Shown here one piece after another: positions 1-64,000 of a stretch of 64,000 nt of DNA. The stretch comes from an uncultured Gammaproteobacteria bacterium. Lineage in GTDB: Bacteria > Patescibacteriota > Microgenomatia > JAMCZE01. The notes below the pieces were generated by a model that did no database searches, was not told the origin of the DNA, and was given only the letters and a program-made list of their open reading frames with translations. Location: positions 19,260 through 83,259 of the forward strand of contig CAZSSJ010000002.1 in NCBI GenBank assembly GCA_964609775.1. Reading direction: 5' to 3'. How positions within the stretch are numbered: the stretch's first letter is position 1; each line of letters opens with the position of its first letter. A program made the translations under genes and the position numbers.

Positions 1-2
1 GG

Positions 3-395
3 GACGTTATCGAACATTTTACCGACCCGGTTTCGGAAATTACAAAAGTTTATCGCACCCTAAAAAAGGGCGGAGTTTTCGCTTTTTCCACCGTCGACCC
101 TGAGAGTCTAACGGCTAAAATTAGGGGGAGTAAGTGGCCCTGGTATATGGAAATGCACCGAGTCTTATTAAGCCGGCCGGTCATTGAACGCTATCTTCGA
201 CAGTCGGGATTTAAAACAGTCTTTTTTAGGTCACATTGGCGTTTTTTTTCGTTAGGTTATGCTGCCACCAGGTGGGAAACTATCAGTCCCACACTTGCTC
301 GAATTTTGACCAGCGCAGTTAAGATTATGCACCTACAGAAAGTCTTAGTGCCGTTTTATGCTAACGATCTCTACGACTGCTATGCGTTTAAGTAG
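3..395 (+). CDS. class I SAM-dependent methyltransferase, C-terminal fragment (N-terminus lies upstream of the window)
   Basis: Frame 3 is open from nt 3 to the stop at 395. The translation DVIEHFTDPVSEITKVYRTLKKGGVFAFSTV matches the VLEHxxDP post-motif-II segment of Methyltransf_11/23-type methyltransferases. Confidence 0.55.
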   Translation, partial: DVIEHFTDPVSEITKVYRTLKKGGVFAFSTVDPESLTAKIRGSKWPWYMEMHRVLLSRPVIERYLRQSGFKTVFFRSHWRFFSLGYAATRWETISPTLARILTSAVKIMHLQKVLVPFYANDLYDCYAFK

Positions 396-1947
396 CCACC
401 AGCCAAAGCCACTGTCTCTAATTATCCTGGTAACCGTTCTCCTTGCGGCCTTCTTCCTTCGCACCTGGCCGACTCTGAGTGACACCACCCATTTTTCCTT
501 TGATCAGGGCCTGGACATGATCATGGCCAAACTGTTGATCGTCGATCACCAGATCAACTTAATCAGTCGCCACAGTGGACTTCAGGGCGTCTTGATGGGC
601 CCCCTCTGGACTTATTTTCTGGCCACCCCTTTTGCCCTTTCAGGTGGTCACCCCTCCGGCAACGTCATCTTCCTGTCTGTTTTTAATCTGGTCACCTCTG
701 TTCTGGCAACTGTGCTGGTCGGCCGGAAATTCGGCTTGACTGCCGGAGTTGTTACCGGACTTTTTTTTCTGTTCTCACCCTCCTTCATCACCGGTTCTCA
801 AGTAGTCCTTAGTCCTTATCCTCTAATACCCTTATTTATTTTTTTCCCCCTACTTGCCCACGAAACCCTAGTTAACAAAAGCAGTCGTTTCGCCTGGCTT
901 CTCATGCTGCTCTTGGGACTATACTTTCAATTCGAAGTCGGCTTTGCCATTTTTGCCCTTCTCGCTTTTGTTGTCCTTTTTGTTTTTTTCCACTCGTGGT
1001 GGCTTTTTAAAAAGCGGTCATTCTGGGCAGGCTGTGGGCTTTTTGTCTTGACATTTTTGCCCCAGATCCTTTTTGACCTTCGCCACCAATTTCTGATAAC
1101 CAGCGGTTTGTTAGCCTACTTTACTGGCAGTAATACTAGTCTTTACCAGAAGTCAGCTCCACTCATCATTCGCCTCGCTCAGCGATTATATTCATTCTAT
1201 GAAGACGCGACCGCAATGGCATTTTTTGGCCATTGGTCGGTGAATATTGCTCTTCTTCTTCTGGTGGTTTCCGGCTGGATAGTCGCTCTAAAGCATGACG
1301 CAAAAACCCATCGGAAATTTTTGCAAATGATCCTTTTGACATTGGCGTCTTTTTTTATCGGTTTTACCCTTTATCCTGGTCCGATTTGGGGTTGGTATCG
1401 AATTGGCCTACCGGCAATCTACATCTTTCTTGTTTCCATACCAACTGGCGTCCTTTGGCAGAGAATGTATCGTCTTCGGCCGTTAATTCTGATCGTTCTA
1501 ATCGCACTATTTTTGACTGGCGTCAAACCCTGGACTCTCTGGCACCTATATAAAAATCCAGGTGTTGGCGGAGTGGGGACACTCAATAATCAAAAAAAAG
1601 TCATCGACTACGTTTATTCTCAGGCAGAGGGAAAGCCGTTCAACTATCTCGTCTATACCCCGCCGGTCTATGACTACATCTGGCAATATGACTTTTGGTG
1701 GTACGGAAGACAAAAATATGGCTATCTTCCGACAAATTGGCAAATGAGTGTGCCCCTATTGGGAATCGGGGAACAATCCAAACCTCCTGCCACCAAAGAA
1801 CCTTTCTTTCTCATTATTGAGCCAAATACCGACCACCCCGACGAATCCGTCAATTGGAAGAAGACTTTAAAACTAGAGCCAGCAGATTCAAAAGCTACTC
1901 TTCCCGGAGGAATTATCGTCGAAAGTCGGCAAGGCGACAATTTATGA
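382..1947 (+). CDS. polytopic membrane protein, GT-C-like putative glycosyltransferase (family unassigned)
   Basis: Long ORF with at least 10 hydrophobic helices and an acidic first-loop motif, FDQGLDM. A C-terminal soluble domain follows. Start is ATG 382 or ATG 358, both overlapping the upstream stop. The stop at 1947 overlaps the next start as ATGA. Confidence 0.5.
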   Translation: MRLSSHQPKPLSLIILVTVLLAAFFLRTWPTLSDTTHFSFDQGLDMIMAKLLIVDHQINLISRHSGLQGVLMGPLWTYFLATPFALSGGHPSGNVIFLSVFNLVTSVLATVLVGRKFGLTAGVVTGLFFLFSPSFITGSQVVLSPYPLIPLFIFFPLLAHETLVNKSSRFAWLLMLLLGLYFQFEVGFAIFALLAFVVLFVFFHSWWLFKKRSFWAGCGLFVLTFLPQILFDLRHQFLITSGLLAYFTGSNTSLYQKSAPLIIRLAQRLYSFYEDATAMAFFGHWSVNIALLLLVVSGWIVALKHDAKTHRKFLQMILLTLASFFIGFTLYPGPIWGWYRIGLPAIYIFLVSIPTGVLWQRMYRLRPLILIVLIALFLTGVKPWTLWHLYKNPGVGGVGTLNNQKKVIDYVYSQAEGKPFNYLVYTPPVYDYIWQYDFWWYGRQKYGYLPTNWQMSVPLLGIGEQSKPPATKEPFFLIIEPNTDHPDESVNWKKTLKLEPADSKATLPGGIIVESRQGDNL

Positions 1948-4010
1948 TCGGTGACTTCCTGCCACTGCAAACAAATCTTTTACCCTATTGGTTTTTTCCC
2001 TGGAACACTAATTCCTGGTCAGGCTTTACTCCCTTTATTTTCCACAAGGAACTATTAGCTATCGACGCTCTGCGCCAGATTTTTGTCTGGAAAGAATTTG
2101 CTTTTTCCCAAATCAGACTAGGTGGGTGGCCGCTCTGGAATCCCTACAGTTTTTCCGGTCAGCCGCTTTTGGCCAATTTCCAATCCTCGGTTTTCTATCC
2201 GTTGTCTTGGTTTTTTATGTTTCTGCCGCCCATGATTGCCTGGGCGGCTTATGTTTTTAGTCAGCCGCTCCTTTTAGTCACTTTTATGTTCTTCTGGATG
2301 CGACCAAAAGTGGGTGCCGTTGCCGCCCTTTTTGCCGCCCTCGCCCTTGCAACGGCCAGTTTTTTTGCCACCCGCTATTTCTGGGGAGTCTACGTTCATT
2401 CGCTGTTATGGATTCCTCTGGGGTTAGGCCTGATTGACCGCTACAAAGAAGCCAAAATCAAAACATCATCTTTCGTCGCCTCTTTTTCCCTGGTTTGTGT
2501 CTTAACGGTTCTGGGTGGTTATCCTCAGTTTGGCTTGTACGCCATTGCCCTTTTGGGAGCGTACTATTTGTATATTTTTGGCAAAAAGCGCCTGCTCCTC
2601 TTTCTCCTTTCCCTGATTTTGGCCTTGTTAATTTCCGCCGTCCAGTTAATCCCAACAGCCGAACTATACCGCTATTCGCTTCGTGAGGGAACTGCCTCAG
2701 CCCGGACCTTTAGCGATTCCCTCTTGTCTCCGAAATACCTTGCTACCATAGTTTACCCCGACATGTTTGGCAGTCCGGCAGTTAATGACTACACTGGAGG
2801 CAAAGACTACTCTGGTGTCAACGGCTATTTTGGCGTCGTCCCCTTTCTTCTGGCTTCGGGTGCTGCTATTTTCTTACGAAGGGACAGACAAGTTAGGTTT
2901 TGGATCGCCGTTGGAGCATTGGGGCTACTTCTTGCCTACGACAATCCTTTTGCTCGGCTACCTCAGGTGTTGCCCTTGCCCATCATAAGCAGCGGGAATG
3001 CGTGGCACAACCTTTTCTTTTTTCAGTTTGCCGGTGTCGTATTAGCCACAATTCTACTTACCAGGTTACCAAAGAGAGCCATTCTCATCTGTCTCCTGTT
3101 GACAACCTTCTTAGGCTTCTATTATTCACTGAAAGTGTCACCCTTCGGACAGACCAAATATTTTTATCCTCCCCACCCTCTTCTTTCTTGGCTAAGGCAA
3201 AATGCTGGCCTAGATCGGTTTTATGGTTATCGCAGTTCCCACTTTCTTTCTAATCTTTCCACCTACTATCGCATCTATAGTCCCGAGGGCTATGACAGTC
3301 TTTGGCCGTCTTGGTACGGAGAGTTACTTTCCTCCGCTGACAGAGGTAAAGTTCCTCCGGAAGTAAATCGGGCGGATGTCTCCGTGACTGATTGGGACAC
3401 TTCCTACCGGCGTAAATTGCTAAATCTTCTGGGGGTCAAATATTTTTTAGACAAATCTGATAAACCCGGCGGCGACCAAGGTCCAAACCTGGCCAAGTAC
3501 CCGGCCGGGCAATTTGTCTTAAGGAAACAATGGGGAGAAGTGTCCATCTATGAAAACAAAGAGGCCTTGCCGAGAGCTTTTTTGGCAGACGGCGTCATCT
3601 CTGCCCCAAAATCGGAAGTCATCGAGAAAATCTATTCTTTGCCCTCGCTTCGGACCATCATCTTGGATTCACCACCCGGCCTGGGGTCAAAAAAACTGAC
3701 CACCGGATCAGCGAGTATTAAAAAATATCTTCCCAATGAGGTAATCGTGACCACCAATTCCCCTGGTAATTCCCTCCTCTTTTTATCCGATACCTACTTC
3801 CCCGGTTGGGATGCTTTCGTAGACGGCCACAAAGCAAAAATCCTTCGGGCTGACTATGCCTTTCGGGCAGTCCCTGTTCCTCCCGGAAAAAATGAAGTAA
3901 GATTCATATATCAACCAAAATCATTTTTTCTTGGGATTTCTATGAGTTTATTAGGGAGCGCGATCTGGCTATGGCTGTTGTTAAAAAATTTTTTCAAGAA
4001 AACTGGCTAG
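1944..4010 (+). CDS. YfhO-family membrane protein (paralog 1 of 4), putative lipid-linked-glycan transferase
   Basis: N-terminal motif FPWNTNSWSGF...WPLWNPYSFSGQPLLANFQSSVFYP is typical of the YfhO family. The C-terminal module is LFLSDTYFPGWDAFVDGHKAKILRADYAFRAVPVPPGKNEVRFIYQP. ATGA overlap with the upstream gene. Confidence 0.8.
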   Translation: MIGDFLPLQTNLLPYWFFPWNTNSWSGFTPFIFHKELLAIDALRQIFVWKEFAFSQIRLGGWPLWNPYSFSGQPLLANFQSSVFYPLSWFFMFLPPMIAWAAYVFSQPLLLVTFMFFWMRPKVGAVAALFAALALATASFFATRYFWGVYVHSLLWIPLGLGLIDRYKEAKIKTSSFVASFSLVCVLTVLGGYPQFGLYAIALLGAYYLYIFGKKRLLLFLLSLILALLISAVQLIPTAELYRYSLREGTASARTFSDSLLSPKYLATIVYPDMFGSPAVNDYTGGKDYSGVNGYFGVVPFLLASGAAIFLRRDRQVRFWIAVGALGLLLAYDNPFARLPQVLPLPIISSGNAWHNLFFFQFAGVVLATILLTRLPKRAILICLLLTTFLGFYYSLKVSPFGQTKYFYPPHPLLSWLRQNAGLDRFYGYRSSHFLSNLSTYYRIYSPEGYDSLWPSWYGELLSSADRGKVPPEVNRADVSVTDWDTSYRRKLLNLLGVKYFLDKSDKPGGDQGPNLAKYPAGQFVLRKQWGEVSIYENKEALPRAFLADGVISAPKSEVIEKIYSLPSLRTIILDSPPGLGSKKLTTGSASIKKYLPNEVIVTTNSPGNSLLFLSDTYFPGWDAFVDGHKAKILRADYAFRAVPVPPGKNEVRFIYQPKSFFLGISMSLLGSAIWLWLLLKNFFKKTG

Positions 4011-6325
4011 TCATCTTTGCTCTGGGTGTCTCCAATCTTGTTTCTTTTTGGCAATTCTACCTTAAGGGTTTGTTACCCTTTCCCGGGGACCTTCTAGTTT
4101 CCTTTTTCTTTCCTTGGAACTCTGGAGGGTTTGTGGGCTTTGATTCCTGGACCACCCACAAGGAATACATCGCCTCCGACGCTCTCCGTGCCCTTTTCCC
4201 CTGGAAGGTCGAAGTCATCCGTCAATTCTTAAGCGGCAATTTTCCTTTGTGGAACCCCTTCAACTTTGCTGGTACACCGCTTCTGGCTGATTTCCAGTCC
4301 GGAGCCTTTTTTCCCACTAATCTTCTTTACGCCTTTCTGCCTCCTCTCACCGTCTGGATTCTCCAAGTGCTAGTTCTCTTGAGTCTGTTTGCCTTTTTTT
4401 CCTATCTGTTCCTGCGTGCCCTCAAACTCTCACCACTTGCCAGTGCTTTTGGAGCTGTTGTTTTGTCGAATTTACCCTATTTGGTCAACTGGCACGAGAT
4501 CCTCGTCGTGACGCAAAGTGCCCTCTTCTTGCCTCTGGATTTGTACCTACTTGAGAAATTTGCTCAAACAAAAAAAACTATTTATCTTTTTTTTCTGCCC
4601 CTTTTTTTGGCCTTCGCAATTTTTGCTGGCCATCCCCAGACAATCATTATGGTCTTCTTTCTCATCGGAAGTTATGCTCTTTTCCGCCGCTTGTCTTTGG
4701 GCAGAATTTTCCTAATTTTCGTAATCTCACTTCTTTTGGGTGCTGTCCAGTTGTTGCCGTCCTGGCAGTTTTATGAATTCTCGGCCCGGGAAGCAGGAGA
4801 CACGGCTAAACTTTTCCTTGACCACCTCTTCCCGTGGCGAAACGTAATAACCGCCCTAGCTCCGGATTTCTTTGGCAATCCGGTGACCGGAAACTTTTGG
4901 GGGTGGGATTATCACAACTCTCTTGCTTATATTGGTGTGACCGCTTTGTTCCTGGCCCTGTTTTCGTTCTTTTGGCAGTCCAGGAGAAGAGAGGTTGGCT
5001 TTTTTGCCCTGCTGGCACTTATTGGCTTGTTGCTGGCCACCTCTCCACTGGCCAACATTTTTCTCTTCTTTAAAATCCCGATTCTCTCCACCGGCATTGC
5101 CGCCAGGAATATTTTTTTCTGGCAGTTTTCTTTGGGAGTTCTCTCCGCTTTTGGTTTGGACTATCTCCTAAATAAGGTCCGACAAAGCAGGTCTCGGTGG
5201 CATTTTGCCCCCCTAATATTTCTTCTAGTTTTATATCTACTGCTTTGGGTTGTTGTCCTCACAAGCTCTTCCCCGGAGTTTCTTATAAGTCGCCATAATC
5301 TGATTCTCCCCACGGCCATCTTTATCCTGACAGCCATCCTGATTCTCGGCGTCATTGTCCAGCCAAAAATAGGAAAATATCTTCTCTTTGTGCTTTTAGC
5401 ATTGGCAATCTTTGAACAGGGGCGCTATTTTAATAAAATCGAACCCTTCGCTAGCCCCGCCTTTGTCTTTCCCGACCACCCGGTCCTGACTTTTTTGCAG
5501 GAAAATGCCGGAACCAACCGCTTTATCGGAGCAGGGACAGCCAAAATTGATAGCAACTTTGCCACCTACTACCGCATTTTTGACCCCCAGGGCTATGACC
5601 CACTCTATCTTCTTCGCTATGGCCAGCTGCTCGCGGCCTCAAAAAATGGCGGTAAAAAAGCGCCTGTCATCTCCCGGGCTGATGCGATGATCGCCAATTT
5701 GGACCGAAATGATGGCTTTAAAGACCGCTTACTCGATATTTTGGGAGTCAAATACGTCCTCGATAATGAAAATATGTCTGTCGCCAGAGACTGGGAACCG
5801 GGGACTCTTGAGACTGCAAACAACCGCCATCTGCTTGTTTGGCAGCAAGAGAACAAGTGGAAAATTTACGAGCGACAAACCGCCCTCCCCCGAACCTTTT
5901 TGGCCGGAAGCTATGAAGTTGCCTCCTCTGATGAGGCAATTTTGGCACGTCTCTTTGATCCAGACTTTGCTGCTCAAGACAAAATTATCTTGGAAAAAGA
6001 TCCCGGTTTTCCAATCACCAATCAAGGCTCTGCCGAGGCAGTAATCACTCATTATTCTCCCAATACCGTCACGATTCAGACCCGTTCCGACCACCCTCGG
6101 CTGCTTTTTCTTTCGGATAATTACTATCACGGTTGGCTAGCAACCCTTGACGGCCAAAAGGCGGAGATTTTTCGGGCTAACTACACTTTTCGCGCCGTTG
6201 CCGCCCCTTCCGGATCGCACGTGGTGGAATTTAGATATAGTCCGGAGTCATTTCGCCTTGGACTAGTTGTCAGCGTTCTGGGTTTGCTGCTATGGCTAAA
6301 ATTTTTGCGACCAACAAGAAGCTAA
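3971..6325 (+). CDS. YfhO-family membrane protein (paralog 2)
   Basis: Motif LLPFPGDLLVSFFFPWNSGGF...WNPFNFAGTPLLADFQSGAFFP and C-terminal YYHGWLATLDGQKAEIFRANYTFRAV. Overlaps the upstream gene by 40 nt. Confidence 0.8.
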   Translation: MAVVKKFFQENWLVIFALGVSNLVSFWQFYLKGLLPFPGDLLVSFFFPWNSGGFVGFDSWTTHKEYIASDALRALFPWKVEVIRQFLSGNFPLWNPFNFAGTPLLADFQSGAFFPTNLLYAFLPPLTVWILQVLVLLSLFAFFSYLFLRALKLSPLASAFGAVVLSNLPYLVNWHEILVVTQSALFLPLDLYLLEKFAQTKKTIYLFFLPLFLAFAIFAGHPQTIIMVFFLIGSYALFRRLSLGRIFLIFVISLLLGAVQLLPSWQFYEFSAREAGDTAKLFLDHLFPWRNVITALAPDFFGNPVTGNFWGWDYHNSLAYIGVTALFLALFSFFWQSRRREVGFFALLALIGLLLATSPLANIFLFFKIPILSTGIAARNIFFWQFSLGVLSAFGLDYLLNKVRQSRSRWHFAPLIFLLVLYLLLWVVVLTSSSPEFLISRHNLILPTAIFILTAILILGVIVQPKIGKYLLFVLLALAIFEQGRYFNKIEPFASPAFVFPDHPVLTFLQENAGTNRFIGAGTAKIDSNFATYYRIFDPQGYDPLYLLRYGQLLAASKNGGKKAPVISRADAMIANLDRNDGFKDRLLDILGVKYVLDNENMSVARDWEPGTLETANNRHLLVWQQENKWKIYERQTALPRTFLAGSYEVASSDEAILARLFDPDFAAQDKIILEKDPGFPITNQGSAEAVITHYSPNTVTIQTRSDHPRLLFLSDNYYHGWLATLDGQKAEIFRANYTFRAVAAPSGSHVVEFRYSPESFRLGLVVSVLGLLLWLKFLRPTRS

Positions 6326-8616
6326 TTCTGGTTTTCCTGTGCCTGTTAGCGGCCAATGTTGCAATTTTCTGGCAGTTCTATTTTCGTGGACTTTTGCCCT
6401 TTCCCGGCGATCTACTGGTGTCATTTTTCTTTCCCTGGAACTCTGGCGGCTTTGCCAATTTTGATCAGTGGACCACTCACAAAGAAGTCATCGCCGCCGA
6501 TGTCATTCGGCAAATGTATCCTTGGAAAGCCCTCCTAGTCAACGCCGTAAAGAACGGCACCTGGCCTCTGTGGAACCCCTACAATTTTTCTGGAACTCCG
6601 CTTCTGGCTAATCTTCAGTCATCCGTTTTCTTTCCGGCCAATGTTGTTTTTCTCTTTTTGCCCCGGCTTGTTTCCTGGATCAGTCTCGTCATTTTTCTCC
6701 CCCTCATTTTTTCCATTTTTTGCTATCTCTTTTTACGCTCTTTAAACATTAGCCGGCTCGCCAGTCTCCTCGGAGCAATCATCCTGTCAAATATTTCTTA
6801 TTTGCTCGTCTGGTCAGAGCAATTGGTCTTTATTCAAAGTGTTCTTTTCCTGCCACTCTCCCTGTTGCTAATTAATTATTATTCAGTTTCAAAAAAACCA
6901 CTTCTTCTCCTCCTTTTGCCCCTAACCTTATCTTTTGCCGTTTTTGGCGGTCACATCCAAACAGTTGTCTATGTTTGTGTTGTGGTAACTTTATATGCCC
7001 TTTTCCGCCGCCTGCCAATCAAATACCTTTTTATCATCGCTCTTTCGACCATAGGCCTGTCATCACTACAACTTCTTCCTTCTCTCGAACTGTATCTCTA
7101 TTCAGCTCGCGAGGGAAATGCCTCTGCCCAGTTGTTTCTTGAATCTGTCCTTCCGATCCAAAATCTCGCCACCATTCTTGCTCCGGATTTCTTCGGCAAC
7201 CCCGCCACCGGCAATTTTTTCGGCTCTGACTATGGCAATAATCAGGTCTATTTCGGAGTATTGGCAGCATTTTTTTCCGTCGTTGGACTTTATTACGGAC
7301 TGAAGGGAAAAAAGAGTTTGACGCTTTTTTTTGCTCTCGTTGGCCTAGGAGGTCTGGTGTTTTCTCTAGATCCTTTTGCTCGCTTGTTTCTTGTTTTTAA
7401 AATCCCGGTTCTTTCTTCAGCGGTCGCTGCCCGAGGAATTTTCATTTTTCAATTTTGTTTTGCCGTCGTGGCCGCTTTGGGAATTGATCAATTTCTGGCA
7501 AACACAAGGAAACGAGCAATAATTACTATTTTTTTCCTCTTTCTCGGCTTCTACCTGCTCCTATATTTTTCCACCAAGTTAATTCCCAATCACGCCACTA
7601 TTGCTCAAAAGAACCTAGTTCTGCCCTTGCTGGTCCTACTTTCCACTGGTGTGACCGCCTTTCTCTCCCGTTTTCGAAGGCAAGCAGCCGTTGTTCTCAT
7701 TCTAATTGCCACTTTGGAATATGCTTATTTTTTCAACAAATTTGCCCCCTTCGCCAGGAGAGAGTTTGTCTTTCCTGGGCATCCGGTTTTCAATTTTTTG
7801 ACGACGCGGGCGGAAGTTGACCGGTTTTACGGCTTCGGGACAGCCTATGTTGACAATAATTTTGCCTCCTACTACCGCGTCTTTTCCGCCGAGGGCTATG
7901 ACTCGCTATATATCAAGCGCTATGGTGAACTTCTCGCCTCCACCAAAAACGGCCAACTTCCCCCAGATGTTCCCCGTTCTGACGCCCTCTTTACAAGTCA
8001 AGACAACGTCTTCCGTAACCGGCTCTTTGATCTTTTAGGCGTCAAGTATATCCTTGATAAAAATGATAATCCCCAGTCAAATTGGGAACCGGAGAATGAC
8101 AAATTCCCCGAGGAGCGCTATAAGCTTGTCTGGCAGAAACTGAAATGGAAAGCCTATGAGAGAAAAACCGCCTTGCCTCGGGTATTTCTCGCCGATTCAT
8201 TCCTCGTTACCAATTCCGACCAGCTGATATTGTCAAAAATGTTTGACCCCCGATTCGATCTGGCAGCCACCGTGATCCTTGAAAAGAACCCCCCTTGGGA
8301 ACTTGCTCCGGGAGGGAAAAGTGAGGCAAAAATGAGCAACTACCGGGAAAACATGGTTGTCATTGAGACACAAGCTGACAAACCCAAAGCACTTTTCTTA
8401 TCAGATACCTACTACCCCGGTTGGAAAGCTACTCTTGATGGAAAACCAATAGATATCTATCGAGCCGATTATATTTTTAGATCCGTCATGGTTCCGTCTG
8501 GAAAACATACTGTCATTTTTAACTACGATCCTGAAACTTTTAAATTTGGGCTTGCCCTTTCAGGATTATCAGCCGCTCTTCTCTTGATAACCATCTTGCG
8601 AAAATCGCATCCATGA
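6292..8616 (+). CDS. YfhO-family membrane protein (paralog 3)
   Basis: The N-terminal 50 aa are almost identical to paralog 2: LLPFPGDLLVSFFFPWNSGGFANFDQWTTHKE. C-terminal YYPGWKATLDGKPIDIYRADYIFRSVMVPSGKHTV. Confidence 0.8.
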   Translation: MAKIFATNKKLILVFLCLLAANVAIFWQFYFRGLLPFPGDLLVSFFFPWNSGGFANFDQWTTHKEVIAADVIRQMYPWKALLVNAVKNGTWPLWNPYNFSGTPLLANLQSSVFFPANVVFLFLPRLVSWISLVIFLPLIFSIFCYLFLRSLNISRLASLLGAIILSNISYLLVWSEQLVFIQSVLFLPLSLLLINYYSVSKKPLLLLLLPLTLSFAVFGGHIQTVVYVCVVVTLYALFRRLPIKYLFIIALSTIGLSSLQLLPSLELYLYSAREGNASAQLFLESVLPIQNLATILAPDFFGNPATGNFFGSDYGNNQVYFGVLAAFFSVVGLYYGLKGKKSLTLFFALVGLGGLVFSLDPFARLFLVFKIPVLSSAVAARGIFIFQFCFAVVAALGIDQFLANTRKRAIITIFFLFLGFYLLLYFSTKLIPNHATIAQKNLVLPLLVLLSTGVTAFLSRFRRQAAVVLILIATLEYAYFFNKFAPFARREFVFPGHPVFNFLTTRAEVDRFYGFGTAYVDNNFASYYRVFSAEGYDSLYIKRYGELLASTKNGQLPPDVPRSDALFTSQDNVFRNRLFDLLGVKYILDKNDNPQSNWEPENDKFPEERYKLVWQKLKWKAYERKTALPRVFLADSFLVTNSDQLILSKMFDPRFDLAATVILEKNPPWELAPGGKSEAKMSNYRENMVVIETQADKPKALFLSDTYYPGWKATLDGKPIDIYRADYIFRSVMVPSGKHTVIFNYDPETFKFGLALSGLSAALLLITILRKSHP

Positions 8617-10103
8617 CCAAAAATACTTTCTTTTTTCTCATTATCCTCCTCCTCCTGCTCATCCCCATTGTCGTCCCTCTTGTCCAGCCCGGTTTCTTTG
8701 TCTCTGATGATGGCGACTGGATGGTTATCAGGCTATCCGCTTTCCACGAAACCCTCAAAACCGGCCAGTTCCCGGTTCGCTTTTTAGAAAGGCTCAATCA
8801 TGGCTACGGCTACCCGGTGACTGACTTTCTTTATCCTCTACCTTTCTATTTGGGAGAAATAATCCATCTCCTGGGCTTCAATTTTGTCGATTCAGTAAAA
8901 ATTCTTTTTGGCATGAGTTTTCTTCTCGGGGCTTTTTCCATGTTTTTCTACGCCAAAGATAAGTGGGGGAATCAGATAGGAATTATTGCTGCCGTTTTTT
9001 ACACTTATTTTCCCTACCGAATTTTTGACGTCTACAAACGTGGCTCGCTGGGAGAATCAGTCGCTTTTGTCTTTATCCCTCTGGTCTTTCTTTTTTATGA
9101 CCGCTTAGTCACCACCAAAAATCTAATATATCTTTCGTTTGGCGCTCTAGCCACAGCAGCCATGATAACCTCTCACAATACCGTTGCTTTTCTTACGTTA
9201 CTTGTCCTCATCGCATATATAACTACTAATCTTTTCTCAAAGACCGAAAAAAAATGGCTAATACTGTCCTCTATGTCTTATCTTGGTCTCTCTTTGACTC
9301 TTTCCGCCTTTTTTGTTATTCCGGCCCTTGTTGACCTCCAGTTCACTAAGACAAGGTTAATCACAATTTCTGATCCAACACGGTTCTTTCTTTCGTTAGA
9401 CAATCTTTTAAGTCTAGCCGGCATCCCAATAATGTTGATCACCGGTGCAGCCATACACCTAATTCGTAAGGGATCACGCGGGGTGGTATTTTGGACAGCT
9501 ATATCAATAGTCTCAATCCTGATGGCCATGTCCGTTTCTGATGTCCTTTGGGCAAATCTATCGTCACTTTCTAAACTAGTCCAATTTCCTTGGCGCTTTC
9601 TTTCGATTACGGCTCTAGCCGGAGCAATCTTAACCGGATTTTTGTTAAGCCACTACAGAATCAAGATATTATTCCCCCTCCTCATAATCTTGCCTGTCAT
9701 TTTCTCAGGAATATTGACACTAAAAATAGACAGAACTTTTCACCCAGAAAGCTATTACACTACCAACGACGACAGCACTACTGTCAAGAACGAATATATG
9801 CCCATTTGGGTAAAAAAAGACCCCACCAACCTTCCTAAGGAAAAAATTGCCTGGATAGACTCAAATCTTGTTCGAGTCAACACTGTATACTTCCCCGGTT
9901 GGGCAGCCTATGTCAATGGGCAAGAAAGGGAAATAATCTACCAGGACGATGGCCTAATCAAATTCGCTGCCCGACCAGACGACAAAATTGAACTTCGCTT
10001 TGAAGAAACTCCACTGCGGGCGGAAGCTAACCTTGTCACCATTTTGGGAATCTTCCTGGCCTTGGCTTTAATACTTTTGCCCCCCAAAAGTCAAATCACA
10101 TGA
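8613..10103 (+). CDS. YfhO-related polytopic membrane protein (H-D...H...R / GQFP-RW family, possibly PTPS-related type), paralog A
   Basis: Motif FVSDDGDWMVIRLSAFHETLKTGQFPVRF...GYGYPVTDFLYPLPFYLGE, with more than 10 TM helices. The C-terminal YFPGWAAYVNGQERE module is shared with YfhO proteins. ATGA overlap upstream. Confidence 0.6.
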   Translation: MTKNTFFFLIILLLLLIPIVVPLVQPGFFVSDDGDWMVIRLSAFHETLKTGQFPVRFLERLNHGYGYPVTDFLYPLPFYLGEIIHLLGFNFVDSVKILFGMSFLLGAFSMFFYAKDKWGNQIGIIAAVFYTYFPYRIFDVYKRGSLGESVAFVFIPLVFLFYDRLVTTKNLIYLSFGALATAAMITSHNTVAFLTLLVLIAYITTNLFSKTEKKWLILSSMSYLGLSLTLSAFFVIPALVDLQFTKTRLITISDPTRFFLSLDNLLSLAGIPIMLITGAAIHLIRKGSRGVVFWTAISIVSILMAMSVSDVLWANLSSLSKLVQFPWRFLSITALAGAILTGFLLSHYRIKILFPLLIILPVIFSGILTLKIDRTFHPESYYTTNDDSTTVKNEYMPIWVKKDPTNLPKEKIAWIDSNLVRVNTVYFPGWAAYVNGQEREIIYQDDGLIKFAARPDDKIELRFEETPLRAEANLVTILGIFLALALILLPPKSQIT

Positions 10104-11749
10104 CAGGGAAAATTGTCATGCTAATTCTTGCCTCAATCATTCTGCTAGGATTTCTTGTCCGCCTATACAGACTTGGCAATATTCCTAACGGCTTTTTCTT
10201 TGACGAAGCCACCATTTCCTACCAGGCATATAGTTTACTCCAGACGGGTAAAGATACCTGGGGAACTGACTTTCCTTTATTGTCATTTAGAGATTATGGA
10301 GAGTACATTTTGCCAATCGGCGTTTATGGTCAAATTCCTAGTCTATTAATTGGAGGGCTAAATGTCTTATCTGCTCGGTTTCCCCATGCTATTTTGGGAA
10401 TACTTAGTGTCCCATTAGTATATTTTTTAGCCAAAGAACTGTTTAAGAACACTAAAATTTCTCTTTTATCTTCATTTTTACTAACAATATCACCTCTTTC
10501 AATTGGTTGGACACGTTTTGTGTTCGAAGGTAATTTCGGGACAGTCCTTTTCTTGAGTGGGACACTTCTTTTCGCCAGGTCTTTAAAAAAGCCCCGACTT
10601 CTACCCTGGTCAATCCTTTCTTTTGGTCTGTCAGCCCTTTCCTATCACATATTTTTAATCCTCACTCCACTTTACTTTTGCCTGCTCTCTCTCCTGAATC
10701 GAAAATCCCCAAGTCTGATTGGACACATAAGACCCATAACTCTCATCATCGTTGTTTTCTTCCTCGCCTGGATCCTGGCTGCTATCGCCTCAGGCGCTGG
10801 TCGGCAGCGCTTTTCCCAAGCCTCAACTCTTCTTACACCTCAAAAAATTGACAACCTCAACCATCAAATTGGCTACTGTTCAAACCAAATGTCTCTCACC
10901 CTGTGCAAAGTATTTCTAAATAAGCCAGTCTTAGCAGCGACCAGCTACCTGGAAAACTACCTCGCCCACTTTTCGCCGGTCTTTTTAGGATTTGACGGGA
11001 CATTCCTTCGCCAAAATGTCTTGCCCAAGTCGGGAATACTTTTACCTGTGGAAATGGTCGGCTTTTTCGTGGGATTATTTTTTCTTGTCAGATCACCTAC
11101 TTCTTTAGCGAGCCGGATTTTATTACCGATAATCCTGATCTATCCCGTGGCTAATAGCTTCACTGGTCTGGGAGAAATCAGCCGGATTGCCTTTGCCAGC
11201 CCCTTTCTCTCGCTTGTCGCCGCCTATGGTTTGGTGCGAATCACCCAAACTTTCCGGGTGTTTAAGCCCCCGCTTTTTCTGGCTATTCTTTACAGCGTTG
11301 TCAGTTTCCTCATCACTTATTTTCTAATCTTCCCCAAAACTAACGCCTACTACACCAATTTTGGCTACGACAAAGTATTTTCTTGGGTGCGGGCCAATCA
11401 GTCTAAATATGACCGGATTTTTATCTCCCGCAACTATGCCGGTTCCGTTCCCTACATTTCTGCCCAATTTTTCCTGCCCATTGATCCGCAGATGTTTCAA
11501 AGGGGTCAAGTGGAGAGAAAAAAATCGCCTGAGGGTTATTATCAGATTGAATCCGTTGACCAGAAATTTCGATTTTTTCAAAATTTACACTCTGAAGCTC
11601 TTAAGCCAAATGATTTTGTTGTCGCCACCCCTGAGGACATTCAATCTTATGCGCTAACGCCGAAATTTACTATAATTGATCCCACGGGGAGAAAACTGCT
11701 CCTTGGCGTTGAAGCAAATGAAATTTTGGCAAAAACTGCTGTCCCTTAG
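10100..11749 (+). CDS. GT39 / PMT_2 / ArnT-like glycosyltransferase family membrane protein (paralog 1)
   Basis: N-terminal signature LRLYRLGNIPNGFFFDEATISYQAYSLLQTGKD matches the LRLYRL...P..L..DE...GYNAYS hallmark of the family. Polytopic. ATGA overlap upstream. Confidence 0.8.
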   Translation: MTGKIVMLILASIILLGFLVRLYRLGNIPNGFFFDEATISYQAYSLLQTGKDTWGTDFPLLSFRDYGEYILPIGVYGQIPSLLIGGLNVLSARFPHAILGILSVPLVYFLAKELFKNTKISLLSSFLLTISPLSIGWTRFVFEGNFGTVLFLSGTLLFARSLKKPRLLPWSILSFGLSALSYHIFLILTPLYFCLLSLLNRKSPSLIGHIRPITLIIVVFFLAWILAAIASGAGRQRFSQASTLLTPQKIDNLNHQIGYCSNQMSLTLCKVFLNKPVLAATSYLENYLAHFSPVFLGFDGTFLRQNVLPKSGILLPVEMVGFFVGLFFLVRSPTSLASRILLPIILIYPVANSFTGLGEISRIAFASPFLSLVAAYGLVRITQTFRVFKPPLFLAILYSVVSFLITYFLIFPKTNAYYTNFGYDKVFSWVRANQSKYDRIFISRNYAGSVPYISAQFFLPIDPQMFQRGQVERKKSPEGYYQIESVDQKFRFFQNLHSEALKPNDFVVATPEDIQSYALTPKFTIIDPTGRKLLLGVEANEILAKTAVP

Positions 11750-13454
11750 CCCTCTTGTTGTTCTCTTTATCGCCTCATTTTGGTCCTGGAAGCCGCTTCT
11801 GGCCTCCGGCTTTTTTACAATTCATGACAACCAGCAGATCGCCCGGCTGTTTGAATTAAATAAAGCTCTTCTTGCTGGTCAGTTTCCCGTTCGCTGGGTG
11901 CCGGATCTGGGTTTTAGCTTTGGCTACCCGCTCTTTAATTTCTATCCGCCCCTGATTTATTATCTCGGCGAACTCTTTCATCTGTTGCTCGGGACAGGAT
12001 TCATTGACTCAATTAAGATAGTTTGGTTCGTCGCCCTGGTGGGATCGGGGATTGCCATGTACTTCTTGGCGAAAGAGTACTTTGGCAGAGCAGGAGGACT
12101 CGTTGCCGCGATGTTTTATGTTTACGCTCCCTACCACGCCGTCGACGCCTACGTCCGCGGGTCTTTGGCCGAACTTTTTTCTTTTGTTTGGCTCCCCCTC
12201 ATCCTGCTGGCATTGTATAAAATTGTGACTTTGCCAATAAGCTACGATCGTTGGATTTTGGCAAGCGGTATTCTCCTTGGCCTGCTGATGATCACCCACA
12301 ACCTCATTTTTCTCCCTTTTGTGGGAATATCAGCCCTTTGGTATTTTGCTCTAGTATTAATTTATCGCCGTAACGAACCGGTCCGTTATACTTTATACTT
12401 TATACTTTATACAGCCCTTTGTTTCGCTCTATCAGCCTTTTTCTGGCTGCCGGCGCTGGCTGAAAAACAATTCACCCTCGTTGACCAACTCCTGATTAAG
12501 AATCTGGCTTCCTACCAAATCCATTTTGTCTGCCCGCAGCAGTTATGGAACAGTCCCTGGGGTTTTGGCGGTTCGACTGCAGGTTGTCTTGATGGCCTGT
12601 CATTCAAACTCGGCAAGCTGCACATCTTGGCAGCCATAGCCTCTTTCGGGGCTGTCGCCTACCTCTGGCTTAAAGCTCACAAAAAGCTAGCGTTAGTAAT
12701 TCTTATATCTTATTTCTTATTTTTTATATCCCTGTTCATGACTACTGACTATTCAAAAATTTTGTGGGACAATTTTCCCCCTCTTTGGTACCTTCAGTTC
12801 CCCTGGCGTTTTCTGGAATTTGCCACCCTTTTTGCCGCGCTAATTGCGGGGAGTATCTTGGCGTTGGTCAAAAATATCCCCCTTAAAATATTGGTTACCA
12901 TAACGCTAATTTCGGCAATTCTCTACATCGAAGCTAAAAACTTCGTTCCCCAAACCCACCTCTTCACTGACACAGACGACCAAGAAACTTCTGATGAGCA
13001 AATTAAGTGGGTCATCAGTTCAACTTCGTTTGAGTATCTCCCAAAAGAAGTTGCCACTAGAGTCACAGACCTCGGGACCGTTTGGGTCGATATTGATCGA
13101 TCAAAAATTCCCCCCCGAAAGTATCAAGTTCTCTCCGGAAACTTGCAAAGCACCGAGGAAATATTTCTTCCCCATCGTTTCAAACTCACTGGCCAATTTA
13201 CAAACGAGACGACAATTCAAATTAATGTGGCAAACTTTCCCGGGTGGGAAGTGTGGCTCGATGGTTCCGAAGCACGCATCAGGGATAACAATGCCTATAA
13301 ATTGATCACTATCAATGTCCCCCCAGGAAACCATACACTAACTGGGCAATTTACCAATACCTGGCCGAGGTCCCTAGGTAACACCATTTCCATCATTGCA
13401 CTCATCGCGTTAGCCCTTTACTTTGGAAAATATGGAATTAGAAGAAGTTCTTAA
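11718..13454 (+). CDS. YfhO-related polytopic membrane protein (H-D...H...R / GQFP-RW family), paralog B
   Basis: FTIHDNQQIARLFELNKALLAGQFPVRWVPDLGFSFGYPLFNFYPPLIYYLGE is the same motif as 8613..10103 and 37536..39206. C-terminal NFPGWEVWLDGSEARI. An alternative upstream start exists at 11676. Confidence 0.6.
   Translation: MKFWQKLLSLSPLVVLFIASFWSWKPLLASGFFTIHDNQQIARLFELNKALLAGQFPVRWVPDLGFSFGYPLFNFYPPLIYYLGELFHLLLGTGFIDSIKIVWFVALVGSGIAMYFLAKEYFGRAGGLVAAMFYVYAPYHAVDAYVRGSLAELFSFVWLPLILLALYKIVTLPISYDRWILASGILLGLLMITHNLIFLPFVGISALWYFALVLIYRRNEPVRYTLYFILYTALCFALSAFFWLPALAEKQFTLVDQLLIKNLASYQIHFVCPQQLWNSPWGFGGSTAGCLDGLSFKLGKLHILAAIASFGAVAYLWLKAHKKLALVILISYFLFFISLFMTTDYSKILWDNFPPLWYLQFPWRFLEFATLFAALIAGSILALVKNIPLKILVTITLISAILYIEAKNFVPQTHLFTDTDDQETSDEQIKWVISSTSFEYLPKEVATRVTDLGTVWVDIDRSKIPPRKYQVLSGNLQSTEEIFLPHRFKLTGQFTNETTIQINVANFPGWEVWLDGSEARIRDNNAYKLITINVPPGNHTLTGQFTNTWPRSLGNTISIIALIALALYFGKYGIRRSS
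12386..12412. repeat. 7-bp tandem repeat (ttatact) x3.9 inside a membrane-protein CDS
   Basis: Read directly: ttatact ttatact ttatact ttatac. Encodes RYTLYFILYT. Confidence 0.9.
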
Positions 13455-14877
13455 TCGGACCGTAAAAAGCGTCATCGCGCTGACGAGCCGCAGCGTTGTC
13501 TTGCTGCTGATTCAGGCCGTGGCTTATTCTCTTCTCATCGCTTTTCTGGGAGCCCAGGAGATCGGCATTTTTATTGTCGTCTCGGCAATTTTGCGCGTCT
13601 TCACTTTCTTTACCGATTTGGGATTGGGCGCCGCCCTCATCCAGAAAAAAGAAAATTTAGACCAGGATGACCTGCGCTCTGCCTTTACTATTCAAACCGC
13701 ACTGGTCCTCATAATTATCGCCGTTGCCTTTGCGCTCACCCCGCTTGTCAGATCCTATGCCAATTTGGACCCGGCCGGAGTTTTTCTTTACCAGGTTCTC
13801 GCCTTCACTTTGCTCATTTCTTCCTTAAAAATGATCCCCTCGATTCTTCTGGAGAGGCAGCTGCGCTTTGAAAAACAAATCATTCCCCAAATCGTCGAGG
13901 CATTGGTATTCAACAGCTTGGTGGTCATTCTGGCGGCCAAACATTTTGGTGTCGCCTCCTATTCATGGGCCATTCTAGTTTCCTCTCTCGCCGGATTGCC
14001 CGTCTACTACCTAATTTCGCCGTGGAGAATTTCCCTGGGATTGTCGAAAGATGTGGCCAAACACCTCATTCGCTATGGCCTCCCTTTCCAAGGCAAGAGT
14101 GTCCTGGCGATAATAAAAGATGATCTTCTGGTCTTCTTTCTTTCCGGAATTGTTGGCACCGCCGGAATTGGCTACTGGGGGACGGCGCAAAAATTTGCCT
14201 ATTATCCCTTCCGTCTGCTCGTCGACACTCTCACTAAAGTCACTTTTCCCGCTTATTCGCGAATTCAACTGGAAAAAGAAGCCTTAAGAATTGGTATAGA
14301 AAAATCGCTACTTGCCGTCAGCCTCCTGCTCTTTCCGGTGCTCACCTTAATCGCCGTGCTGGCCCACAATCTTGTTTATTTAATCCCCAAATATCAAAAG
14401 TGGGAGCCGTCACTGCCTTCTCTCTATTTCCTCTGTGCGGGGGCGGCCGTCTCTGCCTTGTCAAACATTTTGGTGAACGCCCTTGACGCTACCGGACACG
14501 TCAAAACAACTCTGGGGTTGATGGTAATGTGGATAGTATTAACCTGGGTTGGAACTTTGGTCCTCGTAGCCAAGTTTGGTTTTACCGGAATAGCTATGGC
14601 CTCGTTCGTGGTCGCTCTCACCATTATTCTTACCATCTACTTGGTTAAACGGGTTGTCAATTTTCGCTTTTTGGGAAGTATCTTCAAGCCATTTTTGGGT
14701 TCCCTACTTATGGGGCTTTCGGTGTTTGCCCTCATTCAAGTTCTGCCAATCTCCTTCCCGGCTCTTCTTCTTGAAGGTATTGCTGGTGCTATAATTTATT
14801 TGGGTGCGATGTATCTGCTCGCCCGCAAGGAACTATTAGCGGATCTGAGAATCGTCATCAAAACTTTCAGAAAATGA
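13423..14877 (+). CDS. Wzx-like oligosaccharide flippase (polysaccharide biosynthesis protein family, MOP superfamily)
   Basis: N-terminus NRTVKSVIALTSRSVVLLLIQAVAYSLLIAFLGAQEIGIF...LGLGAALIQ matches the Polysacc_synt family. About 12-14 TM helices. Confidence 0.75.
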   Translation: MENMELEEVLNRTVKSVIALTSRSVVLLLIQAVAYSLLIAFLGAQEIGIFIVVSAILRVFTFFTDLGLGAALIQKKENLDQDDLRSAFTIQTALVLIIIAVAFALTPLVRSYANLDPAGVFLYQVLAFTLLISSLKMIPSILLERQLRFEKQIIPQIVEALVFNSLVVILAAKHFGVASYSWAILVSSLAGLPVYYLISPWRISLGLSKDVAKHLIRYGLPFQGKSVLAIIKDDLLVFFLSGIVGTAGIGYWGTAQKFAYYPFRLLVDTLTKVTFPAYSRIQLEKEALRIGIEKSLLAVSLLLFPVLTLIAVLAHNLVYLIPKYQKWEPSLPSLYFLCAGAAVSALSNILVNALDATGHVKTTLGLMVMWIVLTWVGTLVLVAKFGFTGIAMASFVVALTIILTIYLVKRVVNFRFLGSIFKPFLGSLLMGLSVFALIQVLPISFPALLLEGIAGAIIYLGAMYLLARKELLADLRIVIKTFRK

Positions 14878-15767
14878 CAACAATTTCCTTCGCAATTGCG
14901 ACTCGTAATGAGGCTGATGACATTAAAGATTGCCTCGAATCGATCAAATGGGCTGATGAAATCGTCATTTTTGACGAAAAATCAATCGACAAAACGGTTG
15001 AGGTCGCCAAAAAATATACTTCTAAAATTTTCCTCATTGACCACGATCCGATGTTTCACCGCACTAAGCAAAAGGCAATCGATAAATGTGCCAGTGATTG
15101 GATTTTTCAAATTGACGCTGACGAAAGAGTCAGCCCCGACCTAAAAGATGAAATTCTCCAGACAATTAGTGGCGTCTCGTCGCTTCCCGGTTACCAACTC
15201 CCCCGCAAAAGCAGGATTTTTGGCAAATGGATGGAACACACCGGTTGGTACCCCGACTATCAGGTCAAGCTTTTCCAAAAGGGCAAGGGTCACTATCCCT
15301 GTCAGTCAGTTCACGAAATGATAACTATCGACGGTCAAATGGGAACTTTAACAAACGATCTTCTGCACGAACACTATTCCACTCTTGACTGGTATTTGAA
15401 TCGCCGGTTCGAATACACCAAAAACGACGCCGAAAACATCATCGCCCGCGGGGAAAAAATTGTTTGGTCAGATGCGATTAAATTCCCCGCCGACGAGTTC
15501 TTTAAACGATTTTTCTTTTGGCAAGGCTACAAAGACGGTCTGCATGGCTTAGTCCTCTCACTTTTGATGGCCTTTGACCGCTTAATCGTTTTTGCCCGCC
15601 TCTGGGAGCACCAAAAATTTTGGCAACATGACAGTGCTGATTTTCGAGGGGAAGTCATACACAAGACAAAAAAGGTGGCGCATGACTGGCACCATTGGCT
15701 GTCGCAAACTGCCACCAAACCCCACGAGAAAATCTTGCATAAGCTGAAAGCAAAATTTAATTTCTAA
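14874..15767 (+). CDS. family 2 glycosyltransferase, WaaE/KdtX-like (paralog 1 of 3)
   Basis: ATRNEADDIKDCLESIKWADEIVIFD...DWIFQIDADERVS. NE and DxD-type motifs. ATGA overlap upstream. Confidence 0.75.
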   Translation: MTTISFAIATRNEADDIKDCLESIKWADEIVIFDEKSIDKTVEVAKKYTSKIFLIDHDPMFHRTKQKAIDKCASDWIFQIDADERVSPDLKDEILQTISGVSSLPGYQLPRKSRIFGKWMEHTGWYPDYQVKLFQKGKGHYPCQSVHEMITIDGQMGTLTNDLLHEHYSTLDWYLNRRFEYTKNDAENIIARGEKIVWSDAIKFPADEFFKRFFFWQGYKDGLHGLVLSLLMAFDRLIVFARLWEHQKFWQHDSADFRGEVIHKTKKVAHDWHHWLSQTATKPHEKILHKLKAKFNF

Positions 15768-15770
15768 TCT

Positions 15771-16700
15771 ATGGAAAAAACTGAACTCTCAATTGCCACC
15801 ATTCTCCATAACGAGGAGGCGAACGTTGTCGAACTCCACCGGAGATTAAGCACGGTCCTAAAAACCCTCAATAAAACCCATGAAATTATTTTGGTAGATG
15901 ATGGCAGCACTGACAGGACACTTGATAAACTCAAGACGCTTCGCCAAAAGGACAGATCCATCAAAATCATCTCTCTCTCGCGAAACTTCGGTATCGAGGC
16001 CGCCGCCACTGCCGCCCTAGATCACACCAGCGGAGAAATGGTTGTTCTCATGGACGGCGACCTTCAGGACGCCCCGGAATTCATTCCCTCACTCCTGAAT
16101 AAAATTGGACAGGGCTACGACGTCGTCTACGCCCAGCACCCAAAGAGAAAAGACACCCTCGTGAAGCAAGCACTTTTTGGTAGCTTTTATCGGCTGATGG
16201 ACAAACTGGCCGACTATAAATTTCCCGTTGACGTGGGTCATTTTTCCGTGATGAGACGGCCGGTTGTCGACGTGTTGACGCAAATGACGGAAAGAAATCG
16301 GTTTATTGCCGGACTTCGGGCTTGGGTGGGCTTCAAACAAACAGGAATCCTGTATGAAAAACAGGCCAGGTTTGCCGGCAAACCACCACAAACATTTAAA
16401 AAGTTGCTCAAAATGGGCTTTGATGCTTTGTTTTCTTTCTCGTACATCCCACTTCGAGTTGCAACATTAATGGGTCTATTGGTCGCTATTGGAACAATTA
16501 TTGTGATCATTAACGTTTTGTATCAAAAATTCGTCGTCAACACTGCTATTATCGGATGGGCTGGACCCATGCTCTCAATATTGATCATCGGAGGTGTGCA
16601 ACTTTTCATTCTCGGCATAATCGGGGAATATTTAGCCAGAATCTATGATGAAGTCAAAAGGCGTCCCTACTATATCGTCTCTGAGAAAATTGGTTTCTAA
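15771..16700 (+). CDS. family 2 glycosyltransferase, polyprenol-phosphate sugar synthase type (GtrB/ArnC/DPM1-like) with C-terminal TM helices
   Basis: IILVDDGSTDRT...MDGDLQDAPE, and two C-terminal TM helices (LMGLLVAIGTIIVIINVLY / ILIIGGVQLFILGIIGEYL). This arrangement is typical of GtrB/ArnC. Confidence 0.8.
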   Translation: MEKTELSIATILHNEEANVVELHRRLSTVLKTLNKTHEIILVDDGSTDRTLDKLKTLRQKDRSIKIISLSRNFGIEAAATAALDHTSGEMVVLMDGDLQDAPEFIPSLLNKIGQGYDVVYAQHPKRKDTLVKQALFGSFYRLMDKLADYKFPVDVGHFSVMRRPVVDVLTQMTERNRFIAGLRAWVGFKQTGILYEKQARFAGKPPQTFKKLLKMGFDALFSFSYIPLRVATLMGLLVAIGTIIVIINVLYQKFVVNTAIIGWAGPMLSILIIGGVQLFILGIIGEYLARIYDEVKRRPYYIVSEKIGF

Positions 16701-18378
16701 CGGGAGAGAGTTTGTCCCGCCGCTTGCCCCGGCAATATTCTTCACCCTGGTAGTCATCTACCTTCAGGGGGCAACAATTTTCCCCAGTGGTTTGTTTGAC
16801 AAAAGTGGCAACCTCATTTTCTATAATGATGTCCTCTTCCATGACAGCAATGTCCATCTTTCTTTAACGGGTGAACTCCTTCACCGTTTCCCCCCCACCA
16901 ATTTTGCTGCTTCCGGCGTACCTCTCAAAAACTATCATTATCTCTTTGACGTCTTTCTCGCCGTCATGCATAAATTAACGGCAATATCGGTTCTCGATCT
17001 TTATTTTCGCCTTGTCCCCGTAATTTTATCTTCTCTTTTATGTTTAGTCATTTATCAGTCTCTGATGGTCTTAACGAAAAAGCGTTGGGCCTGCGCTTTA
17101 GGGATCTTCTTTACGATTCTGGCAACCAGTTGGGGACCGCAGACGCCCTTCGTTAAAGACATCCTTGGCGCTTCGCCAGTGACCCCGGCCAGCAATCTTT
17201 TTATGACCGACCAGCTGCTAAGTATGCTTGTCAATCCCCAGGGTCAATTGTCCTTGATCGTCTTCCTCACTCTTTTTCTCTTGCTCCATCACTACGAACA
17301 CACAAAAAGAACTATCACGCTAGTTCTTTTTGCTTTGCTCCTGGGACTGTCGTTTGGGATCAAAGCCTATGGGGGAATCGTCTTTGCCCCAGCGGCAATC
17401 TTTAGTGCCGTCTACTTTATCATCCGCACCAGAGATCCAAAACCACTCCTCGCTGTCCTTTTTGGCTTTGCGATTATGGCTTCGTGGGTTGCCCTTACGA
17501 TTGATAGAGGCGTCGCCGGTTTGCAATTCGCCCCCTTCTGGCTGCTGGATCACATGATGACTGACCTGGATAAGCTCAACGAACCCCGTTTCTTGCTCCT
17601 CAAAGAACACTACACCCAGATGAGTAATTGGGCTCGTTTGTTTGTTCTAAATCTCTTTTCTCTAGCAATCTATGTCTTCGGCAGTTTGGGTTTGCGTCTC
17701 TTCGGTCTACTGGGCGTCATTTGGCTCATCAAGCAAAAGATGTCATCTCCCTCGCTCTTCTTTTTAATCACTGCCGCGGCGATCTCTTTTACCGTCCCTG
17801 TCCTTTTCAACCAATCGAAAAAAGCCTACGACACCGTCCAGTTTACCCCATACTTCACCCTCTTCATGGGCTTGATGTTCTCCGTAACCGTGTTTATCTT
17901 CCTAAAACATCTCCGGAAGCGCCGCATATTCAAAGCGATTTTTGCCGTGTCTGTTGTCACCTTAGTCATCCTTTTAAATCTCAGCGAAATTTCCATCCGA
18001 TTTCGACCAAGAGAAGAGAAAATAGTCATCCCTAACACCACACTCGAGGCGACTGAGTATGTCAGAACCGAAACCCCACCAAACGCCATTTTTCTGCTCG
18101 CTCCGACGGAGTTTAATCGCAGCTACCTCATCTTTTCCTCCTTGACACAAAGGCGGACGGCTTTTTCCGGACTGGATTTTGCCTACCAAGTGGGGCAGGA
18201 CACCCAACGCCTACGCACCCAGTGGGAGAGCTATTTTGCCGACGGGAAAGTGCCAGCTGACGTTGACTATCTATTTATTCCCGCCCCGGAAGAGGACGAT
18301 TTTGTTAGAATTAAAGAAAACTCCCGCTTCGTCACCGTCTTTGACAACAGCGCGGTAAAAATTCTTAAAAAAAGTTGA
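16645..18378 (+). CDS. polytopic membrane protein with C-terminal soluble domain, GT-C-like (unassigned)
   Basis: More than 10 hydrophobic helices. The start is uncertain: ATG 16645 overlaps the upstream gene by 56 nt, and TTG 16687 is an alternative. Stop overlaps the next gene as ATGA. Confidence 0.5.
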   Translation: MMKSKGVPTISSLRKLVSNGREFVPPLAPAIFFTLVVIYLQGATIFPSGLFDKSGNLIFYNDVLFHDSNVHLSLTGELLHRFPPTNFAASGVPLKNYHYLFDVFLAVMHKLTAISVLDLYFRLVPVILSSLLCLVIYQSLMVLTKKRWACALGIFFTILATSWGPQTPFVKDILGASPVTPASNLFMTDQLLSMLVNPQGQLSLIVFLTLFLLLHHYEHTKRTITLVLFALLLGLSFGIKAYGGIVFAPAAIFSAVYFIIRTRDPKPLLAVLFGFAIMASWVALTIDRGVAGLQFAPFWLLDHMMTDLDKLNEPRFLLLKEHYTQMSNWARLFVLNLFSLAIYVFGSLGLRLFGLLGVIWLIKQKMSSPSLFFLITAAAISFTVPVLFNQSKKAYDTVQFTPYFTLFMGLMFSVTVFIFLKHLRKRRIFKAIFAVSVVTLVILLNLSEISIRFRPREEKIVIPNTTLEATEYVRTETPPNAIFLLAPTEFNRSYLIFSSLTQRRTAFSGLDFAYQVGQDTQRLRTQWESYFADGKVPADVDYLFIPAPEEDDFVRIKENSRFVTVFDNSAVKILKKS

Positions 18379-19187
18379 CTATGGTTTCAGCTATTGTTTT
18401 TATATTTTGGCCCGAAGAGGAAGATCATTTTGAAGTCTGCTTAAAAACTTTGTCATGGGTTGATGAAATTATCGTCATTGATAATGGGGCTTCAAAGAAA
18501 ACATCTAACCTTGCCAAAAAATATCATGGTCGAATTATTAAAACTGATTCAAAAAGTTTTGCCCAAAGACATAATCTTGGTGCAAATGAAGCAAAAGGGG
18601 ACTGGCTATTATTTATCGACGCCGATGAACGGATATCCAAGGATCTTCAGCAAGAGATTGCCCGAGAAATTGTTCACCCGACAGCTGACGCCTACGAGTT
18701 AAACAGAATCAATTTTTATCTTGGTAAGAAGGTTCGGTTTGGAGACCGATACCCAGACTACGTTGCTAGATTGTTTTATAAAACAAAACTTAAAGAATGG
18801 ACCGGTGATATCCATGAATCTTCGGTTGTGAGTGGCACAACGGGTCGACTGTCAGCTCCTCTATATCACCTAACTCACCGTGACATATTTTTGATGATAG
18901 ATAAAACAAAAAACTATGCTGAGATTGAAGCCAAACTCAGACTGGAATCTCACCATCCACCGGTTGTTGGTTGGCGTCTGGTGCGAGTTTTTCTGACCGA
19001 ACTCTATAATCGCATCATTAAACTTCAAGGTTTCAGGCAGGGGACAGAGGGTTGGATTGACGGCCTCTTTCAAGCCTTTTCCCTGTTTATCGTCTATGCC
19101 CGACTTTGGGAAAAGCAAAGAAAGCCTGATTTAGAAGAAACCTACCGGCAACTTGACCAAAAAATTTTGACGGGAGAAGAACTATAA
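18375..19187 (+). CDS. family 2 glycosyltransferase, WaaE/KdtX-like (paralog 2)
   Basis: LSWVDEIIVIDNGASKKT...GDWLLFIDADERIS. Confidence 0.75.
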   Translation: MTMVSAIVFIFWPEEEDHFEVCLKTLSWVDEIIVIDNGASKKTSNLAKKYHGRIIKTDSKSFAQRHNLGANEAKGDWLLFIDADERISKDLQQEIAREIVHPTADAYELNRINFYLGKKVRFGDRYPDYVARLFYKTKLKEWTGDIHESSVVSGTTGRLSAPLYHLTHRDIFLMIDKTKNYAEIEAKLRLESHHPPVVGWRLVRVFLTELYNRIIKLQGFRQGTEGWIDGLFQAFSLFIVYARLWEKQRKPDLEETYRQLDQKILTGEEL

Positions 19188-19273
19188 TCATCATCTTCGA
19201 ATTTGCAACAGTTTTGATGATTAATACACATCGAAATGCGGTGAACGCATAATATTTACCTTATGATGGGTAT
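19188..19273 (+). promoter_or_regulatory. AT-rich 86-nt intergenic spacer, possible internal promoter
   Basis: One of the few non-coding gaps in the plus-strand array. It is AT-rich, with a CATAAT / TAATAT -10-like element roughly 20-30 nt upstream of ATG 19274. No clear -35. Confidence 0.2.
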
Positions 19274-20350
19274 ATGAAAGTTGGCATCTATAGCCCCTAT
19301 TTGGACACTTTGGGTGGGGGAGAGCGCTACATTTTGACCGCTGCAGAATTTTTCCTCCACAGAAAAGATAGTGTCGACATTTTCTGGGATAAGGACAGCG
19401 ACTTGCAAGATATGGCCGCCCGTTTCGGACTTGATCTGAAAGGTGCCAAGTTTGTCTCCAATCTTTTTTCCGGAAACTTCAGTTTTTGGCAAAGACTTAG
19501 AAAAAGTTACCGATACGACTTAATTCTGGTTCTCTCGGACGGTAGCATCCCTTTGACGCTGGCAAAGAAAAACTTCATCCATCTTCAAGTCCCATTTCAA
19601 AAATCCAACCGGCCAAAAATAGTCAACCGCCTTAAGCTACTGACATATAAAGCCGTCCTCTGCAATTCATATTTCACTAAAAAGATTATCGATCAGACCT
19701 ATGGCATAACCAGTAGTGTTCTCTATCCGCCTGTTGATGTTAACCGTTTCCAGCCGGGGAAAAAAGAAAAAGTGATTCTTTCGGTGGGTCGCTTCTTTGC
19801 AGCCAGGCACCTGCACAATTTTGCCCCAAAAAAGCACCAAGAAATGATTAGCGCCTTTGAGGAGCTAATTGATTCCGGTCTTAAAGACTGGAAACTTCGC
19901 TTGCTAGGAGCCAATTCTCCCGATCAGCAAAGTTCCCTTGAGCAGTTAAAAAAAATTGCCCAAAACTACCCGATTGAAATTTCGTCCAACGTTGACTATG
20001 AAGATTTAAAGACCAGCTTCGCCCAGGCCTCTATATATTGGCACGCCGCCGGTTTTGGTGAGGATCTGGATAAACACCCAGAAAGAGCCGAGCACTTCGG
20101 CATTACCACTGTTGAAGCGATGGCCTCGGGCGCTGTCCCGGTTGTCTTTGCCGGCGGCGGCCAAAAGGAGATCATTCAGGACTCGGTCAATGGTTTGTTT
20201 TGGCAAACCCCAGGCGAGCTTCAGACCAAAACTATTCAACTCATCAAAAATCAATCTCTAACACGGAAACTAGCTGAAAAAGCCCTCATCAGGTCACGCG
20301 ATTTTAGTAAGCAAAAATTTTTCCGTTCTTTGGAAGACCTCTTGAAATGA
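19274..20350 (+). CDS. GT4 family glycosyltransferase
   Basis: C-terminal E-x7-E motif EHFGITTVEAMASGAVPV. GT-B fold pattern. Confidence 0.8.
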   Translation: MKVGIYSPYLDTLGGGERYILTAAEFFLHRKDSVDIFWDKDSDLQDMAARFGLDLKGAKFVSNLFSGNFSFWQRLRKSYRYDLILVLSDGSIPLTLAKKNFIHLQVPFQKSNRPKIVNRLKLLTYKAVLCNSYFTKKIIDQTYGITSSVLYPPVDVNRFQPGKKEKVILSVGRFFAARHLHNFAPKKHQEMISAFEELIDSGLKDWKLRLLGANSPDQQSSLEQLKKIAQNYPIEISSNVDYEDLKTSFAQASIYWHAAGFGEDLDKHPERAEHFGITTVEAMASGAVPVVFAGGGQKEIIQDSVNGLFWQTPGELQTKTIQLIKNQSLTRKLAEKALIRSRDFSKQKFFRSLEDLLK

Positions 20351-22557
20351 GAAAAAAAATATTTTTCCTTCCGTTGATATTTCTTATCGTTTTTGCGGCT
20401 CTTTTTTATTCTCCCCTAATTTTAGAAAAAAAACTTCCCATTCCGGCGGACACCATCGTCGGTCTGTATCACCCCTGGCGGGACTATTTTTCTAAAAATT
20501 ATCCAAACGGAATTCCCTTCAAAAACTTTCAAATCACCGACTCCGTCCGGCAACAATATCCTTGGCGAAGCCTGTCAATTGATCTGATCAAAAGGGGAGA
20601 GGTGCCAAGGTGGAACCCCTATTCGTTTTCGGGCACTCCCCTGCTGGGGAATTTTCAATCAGCTGTATTCTATCCCCTCAACATCCTCTACCTCTTGGTG
20701 AGCGATTTTGCTTCTGTTTGGGCCATCCAGGTGGTCTTGCAAACAGTTTTGGGTGGAATTTTTATGTGGGCCTATCTCCACAATCTGAAGCTAAAACCTC
20801 AAGCGCAAGTTCTGGGAACCTTGGCCTGGGTCGGCAGCGGATTTTTTATCGCCTGGCTGGAGTGGAACACGGTCGTTCATGTGGCCATCTATTTACCGCT
20901 GGTTCTACTCACTATCGATGAAATCATTCTGGAAAAACATTCCCCCCCAAAAAGCATTTTTTGGCCTTTTGTCTTTGTGGGCGCTTTAGTCAGTAGTTTC
21001 TTTGCTGGATATCTGCAGCCGTTCTTTTATGTCTTTATAACCAGCTTGGTTTATCTGTCAGCCAGAGTGTGGCAGACGAAGAAGTTTCAAAAGCTCCTGC
21101 TGTTTTCAATTCTGTACGTCCTTTTCTTTATCATTAGTCTTCCTCAACTGATCCCGACCTTAAGTTTCATAAATTTGTCCGCCCGCGACGTTGACCAGGC
21201 AAATTGGACTCGGCCCGACTGGTTCCTCCCTTGGCAAAACTTAATTCAGCTCGTTGCTCCCGATTTTTTTGGCAATCCGGCGACTCTCAATTATTTCGGC
21301 GTTTGGAACTATCAGGAGTTTGTCAGTTTCATTGGCACCGCACCACTTGTTTTCGCCCTGGCAGCCCTTTTTATGCGCCGCGATAAAAAGACGCTTTTTT
21401 GGGGAGCTCTTTTGACCTTGACCTTAGTCTTCGCCTTACCCACGCCAATTGCCAGGTTGCCGTACGTTTTAAAATTGCCCTTTCTCTCAACTGCCCAACC
21501 ATCAAGAATAATAATGCTGGTAGACTTTGCCCTGGCGATCCTGGCCGCACTTGGCCTGGATCACTATTTGCGAAAATCCCCGCGCGCTCCTTTGGGCAGT
21601 ACCTTAATTGTTGTTTCGGCCCTGGCTCTTCTACTTATCTTTACTTATAAGTCAGGCCTGCTGGTCAGTCAGAGAAATCTCATTTTACCCCTGGTAATAA
21701 CCGTCGTCGTTTTCTTCCTCCTTTCCGTCGTCCATTTGGTCAAAAAAACTAAATCCGTCATCGTCCTGGCAATTCTCATCCTTACCTTATTTGACTTGCT
21801 TCGTTTTGCGACAAAGTTTGAACCGTTTTCGCCCAGAGAATATCTTTACCCTTCAACAAAAATACTTTCTTTTCTTGAGGGCAAAGCAAAAGAAGAAGTC
21901 TTTCGAGTGGCTGCCCTGGACGATCGCATTTTGCCCTCAAATTTTAATGTTGCTTATAAAATTCAGATGGCCGCTGGCTACGATCCACTTTATTCAAAAC
22001 GCTACGGACAATTTATCGCCTCACTTGAGCGGGGAAAGCCCGACATCTCCCCGCCTTGGGGATTTAACAGAATTATTACCCCCAAACTTGTCGGCAGTCA
22101 CCTTTACGGCCTTTTAAACACCAAGTATGTCCTCTCTTTTGTTGATTTTCCTCAGTTCAAACTTCTTGCTAAAGAAGGGGACACCTATCTATTTGAATAC
22201 CCGGACGCTCTTCCCCGGGCCTTTTTTGTTTCCCGGACGATAAATGCCATCAGCGGTAATGAAGCCATAAGCAAAATATATTCTTCGGACTTTGATTCCC
22301 GAAACAGTGCCGTGGTAGAAAACTTCCGCACCGCTGCCTTTACGACCGGACAGGCAAAGATAACTTCCTATACGGAAAATACTGTCGTGCTTCAAACGCA
22401 AAATACCTCTGAGGGCTTCCTAGTGCTGCTGGACGCCTATTATCCTGATTGGCATGCCACTGTTGATAGTGTTCCTACTCAGATCTATATTACAAACTAT
22501 ATTTTCAGGGGCATAAAAGTGCCACGCGGGAATCATCTCGTGAAATTTCAAATATGA
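20347..22557 (+). CDS. YfhO-family membrane protein (paralog 4)
   Basis: YHPWRDYF...YPWRSLSIDLIKRGEVPRWNPYSFSGTPLLGNFQSAVFYP. C-terminal YYPDWHATVDSVPTQIYITNYIFRGIKVPRGNH. ATGA overlap upstream. Confidence 0.8.
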   Translation: MRKKIFFLPLIFLIVFAALFYSPLILEKKLPIPADTIVGLYHPWRDYFSKNYPNGIPFKNFQITDSVRQQYPWRSLSIDLIKRGEVPRWNPYSFSGTPLLGNFQSAVFYPLNILYLLVSDFASVWAIQVVLQTVLGGIFMWAYLHNLKLKPQAQVLGTLAWVGSGFFIAWLEWNTVVHVAIYLPLVLLTIDEIILEKHSPPKSIFWPFVFVGALVSSFFAGYLQPFFYVFITSLVYLSARVWQTKKFQKLLLFSILYVLFFIISLPQLIPTLSFINLSARDVDQANWTRPDWFLPWQNLIQLVAPDFFGNPATLNYFGVWNYQEFVSFIGTAPLVFALAALFMRRDKKTLFWGALLTLTLVFALPTPIARLPYVLKLPFLSTAQPSRIIMLVDFALAILAALGLDHYLRKSPRAPLGSTLIVVSALALLLIFTYKSGLLVSQRNLILPLVITVVVFFLLSVVHLVKKTKSVIVLAILILTLFDLLRFATKFEPFSPREYLYPSTKILSFLEGKAKEEVFRVAALDDRILPSNFNVAYKIQMAAGYDPLYSKRYGQFIASLERGKPDISPPWGFNRIITPKLVGSHLYGLLNTKYVLSFVDFPQFKLLAKEGDTYLFEYPDALPRAFFVSRTINAISGNEAISKIYSSDFDSRNSAVVENFRTAAFTTGQAKITSYTENTVVLQTQNTSEGFLVLLDAYYPDWHATVDSVPTQIYITNYIFRGIKVPRGNHLVKFQI

Positions 22558-23237
22558 AACTTTCCATCATCGTCCCAGCATATAACGAAGAAAAAACCAT
22601 TACTAAAGTCATCGATAAGTTATTGCGACTAAAAATCCGTGGTTGGCACAAAGACGTAATTGTCGTTGACGATGCTTCAACCGATCAAACACTCCAGCTT
22701 TTAAAAAACTACCGGGGAAAAATTACCCTCATCCATCACTTAGCCAACCGCGGAAAAACGGCGGCCATAAGGACTGCTGTTCGTCAGACAAGCGGTGATT
22801 ACATCATCATTCAGGATGCCGATCTCGAGTATGATCCCAAGGATATTCCCCTTCTGATTCGCGCTCTCGGTGATAGTAAAGACGCAGTTGTCTTTGGCTC
22901 CCGATTTGCAACGTCAAAGTATGTCGACACTGTCTTTGGTCACAAATTCGGCAACAAGTTGCTGACTCTTCTGGCAAATTTGCTCTACAGGTCAGACATT
23001 TCAGACATGGAAACTTGTTACAAACTCATTCCGGGTCCATTTCTTCGAAGCATCACCCTACAATCTGACCGTTTTGGTTTTGAACCGGAAATTACGGCCA
23101 AGGTGCTTCGAAGTGGGAGAAAAATCAAGGAAGTGCCTATTTCCTATGTCAAAAGATCAGTCACCGAAGGAAAGAGTATCCGTTGGTGGCGCGACGGCTG
23201 GGCCACGGTAGCCATACTGATTCGCTATCGTTTATGA
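22554..23237 (+). CDS. family 2 glycosyltransferase, DPM1-like polyprenol-phosphate sugar synthase (soluble type)
   Basis: IIVPAYNEE...VVDDASTD...IIIQDADLEYDP. Confidence 0.8.
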   Translation: MKLSIIVPAYNEEKTITKVIDKLLRLKIRGWHKDVIVVDDASTDQTLQLLKNYRGKITLIHHLANRGKTAAIRTAVRQTSGDYIIIQDADLEYDPKDIPLLIRALGDSKDAVVFGSRFATSKYVDTVFGHKFGNKLLTLLANLLYRSDISDMETCYKLIPGPFLRSITLQSDRFGFEPEITAKVLRSGRKIKEVPISYVKRSVTEGKSIRWWRDGWATVAILIRYRL

Positions 23238-24859
23238 AATTTCTAATCCTCTTTCTTATTGTAATCCTGGCCTTTTTACTTCGCTTCTATCAGCTCTCAA
23301 CAAATCCCCCGGGCCTCAATCTCGACGAAGTGGCCATCGGTTACAATGCCTACTCTATTCTCCGTACTGGCAGAGACGAGTATGGCAAATTTCTCCCGAT
23401 TGTTTTTCGCTCCCACGACGACTACAAACCACCCCTATACATTTATTTAACCGCGCCTTCAATCGCCGTCTTTGGGGTCAATGAGTTCGCCGTTCGGTTT
23501 CCCGCCGCGCTTTTTGGGACCCTGTCAGTGCTGGCAGTATTTTTTCTCAGCCGGCAACTTTTTTCTTCCTCTAAATTAGCCTTGCTGTCTTCTTATTTTT
23601 TGGCGATTTCCCCCTGGCACTTGCAATTCACCCGAGCGGCATTTGAAACTGGCGTGACGGTTTTTGCCACCGCCGTTGGGGTTTTCTTGTTCCTTCGCGG
23701 GCTAACGAAAAAGAGTTCCGCCTCCCTCATCCTCGCCAGCCTCGCCTTTGGATTGGAACTCTATCTCTACCAGGCTGCCAAGGTTTTTATTCCTCTTCTT
23801 GTCATCGCTCTTCTGGCTCTCAACCTTCAGAAAATTATCAACCAGAAGAAAAGAGTCCTTGTTTTCGTCTTCATTTTTGCAACTTTCTTCCTTCCCGTTG
23901 CCTTCCTTTCCACAACCCGCGCGGGCCAACTTCGCTTCCAAGGAACGAGTATTTTCAAAGAGTATCTCCCATATGCCCATGCTCAGTCCTGGAGAGAAGC
24001 CGATCAACTCTCCGGGAGTACTTTTGCCGCCTCTCTTTTCCATCCACGCTTTTTAACTTACCTTCCCTCAGTCATTTCCGGATACCTGTCCCACTATGAC
24101 CTCACCTTTCTCTTTGTCGGTGATCACGGCCCGCCGAATAATTATGTCCCTGGAGCGGTTGGTCTTCTGTATCCCTGGGAGATCCTCGCGGTCATTCCTG
24201 GCTTGTATTTTCTTGCCCGACGTTTTCGCCCCGCCTCGCTAGTCGTCTTTGCTTGGTTTCTTCTGGCTCCCTTGCCGGCTTCCGTGACCTCCGGCGTCCC
24301 TAGTGCCACCCGCACCGCACTCAGTCTTCCTATCTATCAGATCATCACCGCGCTTGCCATTGTTGTGTTGTTAAATATCATCAGGAACCATTCACGCTTC
24401 TGGGCAAACGCTTCTTCCTTGGCCTTTTTGCTTCTGACTGTCCCCATCGTCACCTATTACCTGCATATGATGTTTTTCCATGCCCCTCGGGACTATTCAG
24501 ACATTTGGTTTTATGGCTATAAAAACGTCGTTGCCGAGACGGCTCGCCTTGCTCCAAACTATCGTCGGGTGGTTGTTTCCACGGCGCTAAAACAACCCCA
24601 GAATTTTTTCGCTTTCTTTTTACGCTATGATCCCTTGACCTACCTGCGTGTTGACGGGGGAACCGTTTCTGGCGGTTTTAAGGAAAACCGAAATCACTTC
24701 GCTAAGTTCAACTTCACTTCCTCTGATTGGGAGACGCTTCTCAAAGAGAAGTCACTCTTATTTGTGGGTTTGGTAGATGACTTTCCTGATAGCATTACCC
24801 CCATTAAGACGTTTCACTATCTTAATGGCAAGCCGTCAGTTATGATAGTGGGAACGTAA
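23234..24859 (+). CDS. GT39 / PMT_2-like glycosyltransferase family membrane protein (paralog 2)
   Basis: LRFYQLSTNPPGLNLDEVAIGYNAYSILRTGRDEYGKFLPIVFRSHDDYKPPLYIY. ATGA overlap upstream. Confidence 0.8.
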   Translation: MKFLILFLIVILAFLLRFYQLSTNPPGLNLDEVAIGYNAYSILRTGRDEYGKFLPIVFRSHDDYKPPLYIYLTAPSIAVFGVNEFAVRFPAALFGTLSVLAVFFLSRQLFSSSKLALLSSYFLAISPWHLQFTRAAFETGVTVFATAVGVFLFLRGLTKKSSASLILASLAFGLELYLYQAAKVFIPLLVIALLALNLQKIINQKKRVLVFVFIFATFFLPVAFLSTTRAGQLRFQGTSIFKEYLPYAHAQSWREADQLSGSTFAASLFHPRFLTYLPSVISGYLSHYDLTFLFVGDHGPPNNYVPGAVGLLYPWEILAVIPGLYFLARRFRPASLVVFAWFLLAPLPASVTSGVPSATRTALSLPIYQIITALAIVVLLNIIRNHSRFWANASSLAFLLLTVPIVTYYLHMMFFHAPRDYSDIWFYGYKNVVAETARLAPNYRRVVVSTALKQPQNFFAFFLRYDPLTYLRVDGGTVSGGFKENRNHFAKFNFTSSDWETLLKEKSLLFVGLVDDFPDSITPIKTFHYLNGKPSVMIVGT

Positions 24860-24866
24860 GACACCC

Positions 24867-26402
24867 ATGGCCCGAGCAAGCTCCATCGTTTTACTGTTAG
24901 TAGTTATTCTGGCGAGCCTCTTGCGGTTGTATCGGATACAGACCAACCCGCCCTCACTCTATCGGGACGAAGTTTCGATCGGCTACAATGCCTATTCGAT
25001 CATCAGCACCGGCAAAGACGAGTGGGCAGCGGCCTTCCCGCAAACCTTTAAATCGTTCGGTGATTATAAATTGCCTTTGTATATCTATCTCGTGGCCGGA
25101 CTGGAAAAATTTCTTGGGCCGACTGAACTGGCCGTCCGCCTGCCCTCAGCACTTGCCGGCATTCTTTCTGTGGTAGTGATGTTCTTTTTAATGACTGAGA
25201 TAAAACTGTTGGTGTTAAAGCACTACCCCGACTTTAAATTTCTCCGCGGCTACACTCTAGCGCTTCTTTCGGCCTTGCTGTTGTCAATTTCCCCCTGGCA
25301 CCTCCAGTTCTCCAGGGCCGGCTTCGAAGCCGGTCTTGGTCTTCTGTTTTTGACGGCTTCGCTGGTCTTTTTTTTACTCTCGCTGCGAAAAAGCAGTCAC
25401 TTTTTCCTTCCCGCCGTCATTTCTGCTGTCGGGTGCTTTTACAGCTATCACAGCGCCGCTTTTGTCCTTCCCTTTCTCGCTCTCGCCGCCATAGCGATCT
25501 TTTTTCGCCCAGTCTTTTCCCGGGGGAAAATTGTTCTTGTTGGGCTCATCCTCGGAGCCGTCCTTTTAATGCCTTACCTTCCCCAATATTTCTCTGCCGG
25601 AACAAATCGAGTCGCTTTCACCGGTATTTCCGTTGTTAACCAGAAAGGGGACGTGCTTTCTAACTTTGTCCAAAATTACGTGGCCAACTTTTCCTTTGAC
25701 TATCTCTTTTTCAAGGGCGACCAGGAAGGCCGGCACTCCGTCAAGAAGCTCGGGGAACTCTATCTTTGGCAATTCCCGGCCGTTTTGGCCGGAATTTATT
25801 TTCTCCTTCGCTTCCGTTCAAAGGCCAGTGTTCTTCTCTTTGTCTGGCTGCTTGTCAGCGCCCTCCCCGTCGCCCTCACCCGCGTCTCCCCCCACGCCCT
25901 AAGAAACCTCATGGCCGTTTTTCCCTGGCAAGCCGTCTCGGCCTTCGGCCTCCTCTATGTTTTGCGCAAAACAAGAGCCGCCGGGGGCTTTATCTTTGCC
26001 ATAATCTTTGTTTATGCCCTGGTAACCTATCTTCACCAATACTACGTCCACTATCCCGTCTCCTATGCCGCCGATTGGCAAGATGGTCAAAAACAAGCAG
26101 TCACCTTCCTAAAACAGGTGGAAAAGAACTACTCCGAAATCTTTCTGACCAAAGATCTCTACCCTATATATTTAAAGTTCTTTTTGCCCTACCCTCCGCA
26201 GAAACTTCAAGAAAGCAGCCACAACGAAAGCCAATTGGGCAAATATAAATACCTAACTCCCGCCCAAGCCCCAAAGAAAGAATTTCCCGACCGGACTTCT
26301 CTGATGATTGCTCCTTCCTGGATGGGCTCCGATGTCATGCGAGCTCTCCCGTCGATTAAAATGACTAACGGTGATGTTGCCTTTCGCGTCTATGAATTTT
26401 AA
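24867..26402 (+). CDS. GT39 / PMT_2-like glycosyltransferase family membrane protein (paralog 3)
   Basis: LRLYRIQTNPPSLYRDEVSIGYNAYSIISTGKDEW. Confidence 0.8.
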   Translation: MARASSIVLLLVVILASLLRLYRIQTNPPSLYRDEVSIGYNAYSIISTGKDEWAAAFPQTFKSFGDYKLPLYIYLVAGLEKFLGPTELAVRLPSALAGILSVVVMFFLMTEIKLLVLKHYPDFKFLRGYTLALLSALLLSISPWHLQFSRAGFEAGLGLLFLTASLVFFLLSLRKSSHFFLPAVISAVGCFYSYHSAAFVLPFLALAAIAIFFRPVFSRGKIVLVGLILGAVLLMPYLPQYFSAGTNRVAFTGISVVNQKGDVLSNFVQNYVANFSFDYLFFKGDQEGRHSVKKLGELYLWQFPAVLAGIYFLLRFRSKASVLLFVWLLVSALPVALTRVSPHALRNLMAVFPWQAVSAFGLLYVLRKTRAAGGFIFAIIFVYALVTYLHQYYVHYPVSYAADWQDGQKQAVTFLKQVEKNYSEIFLTKDLYPIYLKFFLPYPPQKLQESSHNESQLGKYKYLTPAQAPKKEFPDRTSLMIAPSWMGSDVMRALPSIKMTNGDVAFRVYEF

Positions 26403-26820
26403 CTTTCTCTGCACTAAGGACTGGATCCTCGGCGATGTTCCCCTTCAGCTCTGGGAAGCAACCACCGCCGATGGTCCCACCGCGAACGCTTTGCTGACTC
26501 GGTTTCTCCATAATAAGCCGATGTTTTATTTGGACAATTTTCTCCGCTGCTATCTGTCCTATCTTTCGGCAGACTTTTTGGTCAAAGCCTTCTCTCTCTT
26601 AGGATTAGGACTTTTCATTTTCGGAGTCTACCAAGCCATCCGACAGCGAAGAAAATGGCTGTTAAGCATTGTTCTAATGACCCCGTTGTTCCCCCTTTTT
26701 CAATTTCCCGCGGCTAACTTAGCCCAGGGAGTTCTTCTTTATGGTTCACAATTAGCCCTGATCTTGTTTGGTCTCCAACAACTCATTAAAATTCTAATAC
26801 AAAAATTCCGTGCGCCTTAA
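26371..26820 (+). CDS. small hypothetical membrane protein (about 3 TM)
   Basis: 149-aa ORF that fills the only otherwise unexplained approximately 400-nt gap in the GT39 array. It has three hydrophobic segments. There is no homology evidence. An alternative start is at 26392. Confidence 0.35.
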   Translation: MMLPFASMNFNFLCTKDWILGDVPLQLWEATTADGPTANALLTRFLHNKPMFYLDNFLRCYLSYLSADFLVKAFSLLGLGLFIFGVYQAIRQRRKWLLSIVLMTPLFPLFQFPAANLAQGVLLYGSQLALILFGLQQLIKILIQKFRAP

Positions 26821-28399
26821 GCTACTTTTAATCAGCATAGTTCTCTTAGCCGCCATTCTCCGGCTCTATCGTTTGGCCAATGCCCCCCCCAGTCTCTACT
26901 GGGACGAAGCCTCAATTGGCTATAACGCCTACAGTATTGCCCAAACACTTCGCGACGAGCACGGCGAATTTTTGCCTCTGACGCGTTTCATCGCTTTTGG
27001 TGACTATAAACCACCGGGCTACATCTACGCTGCTGCTCTCTCCGTTAAGCTTTTTGGGCCAACGGAGTTTGTAGTCCGTCTACCCTCCGCTGCAGCAGGA
27101 ACTCTTTTGGTTCTCGTCAGTTTTTATCTCGCCCGAATGCTTACAGGAAACGCCAAACTAGGCCTGGTGACGGCCGCGCTTTTGGCTGTTTCTCCCTGGG
27201 CCCTCCAATTTTCCCGGGGCGCTTTCGAAGCCAATTTAGCCACTTTGTTTTCCTCTGCCGGACTCTACTTTTTTGTCCGAACCATTCGCACAAAAACACT
27301 TGCTTCGGGCATCTCTAGTGCCGTTTTTTTCGCGCTTTCCCTGTACACTTTTAATTCCCACCGCGTCTTTGTCCCAGCAGTCATTGGTGCTCTGGGTCTA
27401 ATTTACTTTCGGGAGATTTGGCGCAGCAGGGGACAATGGTTAGTTTTTTTGTTAGCTCTACTTCTTCTGCTTGCTCCCCTAATCCCTCATCTGCTTTCCC
27501 GCGAGGGACAGCTTCGCTTCTATGAAGTTACTTGGCTAAACGATCTCGCCCCCATTGAACTTTCTAATTCGCGGACGGCTGTCGACGGTAACACCTGGTG
27601 GTCAGGATTAATCCACAACCGGCGGATCATTTTTTCCCAAGAGTTTCTGAAGCACTACACCGACCATTTCCGGGCTGAATTTTTGTTCTTCTCCGGGGAC
27701 GTCAATCCCCGGCTGTCGATCCAAACTGTCGGCGAAATGTACTGGCTGGATCTACCACTCCTCTTGATTGGAGTCTTCATCTTGGTCAAAAAGCGCCGCC
27801 GGGCCGCTCTTGTTCTCCTCGCCTGGGTTGTCCTTTCTCCTGTCCCCGCCGCCACCGCCCGCGAAACCCCCCACGCCCTACGCATCCTCCACATCCTGCC
27901 CTCATTGCAAATCGTCGCTGCCTTTGGCCTTTTGACCTTTTGGAAACTAGATTCCTTTAAAAAAATCCGTCTGCTTCTCGTCCCCATTTATGGTCTTTTT
28001 ATCATCATGTATCTTCATGACTATTACGTTCACTACCCGAAATTCTATTCCTCCGACTGGCAGTACGGCTATAAAGAAATGGTAGGTTTTGTTTCTTCAC
28101 TCCAGGACAAGTACGACCACATCAGTGTTACTGACACTTTGGGCAGACCCTACATCTATCTACTGTTCTATCAAAAATACCCCCCCGAAAAATACTGGGC
28201 AAACCGTCAGGTACGCCGCGATTGGTATGGCTTTTGGTACGTCGACGGCTTTGACAAATATACATTTGGAGGTCCGTTGCCTCCTGGCCGTTCGCTCATC
28301 GTTTCCGGTCCGCAGCCAATTCCCGGCAATTGGCAGCTCCTGAAGTCCGTCACTGACCCGCAAGGAAACACCGTCTTTCAAATAAGCGAAAAGGACTAA
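26810..28399 (+). CDS. GT39 / PMT_2-like glycosyltransferase family membrane protein (paralog 4)
   Basis: GTG start. LRLYRLANAPPSLYWDEASIGYNAYSIAQTLRDEHGEFLPL. Confidence 0.8.
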   Translation: MRLKLLLISIVLLAAILRLYRLANAPPSLYWDEASIGYNAYSIAQTLRDEHGEFLPLTRFIAFGDYKPPGYIYAAALSVKLFGPTEFVVRLPSAAAGTLLVLVSFYLARMLTGNAKLGLVTAALLAVSPWALQFSRGAFEANLATLFSSAGLYFFVRTIRTKTLASGISSAVFFALSLYTFNSHRVFVPAVIGALGLIYFREIWRSRGQWLVFLLALLLLLAPLIPHLLSREGQLRFYEVTWLNDLAPIELSNSRTAVDGNTWWSGLIHNRRIIFSQEFLKHYTDHFRAEFLFFSGDVNPRLSIQTVGEMYWLDLPLLLIGVFILVKKRRRAALVLLAWVVLSPVPAATARETPHALRILHILPSLQIVAAFGLLTFWKLDSFKKIRLLLVPIYGLFIIMYLHDYYVHYPKFYSSDWQYGYKEMVGFVSSLQDKYDHISVTDTLGRPYIYLLFYQKYPPEKYWANRQVRRDWYGFWYVDGFDKYTFGGPLPPGRSLIVSGPQPIPGNWQLLKSVTDPQGNTVFQISEKD

Positions 28400-29778
28400 T
28401 GACCAGATTTCTTTTGACTGTCAGTTTTGTCATTTTGACTCTCCTCTCTTGGGTCCTTCTGTTGCGTGACGAGCAAGCAATCACCGCCTTGGGTGACTTC
28501 TCTTTGCATTTGGGAACAACCCTAACCTCCTTTCGTCAAACCCTGCTTCATTATGGCCTCAACAGCCTCGTCAGCCTCCTTTTTGCCATGTGTGTCATCA
28601 TTGCTTTTGGGGCATACTTTCAAGCCTTGCGTCAAAAAATTTCTTTAAACCAAGCGTTGCTTTTCTCCGCCATCTTTCCGGCCATTGTCTTTTTCTCCTA
28701 CCCCGCTTTGTCTACGGACATCTTTGACTATATCCTTTCTGACCGTCTCGCCGTAATTTTTGGCGCCAATGTCTGGACAACGCCCCCCTCGGCTTTGATT
28801 CCTCCCGCCGATCCCTACTTTCAACTCACCAGTTGGGGATCCCAAGTAAATCCCTATGGTCCACTCAATCAGTTTTTCTATTTGCTTGCCGGGCTGGCCT
28901 CGATGAATAATTTCTGGCTAAGCTTAGCTGCCCATAAACTCTTGCCTTTAACTTTTCTTTTGGCTTCTTTAGTTGTCGTCTCTAAAACGTTACAAAAATA
29001 TTATCCTCAGTCACAAAGTCAAGGCATCATCCTTCTCTTTTGGAATCCTCTGTTCATTCTAGAAACAGCCGGTTCCGGCCATAATGATATCTTGTGGATC
29101 TTTTTTGCCCTAGCCGCTATCTATTTTTGGCTGGGAAAAAAATTTTTTATTTCCGGCTTGCTTTTAGCTCTAGCCGTCCAGGTCAAATTCATTCCCGTCA
29201 TCCTCTTTATATTCTTGCTGGCCTCGTTAACAAGCAAGGAACGGCAAGGTGCTTTGCAATTTGCCGGTGCCTTTATAACAGTAAACATCCTGGCCTTTTT
29301 ATACTTAGGCTCAGCGGTGTTTCCCTTTCTAACTAGGCTGGTTCTGGGAGCAAGCATCTATTGGCAATCGCTGCCACAACTTGTCCATCCTCTCTACGGC
29401 CAGGAGAAAATCTTCTTCACCACCTCCTTCTTACTATTATTAACGTCCGCTCTTATCCTTGTTCTCAAACAACGAATTACTCCGCTGCTGGGATACGTAG
29501 TGGTCATGTTCTTCTACCTACTCCTCCTGACCTCCGTCTATTGGAACTGGTACATCCTCTGGATCCTCTTCCTAATCCCTTTTCTGGGCAAAACCCGTTT
29601 GACTCGTCCGATCCTCATCTTTTCTGCCACCTCCCTTCTTGCCTACCCGCTCTATTGGCTGTCGCTCCGCTTTGGTTTCGGCAGTCTCTCCTGGCAGGTT
29701 ATAATATATCTGTTTATTGCTTTGCCCCCACTGGCAAGCTTTTTCCATGAGAAAATTATTCGACGACCACAAGACTGA
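28399..29778 (+). CDS. GT-C-like polytopic membrane protein, possibly GT87/DUF2029-type polyprenol-P-mannose-dependent mannosyltransferase
   Basis: About 11 TM helices. Motifs DIFDYILSDR, NPYGPL and ETAGSGHND. TAATG overlap with the upstream stop. Confidence 0.5.
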   Translation: MTRFLLTVSFVILTLLSWVLLLRDEQAITALGDFSLHLGTTLTSFRQTLLHYGLNSLVSLLFAMCVIIAFGAYFQALRQKISLNQALLFSAIFPAIVFFSYPALSTDIFDYILSDRLAVIFGANVWTTPPSALIPPADPYFQLTSWGSQVNPYGPLNQFFYLLAGLASMNNFWLSLAAHKLLPLTFLLASLVVVSKTLQKYYPQSQSQGIILLFWNPLFILETAGSGHNDILWIFFALAAIYFWLGKKFFISGLLLALAVQVKFIPVILFIFLLASLTSKERQGALQFAGAFITVNILAFLYLGSAVFPFLTRLVLGASIYWQSLPQLVHPLYGQEKIFFTTSFLLLLTSALILVLKQRITPLLGYVVVMFFYLLLLTSVYWNWYILWILFLIPFLGKTRLTRPILIFSATSLLAYPLYWLSLRFGFGSLSWQVIIYLFIALPPLASFFHEKIIRRPQD

Positions 29779-31252
29779 CCTTCTTGTTTTTGGGGGATTA
29801 ATTCTTGCCTACTTTCTCACCCGGCTTCCCCGCTTGGATCTCATCCCAATCTTCACTGACGAGGCCATCTATCTTCGCTGGAGTCAGATCATGGCCTATG
29901 ATGCCTCGCTGCGCTATCTGCCTCTGGTCGACGGTAAACCACCACTTTTTATGTGGGCTACCTCTATTGTTCTTAAACTGTTTCCGAGTCTTGACCCACT
30001 GCTTTCTCTCAGATTAACTTCGGTCGGGGGTGGCCTCTTTTCCATGGCCGGGATAATTTTTACCTCGTATGTGTTTTTTCGCAATAAACGCATTTCTTTG
30101 CTGGCGGCCTTGCTCTATCTTGTCGTCCCCTTCACATTTTTTTATGACCGCTTTGGTTTGGCCGATAGCCTTTTGGCCGCCTTTGGAGTCTGGAGTCTTG
30201 GGTTGGGGGCTTTGCTTGTCCAGTCGATCCGCCTTGACGTGGCACTGATACTTGGGACGGCGATTGGCTTAGGACTTTTGACGAAAACCCCGGCGCTATT
30301 TTTCCTCGTCACTTTGCCGTTGCAACTCCTCCTCTTTAATTTCAAAACCAGTGGATGGAAGATTCGACTTGTGAAGTTATTTCTCCTGTTTTTATTGGTC
30401 GTAATAATTTCCCAAGCCATCTTTTCGATCCTTCGGCTTTTCCCCTTGTTTCATATGATTTCTCAAAAAAACTTGGAATTTATCGTTACTCCGGCAGAAT
30501 TTCTCGCCCGGCCCTTCGAATTCTTTTTTAACAATCTCAAAACATTGCTCACCTGGGAAGTTGGCTACCTCACTGCCCCTGTCGCTTTGACCATCGCTTT
30601 TGCCTTTCTTAGAGGCCAGGCCGTTAAGCAAAATCTCATTCTGGCAGCCATCTTTCTCATCCATCTGCTTTATATGTCCACCTTTAACAAATCAATTTTT
30701 CCCCGTTTCTTGCTCACTTTCACTCCGGGCTTGTTGGTTTTGGCGGCCGTCGGGCTTGACCAAATGTCAACTCGTCTTCGTCCGTCATTACTCGTCTTGG
30801 TCTTTGTCCTCGTCCTGGCGCTCCCAGTTTATACCGATTTCAAACTTCTAACCGATCCTCCGACTGCTCCAATTCCCGATGGCGATTCCAAGCAGTACAT
30901 CAACGCCTGGCCGGCCGGCTATGGAGTCAAGGAAATTCGCCAGTTTTTGGCCCGGGAAAGTAGCCAATATCCAAAAGTGACTATCGGCACCGAAGGCACC
31001 TTCGGGCTTATGCCCTATGCCCTGCAGCTCTATCAAAAAGACTACCCTAATGTCGAAATCAAAGACTATTGGCCCTTGGGAGAGACAGTGCCGGCAGCAT
31101 TATTGGAAGCCTCGGCCAACCACCCCACCTACTTCATTATCTACCAGCGGCCAGATGTGCCCCCGAACTGGAAGCTGCGTTTGGTCGCCTCCTTCCAGCA
31201 AGGACGAAGTAATGACTATCTCCGACTCTATCAGATTTTACCCGAAGATTGA
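29747..31252 (+). CDS. GT39/ArnT-like glycosyltransferase family membrane protein (divergent paralog 5)
   Basis: LTRLPRLDLIPIFTDEAIYLRWSQIMAY...DGKPPLFMW. An alternative upstream start exists at 29717. Confidence 0.65.
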   Translation: MRKLFDDHKTDLLVFGGLILAYFLTRLPRLDLIPIFTDEAIYLRWSQIMAYDASLRYLPLVDGKPPLFMWATSIVLKLFPSLDPLLSLRLTSVGGGLFSMAGIIFTSYVFFRNKRISLLAALLYLVVPFTFFYDRFGLADSLLAAFGVWSLGLGALLVQSIRLDVALILGTAIGLGLLTKTPALFFLVTLPLQLLLFNFKTSGWKIRLVKLFLLFLLVVIISQAIFSILRLFPLFHMISQKNLEFIVTPAEFLARPFEFFFNNLKTLLTWEVGYLTAPVALTIAFAFLRGQAVKQNLILAAIFLIHLLYMSTFNKSIFPRFLLTFTPGLLVLAAVGLDQMSTRLRPSLLVLVFVLVLALPVYTDFKLLTDPPTAPIPDGDSKQYINAWPAGYGVKEIRQFLARESSQYPKVTIGTEGTFGLMPYALQLYQKDYPNVEIKDYWPLGETVPAALLEASANHPTYFIIYQRPDVPPNWKLRLVASFQQGRSNDYLRLYQILPED

Positions 31253-31257
31253 AAGTT

Positions 31258-32910
31258 ATGACCCGCAAGATCTGGATCATCCTCCTGAGCATTGTCCTTC
31301 TGGGTGCTTTCCTTCGTTTTTACCTGCTTGGCAAAATCCCTGCCAGTCTTGACTGGGATGAAGCCTCCATCGGCGACAATGCCTATTCACTTTTAAAAAC
31401 CAGCAGCGATGAATACGGTAACCGCTTCCCGCTCTCCATTCGCTCTTTCAACGACTACAAGCCCCCCCTCTATGTCTATGCCACTATTCCCAGCATTGCC
31501 CTTTTTGGCAAGAATGAATTTGCCATCCGTTTCCCTTCCGCTTTCGTCGGTACCCTTTCAATTTTAGCAACTTTTCTGCTGATTCAACAACTTCTCAACT
31601 TCCGAAGGGAGAAAAATTCATTGCATTATTGCATTATTGCATTATTGATTTCTTTCCTCTTGGCCGTCTCTCCCTGGCACATCCAGTTTAGCCGGCTCGC
31701 CTTTGAAGCCAATCTCGCCCTCTTTTTTAGTCTCTGCGGGTGGCTGTTCCTCACTAAATTCATCTCCCAGGGGAGATGGTGGCCCATTATTCCATCGACA
31801 CTAAGCTACGTGCTTGCCCTCTATAGTTATCACAGCGCCCGCCTGGTAGTTCCTCTTTTTCTTTTAGGAATCGGATTCTACTATCACCGAATATTATTTG
31901 CCCGGATTAAAACGGTCCTTGTTGGCCTGGGTCTTGCTATAGTCCTCCTCCTGCCTTTAGCCCTGTCCACACTTCAGACGACAAGCCTGCAAGCCCGCTG
32001 GGGCGAGGTGAGCATTTTTTCTTCAGCGGGACTGCGCGATACCGTCAAAGTCACCCTCGACGCCCAGCAAGAATATTGGCGGCAAGACAAGCTCCAGGGC
32101 GATCGCCTGGCCCGGCTGATCCACACTAAATTTATCTCCTACAGCCGACTGCTGGCCAAAAACTACCTCGACCACTTCAATTTCAGTTTTCTTTTCCTTG
32201 AAGCCGATGGCAACGGTCGGCACCACGCTCCGGGGATGGGCCTTCTCTATCTTGTTGAGGCGCCGTTCCTCCTCTATGGAGGCTATCTGCTTCTTAGGAG
32301 GCGCCCGACCTACTCATTTTTTCTTGTGTGGGCTTTTCTCGTCGCCCCCTCGGCTGCCAGCCTGACTGCTGATACCCCCCACGCCGTCCGCTCCCTATCC
32401 TTCCTCCCCAGCTTTCAAATCATCACCGCCTTCGGCCTTTACAGTCTGTTGTCAAAAGTCAAAACTCTTTTCCGAGGGCCACTGCTACTTTTGATCAGTC
32501 TTCTTTTCCTGGCTAATTTTTACTACTTTTTCCACCAATATTTTGTCCATTTCGGAATCGAGCACGCTTCTTCTTTTCAATACGGCTACAAGGAGATGGT
32601 CGCCAAAGTCCGCGCCCTAAGTGGAGAATTTGACCAGATCTATGTCACTGTGAAATATGACCAACCCTACATCTATTTTCTTTTCTATGGCCACTCCGAT
32701 CCCAGAATAAAAAATGACGGGACCTTCCAACTAAGCTTTGATAAATACCGTTTTGTCAATTGGGGAGAACTGACAAACGAGCAAAAATCTAATTTGAGCC
32801 CGAAAATCTTGGCCGTCCACGCCCCCGATGACTTTTTTAGCCCCCATGTCATTCTTGACAAGATCTATTACCCGGACGGGAAAGTTGTTTTCGTCCTCAG
32901 CCACATGTGA
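31258..32910 (+). CDS. GT39 / PMT_2-like glycosyltransferase family membrane protein (paralog 6)
   Basis: LRFYLLGKIPASLDWDEASIGDNAYSLLKTSSDEYGNRFPLSIRSFNDYKPPLYVY. Contains an 8-bp tandem repeat at 31621..31648. An alternative TTG start is at 31249. Confidence 0.8.
   Translation: MTRKIWIILLSIVLLGAFLRFYLLGKIPASLDWDEASIGDNAYSLLKTSSDEYGNRFPLSIRSFNDYKPPLYVYATIPSIALFGKNEFAIRFPSAFVGTLSILATFLLIQQLLNFRREKNSLHYCIIALLISFLLAVSPWHIQFSRLAFEANLALFFSLCGWLFLTKFISQGRWWPIIPSTLSYVLALYSYHSARLVVPLFLLGIGFYYHRILFARIKTVLVGLGLAIVLLLPLALSTLQTTSLQARWGEVSIFSSAGLRDTVKVTLDAQQEYWRQDKLQGDRLARLIHTKFISYSRLLAKNYLDHFNFSFLFLEADGNGRHHAPGMGLLYLVEAPFLLYGGYLLLRRRPTYSFFLVWAFLVAPSAASLTADTPHAVRSLSFLPSFQIITAFGLYSLLSKVKTLFRGPLLLLISLLFLANFYYFFHQYFVHFGIEHASSFQYGYKEMVAKVRALSGEFDQIYVTVKYDQPYIYFLFYGHSDPRIKNDGTFQLSFDKYRFVNWGELTNEQKSNLSPKILAVHAPDDFFSPHVILDKIYYPDGKVVFVLSHM
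31621..31648. repeat. 8-bp tandem repeat (ttgcatta) x3.5 inside the GT39 paralog 6 CDS
   Basis: Read directly: ttgcatta ttgcatta ttgcatta ttga. Encodes LHYCIIALL. Confidence 0.9.
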
Positions 32911-34478
32911 CTAGGAAAGTAGTTTTTTTCTTAATCATCGTTCTTGCCGCCCTGCTGCGCCTGGCCTATCTGGCAGGAGCCCCCCCGAGTCTCAATTGGG
33001 ACGAGGTCTCGGTCGGTTGGAACGCCTATTCTCTTTTAACAACCAGCCGTGACGAATATGGCCAGTCCTTTCCTCTCTCCATTCGCTCCTTCAACGACTA
33101 TAAACCTCCCCTCTACACCTACGCGACCGCTGCCGCCATGGCTCTTCTTGGCAAAACTGAGATTGCCGTCCGGTTGCCTTCCGCTCTGGCCGGCCTTTTA
33201 ACGGTGGTTTTAATTTTTTTCCTTGGTCGAGTGAGCGGGCTGGGTGGCAAAGCGAACTTCCGTTTTGCCTATCTCTCCGCTTTCCTTCTGTCCGTCTCCC
33301 CCTGGCACATCCAGCTTAGCCGTATTGCCTTTGAAGCCAGTCTGGCCCTCTTTTTTTTCCTCTTTGGACTGGCCTTGATACTTTTCTATTTCCGTCACCC
33401 CACCACAAAGCTGCTGGCCATCCTCAGCGCTACCGGTTTTGTTCTGTCAACTTACGCTCACCATAGTGTCAAGATATTTCTACCGTTGTTTACCCTCCTC
33501 TTTGCTGCGGCTTACCGTCAACAAATTACTAAAAACTGGCCCAAACTACTTCCTGCCCTTGTCATTGGCGCGATCCTTCTTCTACCTCTAGGAAGAAACA
33601 TGCTCTACACCTCTGGTCAAGCCACCCGGGCACTTACGGTGAGCATTTTCGCCCCGGAAAACCAATTTCATTTCCAGGGAAAATCAACGCTGCAAGTTTT
33701 GACGGAAAACTATCTGTCTCATCTTGATCCCGCCTTCTTGTTCTTTGGCCGGGGTGACAATCCCCGGCATCACGCCCCAGATACAGGTGTTGTCCTCCTC
33801 TGGACTGCCCCCTTTATCATTCTTGGTCTAATTTACCTCATCAGACACCGACCAAAATATCTCGCGCTGCTCCTAATTTGGTTTGTCCTATCGCCCGTCC
33901 CGGCGATTCTCTCCATCGACAATCCCCACGCCAGCCGCTCCTTTCTCAGCCTCCCCATCTACGTTTTTCTCACTGCGCTGGGAATACTGTTTCTTGCCAA
34001 GCGAAGAGCGCTTGCCGCTTTGGGCATAGGGTTGCTGTTGGTGTTTAATCTGCTCTATTTCTTCCATCAATACTTTAGCGATCTGTCGATAAGAGATGCC
34101 CCGGCTTGGCAGTATGGTTATAAACAGCTTGTCGAACGCCTCGACTCTGTCTCTTCTAGTCGCTACCGGAAAATTTATGTCTCCACTGCCTATGACCAAC
34201 CCTACATTTATTTTCTTTTCTATGGCCACTCCGACCCATGGATAAAAAATGACGGCAGTTTTTCCCAAGCGTTGGGAAAAATCTCTTTTGTCAACTTTAA
34301 AAATTGGAGGCAATCCGATTGGGACGCCCTTGACGCTGACGATCTATTAGTTCTAACTTCAACTGATCCCCAAGATGGCTTAACAATCATTGAGGAGATA
34401 AACTATCCCGATAGTCAGGTTGCTTTTCGAATTACTCAACCAATCTCACGCCATGGCGTAATTTTGATTACACCCTAG
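32907..34478 (+). CDS. GT39 / PMT_2-like glycosyltransferase family membrane protein (paralog 7)
   Basis: GTGA overlap start. LRLAYLAGAPPSLNWDEVSVGWNAYSLLTTSRDEYGQSFPLSIRSFNDYKPPLYTY. Confidence 0.8.
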   Translation: MTRKVVFFLIIVLAALLRLAYLAGAPPSLNWDEVSVGWNAYSLLTTSRDEYGQSFPLSIRSFNDYKPPLYTYATAAAMALLGKTEIAVRLPSALAGLLTVVLIFFLGRVSGLGGKANFRFAYLSAFLLSVSPWHIQLSRIAFEASLALFFFLFGLALILFYFRHPTTKLLAILSATGFVLSTYAHHSVKIFLPLFTLLFAAAYRQQITKNWPKLLPALVIGAILLLPLGRNMLYTSGQATRALTVSIFAPENQFHFQGKSTLQVLTENYLSHLDPAFLFFGRGDNPRHHAPDTGVVLLWTAPFIILGLIYLIRHRPKYLALLLIWFVLSPVPAILSIDNPHASRSFLSLPIYVFLTALGILFLAKRRALAALGIGLLLVFNLLYFFHQYFSDLSIRDAPAWQYGYKQLVERLDSVSSSRYRKIYVSTAYDQPYIYFLFYGHSDPWIKNDGSFSQALGKISFVNFKNWRQSDWDALDADDLLVLTSTDPQDGLTIIEEINYPDSQVAFRITQPISRHGVILITP

Positions 34479-35122
34479 ACACCGAAGTATTTTCGAAACT
34501 GTTCATCATTTTCAATCCTTTCAGCCAGAATTAATCGGACCTCGCCATTAATTCCCAGGAAACTTCGGAGAAACTCGACTTGAGTCTCGCAAGGATAGGC
34601 ATGAATATAGACACTTTCCTGAAGTGGATAAAAGCCTGCGCTCCGAAGAATCCGTTGAAATCTGTCTCTGATTGACTTTTTGCTACTTTTTATATCGTAG
34701 AAAACGAGCCACCATTTATGATCCCATTTTGACGGTGGATCAATTTTCACCGATTCGATCGCAAACTGAAGAACTTTTGTTTTCCCCTTTTCCGTGATTT
34801 TGACAGTTTGGTAGTCTCCCATACCCTCGGTCTCAATTATTTTTTCCCTTTGTAAACGTCTAATTGTGTTTTGTAAATAGCGGCGGTTAAACAATTTCCA
34901 GTCATCCCAATCAGACCTATCTGGTTGAAAGAAAGTGAGCAGGCGAGTGCTTCGGGGTGAGGCGATGGCTAAAGCCAGACTAGAACCCGCTGCTAGAAGC
35001 AAGAGCACTTTTTTAATTTTTTCGTTACGCTCTCGGGCTTTGCTAGTGACCAGTTGTTTTAAGAGAAAATCACTCAGCTCTTTAGGTAGATCATGGGGAA
35101 GTGTCTCAGAACGGTTATCCAT
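34475..35122 (-). CDS. PaaX-family-like winged-helix transcriptional regulator (hypothetical)
   Basis: Middle segment IRRLQREKIIETEGMGDYQTVKITEKGKTKV is wHTH-like. The C-terminal KWDHKWWLVFYDIKSSKKSIRDRFQRILRSAGFYPLQESVY parallels PaaX (W-D-G-KWLLLLSEGLDKS...KKQLIWQGFGAL). This is the only minus-strand gene in the middle 60 kb. Its stop shares the CTAG with the convergent upstream gene. Confidence 0.5.
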   Translation of the reverse strand: MDNRSETLPHDLPKELSDFLLKQLVTSKARERNEKIKKVLLLLAAGSSLALAIASPRSTRLLTFFQPDRSDWDDWKLFNRRYLQNTIRRLQREKIIETEGMGDYQTVKITEKGKTKVLQFAIESVKIDPPSKWDHKWWLVFYDIKSSKKSIRDRFQRILRSAGFYPLQESVYIHAYPCETQVEFLRSFLGINGEVRLILAERIENDEQFRKYFGV

Positions 35123-35294
35123 AAGATGAATATAGCACCAAACCTACGCCATGGCGTTTTAATGATGATAACCGATTTTGTTAAACAATTAAAAGTTTTT
35201 AATCAAATCGGGGGAATTGAATTATTAAACTTCATGAATGCCTTTATGAATGTCATTTCCAAGCAGGTGAAATTCCAGAGCGTTCTGGAGAATT

Positions 35295-35316
35295 TTGACC
35301 AGATACTGTGTTAGAA
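35295..35316 (+). promoter_or_regulatory. candidate extended -10 promoter (TGtTAGAAT) for the downstream plus-strand operon, possibly a leaderless transcript
   Basis: TTGACC (35295-35300) and TGtTAGAAT (35308-35316) lie 9 nt upstream of ATG 35326 in a 203-nt AT-rich divergent intergenic region. The -35 spacing is too short, so only the extended -10 is credible. Confidence 0.25.
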
Positions 35317-35325
35317 TCTTAATAT

Positions 35326-36075
35326 ATGTCTAGCAAAAAGCCTAAAGTAATTGTCGTCATGCCGGCATACCACGCCGAAAAAACAATTGAAAAAACCTTT
35401 GCCGAAGTGCCGAAAGGTTTGGTCAATGAGATCATCCTTGTTGACGATGCCGGCGGCGACAAAACCATCGCTATTGCCAAAAAACTGGGAATCACTGTCT
35501 ATCAGCACTCTCACAATTTAGGTTATGGCGGCAACCAGAAAACTTGCTATTGGGAAGCCCTCAAAAGAAATCCCGACGTGGTCGTCATGCTCCATCCCGA
35601 CTATCAATATAATGGCAGCAAGATTAAAGGTCTGGTCGATCCAATTTTAAACGGTGACTATGACATGATGTTCGGCAGCCGAATCAAAAGTCGGGGCATG
35701 GCCCTGACCGGGGGAATGCCCAAGTCAAAATATTTTTCCAACCGCCTCTTCACCCTGTTTGCTAATATTCTCCTTGGCGAGAATCTCTCCGAGTACCTAA
35801 GCGGGCTTCGAGCCTACAGTCGGAAGTGCTTGGAAAGTGTGCCCTACCAAAGATTTTCTGACGACTTTGCTTTTGATCAACAGTTCACCGTTTCCGCCAT
35901 TGCCAAAAATCTTCGTATTGGCGAAATTCCCATCCCGACACGCTATCATGTCGAGCAACACACCCTTCCTTTAATTAGTTTTCGAGGAGTCAAATTTGTT
36001 GTCGAAAGTTACTGGATCATCTTTCTCTATCTTCTCCGAAAAGCAAATGTGTATAAAAGCAAAATTTTCGACTGA
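35326..36075 (+). CDS. family 2 glycosyltransferase, DPM1-like polyprenol-phosphate sugar synthase
   Basis: VVMPAYHAEKTI...LVDDAGGDKT...DMMFGSR. One C-terminal hydrophobic segment. Confidence 0.8.
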   Translation: MSSKKPKVIVVMPAYHAEKTIEKTFAEVPKGLVNEIILVDDAGGDKTIAIAKKLGITVYQHSHNLGYGGNQKTCYWEALKRNPDVVVMLHPDYQYNGSKIKGLVDPILNGDYDMMFGSRIKSRGMALTGGMPKSKYFSNRLFTLFANILLGENLSEYLSGLRAYSRKCLESVPYQRFSDDFAFDQQFTVSAIAKNLRIGEIPIPTRYHVEQHTLPLISFRGVKFVVESYWIIFLYLLRKANVYKSKIFD

Positions 36076-36081
36076 TCGTTT

Positions 36082-37539
36082 ATGTGGACGAAATTTTCCT
36101 CAGCAGCCTTGTTAATTTTGCTCATCTCCACCTCTCTTCATTTTTACGGCCGATCCTTCACCAACTTTTTCTTCCAGGACGATTTTTTCAATATCACCCT
36201 GTCTCAAAGTCAAAGCATTATTCAATCTTTTAACATTTTTTCTAAGCCGATACTTGACTTCTATTTCTTCCGACCGCTGACGACCCAGCTTTTTTGGGGC
36301 GTGACTTTTCCCGTCTTCGGGTGGAATGTCGCTCCATATCACCTAATCGTATCAATATTTTTTGCCATAAACATATTTTTCATCTATTGGCTATCAACGC
36401 TCCTGACAGACAAAAAGCCCATCGCTCTCTTAACCACATTCCTGTACGCCTTCTCCGCCACGCATTTCCATCGTCTGTTTTTTCTGTCACAGTTCCAAGA
36501 GATCGGCCTGACTACTTTTGTTCTACTGACAATAATATCCTATATTAAAAACAGCAAGCTTTCTTTAGTCTTTTTCATTCTCGCTTTGACAAGCAAGGAA
36601 ACTGCCGTTGTCACTCCAATCTTCCTCCTCGTCTTCAGTGTCCTATCAAGTCGCAAACAATACCGGCTTCTAGCACTGCATTTTCTAATCCTGGGAGTCT
36701 ACTTATTTCTTCGTTTCACCTTTTTTGGTTTTGCCTCTGGGGGCCCGTACACCTACGATTTTAATCCACTCCACGTCATCAATAACTATGTTTGGTACGG
36801 CCTTTGGGCCTTGGGCATCCCGGAGTCTTTCGTCAATTTGAAACTGTTTTTTGTCAACAGATATGATGATCTGGGACAGTGGCAATCGTTCTCGTTTATT
36901 AATCCCGATATATTCACTGCTTTTGGAATCTGGGGCGGGCCAATTATTCTTGTCTTCGCACTTTTGTTGTTAACTCTAATTCTAGCCCTAAACAAAAAAA
37001 ACTGGACCCATTTCTTCCGTCGAGAAAGCATTTTCGCCTCCATGATATTTATCATCTTCCTTTTGCCAGTTGCCTTCTTTCCTTTCCATAAATTTGCCTA
37101 CAGCTTAACACTTCCGGCCATAGGCCTGTCTCTGTTTCTGGCCAACCTACTTATCAATTTTTCTCTGCGTTTCCAAATCTTGTCCCTTGTCTTCTTCATT
37201 GCCCTCTCCTTTTTTACGACTCAATACAATGTTTCCGAGCACTGGGCAGTCAAGAAGGCGATAGTAGCCAAATTGGCTTGGGAATATTTCCGTCAAAACC
37301 ACCCGGAAAACATCACTGCGGACAACATTTATTTTCGAAATACTGACGCGCCCTATTGCTCGATTCTGAAAAATAAATTTAAACCCTCGCAGGAAGTGGC
37401 CTATGGTCTCGGCGGAGCCGATAGCCTCAGGCTTCTCTACAACAACCCAGAGTTGAAAGTTTATTTTGAAGACTTTGACGACAATCATCATTTGATGGCC
37501 GATTCTTTGATGATCGATTCTCGGCAGTTTTTGCCATGA
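36082..37539 (+). CDS. GT-C-like polytopic membrane protein (ArnT/PMT-like topology, family unassigned)
   Basis: About 12 TM helices. Acidic motif FFQDDFFNI after TM1. Confidence 0.5.
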   Translation: MWTKFSSAALLILLISTSLHFYGRSFTNFFFQDDFFNITLSQSQSIIQSFNIFSKPILDFYFFRPLTTQLFWGVTFPVFGWNVAPYHLIVSIFFAINIFFIYWLSTLLTDKKPIALLTTFLYAFSATHFHRLFFLSQFQEIGLTTFVLLTIISYIKNSKLSLVFFILALTSKETAVVTPIFLLVFSVLSSRKQYRLLALHFLILGVYLFLRFTFFGFASGGPYTYDFNPLHVINNYVWYGLWALGIPESFVNLKLFFVNRYDDLGQWQSFSFINPDIFTAFGIWGGPIILVFALLLLTLILALNKKNWTHFFRRESIFASMIFIIFLLPVAFFPFHKFAYSLTLPAIGLSLFLANLLINFSLRFQILSLVFFIALSFFTTQYNVSEHWAVKKAIVAKLAWEYFRQNHPENITADNIYFRNTDAPYCSILKNKFKPSQEVAYGLGGADSLRLLYNNPELKVYFEDFDDNHHLMADSLMIDSRQFLP

Positions 37540-39206
37540 AAGCCAACACCTTAGCGATCGTTATCATTATTTTCTTAGGGCTTTTTGCCATTCAGGCGCT
37601 CTTCACCCCCGGCTTCTACACGAGCCACGACGGCGCCACCCACGCTGCCCGGATTGCCAACTACTTCCTTGCCCTTGCAGACCACCAGTTTCCCCCCAGG
37701 TGGGCTCCGCTTCTTAATGGCGGGATGGGCTCGCCGATTTTTGTTTACATCTATCCCTTGCCCTATTTTCTCGGCGCGTTAGTTCACGCCATTGGGCTAT
37801 CTTTTACCGACAGTTTTAAAGCCATCCTTGGTCTGGCCTACATTGCTTCCGGAATAACTTTTTATATTTGGATGCGCAAACACTTTGCGGTCTGGTCTTC
37901 TCTTGCAGCGGCAGCAGTTTATCTGTTTGCTCCCTATCGCTTTTCCCTGTTGTTTGTTCGGGCTGCTTTTGCCGAAAGTATTGCCTACACTTTTGTTCCC
38001 CTGGTTTTTTTATCTATCGACCAAATGTTTTCCTCTAAAAATACGCGAAGATCAATTGCCTTCGGAGCAATGTCCACCAACCTTTTGCTACTGTCTCATA
38101 ATCTGGTAGCCTTCATCTTCTTGCCATTAGCCTTTTTGTATTCATTAGTCCTTTTCTGTCAAAGCAAAAAACTGTCAGCACTAATCAACTATTTTCTTTG
38201 CACCATCTTTGGATTTTTAATCTCTGCCTTTATCTACGTCCCGGACTTTCTAGAAAAAAAATACATCCGCTTTGACGAATTGATTAGTTATTATCAGAAT
38301 CACTTCGTCTATTTTTGGCAGTTCCTCCGCTCACCCTGGGACTATGGCTTTTCTTTCCTTGGTCCAGCTGACGCCATGAGTTTTCAAATCGGACTCGGCC
38401 AGCTTCTTGTACTGATTTTCTCACTGGTAATCTTGATCAGAATAATTATCTTCAAGAAGAAAGATAAACACTTCGCCAAGCTGATTTTCTTTTTAACCCT
38501 TTTTGCCGCTGCGGTGCTCTTAATGCTCGAAAGTCCCTTGAGTCGAATCCTCTGGAAAAACATTCCGGGACTCTCAACGATTGACTACCCCTGGCGGCTT
38601 TTGGGCATCACCACCTTTTCTCTGGCTGCTGTTTCAGGCGTTGTCGTCGACCAAAGTGGAAAAAGACTGAAAACGCTCCTGGCGACTGTCATTATTCTCG
38701 GAGTGCTCATTGCCAATCGCCACCATTTGCGCATTAATCAGCAAGTTTTCCTTCCTGATTCCCAATTTCTTTCCTACAGTGGTTCCGCGACCCATCTTGG
38801 CGAGTTTACCCCTGTCACTCGCGCCAGCTCAAAATTCATTCCTTTCCCCGACACCATCCAGGTCGTTTCCGGAAAAGCCACCATCGTCAAGCAAACAGAA
38901 AAGTCTGCAGGTAAAAAGTACCTCATCAATGCCTCGGAAAAGACCAAAATTCGCCTCAACACCCTCTATTTTCCCGGATGGCAAATTGCTCTTGATGGTA
39001 AAGTTCTGCGTTTGGAGACCGATTTCCAAATCACCGGGGACACCAATTTGAAAACTGACGTTGACCAGAGCGGACTTATATACGTCGACGTCTCTAAAGG
39101 TAAGCACGTGTTGACGGCTAAGTTCGCGGAAACTCCGGTGCGCCAGATAGCCGATTTCATGTCTCTCGGGTCGTTTGTTGTAGTATTAATCTTGCTTGTT
39201 ATCTAA
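37536..39206 (+). CDS. YfhO-related polytopic membrane protein (H-D...H...R / GQFP-RW family), paralog C
   Basis: FYTSHDGATHAARIANYFLALADHQFPPRWAPLLNGGMGSPIFVYIYPLPYFLG. C-terminal LYFPGWQIALDGKVLRLETDF. ATGA overlap upstream. Confidence 0.6.
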   Translation: MKANTLAIVIIIFLGLFAIQALFTPGFYTSHDGATHAARIANYFLALADHQFPPRWAPLLNGGMGSPIFVYIYPLPYFLGALVHAIGLSFTDSFKAILGLAYIASGITFYIWMRKHFAVWSSLAAAAVYLFAPYRFSLLFVRAAFAESIAYTFVPLVFLSIDQMFSSKNTRRSIAFGAMSTNLLLLSHNLVAFIFLPLAFLYSLVLFCQSKKLSALINYFLCTIFGFLISAFIYVPDFLEKKYIRFDELISYYQNHFVYFWQFLRSPWDYGFSFLGPADAMSFQIGLGQLLVLIFSLVILIRIIIFKKKDKHFAKLIFFLTLFAAAVLLMLESPLSRILWKNIPGLSTIDYPWRLLGITTFSLAAVSGVVVDQSGKRLKTLLATVIILGVLIANRHHLRINQQVFLPDSQFLSYSGSATHLGEFTPVTRASSKFIPFPDTIQVVSGKATIVKQTEKSAGKKYLINASEKTKIRLNTLYFPGWQIALDGKVLRLETDFQITGDTNLKTDVDQSGLIYVDVSKGKHVLTAKFAETPVRQIADFMSLGSFVVVLILLVI

Positions 39207-39212
39207 CAACCA

Positions 39213-39971
39213 ATGAAACTTTCCGTTGTCCTGGCCACTTTCAACGAGGAACAAAATATTGATCGCTGCCTCAAAGCCGTTTTCAAATGGGCTGACGAAA
39301 TTGTCGTTGTTGACGGTCGTTCCACTGACAAAACCATCGCTATTGCCCGAAAGTTCAAAGCCAGGATCATCGTCACAGATAATCCTCCGATGTTCCACAT
39401 CAATAAACAAAAAGCCATCGACGCGGCGAAAGGTGATTGGGTTTTGCAACTGGACGCTGATGAAGTTGTCACTCCCGAGCTTAAGAAAGAAATTGATTTC
39501 ACAATGAATAGTGATCCCGATGAAAATGGTTTTTGGATTCCCAGAAAAAATTACTTCCTTGGTAAGTTTCTGACTAAAGGGGGGGCCTATCCCGACTACA
39601 CTCTGCGCCTCTATCGCCGGACTAAAGGCCGCCTTCCTTGTAGGAGCGTTCATGAGCAAGCAGTCGTTGAAGGTAAGATCGGCTATCTAAAAAATCCCAT
39701 TTTGCACTATGCCGACCCCACTTTTGGCCGCTACATTGAAAGATTCAACCGCTACACTGATCTAGCCGCTCACAATGTTACCGGAGGCCTGCTGACAAAT
39801 CTTTTGTGGAAACCGCTTTTTGACCCTCTGCAAGGTTTTTTGCTCATCTACTTTCGTCACTTGGGCTTTCTCGACGGCTTTCCAGGATTTATCTGGGCCC
39901 TCTTTTCCGCCCTCAATTTTCCGATTGCATACTTTAAATCAATTGACATCAAAGAGGGGAGAGTGACCTAA
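39213..39971 (+). CDS. family 2 glycosyltransferase, WaaE/KdtX-like (paralog 3)
   Basis: LATFNEEQNIDRCLKAVFKWADEIVVVDGRSTDKT...GDWVLQLDADEVVT. Confidence 0.75.
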   Translation: MKLSVVLATFNEEQNIDRCLKAVFKWADEIVVVDGRSTDKTIAIARKFKARIIVTDNPPMFHINKQKAIDAAKGDWVLQLDADEVVTPELKKEIDFTMNSDPDENGFWIPRKNYFLGKFLTKGGAYPDYTLRLYRRTKGRLPCRSVHEQAVVEGKIGYLKNPILHYADPTFGRYIERFNRYTDLAAHNVTGGLLTNLLWKPLFDPLQGFLLIYFRHLGFLDGFPGFIWALFSALNFPIAYFKSIDIKEGRVT

Positions 39972-39972
39972 C

Positions 39973-41022
39973 TTGCGCCTTGGTTTTGTCCGGCCACCGA
40001 ATGCGGGGAATTTGATAAGAGGTGTCGGTACTTACGCTGATCACTTATATATTGCCTTGCAGAATGCTGGGGTGGGGGTGCATTGGCTTTCCCCGACATA
40101 CCCGGTGCTAAACGCCAGTAATTTCGACCTGATCCATTATCCCTATTTTGACCTCTTCTTTCTGACACAACCAATAACACTAGGTAAGTCAGTTATCACT
40201 GTTCATGATTTGACACCCTTAGTTCTTCCGAAATATTTCCCTGCAGGACCAAGAGGCCATCTTAAGTGGCAAGTCCAGAAAAATATCCTCCGAACTTCTT
40301 CGGCCGTCATCACCGTTTCCCAGGCTTCTAAAAAAGACATTGTCAACATAACTGGTTTGAAACCAGAAAAAATAATAGTTACTTACGAAGCAGCAGGCGA
40401 AAGTTTCCGGAAGCTAACCAGCTTGGCCCAGCTAAAGACCGTTAAAAATAAATTGGCCTTACCTGAAAAGTTTCTGCTTTATGTTGGTGACGTCAACGCC
40501 AATAAAAATATTCCCATGTTGCTTGAGGCCTTTGCGCAGTTTAAAAAAACTTCTCTCGGGGGAACCTTTTCCCTCGTGCTTGCCGGTGGAGCTTTCTTTA
40601 AAAAAGATCTTTTAGAGACAGAAAATATCCGGAGGTTGATCGAAGAGCTCAAGATTAAAAACGCCGTCATCCTTCCCGGTTTCGTGGAAACAAGCGACCT
40701 CGTCGGCCTCTATAATCTCGCCTCCGCCTACATTCAACCATCGCTCTATGAAGGTTTTGGTCTGCCGGTCTTGGAAGCCATGGCTTGCGGCACTCCGGTG
40801 ATCTGCGGACGAAACAGCAGCCTTCCTGAAGTGGCCGGGGACGCTGCTATCTATACAGACGTGACTAACGTAGCTGAATTTGCCCACACTATTACCTCGG
40901 TGGTCAGCTCTCCCAGGGATAAGTACACGCCAAAATGTCTTGCTCAGGCGGCCAAATTCAGCTGGGATAAAACCGCCAAGGAAACAATCGCTGTCTATGA
41001 GAAAGTTCTTAAAAACAAATAG
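39973..41022 (+). CDS. GT4 family glycosyltransferase
   Basis: TTG start 2 nt after the upstream stop. EGFGLPVLEAMACGTPVICGRNSSLPEV. Confidence 0.8.
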   Translation: MRLGFVRPPNAGNLIRGVGTYADHLYIALQNAGVGVHWLSPTYPVLNASNFDLIHYPYFDLFFLTQPITLGKSVITVHDLTPLVLPKYFPAGPRGHLKWQVQKNILRTSSAVITVSQASKKDIVNITGLKPEKIIVTYEAAGESFRKLTSLAQLKTVKNKLALPEKFLLYVGDVNANKNIPMLLEAFAQFKKTSLGGTFSLVLAGGAFFKKDLLETENIRRLIEELKIKNAVILPGFVETSDLVGLYNLASAYIQPSLYEGFGLPVLEAMACGTPVICGRNSSLPEVAGDAAIYTDVTNVAEFAHTITSVVSSPRDKYTPKCLAQAAKFSWDKTAKETIAVYEKVLKNK

Positions 41023-42100
41023 CTTTGTCATCACCGTCTTTGTCATTTGGCGCCTGGCGATGTTTCTCCTTGGCCTGCCGGGGTTTTCCATCCTGACCTT
41101 CAAAGCCAGCTTCCCCAAAATTGACGAGATGCTCATCGCCTCTGGCTTTCCTCAGTGGCTGTGGCAGTGGGGAAACTTCGACGGCGTGCACTATCTGGAC
41201 ATTGCCCAAAACGGCTATCACGGCTCTGGGCTCCAGGTCTTTTTCCCCGTCTTTCCGCTCCTGATAAAACTGGGCAGTTTCCTTACCGGCAACTACTTTC
41301 TCTCCGGTCTGGTGATCTCCAATTTGGCCATTTTGCTTGCGGGCATAACTTTATTTCAGCTTGTCAGCCGTGACTTCGACAACAAAACAGCCCGTTGGGC
41401 GGTCATCTTTTTGTTCGCCTTTCCCACTTCATTTTTCTTCGGCAGCGTCTATACCGAGTCGCTCTTTCTTCTTTTTCTCTTGCTCACTTTTCTCAAAACC
41501 GGCTGGCTTTCCGGGCTTTTCTCTTTTCTTGCCGGTGGAACCAGGTTAGTCGGAGCTTTTCTTACTCCGGTGCTGGTCGCTTTTCGACCAAGAAACTGGT
41601 GGGGGATTCTTGCTGGAGGCGGCATCGGACTTTATATCTCCTACTTAACACTAACTTTCGGCAATCCGTTCTATTTTCTAACCGGCCAAGGAGCCTTCAA
41701 AAACGCCAGGGCCAATTCTCTTGAGTCCTTAGTCCTTCCTCCGCAAGTGCTTTACCGTTACATCAAAATCTTAACCACCGCGAGTCCTGCCCACTATGAC
41801 TATTGGATTGCCGCACTCGAGTTGGCTGCTTTCATCTTTGGCCTCATCATAGTGCTTTACTTAACACTCAGGAAAAAAATGCCCGCTCCCTACCTCATTT
41901 TTTCCTTCCTGGCGCTTCTCCTCCCTAGCTTTTCCGGCACTCTGTCATCCATGCCCCGCTATCTATTGTCAATTTTCCCGATCTTTATCGGTTTAGCTAT
42001 AATCAAAAATAACTCTGTTAAAGTTGGCATCGTGACGCTTTTTACACTATTATTAGCCGCATTGACAATCCTTTTTACCCGAGGCTACTGGGTCAGTTGA
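40997..42100 (+). CDS. GT-C mannosyltransferase-like membrane protein, PIG-V (GT76)-like
   Basis: WGNFDGVHYLDIAQNGYHGSGLQVFFPVFP matches the W-D-x-x-H-[FY]-L-x-IA-x-x-GY...FFP-x-FP signature of PIG-V-type mannosyltransferases. About 9 TM helices. An alternative upstream start exists at 40880. Confidence 0.55.
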   Translation: MRKFLKTNSFVITVFVIWRLAMFLLGLPGFSILTFKASFPKIDEMLIASGFPQWLWQWGNFDGVHYLDIAQNGYHGSGLQVFFPVFPLLIKLGSFLTGNYFLSGLVISNLAILLAGITLFQLVSRDFDNKTARWAVIFLFAFPTSFFFGSVYTESLFLLFLLLTFLKTGWLSGLFSFLAGGTRLVGAFLTPVLVAFRPRNWWGILAGGGIGLYISYLTLTFGNPFYFLTGQGAFKNARANSLESLVLPPQVLYRYIKILTTASPAHYDYWIAALELAAFIFGLIIVLYLTLRKKMPAPYLIFSFLALLLPSFSGTLSSMPRYLLSIFPIFIGLAIIKNNSVKVGIVTLFTLLLAALTILFTRGYWVS

Positions 42101-42103
42101 CAC

Positions 42104-42784
42104 GTGCCAAAAATCCTAGTTGTCATCCCTGCTTTTAATGAACAAGCTACCTTGCTCTCCGTCCTATCCGACGTGTTAAAGAACATCCCGGCTGATGTAC
42201 TTGTCGTCAACGACGGGTCTTCTGATTCGACTAAAGATATAGCGCTTAAAAACAATGTCTTTGTGGTCTCCCACGTCGCCAACCGCGGTCTTGGCGCGGC
42301 CTTGGGAACCGGTTTTGAGTTTGCCAGGAAAAGAGATTATGACATTTTGGTCACTTTCGACGCGGATGGTCAACACACTTCGAAAGACGCCTTAAAACTC
42401 ATCCGGACAATCGACAAGGGGAGAGCAGATGTGGCTATCGGCAGCCGGCTTTTGACCAAAACTGCGATGCCTTTGGATCGAAAAGTGCTCAACTATCTGA
42501 GCGACCTGTTAACCTATATTTTCTATGGTGTCTGGACAACAGACTCCCAGTCCGGTCTGCGGGCTTTTAATAAGGAGGCAATTTCAGAAATTAAAATTAT
42601 GACTGACCGCATGGAGGTCAGCAGTGAATTTTTTAGAGAGATAAAACGCAATCATTTAACTTTTAAAGAAGTCGCCATTCAGGCAATCTACACTGATTAT
42701 AGTTTGTCAAAAGGCCAGGACAAAAAGGGTAATTGGAATGCTTTGTCGATTGGAGTTAAAATGCTCTTAAGGCTTTTTTCCTAA
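42104..42784 (+). CDS. family 2 glycosyltransferase, DPM1-like polyprenol-phosphate sugar synthase
   Basis: GTG start. VVIPAFNEQATL...VVNDGSSDST...VTFDADGQH. Confidence 0.8.
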   Translation: MPKILVVIPAFNEQATLLSVLSDVLKNIPADVLVVNDGSSDSTKDIALKNNVFVVSHVANRGLGAALGTGFEFARKRDYDILVTFDADGQHTSKDALKLIRTIDKGRADVAIGSRLLTKTAMPLDRKVLNYLSDLLTYIFYGVWTTDSQSGLRAFNKEAISEIKIMTDRMEVSSEFFREIKRNHLTFKEVAIQAIYTDYSLSKGQDKKGNWNALSIGVKMLLRLFS

Positions 42785-43129
42785 GTGACACTAATTCAAT
42801 TGCTACTATCGATCTTTCTGCTCTTTGCTCTCAGCCGGGTGATATTGCGCTTCCGTGGCGGCCAACTCTCACCCTTAGAATTCGCCTTTTGGTCGATCCT
42901 CTTCGTGGCAGCAATTTTTGGAATTTTTCTCCCCGAGCAAACGTCGCAACTGGCTAAAATATTAGGAATTGGTCGAGGAGCAGACCTGGTCGTTTATGTC
43001 TCAATTGTAATCATTTTCTACCTTGTTTTTAGACTCTATATTATGATCGAGAATCTCCGTCACGAAATAACCGAGATTGTCAGAAAAATAGCTCTGGAAA
43101 ATGTCATCAAATCGAAAACAAAAAAGTAA
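42785..43129 (+). CDS. small 3-4 TM membrane protein, DUF2304-like (frequent partner of DPM1-like GT2)
   Basis: GTG start immediately after the upstream stop. GIGRGADLVVYVSIVIIFYLVFRLY motif. 114 aa. Confidence 0.5.
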   Translation: MTLIQLLLSIFLLFALSRVILRFRGGQLSPLEFAFWSILFVAAIFGIFLPEQTSQLAKILGIGRGADLVVYVSIVIIFYLVFRLYIMIENLRHEITEIVRKIALENVIKSKTKK

Positions 43130-44235
43130 TGAAAATTTTGTGGATCACTGAGTTTTTCCCCGCAACTTCGGCCGGAGAAATAACGGGGGGAGTTGAAGCG
43201 CGCTGTTTTTATGTCAGCCGATACCTTAAAAAGAGGGGAGTAGAACTAGAAGTCATTACCCGTCCCACCGGAGGAGAAACATGGTATCATGCTTCCCTCT
43301 CTTCAATCCCCAATAGGATCCTTTTTACCCTCAAAGCGATCATTAAAGGACTTGGAACTGACTTTGATCTGGTCGAGGGCTCGAACTCCGCCACCTATCC
43401 AGTTGCTGCCCTTTTGGGACTCCTTAAAAGAAAGCCAATCGTTTTTTGGTACCCCGACGTCTTCCAAGGAAGTTGGGTCGCCAAAGTGGGTTTAGTGGGC
43501 ATTCTTGGTAATATCTCAGACTGGATACTTTTCAAGATGCCAAACGTTCACTACATTGCCATCAGCCAGACAACGAAGCGTAAGCTCATGTCTAAGGGCG
43601 TAAGCGAGCTTAAAATTACCGTTATCTATTGTGGCATTGAACCAAAGGAGATATCCGCAATTAAAACTAATGGTCAGAAGACCACCCTCTCAGCCGTCAG
43701 CCGCTTAGTTGCCTATAAACACCTCGACGAGTTGATTAAAGCCGGGCAAATTCTCGTCCAAAAGCATCCCGACCTCAGCGTTAGCATTATTGGCCAAGGG
43801 CCGGAGGAACAAAAGTTAAAAAACCTGGCCAAAAGAATCGGGGTGGCAAAAAATATCAATTTTTTGGGATTTGTTAAAGACCACAAAGACGTTCTCGGAG
43901 TGGTCAATAAGTCCCAAGTTTTTGTGCACCCCTCGACTGTAGAAGGCTTTGGCATTGCTTTAATGGAGGCGGCAGCGCTGGGCGTTCCCTATGTTGCCGC
44001 TCGTCTTCCTATAGTCACGGAAGTGACTCGGACTGGCCAAGGAGGACTGCTGTTTGCAGCCGGAAATCACCACGATTTAGCTTCGAAAATTGACCAGCTC
44101 TTAACCTCTCGAAAGTTATATTTAACCAAGGCCAAACAAGCTGCTGCCCTCGCCGCCCACTACTCTTGGCATGAAGCCGCAAAGCAAACAGAGCGTCTTT
44201 ACAGGAAACGTGTCCAGAACAAAGCGATAGCATGA
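43129..44235 (+). CDS. GT4 family glycosyltransferase
   Basis: EGFGIALMEAAALGVPYVAARLPIVTEV. Confidence 0.8.
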   Translation: MKILWITEFFPATSAGEITGGVEARCFYVSRYLKKRGVELEVITRPTGGETWYHASLSSIPNRILFTLKAIIKGLGTDFDLVEGSNSATYPVAALLGLLKRKPIVFWYPDVFQGSWVAKVGLVGILGNISDWILFKMPNVHYIAISQTTKRKLMSKGVSELKITVIYCGIEPKEISAIKTNGQKTTLSAVSRLVAYKHLDELIKAGQILVQKHPDLSVSIIGQGPEEQKLKNLAKRIGVAKNINFLGFVKDHKDVLGVVNKSQVFVHPSTVEGFGIALMEAAALGVPYVAARLPIVTEVTRTGQGGLLFAAGNHHDLASKIDQLLTSRKLYLTKAKQAAALAAHYSWHEAAKQTERLYRKRVQNKAIA

Positions 44236-45302
44236 AAGTGGATACGGATATGAAAATAGTAATTCTCACTGATGCTTGGACACCAATTTGGGGCGGTGGC
44301 CAAAAACATATTTGGGAGGTTTCTAAACGTTTAACTACTAATTACGATTGTCAAATAGATATTCTAGTCCCCAATCTTGTCAACGACGGTAAAACTCACC
44401 CGGATGAGGAAAAGTATTTTTCTGACAAATTGGTTATTCGCCGGTTGGGCAAGCCATTCGTTTTTCCTGATATCTTTGGCCGGAGTTTGTTTCTCCTCTT
44501 CTGCTTATCTTGGCCACTGACCCACGATTATGACATCATCCACGCCCACGCCTATCAATTTGTCCTCTTCCCGTTGTTAAGACTACTTCGTCCTCGCACT
44601 AAGCTTGTCTACACTCTCCACGGCGCCGGGGTCAACTTGCTCGGTGGCGCAGTCCTAAACACCTTCAAAATTCCCAAGTTAATCTGGGAGTTTTTTGTTC
44701 ATCACTTCCCTTATGATCTGTTGACGACAGTTGCCAAAAGCACCATCATCGCTCCTGTAGCTGCCAAAAAACTGGCCGTTGTCCCTAACGGTGTCGATAC
44801 CACATTGTTCGATAAGTTTAAGGAGCATAAGGATCCCCACAAGTTTAAGATTCTTTGGGTGGGGAGAATTGCCGATCCCGTCAAGGGCGTCAAGTATCTT
44901 GAGGAAGCAGTGGAGGAAATACAGCGCACTGATCCTAGAGTCAAGCTATCTTTAGTCACAAACAAATTTGGGGACGATTTGATAAAAGAATATAAATCAA
45001 GTGACTTGTTCGTTTTGCCATCCCTATCAGAAGGGCTACCATTAACTCTTCTTGAGGCGATGGCCGCCAAATTGCCCGTTGTGGTCACCGATGTTGGTGA
45101 TTGTAAAATGATTGTCAACTCAGCCCATTGCGGTGAAGTCGTCCCGCCAGCAAGCTCTTCTTCACTCGCGGCCGCAATCTTCAGAATGATTGACAGCAAG
45201 GATCGTCAAAAACTCGGTCTAAACGGTTACAATTTTGTCAAGGGGCACTACCTTTGGGACGAAATCGCCTCGAAGATCTACAGGGCATATCAAAATGTTT
45301 AA
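44232..45302 (+). CDS. GT4 family glycosyltransferase
   Basis: LPSLSEGLPLTLLEAMAAKLPVVVTDVGD. ATGA overlap upstream. An alternative start is at 44250. Confidence 0.8.
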   Translation: MKVDTDMKIVILTDAWTPIWGGGQKHIWEVSKRLTTNYDCQIDILVPNLVNDGKTHPDEEKYFSDKLVIRRLGKPFVFPDIFGRSLFLLFCLSWPLTHDYDIIHAHAYQFVLFPLLRLLRPRTKLVYTLHGAGVNLLGGAVLNTFKIPKLIWEFFVHHFPYDLLTTVAKSTIIAPVAAKKLAVVPNGVDTTLFDKFKEHKDPHKFKILWVGRIADPVKGVKYLEEAVEEIQRTDPRVKLSLVTNKFGDDLIKEYKSSDLFVLPSLSEGLPLTLLEAMAAKLPVVVTDVGDCKMIVNSAHCGEVVPPASSSSLAAAIFRMIDSKDRQKLGLNGYNFVKGHYLWDEIASKIYRAYQNV

Positions 45303-46365
45303 AATTTTCTCGGCCGGCCTTGCCATTATTTTGATTCTTTTTGGTCTTCCCAACCTGGAATCCAAAAACATTACCAAAGCCAAACTGCTCATTGCCGACG
45401 TTTCTAAGGAGCCAGAACTCGAAACCTACACAACGGATATGAAAGCCTATCTACGAACTTATTACCAACTTAGGGCGGGCAAACCATATTATGAATCTCT
45501 TGGCAAGTCAGTCGTTGGTGATGCCACCAGAGACAATCTTCCCGGTGAAATCTGGGGTTGGAAACTACCGTTTATTTTTTATTTTTGGTCACTTTTACCA
45601 GGACCATCGGGAGTAGGTGTCTATGTCATTTTTATTTTTCTTCTCAGCGCCACCCTTTTTGCAAGTTTTAAGCTTTCCCAAAGAATAATTGGCAAATATG
45701 CACTTTTCTCTCCCTATCTTTTGGTTGGTTATTTTATTTTGCCATTGACAGAAATAACCATATTTCAGGTAGAATGGTGGGCCGTCTGCTTTTTCATCAT
45801 CGCCCTTGCGTTTTTGGTTTATGACAGAAAACTTTTTGCTGGAATGTTCTTTATGACTTCAATTTTCACTCGTGAACTTTTTGTCTTCCACCTAGCGATG
45901 CTCGCCCTTGTGTGTTTCCTTCTTCGAAGACGCCGCTATTTGTTGCCTCTTGTCATTCCACCCATACTCCTTATTCTCTTCTATTCATTCTATCACTTAG
46001 GCCAGGTCTATAGGTTCGAAAATTTCGGCCCGCTGACCACCTGGTGGCGCCAAGGCATCGATCGGGGCTGGCACCTTGTTAGACCAACGTTGAGTTTTTC
46101 CTCGCAGAACTATTTTTTCTTTTTTCTTCATCCTTTCAGGTTCTTTCTGCTCTTTGCTACAATTGGCCTACTAAGTCTTCTTATCAAAAATAAAGACAAG
46201 CTGTTGCCACTTTTGGCCCTTTTCTCCTTCCTGCCTTTTTTCTTGTTTATTTTTTTCTTCGGCATCCAAACAAAATGGCAGGATTACTGGGGAATATATT
46301 ATTTGCCGCTAGCCATTATTTTCGCACCAACCATTTTAACTTTGTTTCCCTATGCCAAAAAATGA
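45295..46365 (+). CDS. polytopic membrane protein, unknown function (possible GT-C-like)
   Basis: About 10 hydrophobic helices and no recognisable motif. The ORF extends upstream to 45235. Confidence 0.45.
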   Translation: MFKIFSAGLAIILILFGLPNLESKNITKAKLLIADVSKEPELETYTTDMKAYLRTYYQLRAGKPYYESLGKSVVGDATRDNLPGEIWGWKLPFIFYFWSLLPGPSGVGVYVIFIFLLSATLFASFKLSQRIIGKYALFSPYLLVGYFILPLTEITIFQVEWWAVCFFIIALAFLVYDRKLFAGMFFMTSIFTRELFVFHLAMLALVCFLLRRRRYLLPLVIPPILLILFYSFYHLGQVYRFENFGPLTTWWRQGIDRGWHLVRPTLSFSSQNYFFFFLHPFRFFLLFATIGLLSLLIKNKDKLLPLLALFSFLPFFLFIFFFGIQTKWQDYWGIYYLPLAIIFAPTILTLFPYAKK

Positions 46366-47593
46366 CTTTGCCCCACTTTTTTTAATACTTCTTTCATCAA
46401 TAATGCTTCTATATCAAGTGGCTAAGCCGTTTTGGGGCCATCATGATTTTAATAATGCTTTCTACGGCAACATGGCTCGAAATCTTGTCAGATTTTCAAT
46501 TCTTGATACCAAGCTGGCACAGGTGACCAGTTCTGGAAGACCTTCGGTGTCTGATTTTTCCTTCCATACCCATCACCCCCCATTGCTCATCTGGGCCCTG
46601 GGGGTGTCATATCTACTATTCGGGGTCACGGAATTGTCTACTCGTCTAGTTCCGATTGCCTTTTCCGTCGGCACACTTTTTACTTTTTATATGTTGATAA
46701 AAAAAACCGTCAACTCAAAAACCGCCGTCATTGCCTCCTTCTTTTGGATCGTTACCCCGCTCTATATCTATTTTGGCAAGATGGCCGTTCAGGAAATTCC
46801 GGTGCTGTTTTTCGTCTTGCTCGGACTGTATTCATATGCCGCAGGAAAGGTCAAACTCCTCTATTTTTCCACCTTCTTGGCCGCTCTTTCCGGCTGGCCG
46901 GGCTACTATTTAATCCCCACAATTTGGCTCTGGTCACTACTTCGGACTGGCAAAATCGCTAAAAACATAACTGCTTTGCCAATTGTCGCCATCGGTGTTT
47001 TTGCTTTCCATCTTTTCCAAAACCATGTCGTGACCGGCAGCACCATCGGCGGGGGATTCCTCAACTCTTTCGTCCTGCGAAGCTCTGACATTCCCCTTTT
47101 CGAATACGCAAGAAAGGAACTCAGTTGGATCTTGGCCTATTTTACAAAACCGTTCGTCACACTCGCCGCCGGAGGTTTAATCATCAGCCTTATCCATAGA
47201 AAAGCGTTAATTTTGGTTCTTTTTTTCTTCGGAATCCTTCATCTGATTTTTTTTCGCCAGGCAGCTTTTCGCCACGACTATCTGATTTATTATCTTCTCC
47301 CTGCCGTCTCACTGGGGGCAGCGCTCTTTTTAACCCACATGATAAGAAATAAATTCTTCCTTACTTCCACCACTCTTTTGATCATCGCCTTTTCACTGTC
47401 CCTGAGCTTTCGGTTCACCGGTGCCCTTCAGGGAAGCAATTATGGTCGAATCGCCGTGCAGGCCGGCAAAAACATCGCCACCAAAACCTCTCCGAACGAA
47501 AGGGTAACGCTAATAAATAAAGAAATATATAATAATTTCGACTGGCAGGTCAGATTCTACGCTGATCGCAACGTCACCATTATCCCTGAATGA
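46352..47593 (+). CDS. GT39/ArnT-like glycosyltransferase family membrane protein (divergent paralog 8)
   Basis: FWGHHDFNNAFYGNMARNL...PPLLIWALGVSYLLFG. ArnT-like architecture. Confidence 0.6.
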   Translation: MPKNDFAPLFLILLSSIMLLYQVAKPFWGHHDFNNAFYGNMARNLVRFSILDTKLAQVTSSGRPSVSDFSFHTHHPPLLIWALGVSYLLFGVTELSTRLVPIAFSVGTLFTFYMLIKKTVNSKTAVIASFFWIVTPLYIYFGKMAVQEIPVLFFVLLGLYSYAAGKVKLLYFSTFLAALSGWPGYYLIPTIWLWSLLRTGKIAKNITALPIVAIGVFAFHLFQNHVVTGSTIGGGFLNSFVLRSSDIPLFEYARKELSWILAYFTKPFVTLAAGGLIISLIHRKALILVLFFFGILHLIFFRQAAFRHDYLIYYLLPAVSLGAALFLTHMIRNKFFLTSTTLLIIAFSLSLSFRFTGALQGSNYGRIAVQAGKNIATKTSPNERVTLINKEIYNNFDWQVRFYADRNVTIIPE

Positions 47594-48354
47594 AAGCTGA
47601 TATCACCGTTTTGATGAGCGTGTACAACAACGAACGAACCGTTGGCAAGAGCATAGAAAGTATCCTGTGGCAAACCTATCCGCACTTTGTTTTTGTCATT
47701 ATTAATGACGGTTCGACTGACAATTCATCAAGCCAGATAAGGAAATTCAGTGACAAAAGAATAGTATATATAGACAAAAATAAAAATCTGGGCCTCACCA
47801 GAAGGCTTAACGAGCAACTGGATAATGTAAGTACTCATTATGTCGCTCGAATGGATGCCGATGACATTAGCCGTCCAGACCGCCTGGAGAAACAGCACAA
47901 CTTTATGACCACTCACCAAAGCTACGGGGCCGTCGGCAGCAATTTTAAAAGAGTCAATGCCCAAGGAAGTCTTCTGTGGGAAAGTGATTTCCCTCTTTCC
48001 TCAAAAGACATCAGGCAAAGAATTCTTTTGAAAAATCCCTTCAAGCACTCGATTCTCTTTTTTCGAACGGAAATTCTTAAAACATTGGGGGGATACAACG
48101 AAAAGTTTAAATATAGCCAGGACTACGACCTAATGCTCCGTCTGACTGCCAAATATCCTGTCGCCAATCTAAAGGAATGCTTACTCGTTGACAATCACCT
48201 TGACTCTGCCCTTTCCCAAACCCACCGTTTTGACCAAGCCAAATTTGCCACCTTGGCCCAAATAAATGCTCTCAGGCGGGGAGACTATCCGCTCTTTCAA
48301 AGCGTTTTCTTGTTTCGTTCTTTGGGGTATCTTTTTAAATCATGGTTAAGTTAG
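47590..48354 (+). CDS. family 2 glycosyltransferase (WcaA-like)
   Basis: ITVLMSVYNNERTVGKSIESILWQTY...IINDGSTDNS...ARMDADDIS. Confidence 0.8.
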   Translation: MKADITVLMSVYNNERTVGKSIESILWQTYPHFVFVIINDGSTDNSSSQIRKFSDKRIVYIDKNKNLGLTRRLNEQLDNVSTHYVARMDADDISRPDRLEKQHNFMTTHQSYGAVGSNFKRVNAQGSLLWESDFPLSSKDIRQRILLKNPFKHSILFFRTEILKTLGGYNEKFKYSQDYDLMLRLTAKYPVANLKECLLVDNHLDSALSQTHRFDQAKFATLAQINALRRGDYPLFQSVFLFRSLGYLFKSWLS

Positions 48355-49349
48355 TCAATTACGAACTTGAGTCCATTCCCGTCCCCTTTCGCCTCTCCTG
48401 GGGCAAACTGGGCTATTCCCGGCATGTCTATGTGACTGTCGAAAACGAAAAGGGGGCAAAGGGTCGGGGCGAAGGGGTGCTGTACAAAACCACGCATCTA
48501 GAACTACTGCCATATCTTGAGAATAGATTTACTCTCGATTTGGAGAGACTAGCCGCCTTCGAACCAGCGCTTGCCTTTGCCGTAGACACCGCTCATCTTG
48601 ACCTAAAAGGGAAAATTTTAGTCGTGCCGCCTAACCCCTCTGTCGTTCGCGAAATCTTTATGGAAGACCAGGATCTGGAACAATCTGTCAAAGAGATAGC
48701 AACTCAACACACAAGCGCGATTAAACTAAAAGTCGGGGCGGGAGTAGAGAATGACAAAAAGACCCTTGTTCAGGTTCACCACCTCACCAAGGGCAAGATC
48801 AAAATTCACCTCGACGCCAATCGGGCATATAATTTAAAAGACGCCTTAGAGTTGGCCAGTTTTGCCAGCGCTAGGGGAGTGACTCTTTTTGAGGAACCGG
48901 TCTCTGGAGGCTTTCCTATCGTCGGAGAATTTAAACGGGCATCCAATCTGCCGGTGATGCTTGATGAAAGCATCCAGTCTGCGGCCGATCTGGAAAGTGC
49001 CATTAGAGAAAAATGCTTCGACATCCTAAATATTAAACTCAGCCGGCTGGGCGGTATAACCTTAGCCCAAAGGTACGTTCAGCGCTGCACTCAAGCCGGG
49101 CTAAGAATCTATCTTGGCTGTAGTGAAGAGCTAGAAACGGGCACCCGAGCAATTTTCACTTTGGCAAAATCAACAAAAAATCTTTATGCGGTTGAGGGGC
49201 TGGGCTTCGAAAGATTAGCCGGTCGGGAGGGCTTCCACTACAGTCTTGGAGAAGGTAGTCGGCGACTCTTTTTACTCAAAGAGTTTTCTGGTCTTTGGGC
49301 CACCAGAATTGAAAATTGCCTTAATTACACACTAGCGAAGATAAGGTAA
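48342..49349 (+). CDS. enolase-superfamily enzyme, MR/MLE family (dipeptide-epimerase / OSBS-like)
   Basis: K-x-K (AIKLKVG), HLDANRAYN (Asp), LFEEPV (Glu), MLDESI (Asp) and DILNIKLSRLGG (Lys) are the canonical MLE-subgroup catalytic set. Confidence 0.75.
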   Translation: MVKLVNYELESIPVPFRLSWGKLGYSRHVYVTVENEKGAKGRGEGVLYKTTHLELLPYLENRFTLDLERLAAFEPALAFAVDTAHLDLKGKILVVPPNPSVVREIFMEDQDLEQSVKEIATQHTSAIKLKVGAGVENDKKTLVQVHHLTKGKIKIHLDANRAYNLKDALELASFASARGVTLFEEPVSGGFPIVGEFKRASNLPVMLDESIQSAADLESAIREKCFDILNIKLSRLGGITLAQRYVQRCTQAGLRIYLGCSEELETGTRAIFTLAKSTKNLYAVEGLGFERLAGREGFHYSLGEGSRRLFLLKEFSGLWATRIENCLNYTLAKIR

Positions 49350-49355
49350 AAACCT

Positions 49356-50591
49356 ATGCGCATCTGTTCGCCACAACTAGGGATTTCTCCGGACTCAAAT
49401 CTTGGCGGCGAGGTCCACGATCGCGAAATGCTCAAATCCCTAGCAGACTTGGGGGTGGAGATCGACATCATTCTTCCTTTTGGAAAGAAGCACGAAGCTC
49501 ACAAAAATTGGCACTTTTATTATTTACTAACCCCAATAGTCTTTCCGCCAATAGTTTTCAACGCTCTAGTCTTACCCCATCTCTTTTGGATTTACTTTCG
49601 GCATAAATTCAATATTCTCCGCGTCCATTCTCCCTACTTCGTCGGGCTAGGAGCTTTGATTTTCAAATTGGTTTTTCCACGGATTTTAGTCATTGCCCAC
49701 TATCACCATTTTGAAGGCAATAAGGTTTATAATTTGATAGATAGCATTATCGCCAACAAGTTCGATTTAATCGTCACTGCTAGCAATGTGACTAAAAGCA
49801 AGTTAATAAACAAATTTGGCGTTTTGGAATCTAAAATTGCAATCATTCCCTACGGAGTATCTGCTAGCTTTGCTCCGCAAATTGTCGACCAACAAATTAT
49901 TCTTGAACCTGCGAATACCTCGTTGCTCTGCAGCGAGGATGAGCAGGCTCCAAGAAGAAACTCCGAGCCCAAGATACCTCGTCAGCCCTTCAGGTCTGAG
50001 CCTCAGGGTCGAAGACTTGCTGCGATGAGTTTCATTTCCAAGTATAAACTTCATGGAAAGAAACCGCTTCTTTATATTGGTCAGTTAATCAGTCGCAAAA
50101 ACATCCCCTTTCTACTTCAAGTAGTAAAGGCGCTACCTGAAGAATATATACTTTTGATCGCCGGTGATGGGCCATTAAAAAATCAACTACAAGACATGGT
50201 AAGGTCCTTACAACTAGATAACCGGGTGACATTTTGCGGTCATATTTCAGAAGAAGAAAAGCCGAAAATGATTTCCCTTGCCGATTTTTTTCTTTTTTCT
50301 TCAAGCAATGAAGGATTCGGACTATCAGTGTTAGAAGCAATGGCCTGCGGCAAAATTGTTATTGCCGCAAAACTTCCCGTCTTTCAACAGTTTATTGACA
50401 CCGGCAGAAACGGATTTCTTTTGGATCTTGATTCCCAGCGATGGGTGAAGACTATTTTATCTTTGGACCATAAACCACAGACCAAACGGTCTTTAGAAAA
50501 AAACGCCAGACAAAGTGCAAAAAAATTTAGCTGGAACAACTTTGCCAAAACCTATCTTCGTCGAGTAAATCATTCATTTCCTAGCCTATGA
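49356..50591 (+). CDS. GT4 family glycosyltransferase with low-complexity charged insertion
   Basis: EGFGLSVLEAMACGKIVIAAKLPVFQQF. Inserted segment SEDEQAPRRNSEPKIPRQPFRSEPQGRRLAA. Confidence 0.8.
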   Translation: MRICSPQLGISPDSNLGGEVHDREMLKSLADLGVEIDIILPFGKKHEAHKNWHFYYLLTPIVFPPIVFNALVLPHLFWIYFRHKFNILRVHSPYFVGLGALIFKLVFPRILVIAHYHHFEGNKVYNLIDSIIANKFDLIVTASNVTKSKLINKFGVLESKIAIIPYGVSASFAPQIVDQQIILEPANTSLLCSEDEQAPRRNSEPKIPRQPFRSEPQGRRLAAMSFISKYKLHGKKPLLYIGQLISRKNIPFLLQVVKALPEEYILLIAGDGPLKNQLQDMVRSLQLDNRVTFCGHISEEEKPKMISLADFFLFSSSNEGFGLSVLEAMACGKIVIAAKLPVFQQFIDTGRNGFLLDLDSQRWVKTILSLDHKPQTKRSLEKNARQSAKKFSWNNFAKTYLRRVNHSFPSL

Positions 50592-51367
50592 CAGTCACCA
50601 AGCTTTCTATAGTGCTACTTAAAAAATTGCGGCAAGCAACTCCACTTGCAGCAAAGCTCGTTTTTCTAACAGGGAAATCAACGCAAGCCCTTCACCCGAA
50701 GCACCTCGTCGAAATCGAAAAGCCTTGGTATCTTGATTATCTTTCAAAGAACGATATTGTTCTCGACCTCGGCTGTGGCAACGGTCAAAATTCCCTCAAG
50801 GCAGCCAAGAAGGCCAAACATGTATACGGACTCGACACAAACCAGGCCAGTCTTAATCAAGGAAGATCCTTCGCTAGTCGACACAAGATCACTAATATTA
50901 CCTTCTCATTTCATGATTTGAACAACAAGCTGCTCTACCCCGACCAACGTTTCGACCGAGTACTATTCCTGGATGTCCTAGAACACCTAGGGACCGCCAG
51001 TCGCCAGCAGATAATGGGCGAAATTCACCGGATTCTGAGAACCGATGGCCTGCTGCTCCTAGCCGTCCCTAATAGTCAAACATCTTGGAAAAAGACGCAA
51101 AGGTCTGTAAGCGTGGACTCATTTACCGATCCAGACCATAAAATTGAATATTCGCTTGACGGGATCAAAAAATTTTGTAGTAAATGTAAGTTTAAACAAT
51201 TAAATATTAGTGGTATTACTTATGACAGCCCTTATGCTCCCTTAATTGACATTGCTGGAGGATTTTCACTGCAGCTGTATAAAAAGCTATCACTTTGGAA
51301 AAAAAATAAGATGAAAGGTGGCTTAACTGAAAGTATCGGTTTCAGATTAGTTTGTCAAAAAATGTAG
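50588..51367 (+). CDS. class I SAM-dependent methyltransferase
   Basis: Motif I VLDLGCGNGQNS, motif II RVLFLDVLEHL. ATGA overlap. Confidence 0.8.
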   Translation: MTVTKLSIVLLKKLRQATPLAAKLVFLTGKSTQALHPKHLVEIEKPWYLDYLSKNDIVLDLGCGNGQNSLKAAKKAKHVYGLDTNQASLNQGRSFASRHKITNITFSFHDLNNKLLYPDQRFDRVLFLDVLEHLGTASRQQIMGEIHRILRTDGLLLLAVPNSQTSWKKTQRSVSVDSFTDPDHKIEYSLDGIKKFCSKCKFKQLNISGITYDSPYAPLIDIAGGFSLQLYKKLSLWKKNKMKGGLTESIGFRLVCQKM

Positions 51368-51379
51368 CGCCATCTGATA

Positions 51380-52555
51380 ATGAAAATCGCATATATCGTA
51401 GACTATCTACCAAACTTAGATTCCAGGACAGATTTCAGTGGAGCAGAGGTCAGTGTCCAGCTGTTAGCGGCGGGTTTAAAAAAACACGGGGTCGAGATCA
51501 AGTTAGTTTCACCTGCCCAAGGTTTATATTCTTCACGAGGAAAAGTCTTTCCCTCTTTGCTGACAACAAATATTTTCTGGTTTTTTCTTTCCACTTTAAT
51601 AATTATCAGAAGCCTTCAGAGGGAAGAGATTGACTTGATTCACGCTCAGGGAAAGAACTCCCTAGTAGGAGCTTACTTGAGTAGTCTTTTTTTTAAAAAG
51701 CAACTTTTAGTTACCGTTAGGGACTATCGAGCCCTTTGTGACTTGGGTATGTGTTTTCTTCGGGGCAAGAAACACTGTACTTTCAAAAACTACTTTCAGC
51801 AGGACATTCCGTTTTTCGTCAGAAAATACAAGAAACAGACAGTTTTAAGATATCTCTATGCCTATCTTGTCGGGCTATACCAATATCCTCTTCGCCTTCT
51901 TTATCGTCATATTCTAAAAAAAGCTAATAAAGTCGTTTGTATCAGCATTGCCCAACAGAAGTTATACAATACATTTGGCATTGATAACACAATAGTAATT
52001 TATAACCCAGTGACTTTTGAAAAAGTCCACTATCAAAAGAAAAAACAATTATTTTTCGGCGGCAGATACACACTTGGCAAAGGAAAGGAAATTTTAAAAA
52101 TCATCCTTCCAAAATTCTTTCAACTTTATCCAGATTGGGAACTTATCTTTGCTGGTCGTGACAAGCTGGATATCGAACATCGAAACATCAGAACCCTTGG
52201 CCAATTGCCTTACAAGAGCTATCTAAGGTCAGTCGGGGAGTCATCCCTAGCGCTTGTTCCCTCTGTCTGGCCGGAGCCCTTCGGAAGGGCAGCGCTGGAC
52301 GCAATCTCTGTTGGGACACCGGTAGTTGCGACAAATGCTGGCGCCCTATCTGAAATAGTAGTTAGTGGCCGCTACGGAACCGTAAGTCAACCAAATACGC
52401 AAAGTTATTGGCAAGCCCTCCAAGAGGGAATGGCAAAAAGGAGCGGTCTTTCTGAACAGATCAAAAAAGACACCGAAAAATTGATCAAAAAATTTCAGGT
52501 CGATCCAGTTCAAGATCACCTCAGACTATATGAATCGTCACTACACAAATCTTGA
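51380..52555 (+). CDS. GT4 family glycosyltransferase
   Basis: VPSVWPEPFGRAALDAISVGTPVVATNAGALSEIV. Confidence 0.8.
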   Translation: MKIAYIVDYLPNLDSRTDFSGAEVSVQLLAAGLKKHGVEIKLVSPAQGLYSSRGKVFPSLLTTNIFWFFLSTLIIIRSLQREEIDLIHAQGKNSLVGAYLSSLFFKKQLLVTVRDYRALCDLGMCFLRGKKHCTFKNYFQQDIPFFVRKYKKQTVLRYLYAYLVGLYQYPLRLLYRHILKKANKVVCISIAQQKLYNTFGIDNTIVIYNPVTFEKVHYQKKKQLFFGGRYTLGKGKEILKIILPKFFQLYPDWELIFAGRDKLDIEHRNIRTLGQLPYKSYLRSVGESSLALVPSVWPEPFGRAALDAISVGTPVVATNAGALSEIVVSGRYGTVSQPNTQSYWQALQEGMAKRSGLSEQIKKDTEKLIKKFQVDPVQDHLRLYESSLHKS

Positions 52556-53150
52556 CTATCTATCGCGCTCGCGATGGGCTAGCTTTTACGTCCAAATTAA
52601 AGAAACCGTCAATCCCAAACCTGCCAACGTACTTGAAATCTGTAAGGGTTTCGGGCTCTTGTCTTTTGTCGTCAGAGGCATAGGAACAGACATTAAAACT
52701 TTAGATGTTGACCCTAAATTAAAGCCCGATTTTATTGGAGACGTACGTAGAATTCCCCTCAAAGCCAATTCTTTCGACGTTGTCACTTGTTTTCAAGTTC
52801 TTGAGCATCTTCCTTTTTCCGATTTCAAAATTGCCCTTTTGCAAATGAAACGAGTAAGTAAAAAATATATTCTTCTCTTTCTACCTGAACCCTATAGCAC
52901 CTTTGTCTATTTTGGCGCCAAGTTGATCCCGTTCATTCCTAAGCTTGAATTATTCCGAAAATTTGCTATGTCTGACCGATTTTTTCCGAAATTCGGGCTG
53001 AACAGTCCTCATTATTGGGAAATTGGAAGAAAAGGTGTTTCCTACCAAAAAGTTGAAAAATGTATCACAGCGTGCCAATTAAAAATTATTAAATCCTTTT
53101 ATCCGAAAGAAAACTTATATCACCACGTTTTCGTTTTGTCTAAATTATGA
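52530..53150 (+). CDS. class I SAM-dependent methyltransferase (Methyltransf_11/23-like)
   Basis: VLEICKGFG...FDVVTCFQVLEHLPF. Confidence 0.6.
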   Translation: MNRHYTNLDYLSRSRWASFYVQIKETVNPKPANVLEICKGFGLLSFVVRGIGTDIKTLDVDPKLKPDFIGDVRRIPLKANSFDVVTCFQVLEHLPFSDFKIALLQMKRVSKKYILLFLPEPYSTFVYFGAKLIPFIPKLELFRKFAMSDRFFPKFGLNSPHYWEIGRKGVSYQKVEKCITACQLKIIKSFYPKENLYHHVFVLSKL

Positions 53151-54190
53151 CACTTGGAATTCTTTTGCCGATGGGGAGCAGCCTTGAAGACATGGAGCTT
53201 CATGGCCAAAAGGAACGTTTCCAAAAATACTACCTCAATGTCTATAGACAGAGCTTTGAAAAAGTTATTGTCTTTAGCTATAAGGACTCTCCCCTTCATC
53301 GCTACTTCTATTCCCTAGCTCTCCCGTTAGTCAAGCGCAAAGATTTCACCACATGCGACGTCTTCCGATGCTTTCATTTAAGTTCCACGCCCCCGGCCAT
53401 TGTCGGGAAAATTCTATTTAACAAAAAGTTCGTCTTCAATTACAACTATGATTATAAAAAATGGGCGGTTATCGAAAAAAAACCCTTCCTGGTTCCATTG
53501 ATTCAACTTTTAGAGCAGGTAAGTTTTAGGTTGGCAAACCATATTTTTGTCGCCGACGAAAGAATGGCCGAATTTGCCAGAACGCTCAGAAGTGCAACAA
53601 AAATTACGAACATCCCCAACGGCGTGGACGTCACCATCTTTAGGCCAGCATTGCATAACAAAAAAAACAGCCAAAAAGTTATCCTTTCTGTAGGTCGGCT
53701 AGAAGAGCAAAAAAACTATGGGCAGCTTATCGCTGCCGTTGCCAACATTAGCCCAAAACCACATTTAATCATCATTGGTCGGGGAGCTTTAAAGGAGACT
53801 TTAGTTAGGCAAGCAGGTCGATTGGCAGTGGATATGACAATTATTGATGTGGTCCCCCACCTAGAGTTGCCAAAATATTATCAATCTGCTGATGTTTATG
53901 TTCAACCCTCCTTAGCGGAGGCTCCGGTAAAAACTCTTCTCGAAGCAATGAGCTGCCAATGTGCTTGTGTAGGGACCAGGGTTCCTGGCATTTCGGGAGT
54001 CTTAGAAGATGGAAAAAATGGATTGCTAGCCTCCTTAGAAACGAAAGATCTTCAGAAAAAGATTCAACAGGTTTTAAATAATCCAAAAACGGCAAAAAAA
54101 CTAGGGGAGCAAGCCAGAGTGACAATCATCAACCGCTTCAATATCAAAAAAATGATTAACAAAGAAATCTCCATTCTGAAAAGCATATGA
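53147..54190 (+). CDS. GT4 family glycosyltransferase
   Basis: SVGRLEEQKN...YVQPSLAEAPVKTLLEAMSCQCACVGTRVPG. ATGA overlap. Confidence 0.75.
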   Translation: MTLGILLPMGSSLEDMELHGQKERFQKYYLNVYRQSFEKVIVFSYKDSPLHRYFYSLALPLVKRKDFTTCDVFRCFHLSSTPPAIVGKILFNKKFVFNYNYDYKKWAVIEKKPFLVPLIQLLEQVSFRLANHIFVADERMAEFARTLRSATKITNIPNGVDVTIFRPALHNKKNSQKVILSVGRLEEQKNYGQLIAAVANISPKPHLIIIGRGALKETLVRQAGRLAVDMTIIDVVPHLELPKYYQSADVYVQPSLAEAPVKTLLEAMSCQCACVGTRVPGISGVLEDGKNGLLASLETKDLQKKIQQVLNNPKTAKKLGEQARVTIINRFNIKKMINKEISILKSI

Positions 54191-55242
54191 CAGTCTGCTA
54201 TTTTGGCTACTACCGACCCTTTCATTCTAGAAATCGCAACCTCATACTTGGTTTACGGAGAAATGGTGTTAACGTAATTGAATGCAATGCTGTAGTGCCG
54301 TTTATTCAAGGAAGATACTTTTGTCTTCTTGCAAAATACTTCCGCTATGGCACAGGGGCGGATGTGATTATTGTTGGTTTTCCTGGGCACACAGATGTGC
54401 CCCTTGCCTGGGCTTTAGCGAAAATTTTTCACCGAAAGTTAGTTTTTGACGCTTTTACTTCTATGTATTTAAACCTTGTGTATGACCGCCAGGATGTTGC
54501 TCAACATTCTTTGAAGGCTTTAGTCTACTGGCTAGTCGACTGGTTAAGTTGCCTGCTATCAGATAAAGTTCTGGTCGATACTTCCGATAACCAACAATAT
54601 TTTGCTAAAGAGTTTTCTGTTAAGGTGGATAAAATTGCCTGTATTCCTGTATGTTTTGACGAAAGTATTTTTAAACCGCAAAAAGCGATTAATGGTGATA
54701 GTTGTATCGTCGGTTGGCACGGCACTTTCCTCCCGCTTCAGGGGGTGGAGACTATTATCGCAGCAGCGCAAAAACTTAAGAACGTGAATATAAATTTTCG
54801 CCTTTTAGGCTACGGGCGAGAGAAAGACATGAGTGTTAAATTAGTAAAAAAGAAGGGCTTGAAAAATATTTATTTTTTTGATCGAGTAAATTACCAACGC
54901 CTGCCAGATTTTATCAGTGGCTGTGATATTTATCTTGGAGGACCGTTTGGCCAGAATTTAAAGGCCAACATGGTTATACCAAATAAGGTAGTAGAGGCAA
55001 TGGCCATGGGCAAGCCGGTAATTTGTGCTGACACACCTGCCATGCGGCGAGCTTTTGTTTCGGGAAAAGAAGTTTTGTTAACAACACAAAGTAATCAGCT
55101 TGCTTTAGCTAGGGCGATAATAAGTCTGAAGGAAAGCCCCAAGCTACGCGAAACCCTGGGTCATAACGCACTAAGGGCTGCTTCTTTCTATACTAGCAAG
55201 AATATTGGTCGCTTATTACTTCAAAAAATCGCCCAGCTATAA
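54187..55242 (+). CDS. GT4/GT1-fold glycosyltransferase
   Basis: WHGTFLPLQGVETII...NKVVEAMAMGKPVICADTPAMR. ATGA overlap. Confidence 0.7.
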   Translation: MTVCYFGYYRPFHSRNRNLILGLRRNGVNVIECNAVVPFIQGRYFCLLAKYFRYGTGADVIIVGFPGHTDVPLAWALAKIFHRKLVFDAFTSMYLNLVYDRQDVAQHSLKALVYWLVDWLSCLLSDKVLVDTSDNQQYFAKEFSVKVDKIACIPVCFDESIFKPQKAINGDSCIVGWHGTFLPLQGVETIIAAAQKLKNVNINFRLLGYGREKDMSVKLVKKKGLKNIYFFDRVNYQRLPDFISGCDIYLGGPFGQNLKANMVIPNKVVEAMAMGKPVICADTPAMRRAFVSGKEVLLTTQSNQLALARAIISLKESPKLRETLGHNALRAASFYTSKNIGRLLLQKIAQL

Positions 55243-55256
55243 TATACTTTCTAAAG

Positions 55257-56462
55257 ATGCGTAAGATAGGTTATCTAGAGGGGTTAAGAGGCATCGCTGC
55301 GTTCATTGTCGTCCTTAATCATTTTGCCGTATCCTTTTTCCCGGCATTGTATAACGGAAAGATAACCCAGGCTCATACCTTATCCTGGCTAGAATCGGCT
55401 ATCGCTAGTAGCCCTATTAATTTTTTTTATAATGGCAACTTTGCCGTCGCTGTTTTCTTTGTTCTTAGCGGCTTTGTCCTCTCATACAACTATTTCAAAA
55501 CTCTACGTGTAGAGGTAATTGTGTCCGGAGCAATTAAACGATATTTCCGGCTAGTGATTCCGGTTGCCTTTACTGTCCTGTTGGCCTACTTATTCATGAA
55601 ATTTTCATTTTTCTTTAACAAACAGGCCGGAGAGATAAGTTATTCGACTTGGTGGCTATCAAGATATTGGGAATTTGATACCAATCTAATAGATGTTTTA
55701 AATACCGCATTTATTAGAGTGCTCTTTTTTGGTGATGTTAGATTTAATCACATATTGTGGACGATGCGTTATGAGTTTTTTGGATCCATAATTGTATTCA
55801 CGACGTTATTTATCTTTCGACAAAGAAGGTATCGATATGCGGCTTATATCATTCTTAGTTTATGGTTTTTAAGGTCATACTATCTTCCATTTATCCTTGG
55901 TTTGGTTCTCTCCGACCTATATAGTCTTAAAAGATACACAGTTAAACTAAATAAAGATTTAAAAAGAATTTGTCTTCTATTGCTGGGATTTGTTGGTTTA
56001 TATTTAAGTTCCTGTCCCAGTGGAGCCCCAATAAGAAATACAATCTATGCCCCCTTGTTTATCTTGGATCGTTATCCCTACACCTTTTATCACATCTTAG
56101 GGGCTTTAATGCTCATGATTACTCTTTTAAATTGGACAGCGCTGCAAAACTTATTTTCAAACAGACTATTTATCTTTTTGGGCAGAATATCGTTTTCTAT
56201 GTATTTGCTTCATTTGATAGTGATTGGTTCCTTATCCAGTCTACTGTTAATTATTTTGACTCACTATTTTACCTATCCTGTTGCAGCTATGCTCGTCTTT
56301 GTGATATCGATGCCGGTCTTAGTATTTACCTCCTATTTAATGTACGTGCTGGTGGATAGTAAGGGTACCATCCTATCTAAAATTATTTGTCGTTGGCTCA
56401 CTGGGTCAATCAGGCGGCAACAATTCGCCAACCAGTTTGTCCTTGGTGGCAAAAAATCATAA
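55257..56462 (+). CDS. acyltransferase family 3 (OatA-like) membrane O-acyltransferase
   Basis: MRKIGYLEGLRGIAAFIVVLNHF... About 10 TM helices. Acyl_transf_3 signature. Confidence 0.85.
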   Translation: MRKIGYLEGLRGIAAFIVVLNHFAVSFFPALYNGKITQAHTLSWLESAIASSPINFFYNGNFAVAVFFVLSGFVLSYNYFKTLRVEVIVSGAIKRYFRLVIPVAFTVLLAYLFMKFSFFFNKQAGEISYSTWWLSRYWEFDTNLIDVLNTAFIRVLFFGDVRFNHILWTMRYEFFGSIIVFTTLFIFRQRRYRYAAYIILSLWFLRSYYLPFILGLVLSDLYSLKRYTVKLNKDLKRICLLLLGFVGLYLSSCPSGAPIRNTIYAPLFILDRYPYTFYHILGALMLMITLLNWTALQNLFSNRLFIFLGRISFSMYLLHLIVIGSLSSLLLIILTHYFTYPVAAMLVFVISMPVLVFTSYLMYVLVDSKGTILSKIICRWLTGSIRRQQFANQFVLGGKKS

Positions 56463-56471
56463 AATAGATTT

Positions 56472-57284
56472 ATGGAAATAATCATTCGACCAAAAAGTGT
56501 CTTCAATCTAGATTTTAAAGAAATCTGGCATTATCGCGAACTTTTTTACGTCTTTGCCTGGCGAGATATTAAAGTCCGTTATAAACAAACAGTTTTAGGC
56601 ATCTCGTGGGCTCTTTTTCAACCTCTAGTTACGACTGGAATATTTAGCATTTTTTTTGGAAAAATTGCCAAAATCCCTTCTGACCATATCCCATACCCGT
56701 TATTTGTTCTTACTGGATTGGTTTTTTGGAGCTTTTTTTCAAATAGTGTTACGGCGGCAAGTCAAAGCATGGTCGCCAGTGAAAACATCATCAAAAAAGT
56801 CTACTTTCCACGCCTGATTATTCCACTTTCCTCAATTGTGACAGCCGGGCTTGACTTTCTAATTTCCTTTTTGATGCTATTACTAGTAATGGTTTACTAC
56901 CGGTATTTTCCTCAATTTACCAGCCTGCTAGTTCTCCCAGTGTTGTTGCTTACTTTAATTCTCACTGCTGGGGGAATCGGTTTATTTACATCAGCGATTA
57001 ATGTCAAATATCGCGATGTCAGATATATCCTGCCGTTTTTCATCCAAATTGGGCTCTTCGTTACTCCCATTATCTATCCAATAAGTGTTATCTTGGACTA
57101 CCGTAAATGGCTTCTGATTCTCAATCCTCTGACCTCAGTAATCGAAACAGCGCGTGCCCTCTATTCGGGCAAACCAATAAATTATTTTCTCATCTCTTTA
57201 GGCTTTGCGATTTCGGTCGTCATATTTTCTCTCGGCCTTTACTATTTTCGCAAGACCGAAGCTTTCTTTGCTGACGTCGCTTAG
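56472..57284 (+). CDS. wzm: ABC-2 type polysaccharide exporter permease (Wzm/TagG-like)
   Basis: FKEIWHYRELFYVFAWRDIKVRYKQTVLGISWALFQPL. Six TM helices. Confidence 0.9.
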   Translation: MEIIIRPKSVFNLDFKEIWHYRELFYVFAWRDIKVRYKQTVLGISWALFQPLVTTGIFSIFFGKIAKIPSDHIPYPLFVLTGLVFWSFFSNSVTAASQSMVASENIIKKVYFPRLIIPLSSIVTAGLDFLISFLMLLLVMVYYRYFPQFTSLLVLPVLLLTLILTAGGIGLFTSAINVKYRDVRYILPFFIQIGLFVTPIIYPISVILDYRKWLLILNPLTSVIETARALYSGKPINYFLISLGFAISVVIFSLGLYYFRKTEAFFADVA

Positions 57285-57293
57285 ACTTTTGCT

Positions 57294-58574
57294 ATGGACA
57301 ATATTATTGAAGTCAGTGATCTATCTAAAAAGTACCGTCTCGGCCAAGAACAGCGCTATTACACGCTACGGGACAGCATTGCGTCTTTGTCTTCGCTTCC
57401 CAAACAGCTTTGGGGGGTGTGGGGAAATTTTAGCGAAATTCTTGAAAAAAATGAATTTTGGGCTCTTAAAGACGTTTCTTTTTCGGTCAAACGAGGCGAA
57501 GTTGTTGGAGTCATCGGGAAAAACGGTGCTGGTAAAAGCACTCTGCTTAAAATTCTGTCTCGCATCACTCCTCCAACCTATGGTCAAGCTCGACTGCGTG
57601 GTCGTGTAGCTAGCCTTCTGGAGGTTGGAACTGGTTTTAACCAGGAATTAACAGGCCGCGAAAATATCTTTCTCAACGGTGCTATCTTAGGCATGAGCCG
57701 CCAAGAGGTAAGAAGAAAATTCGACGAGATAGTCGCTTTTGCCGAAGTCGAAAGGTTCATCGACACGCCAGTGAAACGTTATTCTTCAGGGATGTATTTG
57801 CGCCTTGCCTTTGCCGTCGCCGCCCATTTGGAACCAGAAATACTTCTGGTTGACGAAGTCCTTTCCGTTGGTGATGCCCAATTTCAAGAAAAGAGTTTGG
57901 GAAAAATGCGCGAAATTACCCAGCAGGAAGGCAGGACAATAATATTTGTCAGTCACAACATGGGTGCAATTAACGCTCTTTGCAACCGGTGTTTATTGCT
58001 TGAACAAGGGCAGACTGTCGCTTTCGGCGAAACCGCCGAGGTCGTCACCAAATACTTATCGTCGAAAAGAAAATCAGTCAACAATATTTGGAAGATTCCG
58101 AAAAAACCGTCCGTCCCATTTTATGTTTCTAAAATGTGGTTAACTGACGAAAACGGGAAAGCTATTTCTCAAATAGAGATGGGAGAAAATGTTAACCTCA
58201 ATCTAGAAGCTAAAATTACTCAGGAAATCAGGGATGGAGTCCTTGCCGCTCTCGTCGCTACGGAAGGATCACCGCTTCTTTATATCTATGATACTGACAA
58301 CTCCCCAGAACTGCGTCGGAAGCGTCGGGTAGGTAAATATTTTGAACAGGTTCTCCTGCCCACATCCATATTTAAAGAAGGCGACTACACGATCAGTATA
58401 ATGATCGGCCACGGACAAGATAATCTCACCGACCAAAACTGTGAAATTTCCTTCAAGATCGTTAACACCAAAAGGGATTTGACACACCTCAGTTTCCGTA
58501 AAAACAGACTAGGATTTCTTTATCAGGAAACCCACTGGGAGGTGCGCCAACTTGGACGTCAAAAAGAGTACTAA
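57294..58574 (+). CDS. wzt: ABC polysaccharide exporter ATP-binding protein (Wzt/TagH-like) with C-terminal carbohydrate-binding domain
   Basis: Walker A GKNGAGKSTLLK, signature YSSGMYLRLAFA, Walker B LLVDEVLSVGD. An extra approximately 180-aa C-terminal beta-rich domain resembles Wzt_C. Confidence 0.9.
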   Translation: MDNIIEVSDLSKKYRLGQEQRYYTLRDSIASLSSLPKQLWGVWGNFSEILEKNEFWALKDVSFSVKRGEVVGVIGKNGAGKSTLLKILSRITPPTYGQARLRGRVASLLEVGTGFNQELTGRENIFLNGAILGMSRQEVRRKFDEIVAFAEVERFIDTPVKRYSSGMYLRLAFAVAAHLEPEILLVDEVLSVGDAQFQEKSLGKMREITQQEGRTIIFVSHNMGAINALCNRCLLLEQGQTVAFGETAEVVTKYLSSKRKSVNNIWKIPKKPSVPFYVSKMWLTDENGKAISQIEMGENVNLNLEAKITQEIRDGVLAALVATEGSPLLYIYDTDNSPELRRKRRVGKYFEQVLLPTSIFKEGDYTISIMIGHGQDNLTDQNCEISFKIVNTKRDLTHLSFRKNRLGFLYQETHWEVRQLGRQKEY

Positions 58575-59520
58575 CCACCTTGTCCGGTACTTAGACAGGG
58601 CCTTTGGAGTCAGATCAGTTTTTCCTCTAAACCCGGTCAGAAAAAGGGCCAGAAAGGAACTTCTTAGACGGCTATCATCCGGAATTTATAAATTCCAGGA
58701 GATAAATTGTCCCTCCTGTGCCAGTCATAGATTTACAATCTTGGCTAAACAGGACATGTACGCCCTGCCGCATCTTGTGGTCATTTGCCTCTGTTGCTCG
58801 CTGGTTTATACGCGACAAAGATTGACGGAAAAATCTTTGTCAAACTTTTATCAAAATCTCTACCAGCAGTTAGACCGGGGTAGGGATTTGCCAAAAGAAG
58901 AATATTTCCGTTTAGAATCTAAAAAAGGACAAGACATTTTCCACTATATGTTCAATAACTCTTTGCTACCTCCTAAAAACACACTCATTGTTGAAATTGG
59001 TTGTGGTGTTGGAGGCGTACTTTATCCATTCCGAAAGTACGGTTATGAGATAATAGGTTGCGATTTCAATCAAGACTATATCAATTTTGGCATCACCACC
59101 CGCGGTCTTAATCTAAAAGCTGGAGGATTGAAAGAGATATCAAAAGTCCTCTTTAAAAGCAAAAAGAAAGTAGGTCTAGTCATTTATGAACAAGTATTTG
59201 AACATCTACCTGACCCCAAAAAAGAATTAACACAACTTAAAAAAATTATGACATCAAACACTTTACTCTATCTTGGCGTTCCAGGAATTAAAAATATTCG
59301 TCATCACTACCAGGAAAATTTTCGTGCATTCCTTCAATTTCCCCATTTGACCTATTTTGAACTGTCAACTCTTAAATCTCTGCTTGCTAGTCAGGGATTT
59401 CAATTATTAAAGGGGACTGAGAGAATTAGAGGAGTTTTTAAACTGGGTCAGAAAAGAAATATCCTCCTCACCAACCCGGATGGGATTATAACCTATATTC
59501 AAAATTTGAAATTTATCTAA
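58552..59520 (+). CDS. class I SAM-dependent methyltransferase with N-terminal zinc-ribbon (CxxC...CxxC)
   Basis: CPSCASH...CLCCS, then motif I IVEIGCGVGGVL and IYEQVFEHLPDP. Confidence 0.75.
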   Translation: MDVKKSTNHLVRYLDRAFGVRSVFPLNPVRKRARKELLRRLSSGIYKFQEINCPSCASHRFTILAKQDMYALPHLVVICLCCSLVYTRQRLTEKSLSNFYQNLYQQLDRGRDLPKEEYFRLESKKGQDIFHYMFNNSLLPPKNTLIVEIGCGVGGVLYPFRKYGYEIIGCDFNQDYINFGITTRGLNLKAGGLKEISKVLFKSKKKVGLVIYEQVFEHLPDPKKELTQLKKIMTSNTLLYLGVPGIKNIRHHYQENFRAFLQFPHLTYFELSTLKSLLASQGFQLLKGTERIRGVFKLGQKRNILLTNPDGIITYIQNLKFI

Positions 59521-59532
59521 TTTGCCATCCCT

Positions 59533-60258
59533 ATGGCTTTGGAAAAGCAAGACCTAACGCTGCTCCTTAGATTAAGAAAACAATATCCCGAAGGAAAAAA
59601 TCTGTGTATTTTAGGCGATTGCACTTTTCATTTTACCGATGAAACACTCAATCGAAAGTGTGGAATTAAATTTAAAGGGCAAGCAAAACAGACGACTTTA
59701 AAGTCTTTTAGCCAAGCCTATGGCTTCGAAACAGCGGTGACTATAGATATTGACGGCAATCCAACCCTTAAATTCGATTTACAAAAGAAGCTCCCTCGGA
59801 ATTTGATCGGAAAATTTGATTGGGTTATTGATGCTGGCACGTTATTCTGGTGTTTTGATATTGCCGGGATTTGGGAAAATATCCTCCTGCTTCTTAAGCC
59901 TCACGGTTGTGTGTTTCACATTGATGCCTTAACCGGCTATTTTGGCCGGGGTTATTATTCTTTGCATCCACGGTTGTTTAGCGATTTCTATAGCCAGAAT
60001 GGCCTAAAAATTATTACGTTCGCTTACCGTCTCAGGCCACCATCCCTTAATATTATCGAAAAAAGGTTCCGGAGACTTGAGTGGCAACCTTTTCCGCCAA
60101 GCCACATGTTTTTAAAAAATGCGGATAAATTTAATATGGAATTTTCTGATAAAAACACCACGGACCCGTCAATTGTGCCAAATGATGCCGTTTTGGCCTG
60201 TTTCGCGGTAAGGGCGAAAAAAGTGCCTTTCCAAACCGTTTTACCGTCAAATATTTAA
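59533..60258 (+). CDS. hypothetical protein (possible degenerate methyltransferase fold)
   Basis: ORF with good coding appearance. LCILGDCTF...DWVIDAGTLFW pattern loosely resembles the MTase motif I/post-I region. No firm assignment. Confidence 0.4.
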   Translation: MALEKQDLTLLLRLRKQYPEGKNLCILGDCTFHFTDETLNRKCGIKFKGQAKQTTLKSFSQAYGFETAVTIDIDGNPTLKFDLQKKLPRNLIGKFDWVIDAGTLFWCFDIAGIWENILLLLKPHGCVFHIDALTGYFGRGYYSLHPRLFSDFYSQNGLKIITFAYRLRPPSLNIIEKRFRRLEWQPFPPSHMFLKNADKFNMEFSDKNTTDPSIVPNDAVLACFAVRAKKVPFQTVLPSNI

Positions 60259-60276
60259 TTACTTGAGTTAATACCT

Positions 60277-60915
60277 GTGCCAAATAACGCCGATATTCTT
60301 ATTGTTGTAGCTCACCCGGACGACGAGTCCTTATGGTTTGGCGAAGGAATTCACCAGCTGGTAGCTAGGGGCAAAAATATAATTGTCCTTTGCCTCTCAG
60401 GTGGATCAAATCCAATCCGAAGCGCCGAATTTAAAAAAGCCTGCTTAAGACTCAAAGTTAAAGGCAAGATGCTGAACAATCCTGATCGAGGGATGCCGCG
60501 TTTGCAGACTAGCCCAAGTGACCTAGATTTGGTCGATTGGCATCCCGAATATGTGATAACTCATGCACCGTGGGGAAATGAACGACATCATCCCCACCAC
60601 CAACAGTGCTTTCAAATCTCCCGGTCATGGGCTTTAAAAGGGGGAATTCCGTTTGGTTATTTCTCGGAAAAAAAACCTCTCATTCTGAATCCTTTAATAG
60701 AAACGATCGAGTTTTCAGTCAACCGTCCGAGGAAAAACGCCCTTTTGTCCATCTATGATTCAGAAATTTCCGGACTTCGCGACTACGAAGCCTACCACCA
60801 CGACAAGGAATATCTAATTATCGAGCGAAAATATTTTTCCCGCATTTCCAAGATATTCACTAGGCTTTGCCAAACCTTAAGTTCTATTTTCGAATCGCGA
60901 GGACCACGAACGTGA
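60277..60915 (+). CDS. PIG-L/LmbE-family N-acetylglucosaminyl deacetylase
   Basis: GTG start. ILIVVAHPDDESLWFG is the AHPDDE zinc-binding motif. HPHHQQ appears downstream. Confidence 0.8.
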   Translation: MPNNADILIVVAHPDDESLWFGEGIHQLVARGKNIIVLCLSGGSNPIRSAEFKKACLRLKVKGKMLNNPDRGMPRLQTSPSDLDLVDWHPEYVITHAPWGNERHHPHHQQCFQISRSWALKGGIPFGYFSEKKPLILNPLIETIEFSVNRPRKNALLSIYDSEISGLRDYEAYHHDKEYLIIERKYFSRISKIFTRLCQTLSSIFESRGPRT

Positions 60916-60966
60916 GTTCGAGGCGTTGCGAGAGAAAAGAAACTGGCGAAGCCAAAACGAAAGAGA

Positions 60967-60986
60967 CCTCGGGCGTAAGCCCGAGG
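60967..60986 (+). terminator. GC-rich hairpin (8-bp stem CCTCGGGC/GCCCGAGG with GTAA tetraloop) in a 96-nt intergenic spacer. Possible terminator or RNA structural element.
   Basis: Perfect inverted repeat cctcgggc-gtaa-gcccgagg. The downstream U-tract is weak (aguuuc), so intrinsic-terminator status is uncertain. Confidence 0.3.
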
Positions 60987-61011
60987 AGTTTCATACAATT
61001 AAAATAATCAG

Positions 61012-62154
61012 ATGCCGTGCATATTAAAAAAACTGGCAAGGAAAAGTCCGGGTATAGTCACTTTTACTCATAACGAAGCCCTATATGGTTTACCGGCGAG
61101 ATCGCGTAAGGTTAAAAACTACATTACCCAAACCTCTGGGAAAAGATGGATTTATGGCGTTCATCTTCAGGGCAGCTTGAAACATCTGAAGGAGTGGCCA
61201 CTTGAGCCCTGGCAAGCATTCATTTCTTGGTCGAACCCAAAGTCCCCATTTCTGTCAAATGTCCCCACCGAAAAACTAATTGATATTAATCACATTAATC
61301 TTCTACCCGAATTTGGGTTTACCCCACGCCCTAAGATTTGGGACATCATCATTATTTCTCGGCCATCAAAAATTAAAAGAATTCAGGAATCAGTTTTCAT
61401 CATTAAAAAATTAATGTTGAAAAGACCTGAGTTAAAAACAATTTTTATCGTTCCAACTCCCAGTCGGCAAGCCAAAGACATTGACCGGAGTTTTTTTGAA
61501 TTGCCCAAAAGGTTATTTTCTACTAAAGAGATGAAAAATACATCATTTATTGTTTCACCGACTGAAAGTTTCGGAAATTTTCCCGTTTCCTCAGAACTAA
61601 TATCAAAATTGATTTCACAGTCAAAATTTTTACTGTTAACTTCTCACCGTGAAGGTGGGCCACGGGCGATTGGCGAAGCGCTTCTGGCGGGAACACCCTG
61701 CATTATATCTAAAAATTTAGACACGGGAATCGTGGGCGTTTTTGACAATAAAAATACTCTCACAATCGACGACAATATCGATCTAGCCACGCAGCAAATT
61801 AATCAAGGCTTGCAAAATTACTCTTCATTTAAAATTGATGATAAAAAAATCTGCCGCTTTTTCAGTGAGCGGCATAATAAGCCAATATTTAAAGCCAAAT
61901 TATCAAAACTACTAACACAAATGAGTTACCAGGTGGCGGGAGAATGGTATCTTGAAGATTTGTCTTTTCGGCTCTGCGGTCACGGTCGAAAATTCAGTTT
62001 TCAATCCCTGGACGACGACCGACAATTCTTTTTTTGGTTTGATAAGATTACTTCAGTAAATCCATATGATGAAGATGGTCTGATTTATCACCCCGAATCA
62101 TTATCAGACTATGCTCTTCGGAAACTAAAAAGGTTATGGCAGACAAGACGCTGA
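61012..62154 (+). CDS. GT4-like (GT-B fold) glycosyltransferase, divergent
   Basis: C-terminal SHREGGPRAIGEALLAGTPCIISKNLDTGIV aligns with the GT4 E-x7-E region. The N-terminal half is unassigned. Confidence 0.6.
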   Translation: MPCILKKLARKSPGIVTFTHNEALYGLPARSRKVKNYITQTSGKRWIYGVHLQGSLKHLKEWPLEPWQAFISWSNPKSPFLSNVPTEKLIDINHINLLPEFGFTPRPKIWDIIIISRPSKIKRIQESVFIIKKLMLKRPELKTIFIVPTPSRQAKDIDRSFFELPKRLFSTKEMKNTSFIVSPTESFGNFPVSSELISKLISQSKFLLLTSHREGGPRAIGEALLAGTPCIISKNLDTGIVGVFDNKNTLTIDDNIDLATQQINQGLQNYSSFKIDDKKICRFFSERHNKPIFKAKLSKLLTQMSYQVAGEWYLEDLSFRLCGHGRKFSFQSLDDDRQFFFWFDKITSVNPYDEDGLIYHPESLSDYALRKLKRLWQTRR

Positions 62155-63015
62155 TATTTTTTCTCCTCATGATTCCTGGCACCCTGCTCCTCGGAATCAA
62201 TGACGTTCTTGCTCGAAAGATTCTTCGTTCCGGGGTGGCCGACAGTCTTCTTGTGGGGCTAATGTTCTTGGCCTCGGGAGTTCTTGGCCTTGCCCTTTTA
62301 TCTCTTTTTGGTCTTCCGGAAATAAAAAATGGCTTTTGGCTGGTTTTTTCGGGAACTGTAATTCTCAATGTTTTTGGTCAGGTGGCTTGGTACCGAGCCT
62401 TCAAACTCGAGAGGTATCTTTACTTTCTCCACTGTGCCTCTTGACCCCGCCCCTCGTCATTTTCACCGGCTCCTCCTTCTTCACGAACAGCCAACACTTG
62501 CCGGTGTCAGCGGGATCCTGATTACCACACTGGGTTTGTTAGTCCTCCTCCAGCCGGATCTTTTATCAACAGAGCTAAAAATAAAAGCTGTTGTCTTGAG
62601 AAAAGGCGTGGTCTACGGCATTATCGGCGCCATCCTATTTTCCTTTTCTTTTCCCTTGGACAAAATCACCATATCAAAACCTTCAGGTCTCGTTTTGGCA
62701 GCTGGAATGAGTACGGCCGTCGGTCTAACGACCCTTCTCTACAGCCTTGTGACGAGCAGTGGACAGCGTGCTAATCCTCATCTTCTCATCAAAGAAAAAA
62801 CCCTCATATTTCTAATCATCACTATCTTTGCTGGCACCGTGCTCGTTTCCCAAGCCCTCCTCTACGCTCCCGTGGCCAACGCCGCCAGTGTTAAAAGGCT
62901 CTGGTCCCTCTGGGCTGTGATCTTGGGCGGGAAGTTTCTCCACGAGAGTCACATCAAAGAAAAAATTATTGCCACAGTCATTATGGCCTTGGGGATTTTT
63001 CTGCTCTCAGTTTAG
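62136..63015 (+). pseudogene. EamA/DMT-family transporter disrupted by two -1 frameshifts (near 62425 and 62480)
   Basis: Frame A (62136..62444) encodes TM1-3, ending ...GQVAWYRAFKLE. Frame C encodes VSLLSPLCLLTPPLVIFTGSSFF (TM4). Frame B (62368..63015) continues with HEQPTLAGVSGILITTLGLLVLL and a second EamA half. Together the three frames rebuild a canonical 10-TM EamA protein. Confidence 0.5.
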
Positions 63016-63588
63016 GGGTAGGGAAGTTGGGTCAACTCTTTTAGCCTGAAGTAATAAATTACAAAAATCTCGTACCGCGCCGCTACCAGCCTCCCGTGAT
63101 GCTGTGAAATGGGCGATGTCCTTGATAATCTTCTCCGCTCCGGCAGGGCAAGCCGCCAGACCGACCTTTTTCATCACTGGGTAATCGCCCAAATCATCGC
63201 CCATAAACGCACATTCATCCCAAGCAAGACCCAGTTTTTTCAGCCAATTTCCAACGACCTTGACTTTCCCTTCTCCCGCCGCCTGGACAAAAACGTCTAC
63301 TTTAGGCCACTTGCCGGATTTAGCCGAAGGCAAACTGTTTAATTTTTCAGCGAATTTTGGCAAGAAATTGTCGCCCGTTGCAGTGACAAAGCAGATTCTC
63401 AGGCCTATCCCGCGCAGAAGCGAAATCCCCTGGCCATCAACATGGCTTCTAACGCGTTGGACTTCACCCTTTTCGGAGTCAAACCAGACGGTCGCCGAAA
63501 AAAGGACCCCGAGCGACCCAAAGCCGGCCGCTTTAATTTTTTTAGCTTGAGCTAGAACCTTACTCTTTTGTGTCTTTCTTTTTACCAT
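63007..63588 (-). CDS. KdsC/YrbI-family HAD (IIIA) sugar-phosphate phosphatase homolog with non-canonical motif I
   Basis: GDDLGDYPVMKKVGLAACPAGA and GSGAVRDFCNLLL match KdsC (GDDLIDWPVMEKVGL / GGRGAVREVCDLLL). Motif III Lys is present. The nucleophile motif DVDGVL is replaced by GSLGVL. Confidence 0.7.
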   Translation of the reverse strand: MVKRKTQKSKVLAQAKKIKAAGFGSLGVLFSATVWFDSEKGEVQRVRSHVDGQGISLLRGIGLRICFVTATGDNFLPKFAEKLNSLPSAKSGKWPKVDVFVQAAGEGKVKVVGNWLKKLGLAWDECAFMGDDLGDYPVMKKVGLAACPAGAEKIIKDIAHFTASREAGSGAVRDFCNLLLQAKRVDPTSLPLN

Positions 63589-64000
63589 TGTTAAGTTGTT
63601 TTTTTAAAAAGCTTTCGGCTAAAGACCAGTCGGCCGGTTCGTCAATGTCAATCGCCTTTTCTTCCGGCATGACATAGACACCAATTTTACCACCCAAGCG
63701 ATTTTTATAAGTCTCTAAGACTTCTTTCTTCGTCAGGTAAAACGCCCCATTTTCATTGACCACGCCTTCAAATTCCTGTCGTCTGGGACGATGCAAGTAG
63801 TCATAGTTTAGCGGCTTGCCGTCTAGTGTCCAGTAGAACTTTTTGTACAGTATTCCAGTTAGCATTGAATCCCAGCCATTTTCAAAGAACAATTCAATCG
63901 CCTGGTCCAAATCCTCGCTGGTCGTAAATGGCGATGTGGCCTGAATCAGATTTAAAACGTTAAAATCCTTTATGAGTGTCGCAAAATGGAGCATTACCGA
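63560..64000 (-). CDS. acylneuraminate / nonulosonate cytidylyltransferase family (NeuA/KdsB-like), C-terminal part (N-terminus beyond window end)
   Basis: ATSPFTTSEDLDQAI...NYDYLHRPRRQEFEGVVNENGAFYLTKKEVL...GGKIGVYVMPEEKAIDIDEPADWSLAE fits the CTP_transf_3 C-terminal pattern. Overlaps the KdsC-like gene by 29 nt. Confidence 0.7.
   Translation of the reverse strand, partial: SVMLHFATLIKDFNVLNLIQATSPFTTSEDLDQAIELFFENGWDSMLTGILYKKFYWTLDGKPLNYDYLHRPRRQEFEGVVNENGAFYLTKKEVLETYKNRLGGKIGVYVMPEEKAIDIDEPADWSLAESFLKKQLNNGKKKDTKE

Follow-up and report, generated by a model that had tools for sequence, protein, structure and literature searches.

What role remains for a phosphatase-like protein beside a CMP-sugar synthetase once its catalytic aspartates are gone? 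The question is raised by one end of the stretch of DNA analysed here (the window, 64,000 nucleotides), which comes from a groundwater Candidatus Yanofskybacteria of the candidate phyla radiation (CPR). The original prediction placed there a KdsC-family protein devoid of both motif I aspartates, next to a NeuA-like cytidylyltransferase (CT), and offered three explanations: a pseudo-phosphatase, an unusual mechanism or a sequence error. The features concerned are as follows.

63007..63588, minus strand: KdsC/YrbI-fold HAD protein, 193 aa (open reading frame, family and PDB matches, AF2, Foldseek)
63505..63522, minus strand: motif I codons F23-G24-S25-L26-G27-V28, in place of F-D-x-D-G-V (sequence and alignments)
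63382..63384, minus strand: motif II Thr69, kept (alignment, FVTATG versus family VSGE)
63265..63267, minus strand: motif III Lys108, kept (alignment)
63184..63201, minus strand: motif IV G130-D131-D132-L-G-D135 (GDDLGD), kept (alignment)
63560..64000, minus strand: 3' part of a NeuA/PseF-like cytidylyltransferase, running past the window end; full length 233 aa
63560..63588, minus strand: overlap of the CT stop and the KdsC-like start, 29 nt, different frames (coordinates)
62136..63015, plus strand: convergent EamA/DMT transporter gene with two frameshifts (Pfam EamA, frame analysis)

The KdsC-family identity of the 193-residue protein is borne out by NCBIfam, PDB and Foldseek matches. The best family models are KDN-9-P phosphatase (7e-20) and KdsC (2e-18), the PDB sequence match is the YrbI protein 3mn1 (1.3e-18), and the two stretches quoted at the outset, GDDLGDYPVM and GAVRDFCNLLL, are both present. 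The protein lies under every curated NCBIfam cut-off, scoring 61.6 bits with TIGR01670 (KdsC/YrbI subfamily, cut-off 106.95), 66.5 bits with KdsC NF007019 (cut-off 208) and 71.7 bits with the KDN-9-P phosphatase NF058599 (cut-off 180). The AF2 model has a pLDDT of 96.6. Its best Foldseek match, a YrbI/KdsC structure, has a TM score of 0.84 when normalised to the length of the query and of 0.91 when normalised to that of the target, with an rmsd of 1.5 Å, and the structures 3nrj, 3n1u, 3i6b and 2r8e fall in the same range (TMq 0.80-0.84, TMt 0.89-0.91, rmsd 1.3-1.8 Å). The modelled fold is a cap-less Rossmannoid domain with a beta-hairpin flap, which superposes on the solved KdsC structures.

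In the HMMER alignment with 3mn1 the segment 'ikaagfgslgvl' stands opposite 'IKLAVFDVDGVL', so that the nucleophile Asp is replaced by Gly24 (codon GGG, 63517-63519) and Asp+2 by Leu26 (codon CTC, 63511-63513). Alignment to relatives gives the same result, and both motif I aspartates are indeed missing. In HAD catalysis the first Asp is the nucleophile and Asp+2 the general acid/base (PMC8069645). Lacking the DxD of a competent HAD phosphatase (G24, L26), the protein would no longer be able to run this canonical reaction, which needs both residues. The motif II Ser/Thr, the motif III Lys and the motif IV acidic residues are present (T69, K108, G130-D131-D132-x-x-D135), and G130, D131, D132 and D135 are invariant across 64 sequences. 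In public records such proteins carry the labels 'HAD hydrolase' or 'KDO 8-P phosphatase', although canonical phosphatase chemistry is impossible for some of them.

There is next to no chance that a sequencing, assembly or frame artefact masks a true DxD, and the suggestion of a sequence error is refuted. Precisely this protein is encoded by at least 24 contigs, drawn from ENA, JGI, Logan and NCBI, and the DNA of the gene is the same in five fetched assemblies and differs by one synonymous change in a sixth (GCA_001794335.1). Restoring the DxD would take several point substitutions, as GGG and CTC are each two positions away from GAY. A frameshift is ruled out, since no frame of 63505-63522 reads DxD. 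Sister lineages carry related degenerate motifs.

The gene cut by the window end is, as had been proposed, the C-terminal part of a NeuA-like CT. The fragment inside the window scores 16.9 bits against CTP_transf_3, below the cut-off; the full 233-residue protein (L001:9328-10029 on the extended contig) scores 87.5 bits against this Pfam model, above the cut-off of 22.6. Its top NCBIfam match is PseF (1.5e-33), at 116.3 bits against an equivalog cut-off of 205.7, and KdsB models give at most 60 bits, with cut-offs of at least 155. Judged by these equivalog scores, the activated sugar cannot be named. The synthase expected downstream was found upon extending the contig: a NeuB-family gene is located 1.6 kb beyond the end of the window, and in this genome it is a full-length SAF/AP_endonuc_2 fusion. 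Among the sialic, KDN or Kdo-like sugars proposed for the locus, no evidence supports Kdo. A DAHP_synth_1 gene about 9 kb away was considered for a Kdo pathway and rejected, because it resembles a DAHP synthase (104.7 bits) more than a Kdo8P synthase (26 bits); this gene adjoins an FkbO-like chorismatase. Among the papers listed in a literature search, none ties nonulosonic acids to Patescibacteria; nonulosonate-type glycan loci in this group are documented here.

The overlap of 29 nt between the CT and KdsC-like genes makes translational coupling possible. Short overlaps or gaps of 0-26 nt recur at the CT/KdsC-like junctions of relatives. The EamA gene, frameshifted in the window, is intact (305 aa) at the same position in L007.

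The loss of motif I thus stands, but the protein is not the singleton that it had seemed to be, since it is one of a small clade in which motif I has degenerated. The DxD is found in 149 of the 162 family members (~92% of CPR relatives), and thirteen relatives have L, F, V, I, Y or G in place of Asp+2. At the nucleophile position there is Gly in the window protein, Ser in L058, Gly in L071 and Pro in L024; P0173, P0180 and others are additional nucleophile-less representatives. Neighbour-joining bootstrap values are 95% for L024 with L053c and 100% for L058 with L071. The window protein groups with L058/L071 at only 1%, which implies that the nucleophile was lost independently at least twice and probably three times (window protein; L058/L071; L024). 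Every nucleophile loss came after the loss of Asp+2. The window protein is the end state of a degeneration of motif I that extends over the whole clade, and natural intermediates survive: intact motifs, those that have lost only Asp+2 and those that have lost both aspartates.

Such a pattern might be one of decay, the chief rival of the reading favoured below. The phosphatase activity may have become superfluous, either with a canonical NeuB, whose reaction does not require a phosphorylated intermediate, or with a different phosphatase in its place, leaving the gene to drift under relaxed selection with no retained function. This is possible, although we tend to doubt it. Among 68 columns that are at least 90% conserved in intact relatives, the window protein is off consensus at 14 and the other nucleophile-less members at 11-19, compared with a mean of 2.1 ± 2.2 in the intact relatives; a +2 frameshift in the L071/L072 homologue and the two frameshifts in the convergent EamA gene of the same locus also fit a relic. 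Nevertheless, 54 of the 68 columns are retained, motifs II-IV among them, the reading frame is unbroken over 193 codons, the AF2 model is very confident, and the gene is identical or only synonymously different across strains. The overlap with the CT gene has been retained as well. The degenerate motif persists in at least 13 divergent lineages (44-55% identity), and the clade has acquired consensus rather than random residues (K45R, L139M, G32E/A/S, E46T/V).

Most family-invariant residues are preserved in the clade. Its specific substitutions are correlated and gather in two segments, the loop of motif I and the flap (positions 26, 32, 33, 45 and 46), which, judging from the general HAD architecture, would line the active site. 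They could mean that the site was remodelled and not abandoned, the protein being still an enzyme that either uses a Mg-activated water attack (motif IV Asp with K108) or carries out a non-phosphatase reaction on a nonulosonate. The retention of T69, K108 and D131/D132/D135, needless for a pure scaffold, agrees with such non-canonical chemistry, but we consider it improbable. Position 24 is G, S or P depending on the lineage, as would hardly be expected of a defined new catalytic residue, and in sister nucleophile-less proteins K108 is replaced by Arg and the first motif IV Asp by Asn or His. Furthermore, no characterised HAD phosphotransferase dispenses with the Asp nucleophile (PMC8069645).

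The gene neighbourhoods of degenerate and intact members differ. The counts are samples among the loci listed (genome and metagenome contigs), not a census, and they leave out P0173, P0180 and the other additional nucleophile-less representatives. Among the loci listed, 9 of the 11 degenerate ones have a CT no more than 1 kb away; adjacency to CT is common in intact members too and is therefore not by itself a sign of a new role. A His_Phos_1 gene occurs in four of the 11 degenerate loci listed and in none of the 36 intact ones (Fisher p=0.002), and an intact KdsC-like paralogue in three of the 11. NeuB is immediately adjacent in 14 of the 36 intact loci listed and in none of the 11 degenerate ones (p=0.02). 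In the window and its 10-kb extension, tblastn with the His_Phos_1 protein and the intact KdsC-like paralogue gave no other match. Replacement phosphatases in sister loci, together with the surviving intermediates, offer a tractable comparative system for the function of the module.

We favour the reading, to which we give about an even chance, that the protein is a KdsC-fold pseudo-phosphatase that has been kept to serve the CMP-nonulosonate synthetase encoded next to it (NeuA/PseF-like) as a partner without catalysis of its own. Among the explanations offered originally, the pseudo-phosphatase is the best supported and an unusual mechanism is unlikely. In the arrangement ancestral to these CPR loci, an intact KdsC-like phosphatase, often coupled directly to a NeuB-type synthase, would presumably have dephosphorylated the NeuB product. 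In the degenerate clade this step may have been handed to a His_Phos_1 enzyme or to a second KdsC-like paralogue; alternatively, it may be needless where NeuB is a full-length SAF/AP_endonuc_2 fusion, as in the genome studied here. The KdsC-like protein would then have no phosphatase activity, would associate physically with the CT and would act as a scaffold or in ligand binding; an oligomerisation platform is the likeliest role, and the protein might also be a subunit that binds the sugar acid. Several observations count against a non-catalytic partner. A pure scaffold would not need K108 or the acidic residues of motif IV, the column deviation and both frameshifted genes mentioned above fit decay, and the DxD is intact in every one of the bacterial CT::HAD fusions found.

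The retained residues could also be explained if the degenerate clade were a specialised subunit that does no catalysis but binds a nonulosonate or its phosphate, and hands the NeuB product to the CT, or senses it and regulates the enzyme. Product capture would then account for the retention of T69, K108 and GDDxxD, the half of the HAD site that binds Mg and phosphate. We regard this as rather unlikely. If true, it would make the protein a stand-alone bacterial pseudoenzyme whose ancestor was a phosphatase of the pathway, the chemistry having first moved to a histidine phosphatase.

The intact KdsC-like family of the CPR (P0003, P0010, P0019) is 50-59% identical to the window protein and shares with it RSHxDGQGISLLR, LNSLPSVKxGxW, the C-terminus and the same type of nonulosonate locus, with CTP_transf_3 and NeuB. 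The intact members keep FDGDGVFFSGR, and their genes are often followed immediately by one for a short NeuB (284 aa) without a SAF domain. The degenerate clade differs from them by D26 to a hydrophobic residue, by G32E/A/S, K45R, E46T/V and L139M, and in that NeuB is never directly adjacent among the loci listed. The Kdo-8-P phosphatase KdsC/YrbI and the KDN-9-P phosphatase BT1713, both cap-less C0 HAD proteins, have the same fold (TM 0.84-0.91), motifs II-IV and C-terminal GGxGAxR(D/E) signature; the window protein is distinguished from them by the absence of the motif I DxD and by an insert of about 13 residues (84-97) that belongs to the CPR family. A limited literature search gave no match on HAD 'pseudophosphatase' or on BT1713/KDN-9-P. 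The delta subunit of phenylphosphate carboxylase (TIGR02726) is a weak match (1.9e-10; 41 bits against a cut-off of 282) from an unrelated pathway. This KdsC-family protein reportedly works as one component of a larger enzyme and is generally regarded as catalytic.

The C-terminal domain of vertebrate CMAS (CSS; PDB 3ewi) likewise couples a KdsC-like HAD fold to a CTP_transf_3 synthetase, in its case that of CMP-sialic acid. The match of 3ewi to the window protein is weak (4e-11) and confined to the C-terminal half (residues 96-178). Both lack the nucleophile Asp, the mouse CMAS domain having CNIDG and the window protein FGSLG. However, CMAS keeps Asp+2 and has a degenerate motif IV (GNEVSD), whereas the window protein has lost both aspartates and has an intact motif IV. 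Module and synthetase form one fused protein in CMAS; in the window the module is a separate gene in a different frame, joined to the CT gene by the overlap and not by fusion. Bacterial fusions of CT to a KdsC-like domain do occur, including the CPR-type P0164. PMC8636478, citing Oschlies 2009, describes the CMAS C-domain as an oligomerisation platform without phosphatase activity, and still calls its role unclear. Because close CPR relatives retain the DxD, the degeneration seen in these sequences probably arose within the CPR, independently of CMAS. As a non-catalytic partner of its synthetase, the window protein would be a bacterial counterpart, encoded by a gene of its own, of the inactive phosphatase-like domain of vertebrate CMAS.

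The end of the window is occupied by two overlapping minus-strand genes. One encodes a KdsC-like protein, the query of this analysis, and the other a NeuA/PseF-like cytidylyltransferase, a putative CMP-nonulosonate synthetase. The ORF listing (with family and PDB matches for the KdsC-like gene) and the gene sequence, used for the codons, give the following features.

63007..63588, minus strand: KdsC-like ORF, 193 aa
63560..64000, minus strand: 3' part of the cytidylyltransferase gene, which continues past the window end
63517-63519, minus strand: codon GGG, Gly24, at the position of the nucleophile Asp
63511-63513, minus strand: codon CTC, Leu26, at the Asp+2 position

The query matches the NCBIfam models for KDN-9-P phosphatase (7.3e-20), KdsC (2.3e-18) and TIGR01670 (7.8e-17), all well under their curated cut-offs, and also solved YrbI/KdsC structures (3mn1 at 1.3e-18). 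In the HMMER alignment, IKAAGFGSLGVL of the query lies opposite IKLAVFDVDGVL of 3mn1, placing Gly24 at the nucleophile and Leu26 at Asp+2 and confirming the original prediction of a KdsC-family gene without either motif I aspartate. No DxD was seen when the other frames of the motif I stretch were read by eye. Motif II (T69), motif III (K108) and motif IV (G130-D-D-L-G-D135) are kept. Superposed on YrbI/KdsC structures, the very confident AF2 model (pLDDT 96.6, pTM 0.91) gives TM values of 0.84-0.91 and an rmsd of about 1.5 Å. Residues 84-97 (63298-63339, minus strand) form a conserved insert of about 13 residues (N84, L86, P87, S88, G92, W94), which is found in intact and degenerate KdsC-like proteins of the candidate phyla radiation (CPR) alike but is absent from canonical KdsC.

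Sequencing error, at first entertained as a cause of the missing DxD, is excluded. ENA, JGI, Logan and NCBI together supply at least 24 contigs with the exact protein, and the gene is identical in the five assemblies fetched; a sixth, GCA_001794335.1, has one synonymous change and also differs in its flanks. In one source the product is annotated as hypothetical and assigned to Candidatus Yanofskybacteria, which belongs to the CPR/Patescibacteria. The query is a real, reproducible nucleophile-less protein of the KdsC fold.

Two homologue searches yielded 162 close CPR relatives, 149 of which keep DxD, usually as FDGDGVFFSGR. A minority has the nucleophile and a hydrophobic or small substitute at Asp+2 (FDGLG, FDSLG, FDGFG, FDSVG, FDSGG, FDSYG, FDSIG). 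Proteins with Asp+2 replaced, with or without the nucleophile, are termed degenerate here. Scans of homologue loci supplied further ones among the matches listed: L018 (FDSIG) and L053c (FDSVG) retain the nucleophile, and L024 (FPSIG), L058 (FSGIG) and L071/L072 (LGGVG) lack it as well. In a bootstrapped neighbour-joining tree computed without the motif I columns, a distance-based tree with weak deep resolution, L024 groups with the Asp-retaining L053c (95%) and L058 with L071 (100%), while the query joins L058/L071 in just 1% of replicates. By these groupings the nucleophile was lost at least twice and probably three times, on each occasion from a protein already without Asp+2. Within its CPR clade of KdsC-like proteins with a degenerate motif I, the query is the extreme case; a single clade of all degenerate members is unsupported (8% bootstrap), with four intact proteins interspersed. 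About nine more nucleophile-less KdsC-like proteins were found among 50%-identity cluster representatives, with motifs I that include CGVDG, FGAKG, INVGG, LGVDG, ASVSG, LGGVG, TGVNG and FGGGG and a motif IV that is frequently degenerate too. Such pseudo-phosphatases are thus recurrent in the family.

Asp+2 was lost first and the nucleophile then repeatedly, with the fold, locus and signature residues maintained, which is the order expected of a protein that was still needed after catalysis had been abandoned. The favoured explanation, to which we give an even chance, is that the query is a non-catalytic partner of the CMP-nonulosonate synthetase, a scaffold or ligand-binding subunit. The grounds for this proposed partnership are the order of the genes, fusions known from other proteins and the vertebrate precedent.

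The degenerate clade (n=13) was set against size-matched samples of 121 intact relatives. Its changes cluster in the loop of motif I and the next hairpin: D26 becomes hydrophobic, G32 E/A/S, R33 T/V and E46 T/V/M, with K45 replaced by R in 10 of 13 members. Outside this region, L139 is replaced by M in 12 of 13. Twenty-seven positions are invariant in both sets (G27, V28, F30, E42, R47, S48, D51, G52, G54, S56, R59, N84, W115, G130, D132, D135, G143, P148, E152, K156, R165, G168, G170, A171, R173, D174 and L180). Over the 68 columns at least 90% conserved in intact proteins, intact members deviate in 2.1 +/- 2.2, Asp+2-less members in 4-17 and nucleophile-less members in 11-19 (query 14). The query is thus under weaker constraint than intact members, yet it is clearly not evolving freely. 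This divergence agrees with a relic under relaxed selection, as do a +2 frameshift in the L071/L072 homologue and the state of the adjoining gene:

62136..63015, plus strand: EamA/DMT transporter gene, convergent with the KdsC-like gene, two frameshifts near 62410-62480

A relic is rated less probable than a non-catalytic partner. The L071/L072 frameshift (gene at 7893-8566) lies at a TGTGTG repeat just ahead of motif IV and is the same in two contigs. The EamA gene runs through frames 0, 2 and 1, which when joined give a normal EamA repeat; its counterpart at the same position in L007, the locus of homologue P0002, is intact (305 aa), and L014 has a 336-aa EamA. A remodelled active site with non-canonical chemistry would fit the retention of T69, K108 and GDDxxD in the query, but the residue at position 24 differs between lineages and K108 and D131 are lost in sister proteins, making this explanation unlikely.

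The surroundings bear on the proposed partnership with the synthetase. Extension of the contig past the window end (L001), which the original prediction proposed in search of a synthase, revealed a NeuB-family fusion.

L001 324-1154, minus strand: DAHP_synth_1 gene, about 9 kb away, closer to DAHP synthase than to Kdo8P synthase
L001 3411-4448, plus strand: chorismatase-RidA fusion, FkbO/Hyg5-like
L001 6478-8370, minus strand: NeuB-SAF-AP_endonuc_2 fusion, 630 aa, 1.6 kb from the KdsC-like gene
L001 8387-9229, minus strand: PhyH-family gene (Fe/2-oxoglutarate dioxygenase-like), between the NeuB fusion and the cytidylyltransferase

The full-length cytidylyltransferase in L001 (233 aa) matches Pfam CTP_transf_3 with 87.5 bits; its best NCBIfam match is PseF (1.5e-33, under the cut-off), with KdsB models far lower. 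The NeuB fusion scores 300.6 bits against NeuB_NnaB, under the cut-off of 399.65. On the window side lie glycosyltransferases, methyltransferases, a PIG-L deacetylase and a Wzm/Wzt-type ABC exporter. The cytidylyltransferase, the NeuB fusion and these glycan genes support the predicted module for nonulosonate activation and its place in a glycan locus; the sugar cannot be named. The PhyH-like product may modify the nonulosonate. AP_endonuc_2 is a xylose-isomerase-like TIM barrel whose sole PDB sequence match is the uncharacterised MJ1311. This CPR genome carries a DAHP-synthase-like gene and a chorismatase-RidA fusion beside its glycan locus.

Degenerate (n=11) and intact (n=36) loci, de-duplicated by protein sequence, were compared; these are small samples among the matches listed. 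A cytidylyltransferase gene lies within 1 kb in 9 of 11 degenerate loci, often overlapping or abutting, and is common in intact loci too. NeuB directly adjoins none of the 11 degenerate genes versus 14 of 36 intact ones (Fisher p=0.02, among the matches listed), where it is often short (284 aa) and without the SAF domain. The NeuB-SAF-AP_endonuc_2 fusion occurs in at least five degenerate loci, the query's among them; the architecture is also seen in L012, L018, L027, L058 and L071. Short NeuB genes (283-285 aa, no SAF) lie directly downstream of intact KdsC-like genes in L009 (8634-9488), L010 (8572-9426), L017, L025 and others, often together with B12-binding radical SAM and SPASM radical SAM genes and a conserved protein of about 455 aa, also present at L001 5046-6419.

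A His_Phos_1 gene is present in 4/11 degenerate and 0/36 intact loci (Fisher p=0.002, among the matches listed): L011 10645-11277, L013 9345-9956, L014 9331-9984 and L024 12169-12780. Within nonulosonate loci among the matches listed, it is confined to those whose KdsC-like protein is degenerate, a pattern pointing to a non-orthologous enzyme having taken over the phosphatase step. Three of the 11 degenerate loci, among the matches listed, contain a second, deeply divergent KdsC-like paralogue that keeps DxD and has an additional insert following motif I (L014 11760-12350, minus strand; L024 11448-12104; L053 117-770 and 777-1430). In L053 the KdsC-like genes form a tandem array of three.

Fusions of cytidylyltransferase and KdsC-like domains exist in bacteria (P0164, P0221, P0228 and P0286; P0164, 425 aa, is CPR-type), and all those seen have intact DxD, as do KdsC-like fusions with NeuB-SAF (P0251) and SIS-CBS (P0270). 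The closest functional precedent is the KdsC-like C-domain of vertebrate CMP-sialic acid synthetase (CMAS; PDB 3ewi), which has CNIDG as motif I and GNEVSD as motif IV. PMC8636478, citing Oschlies et al. 2009, describes this domain as lacking phosphatase activity and as an oligomerisation platform whose role is still called unclear. Unlike the CMAS module, the query is encoded by its own gene, which overlaps that of the synthetase, and it has lost both aspartates and keeps motif IV. It is likened to the CMAS-type pseudo-phosphatase module, an already known kind, found here in a variant form.
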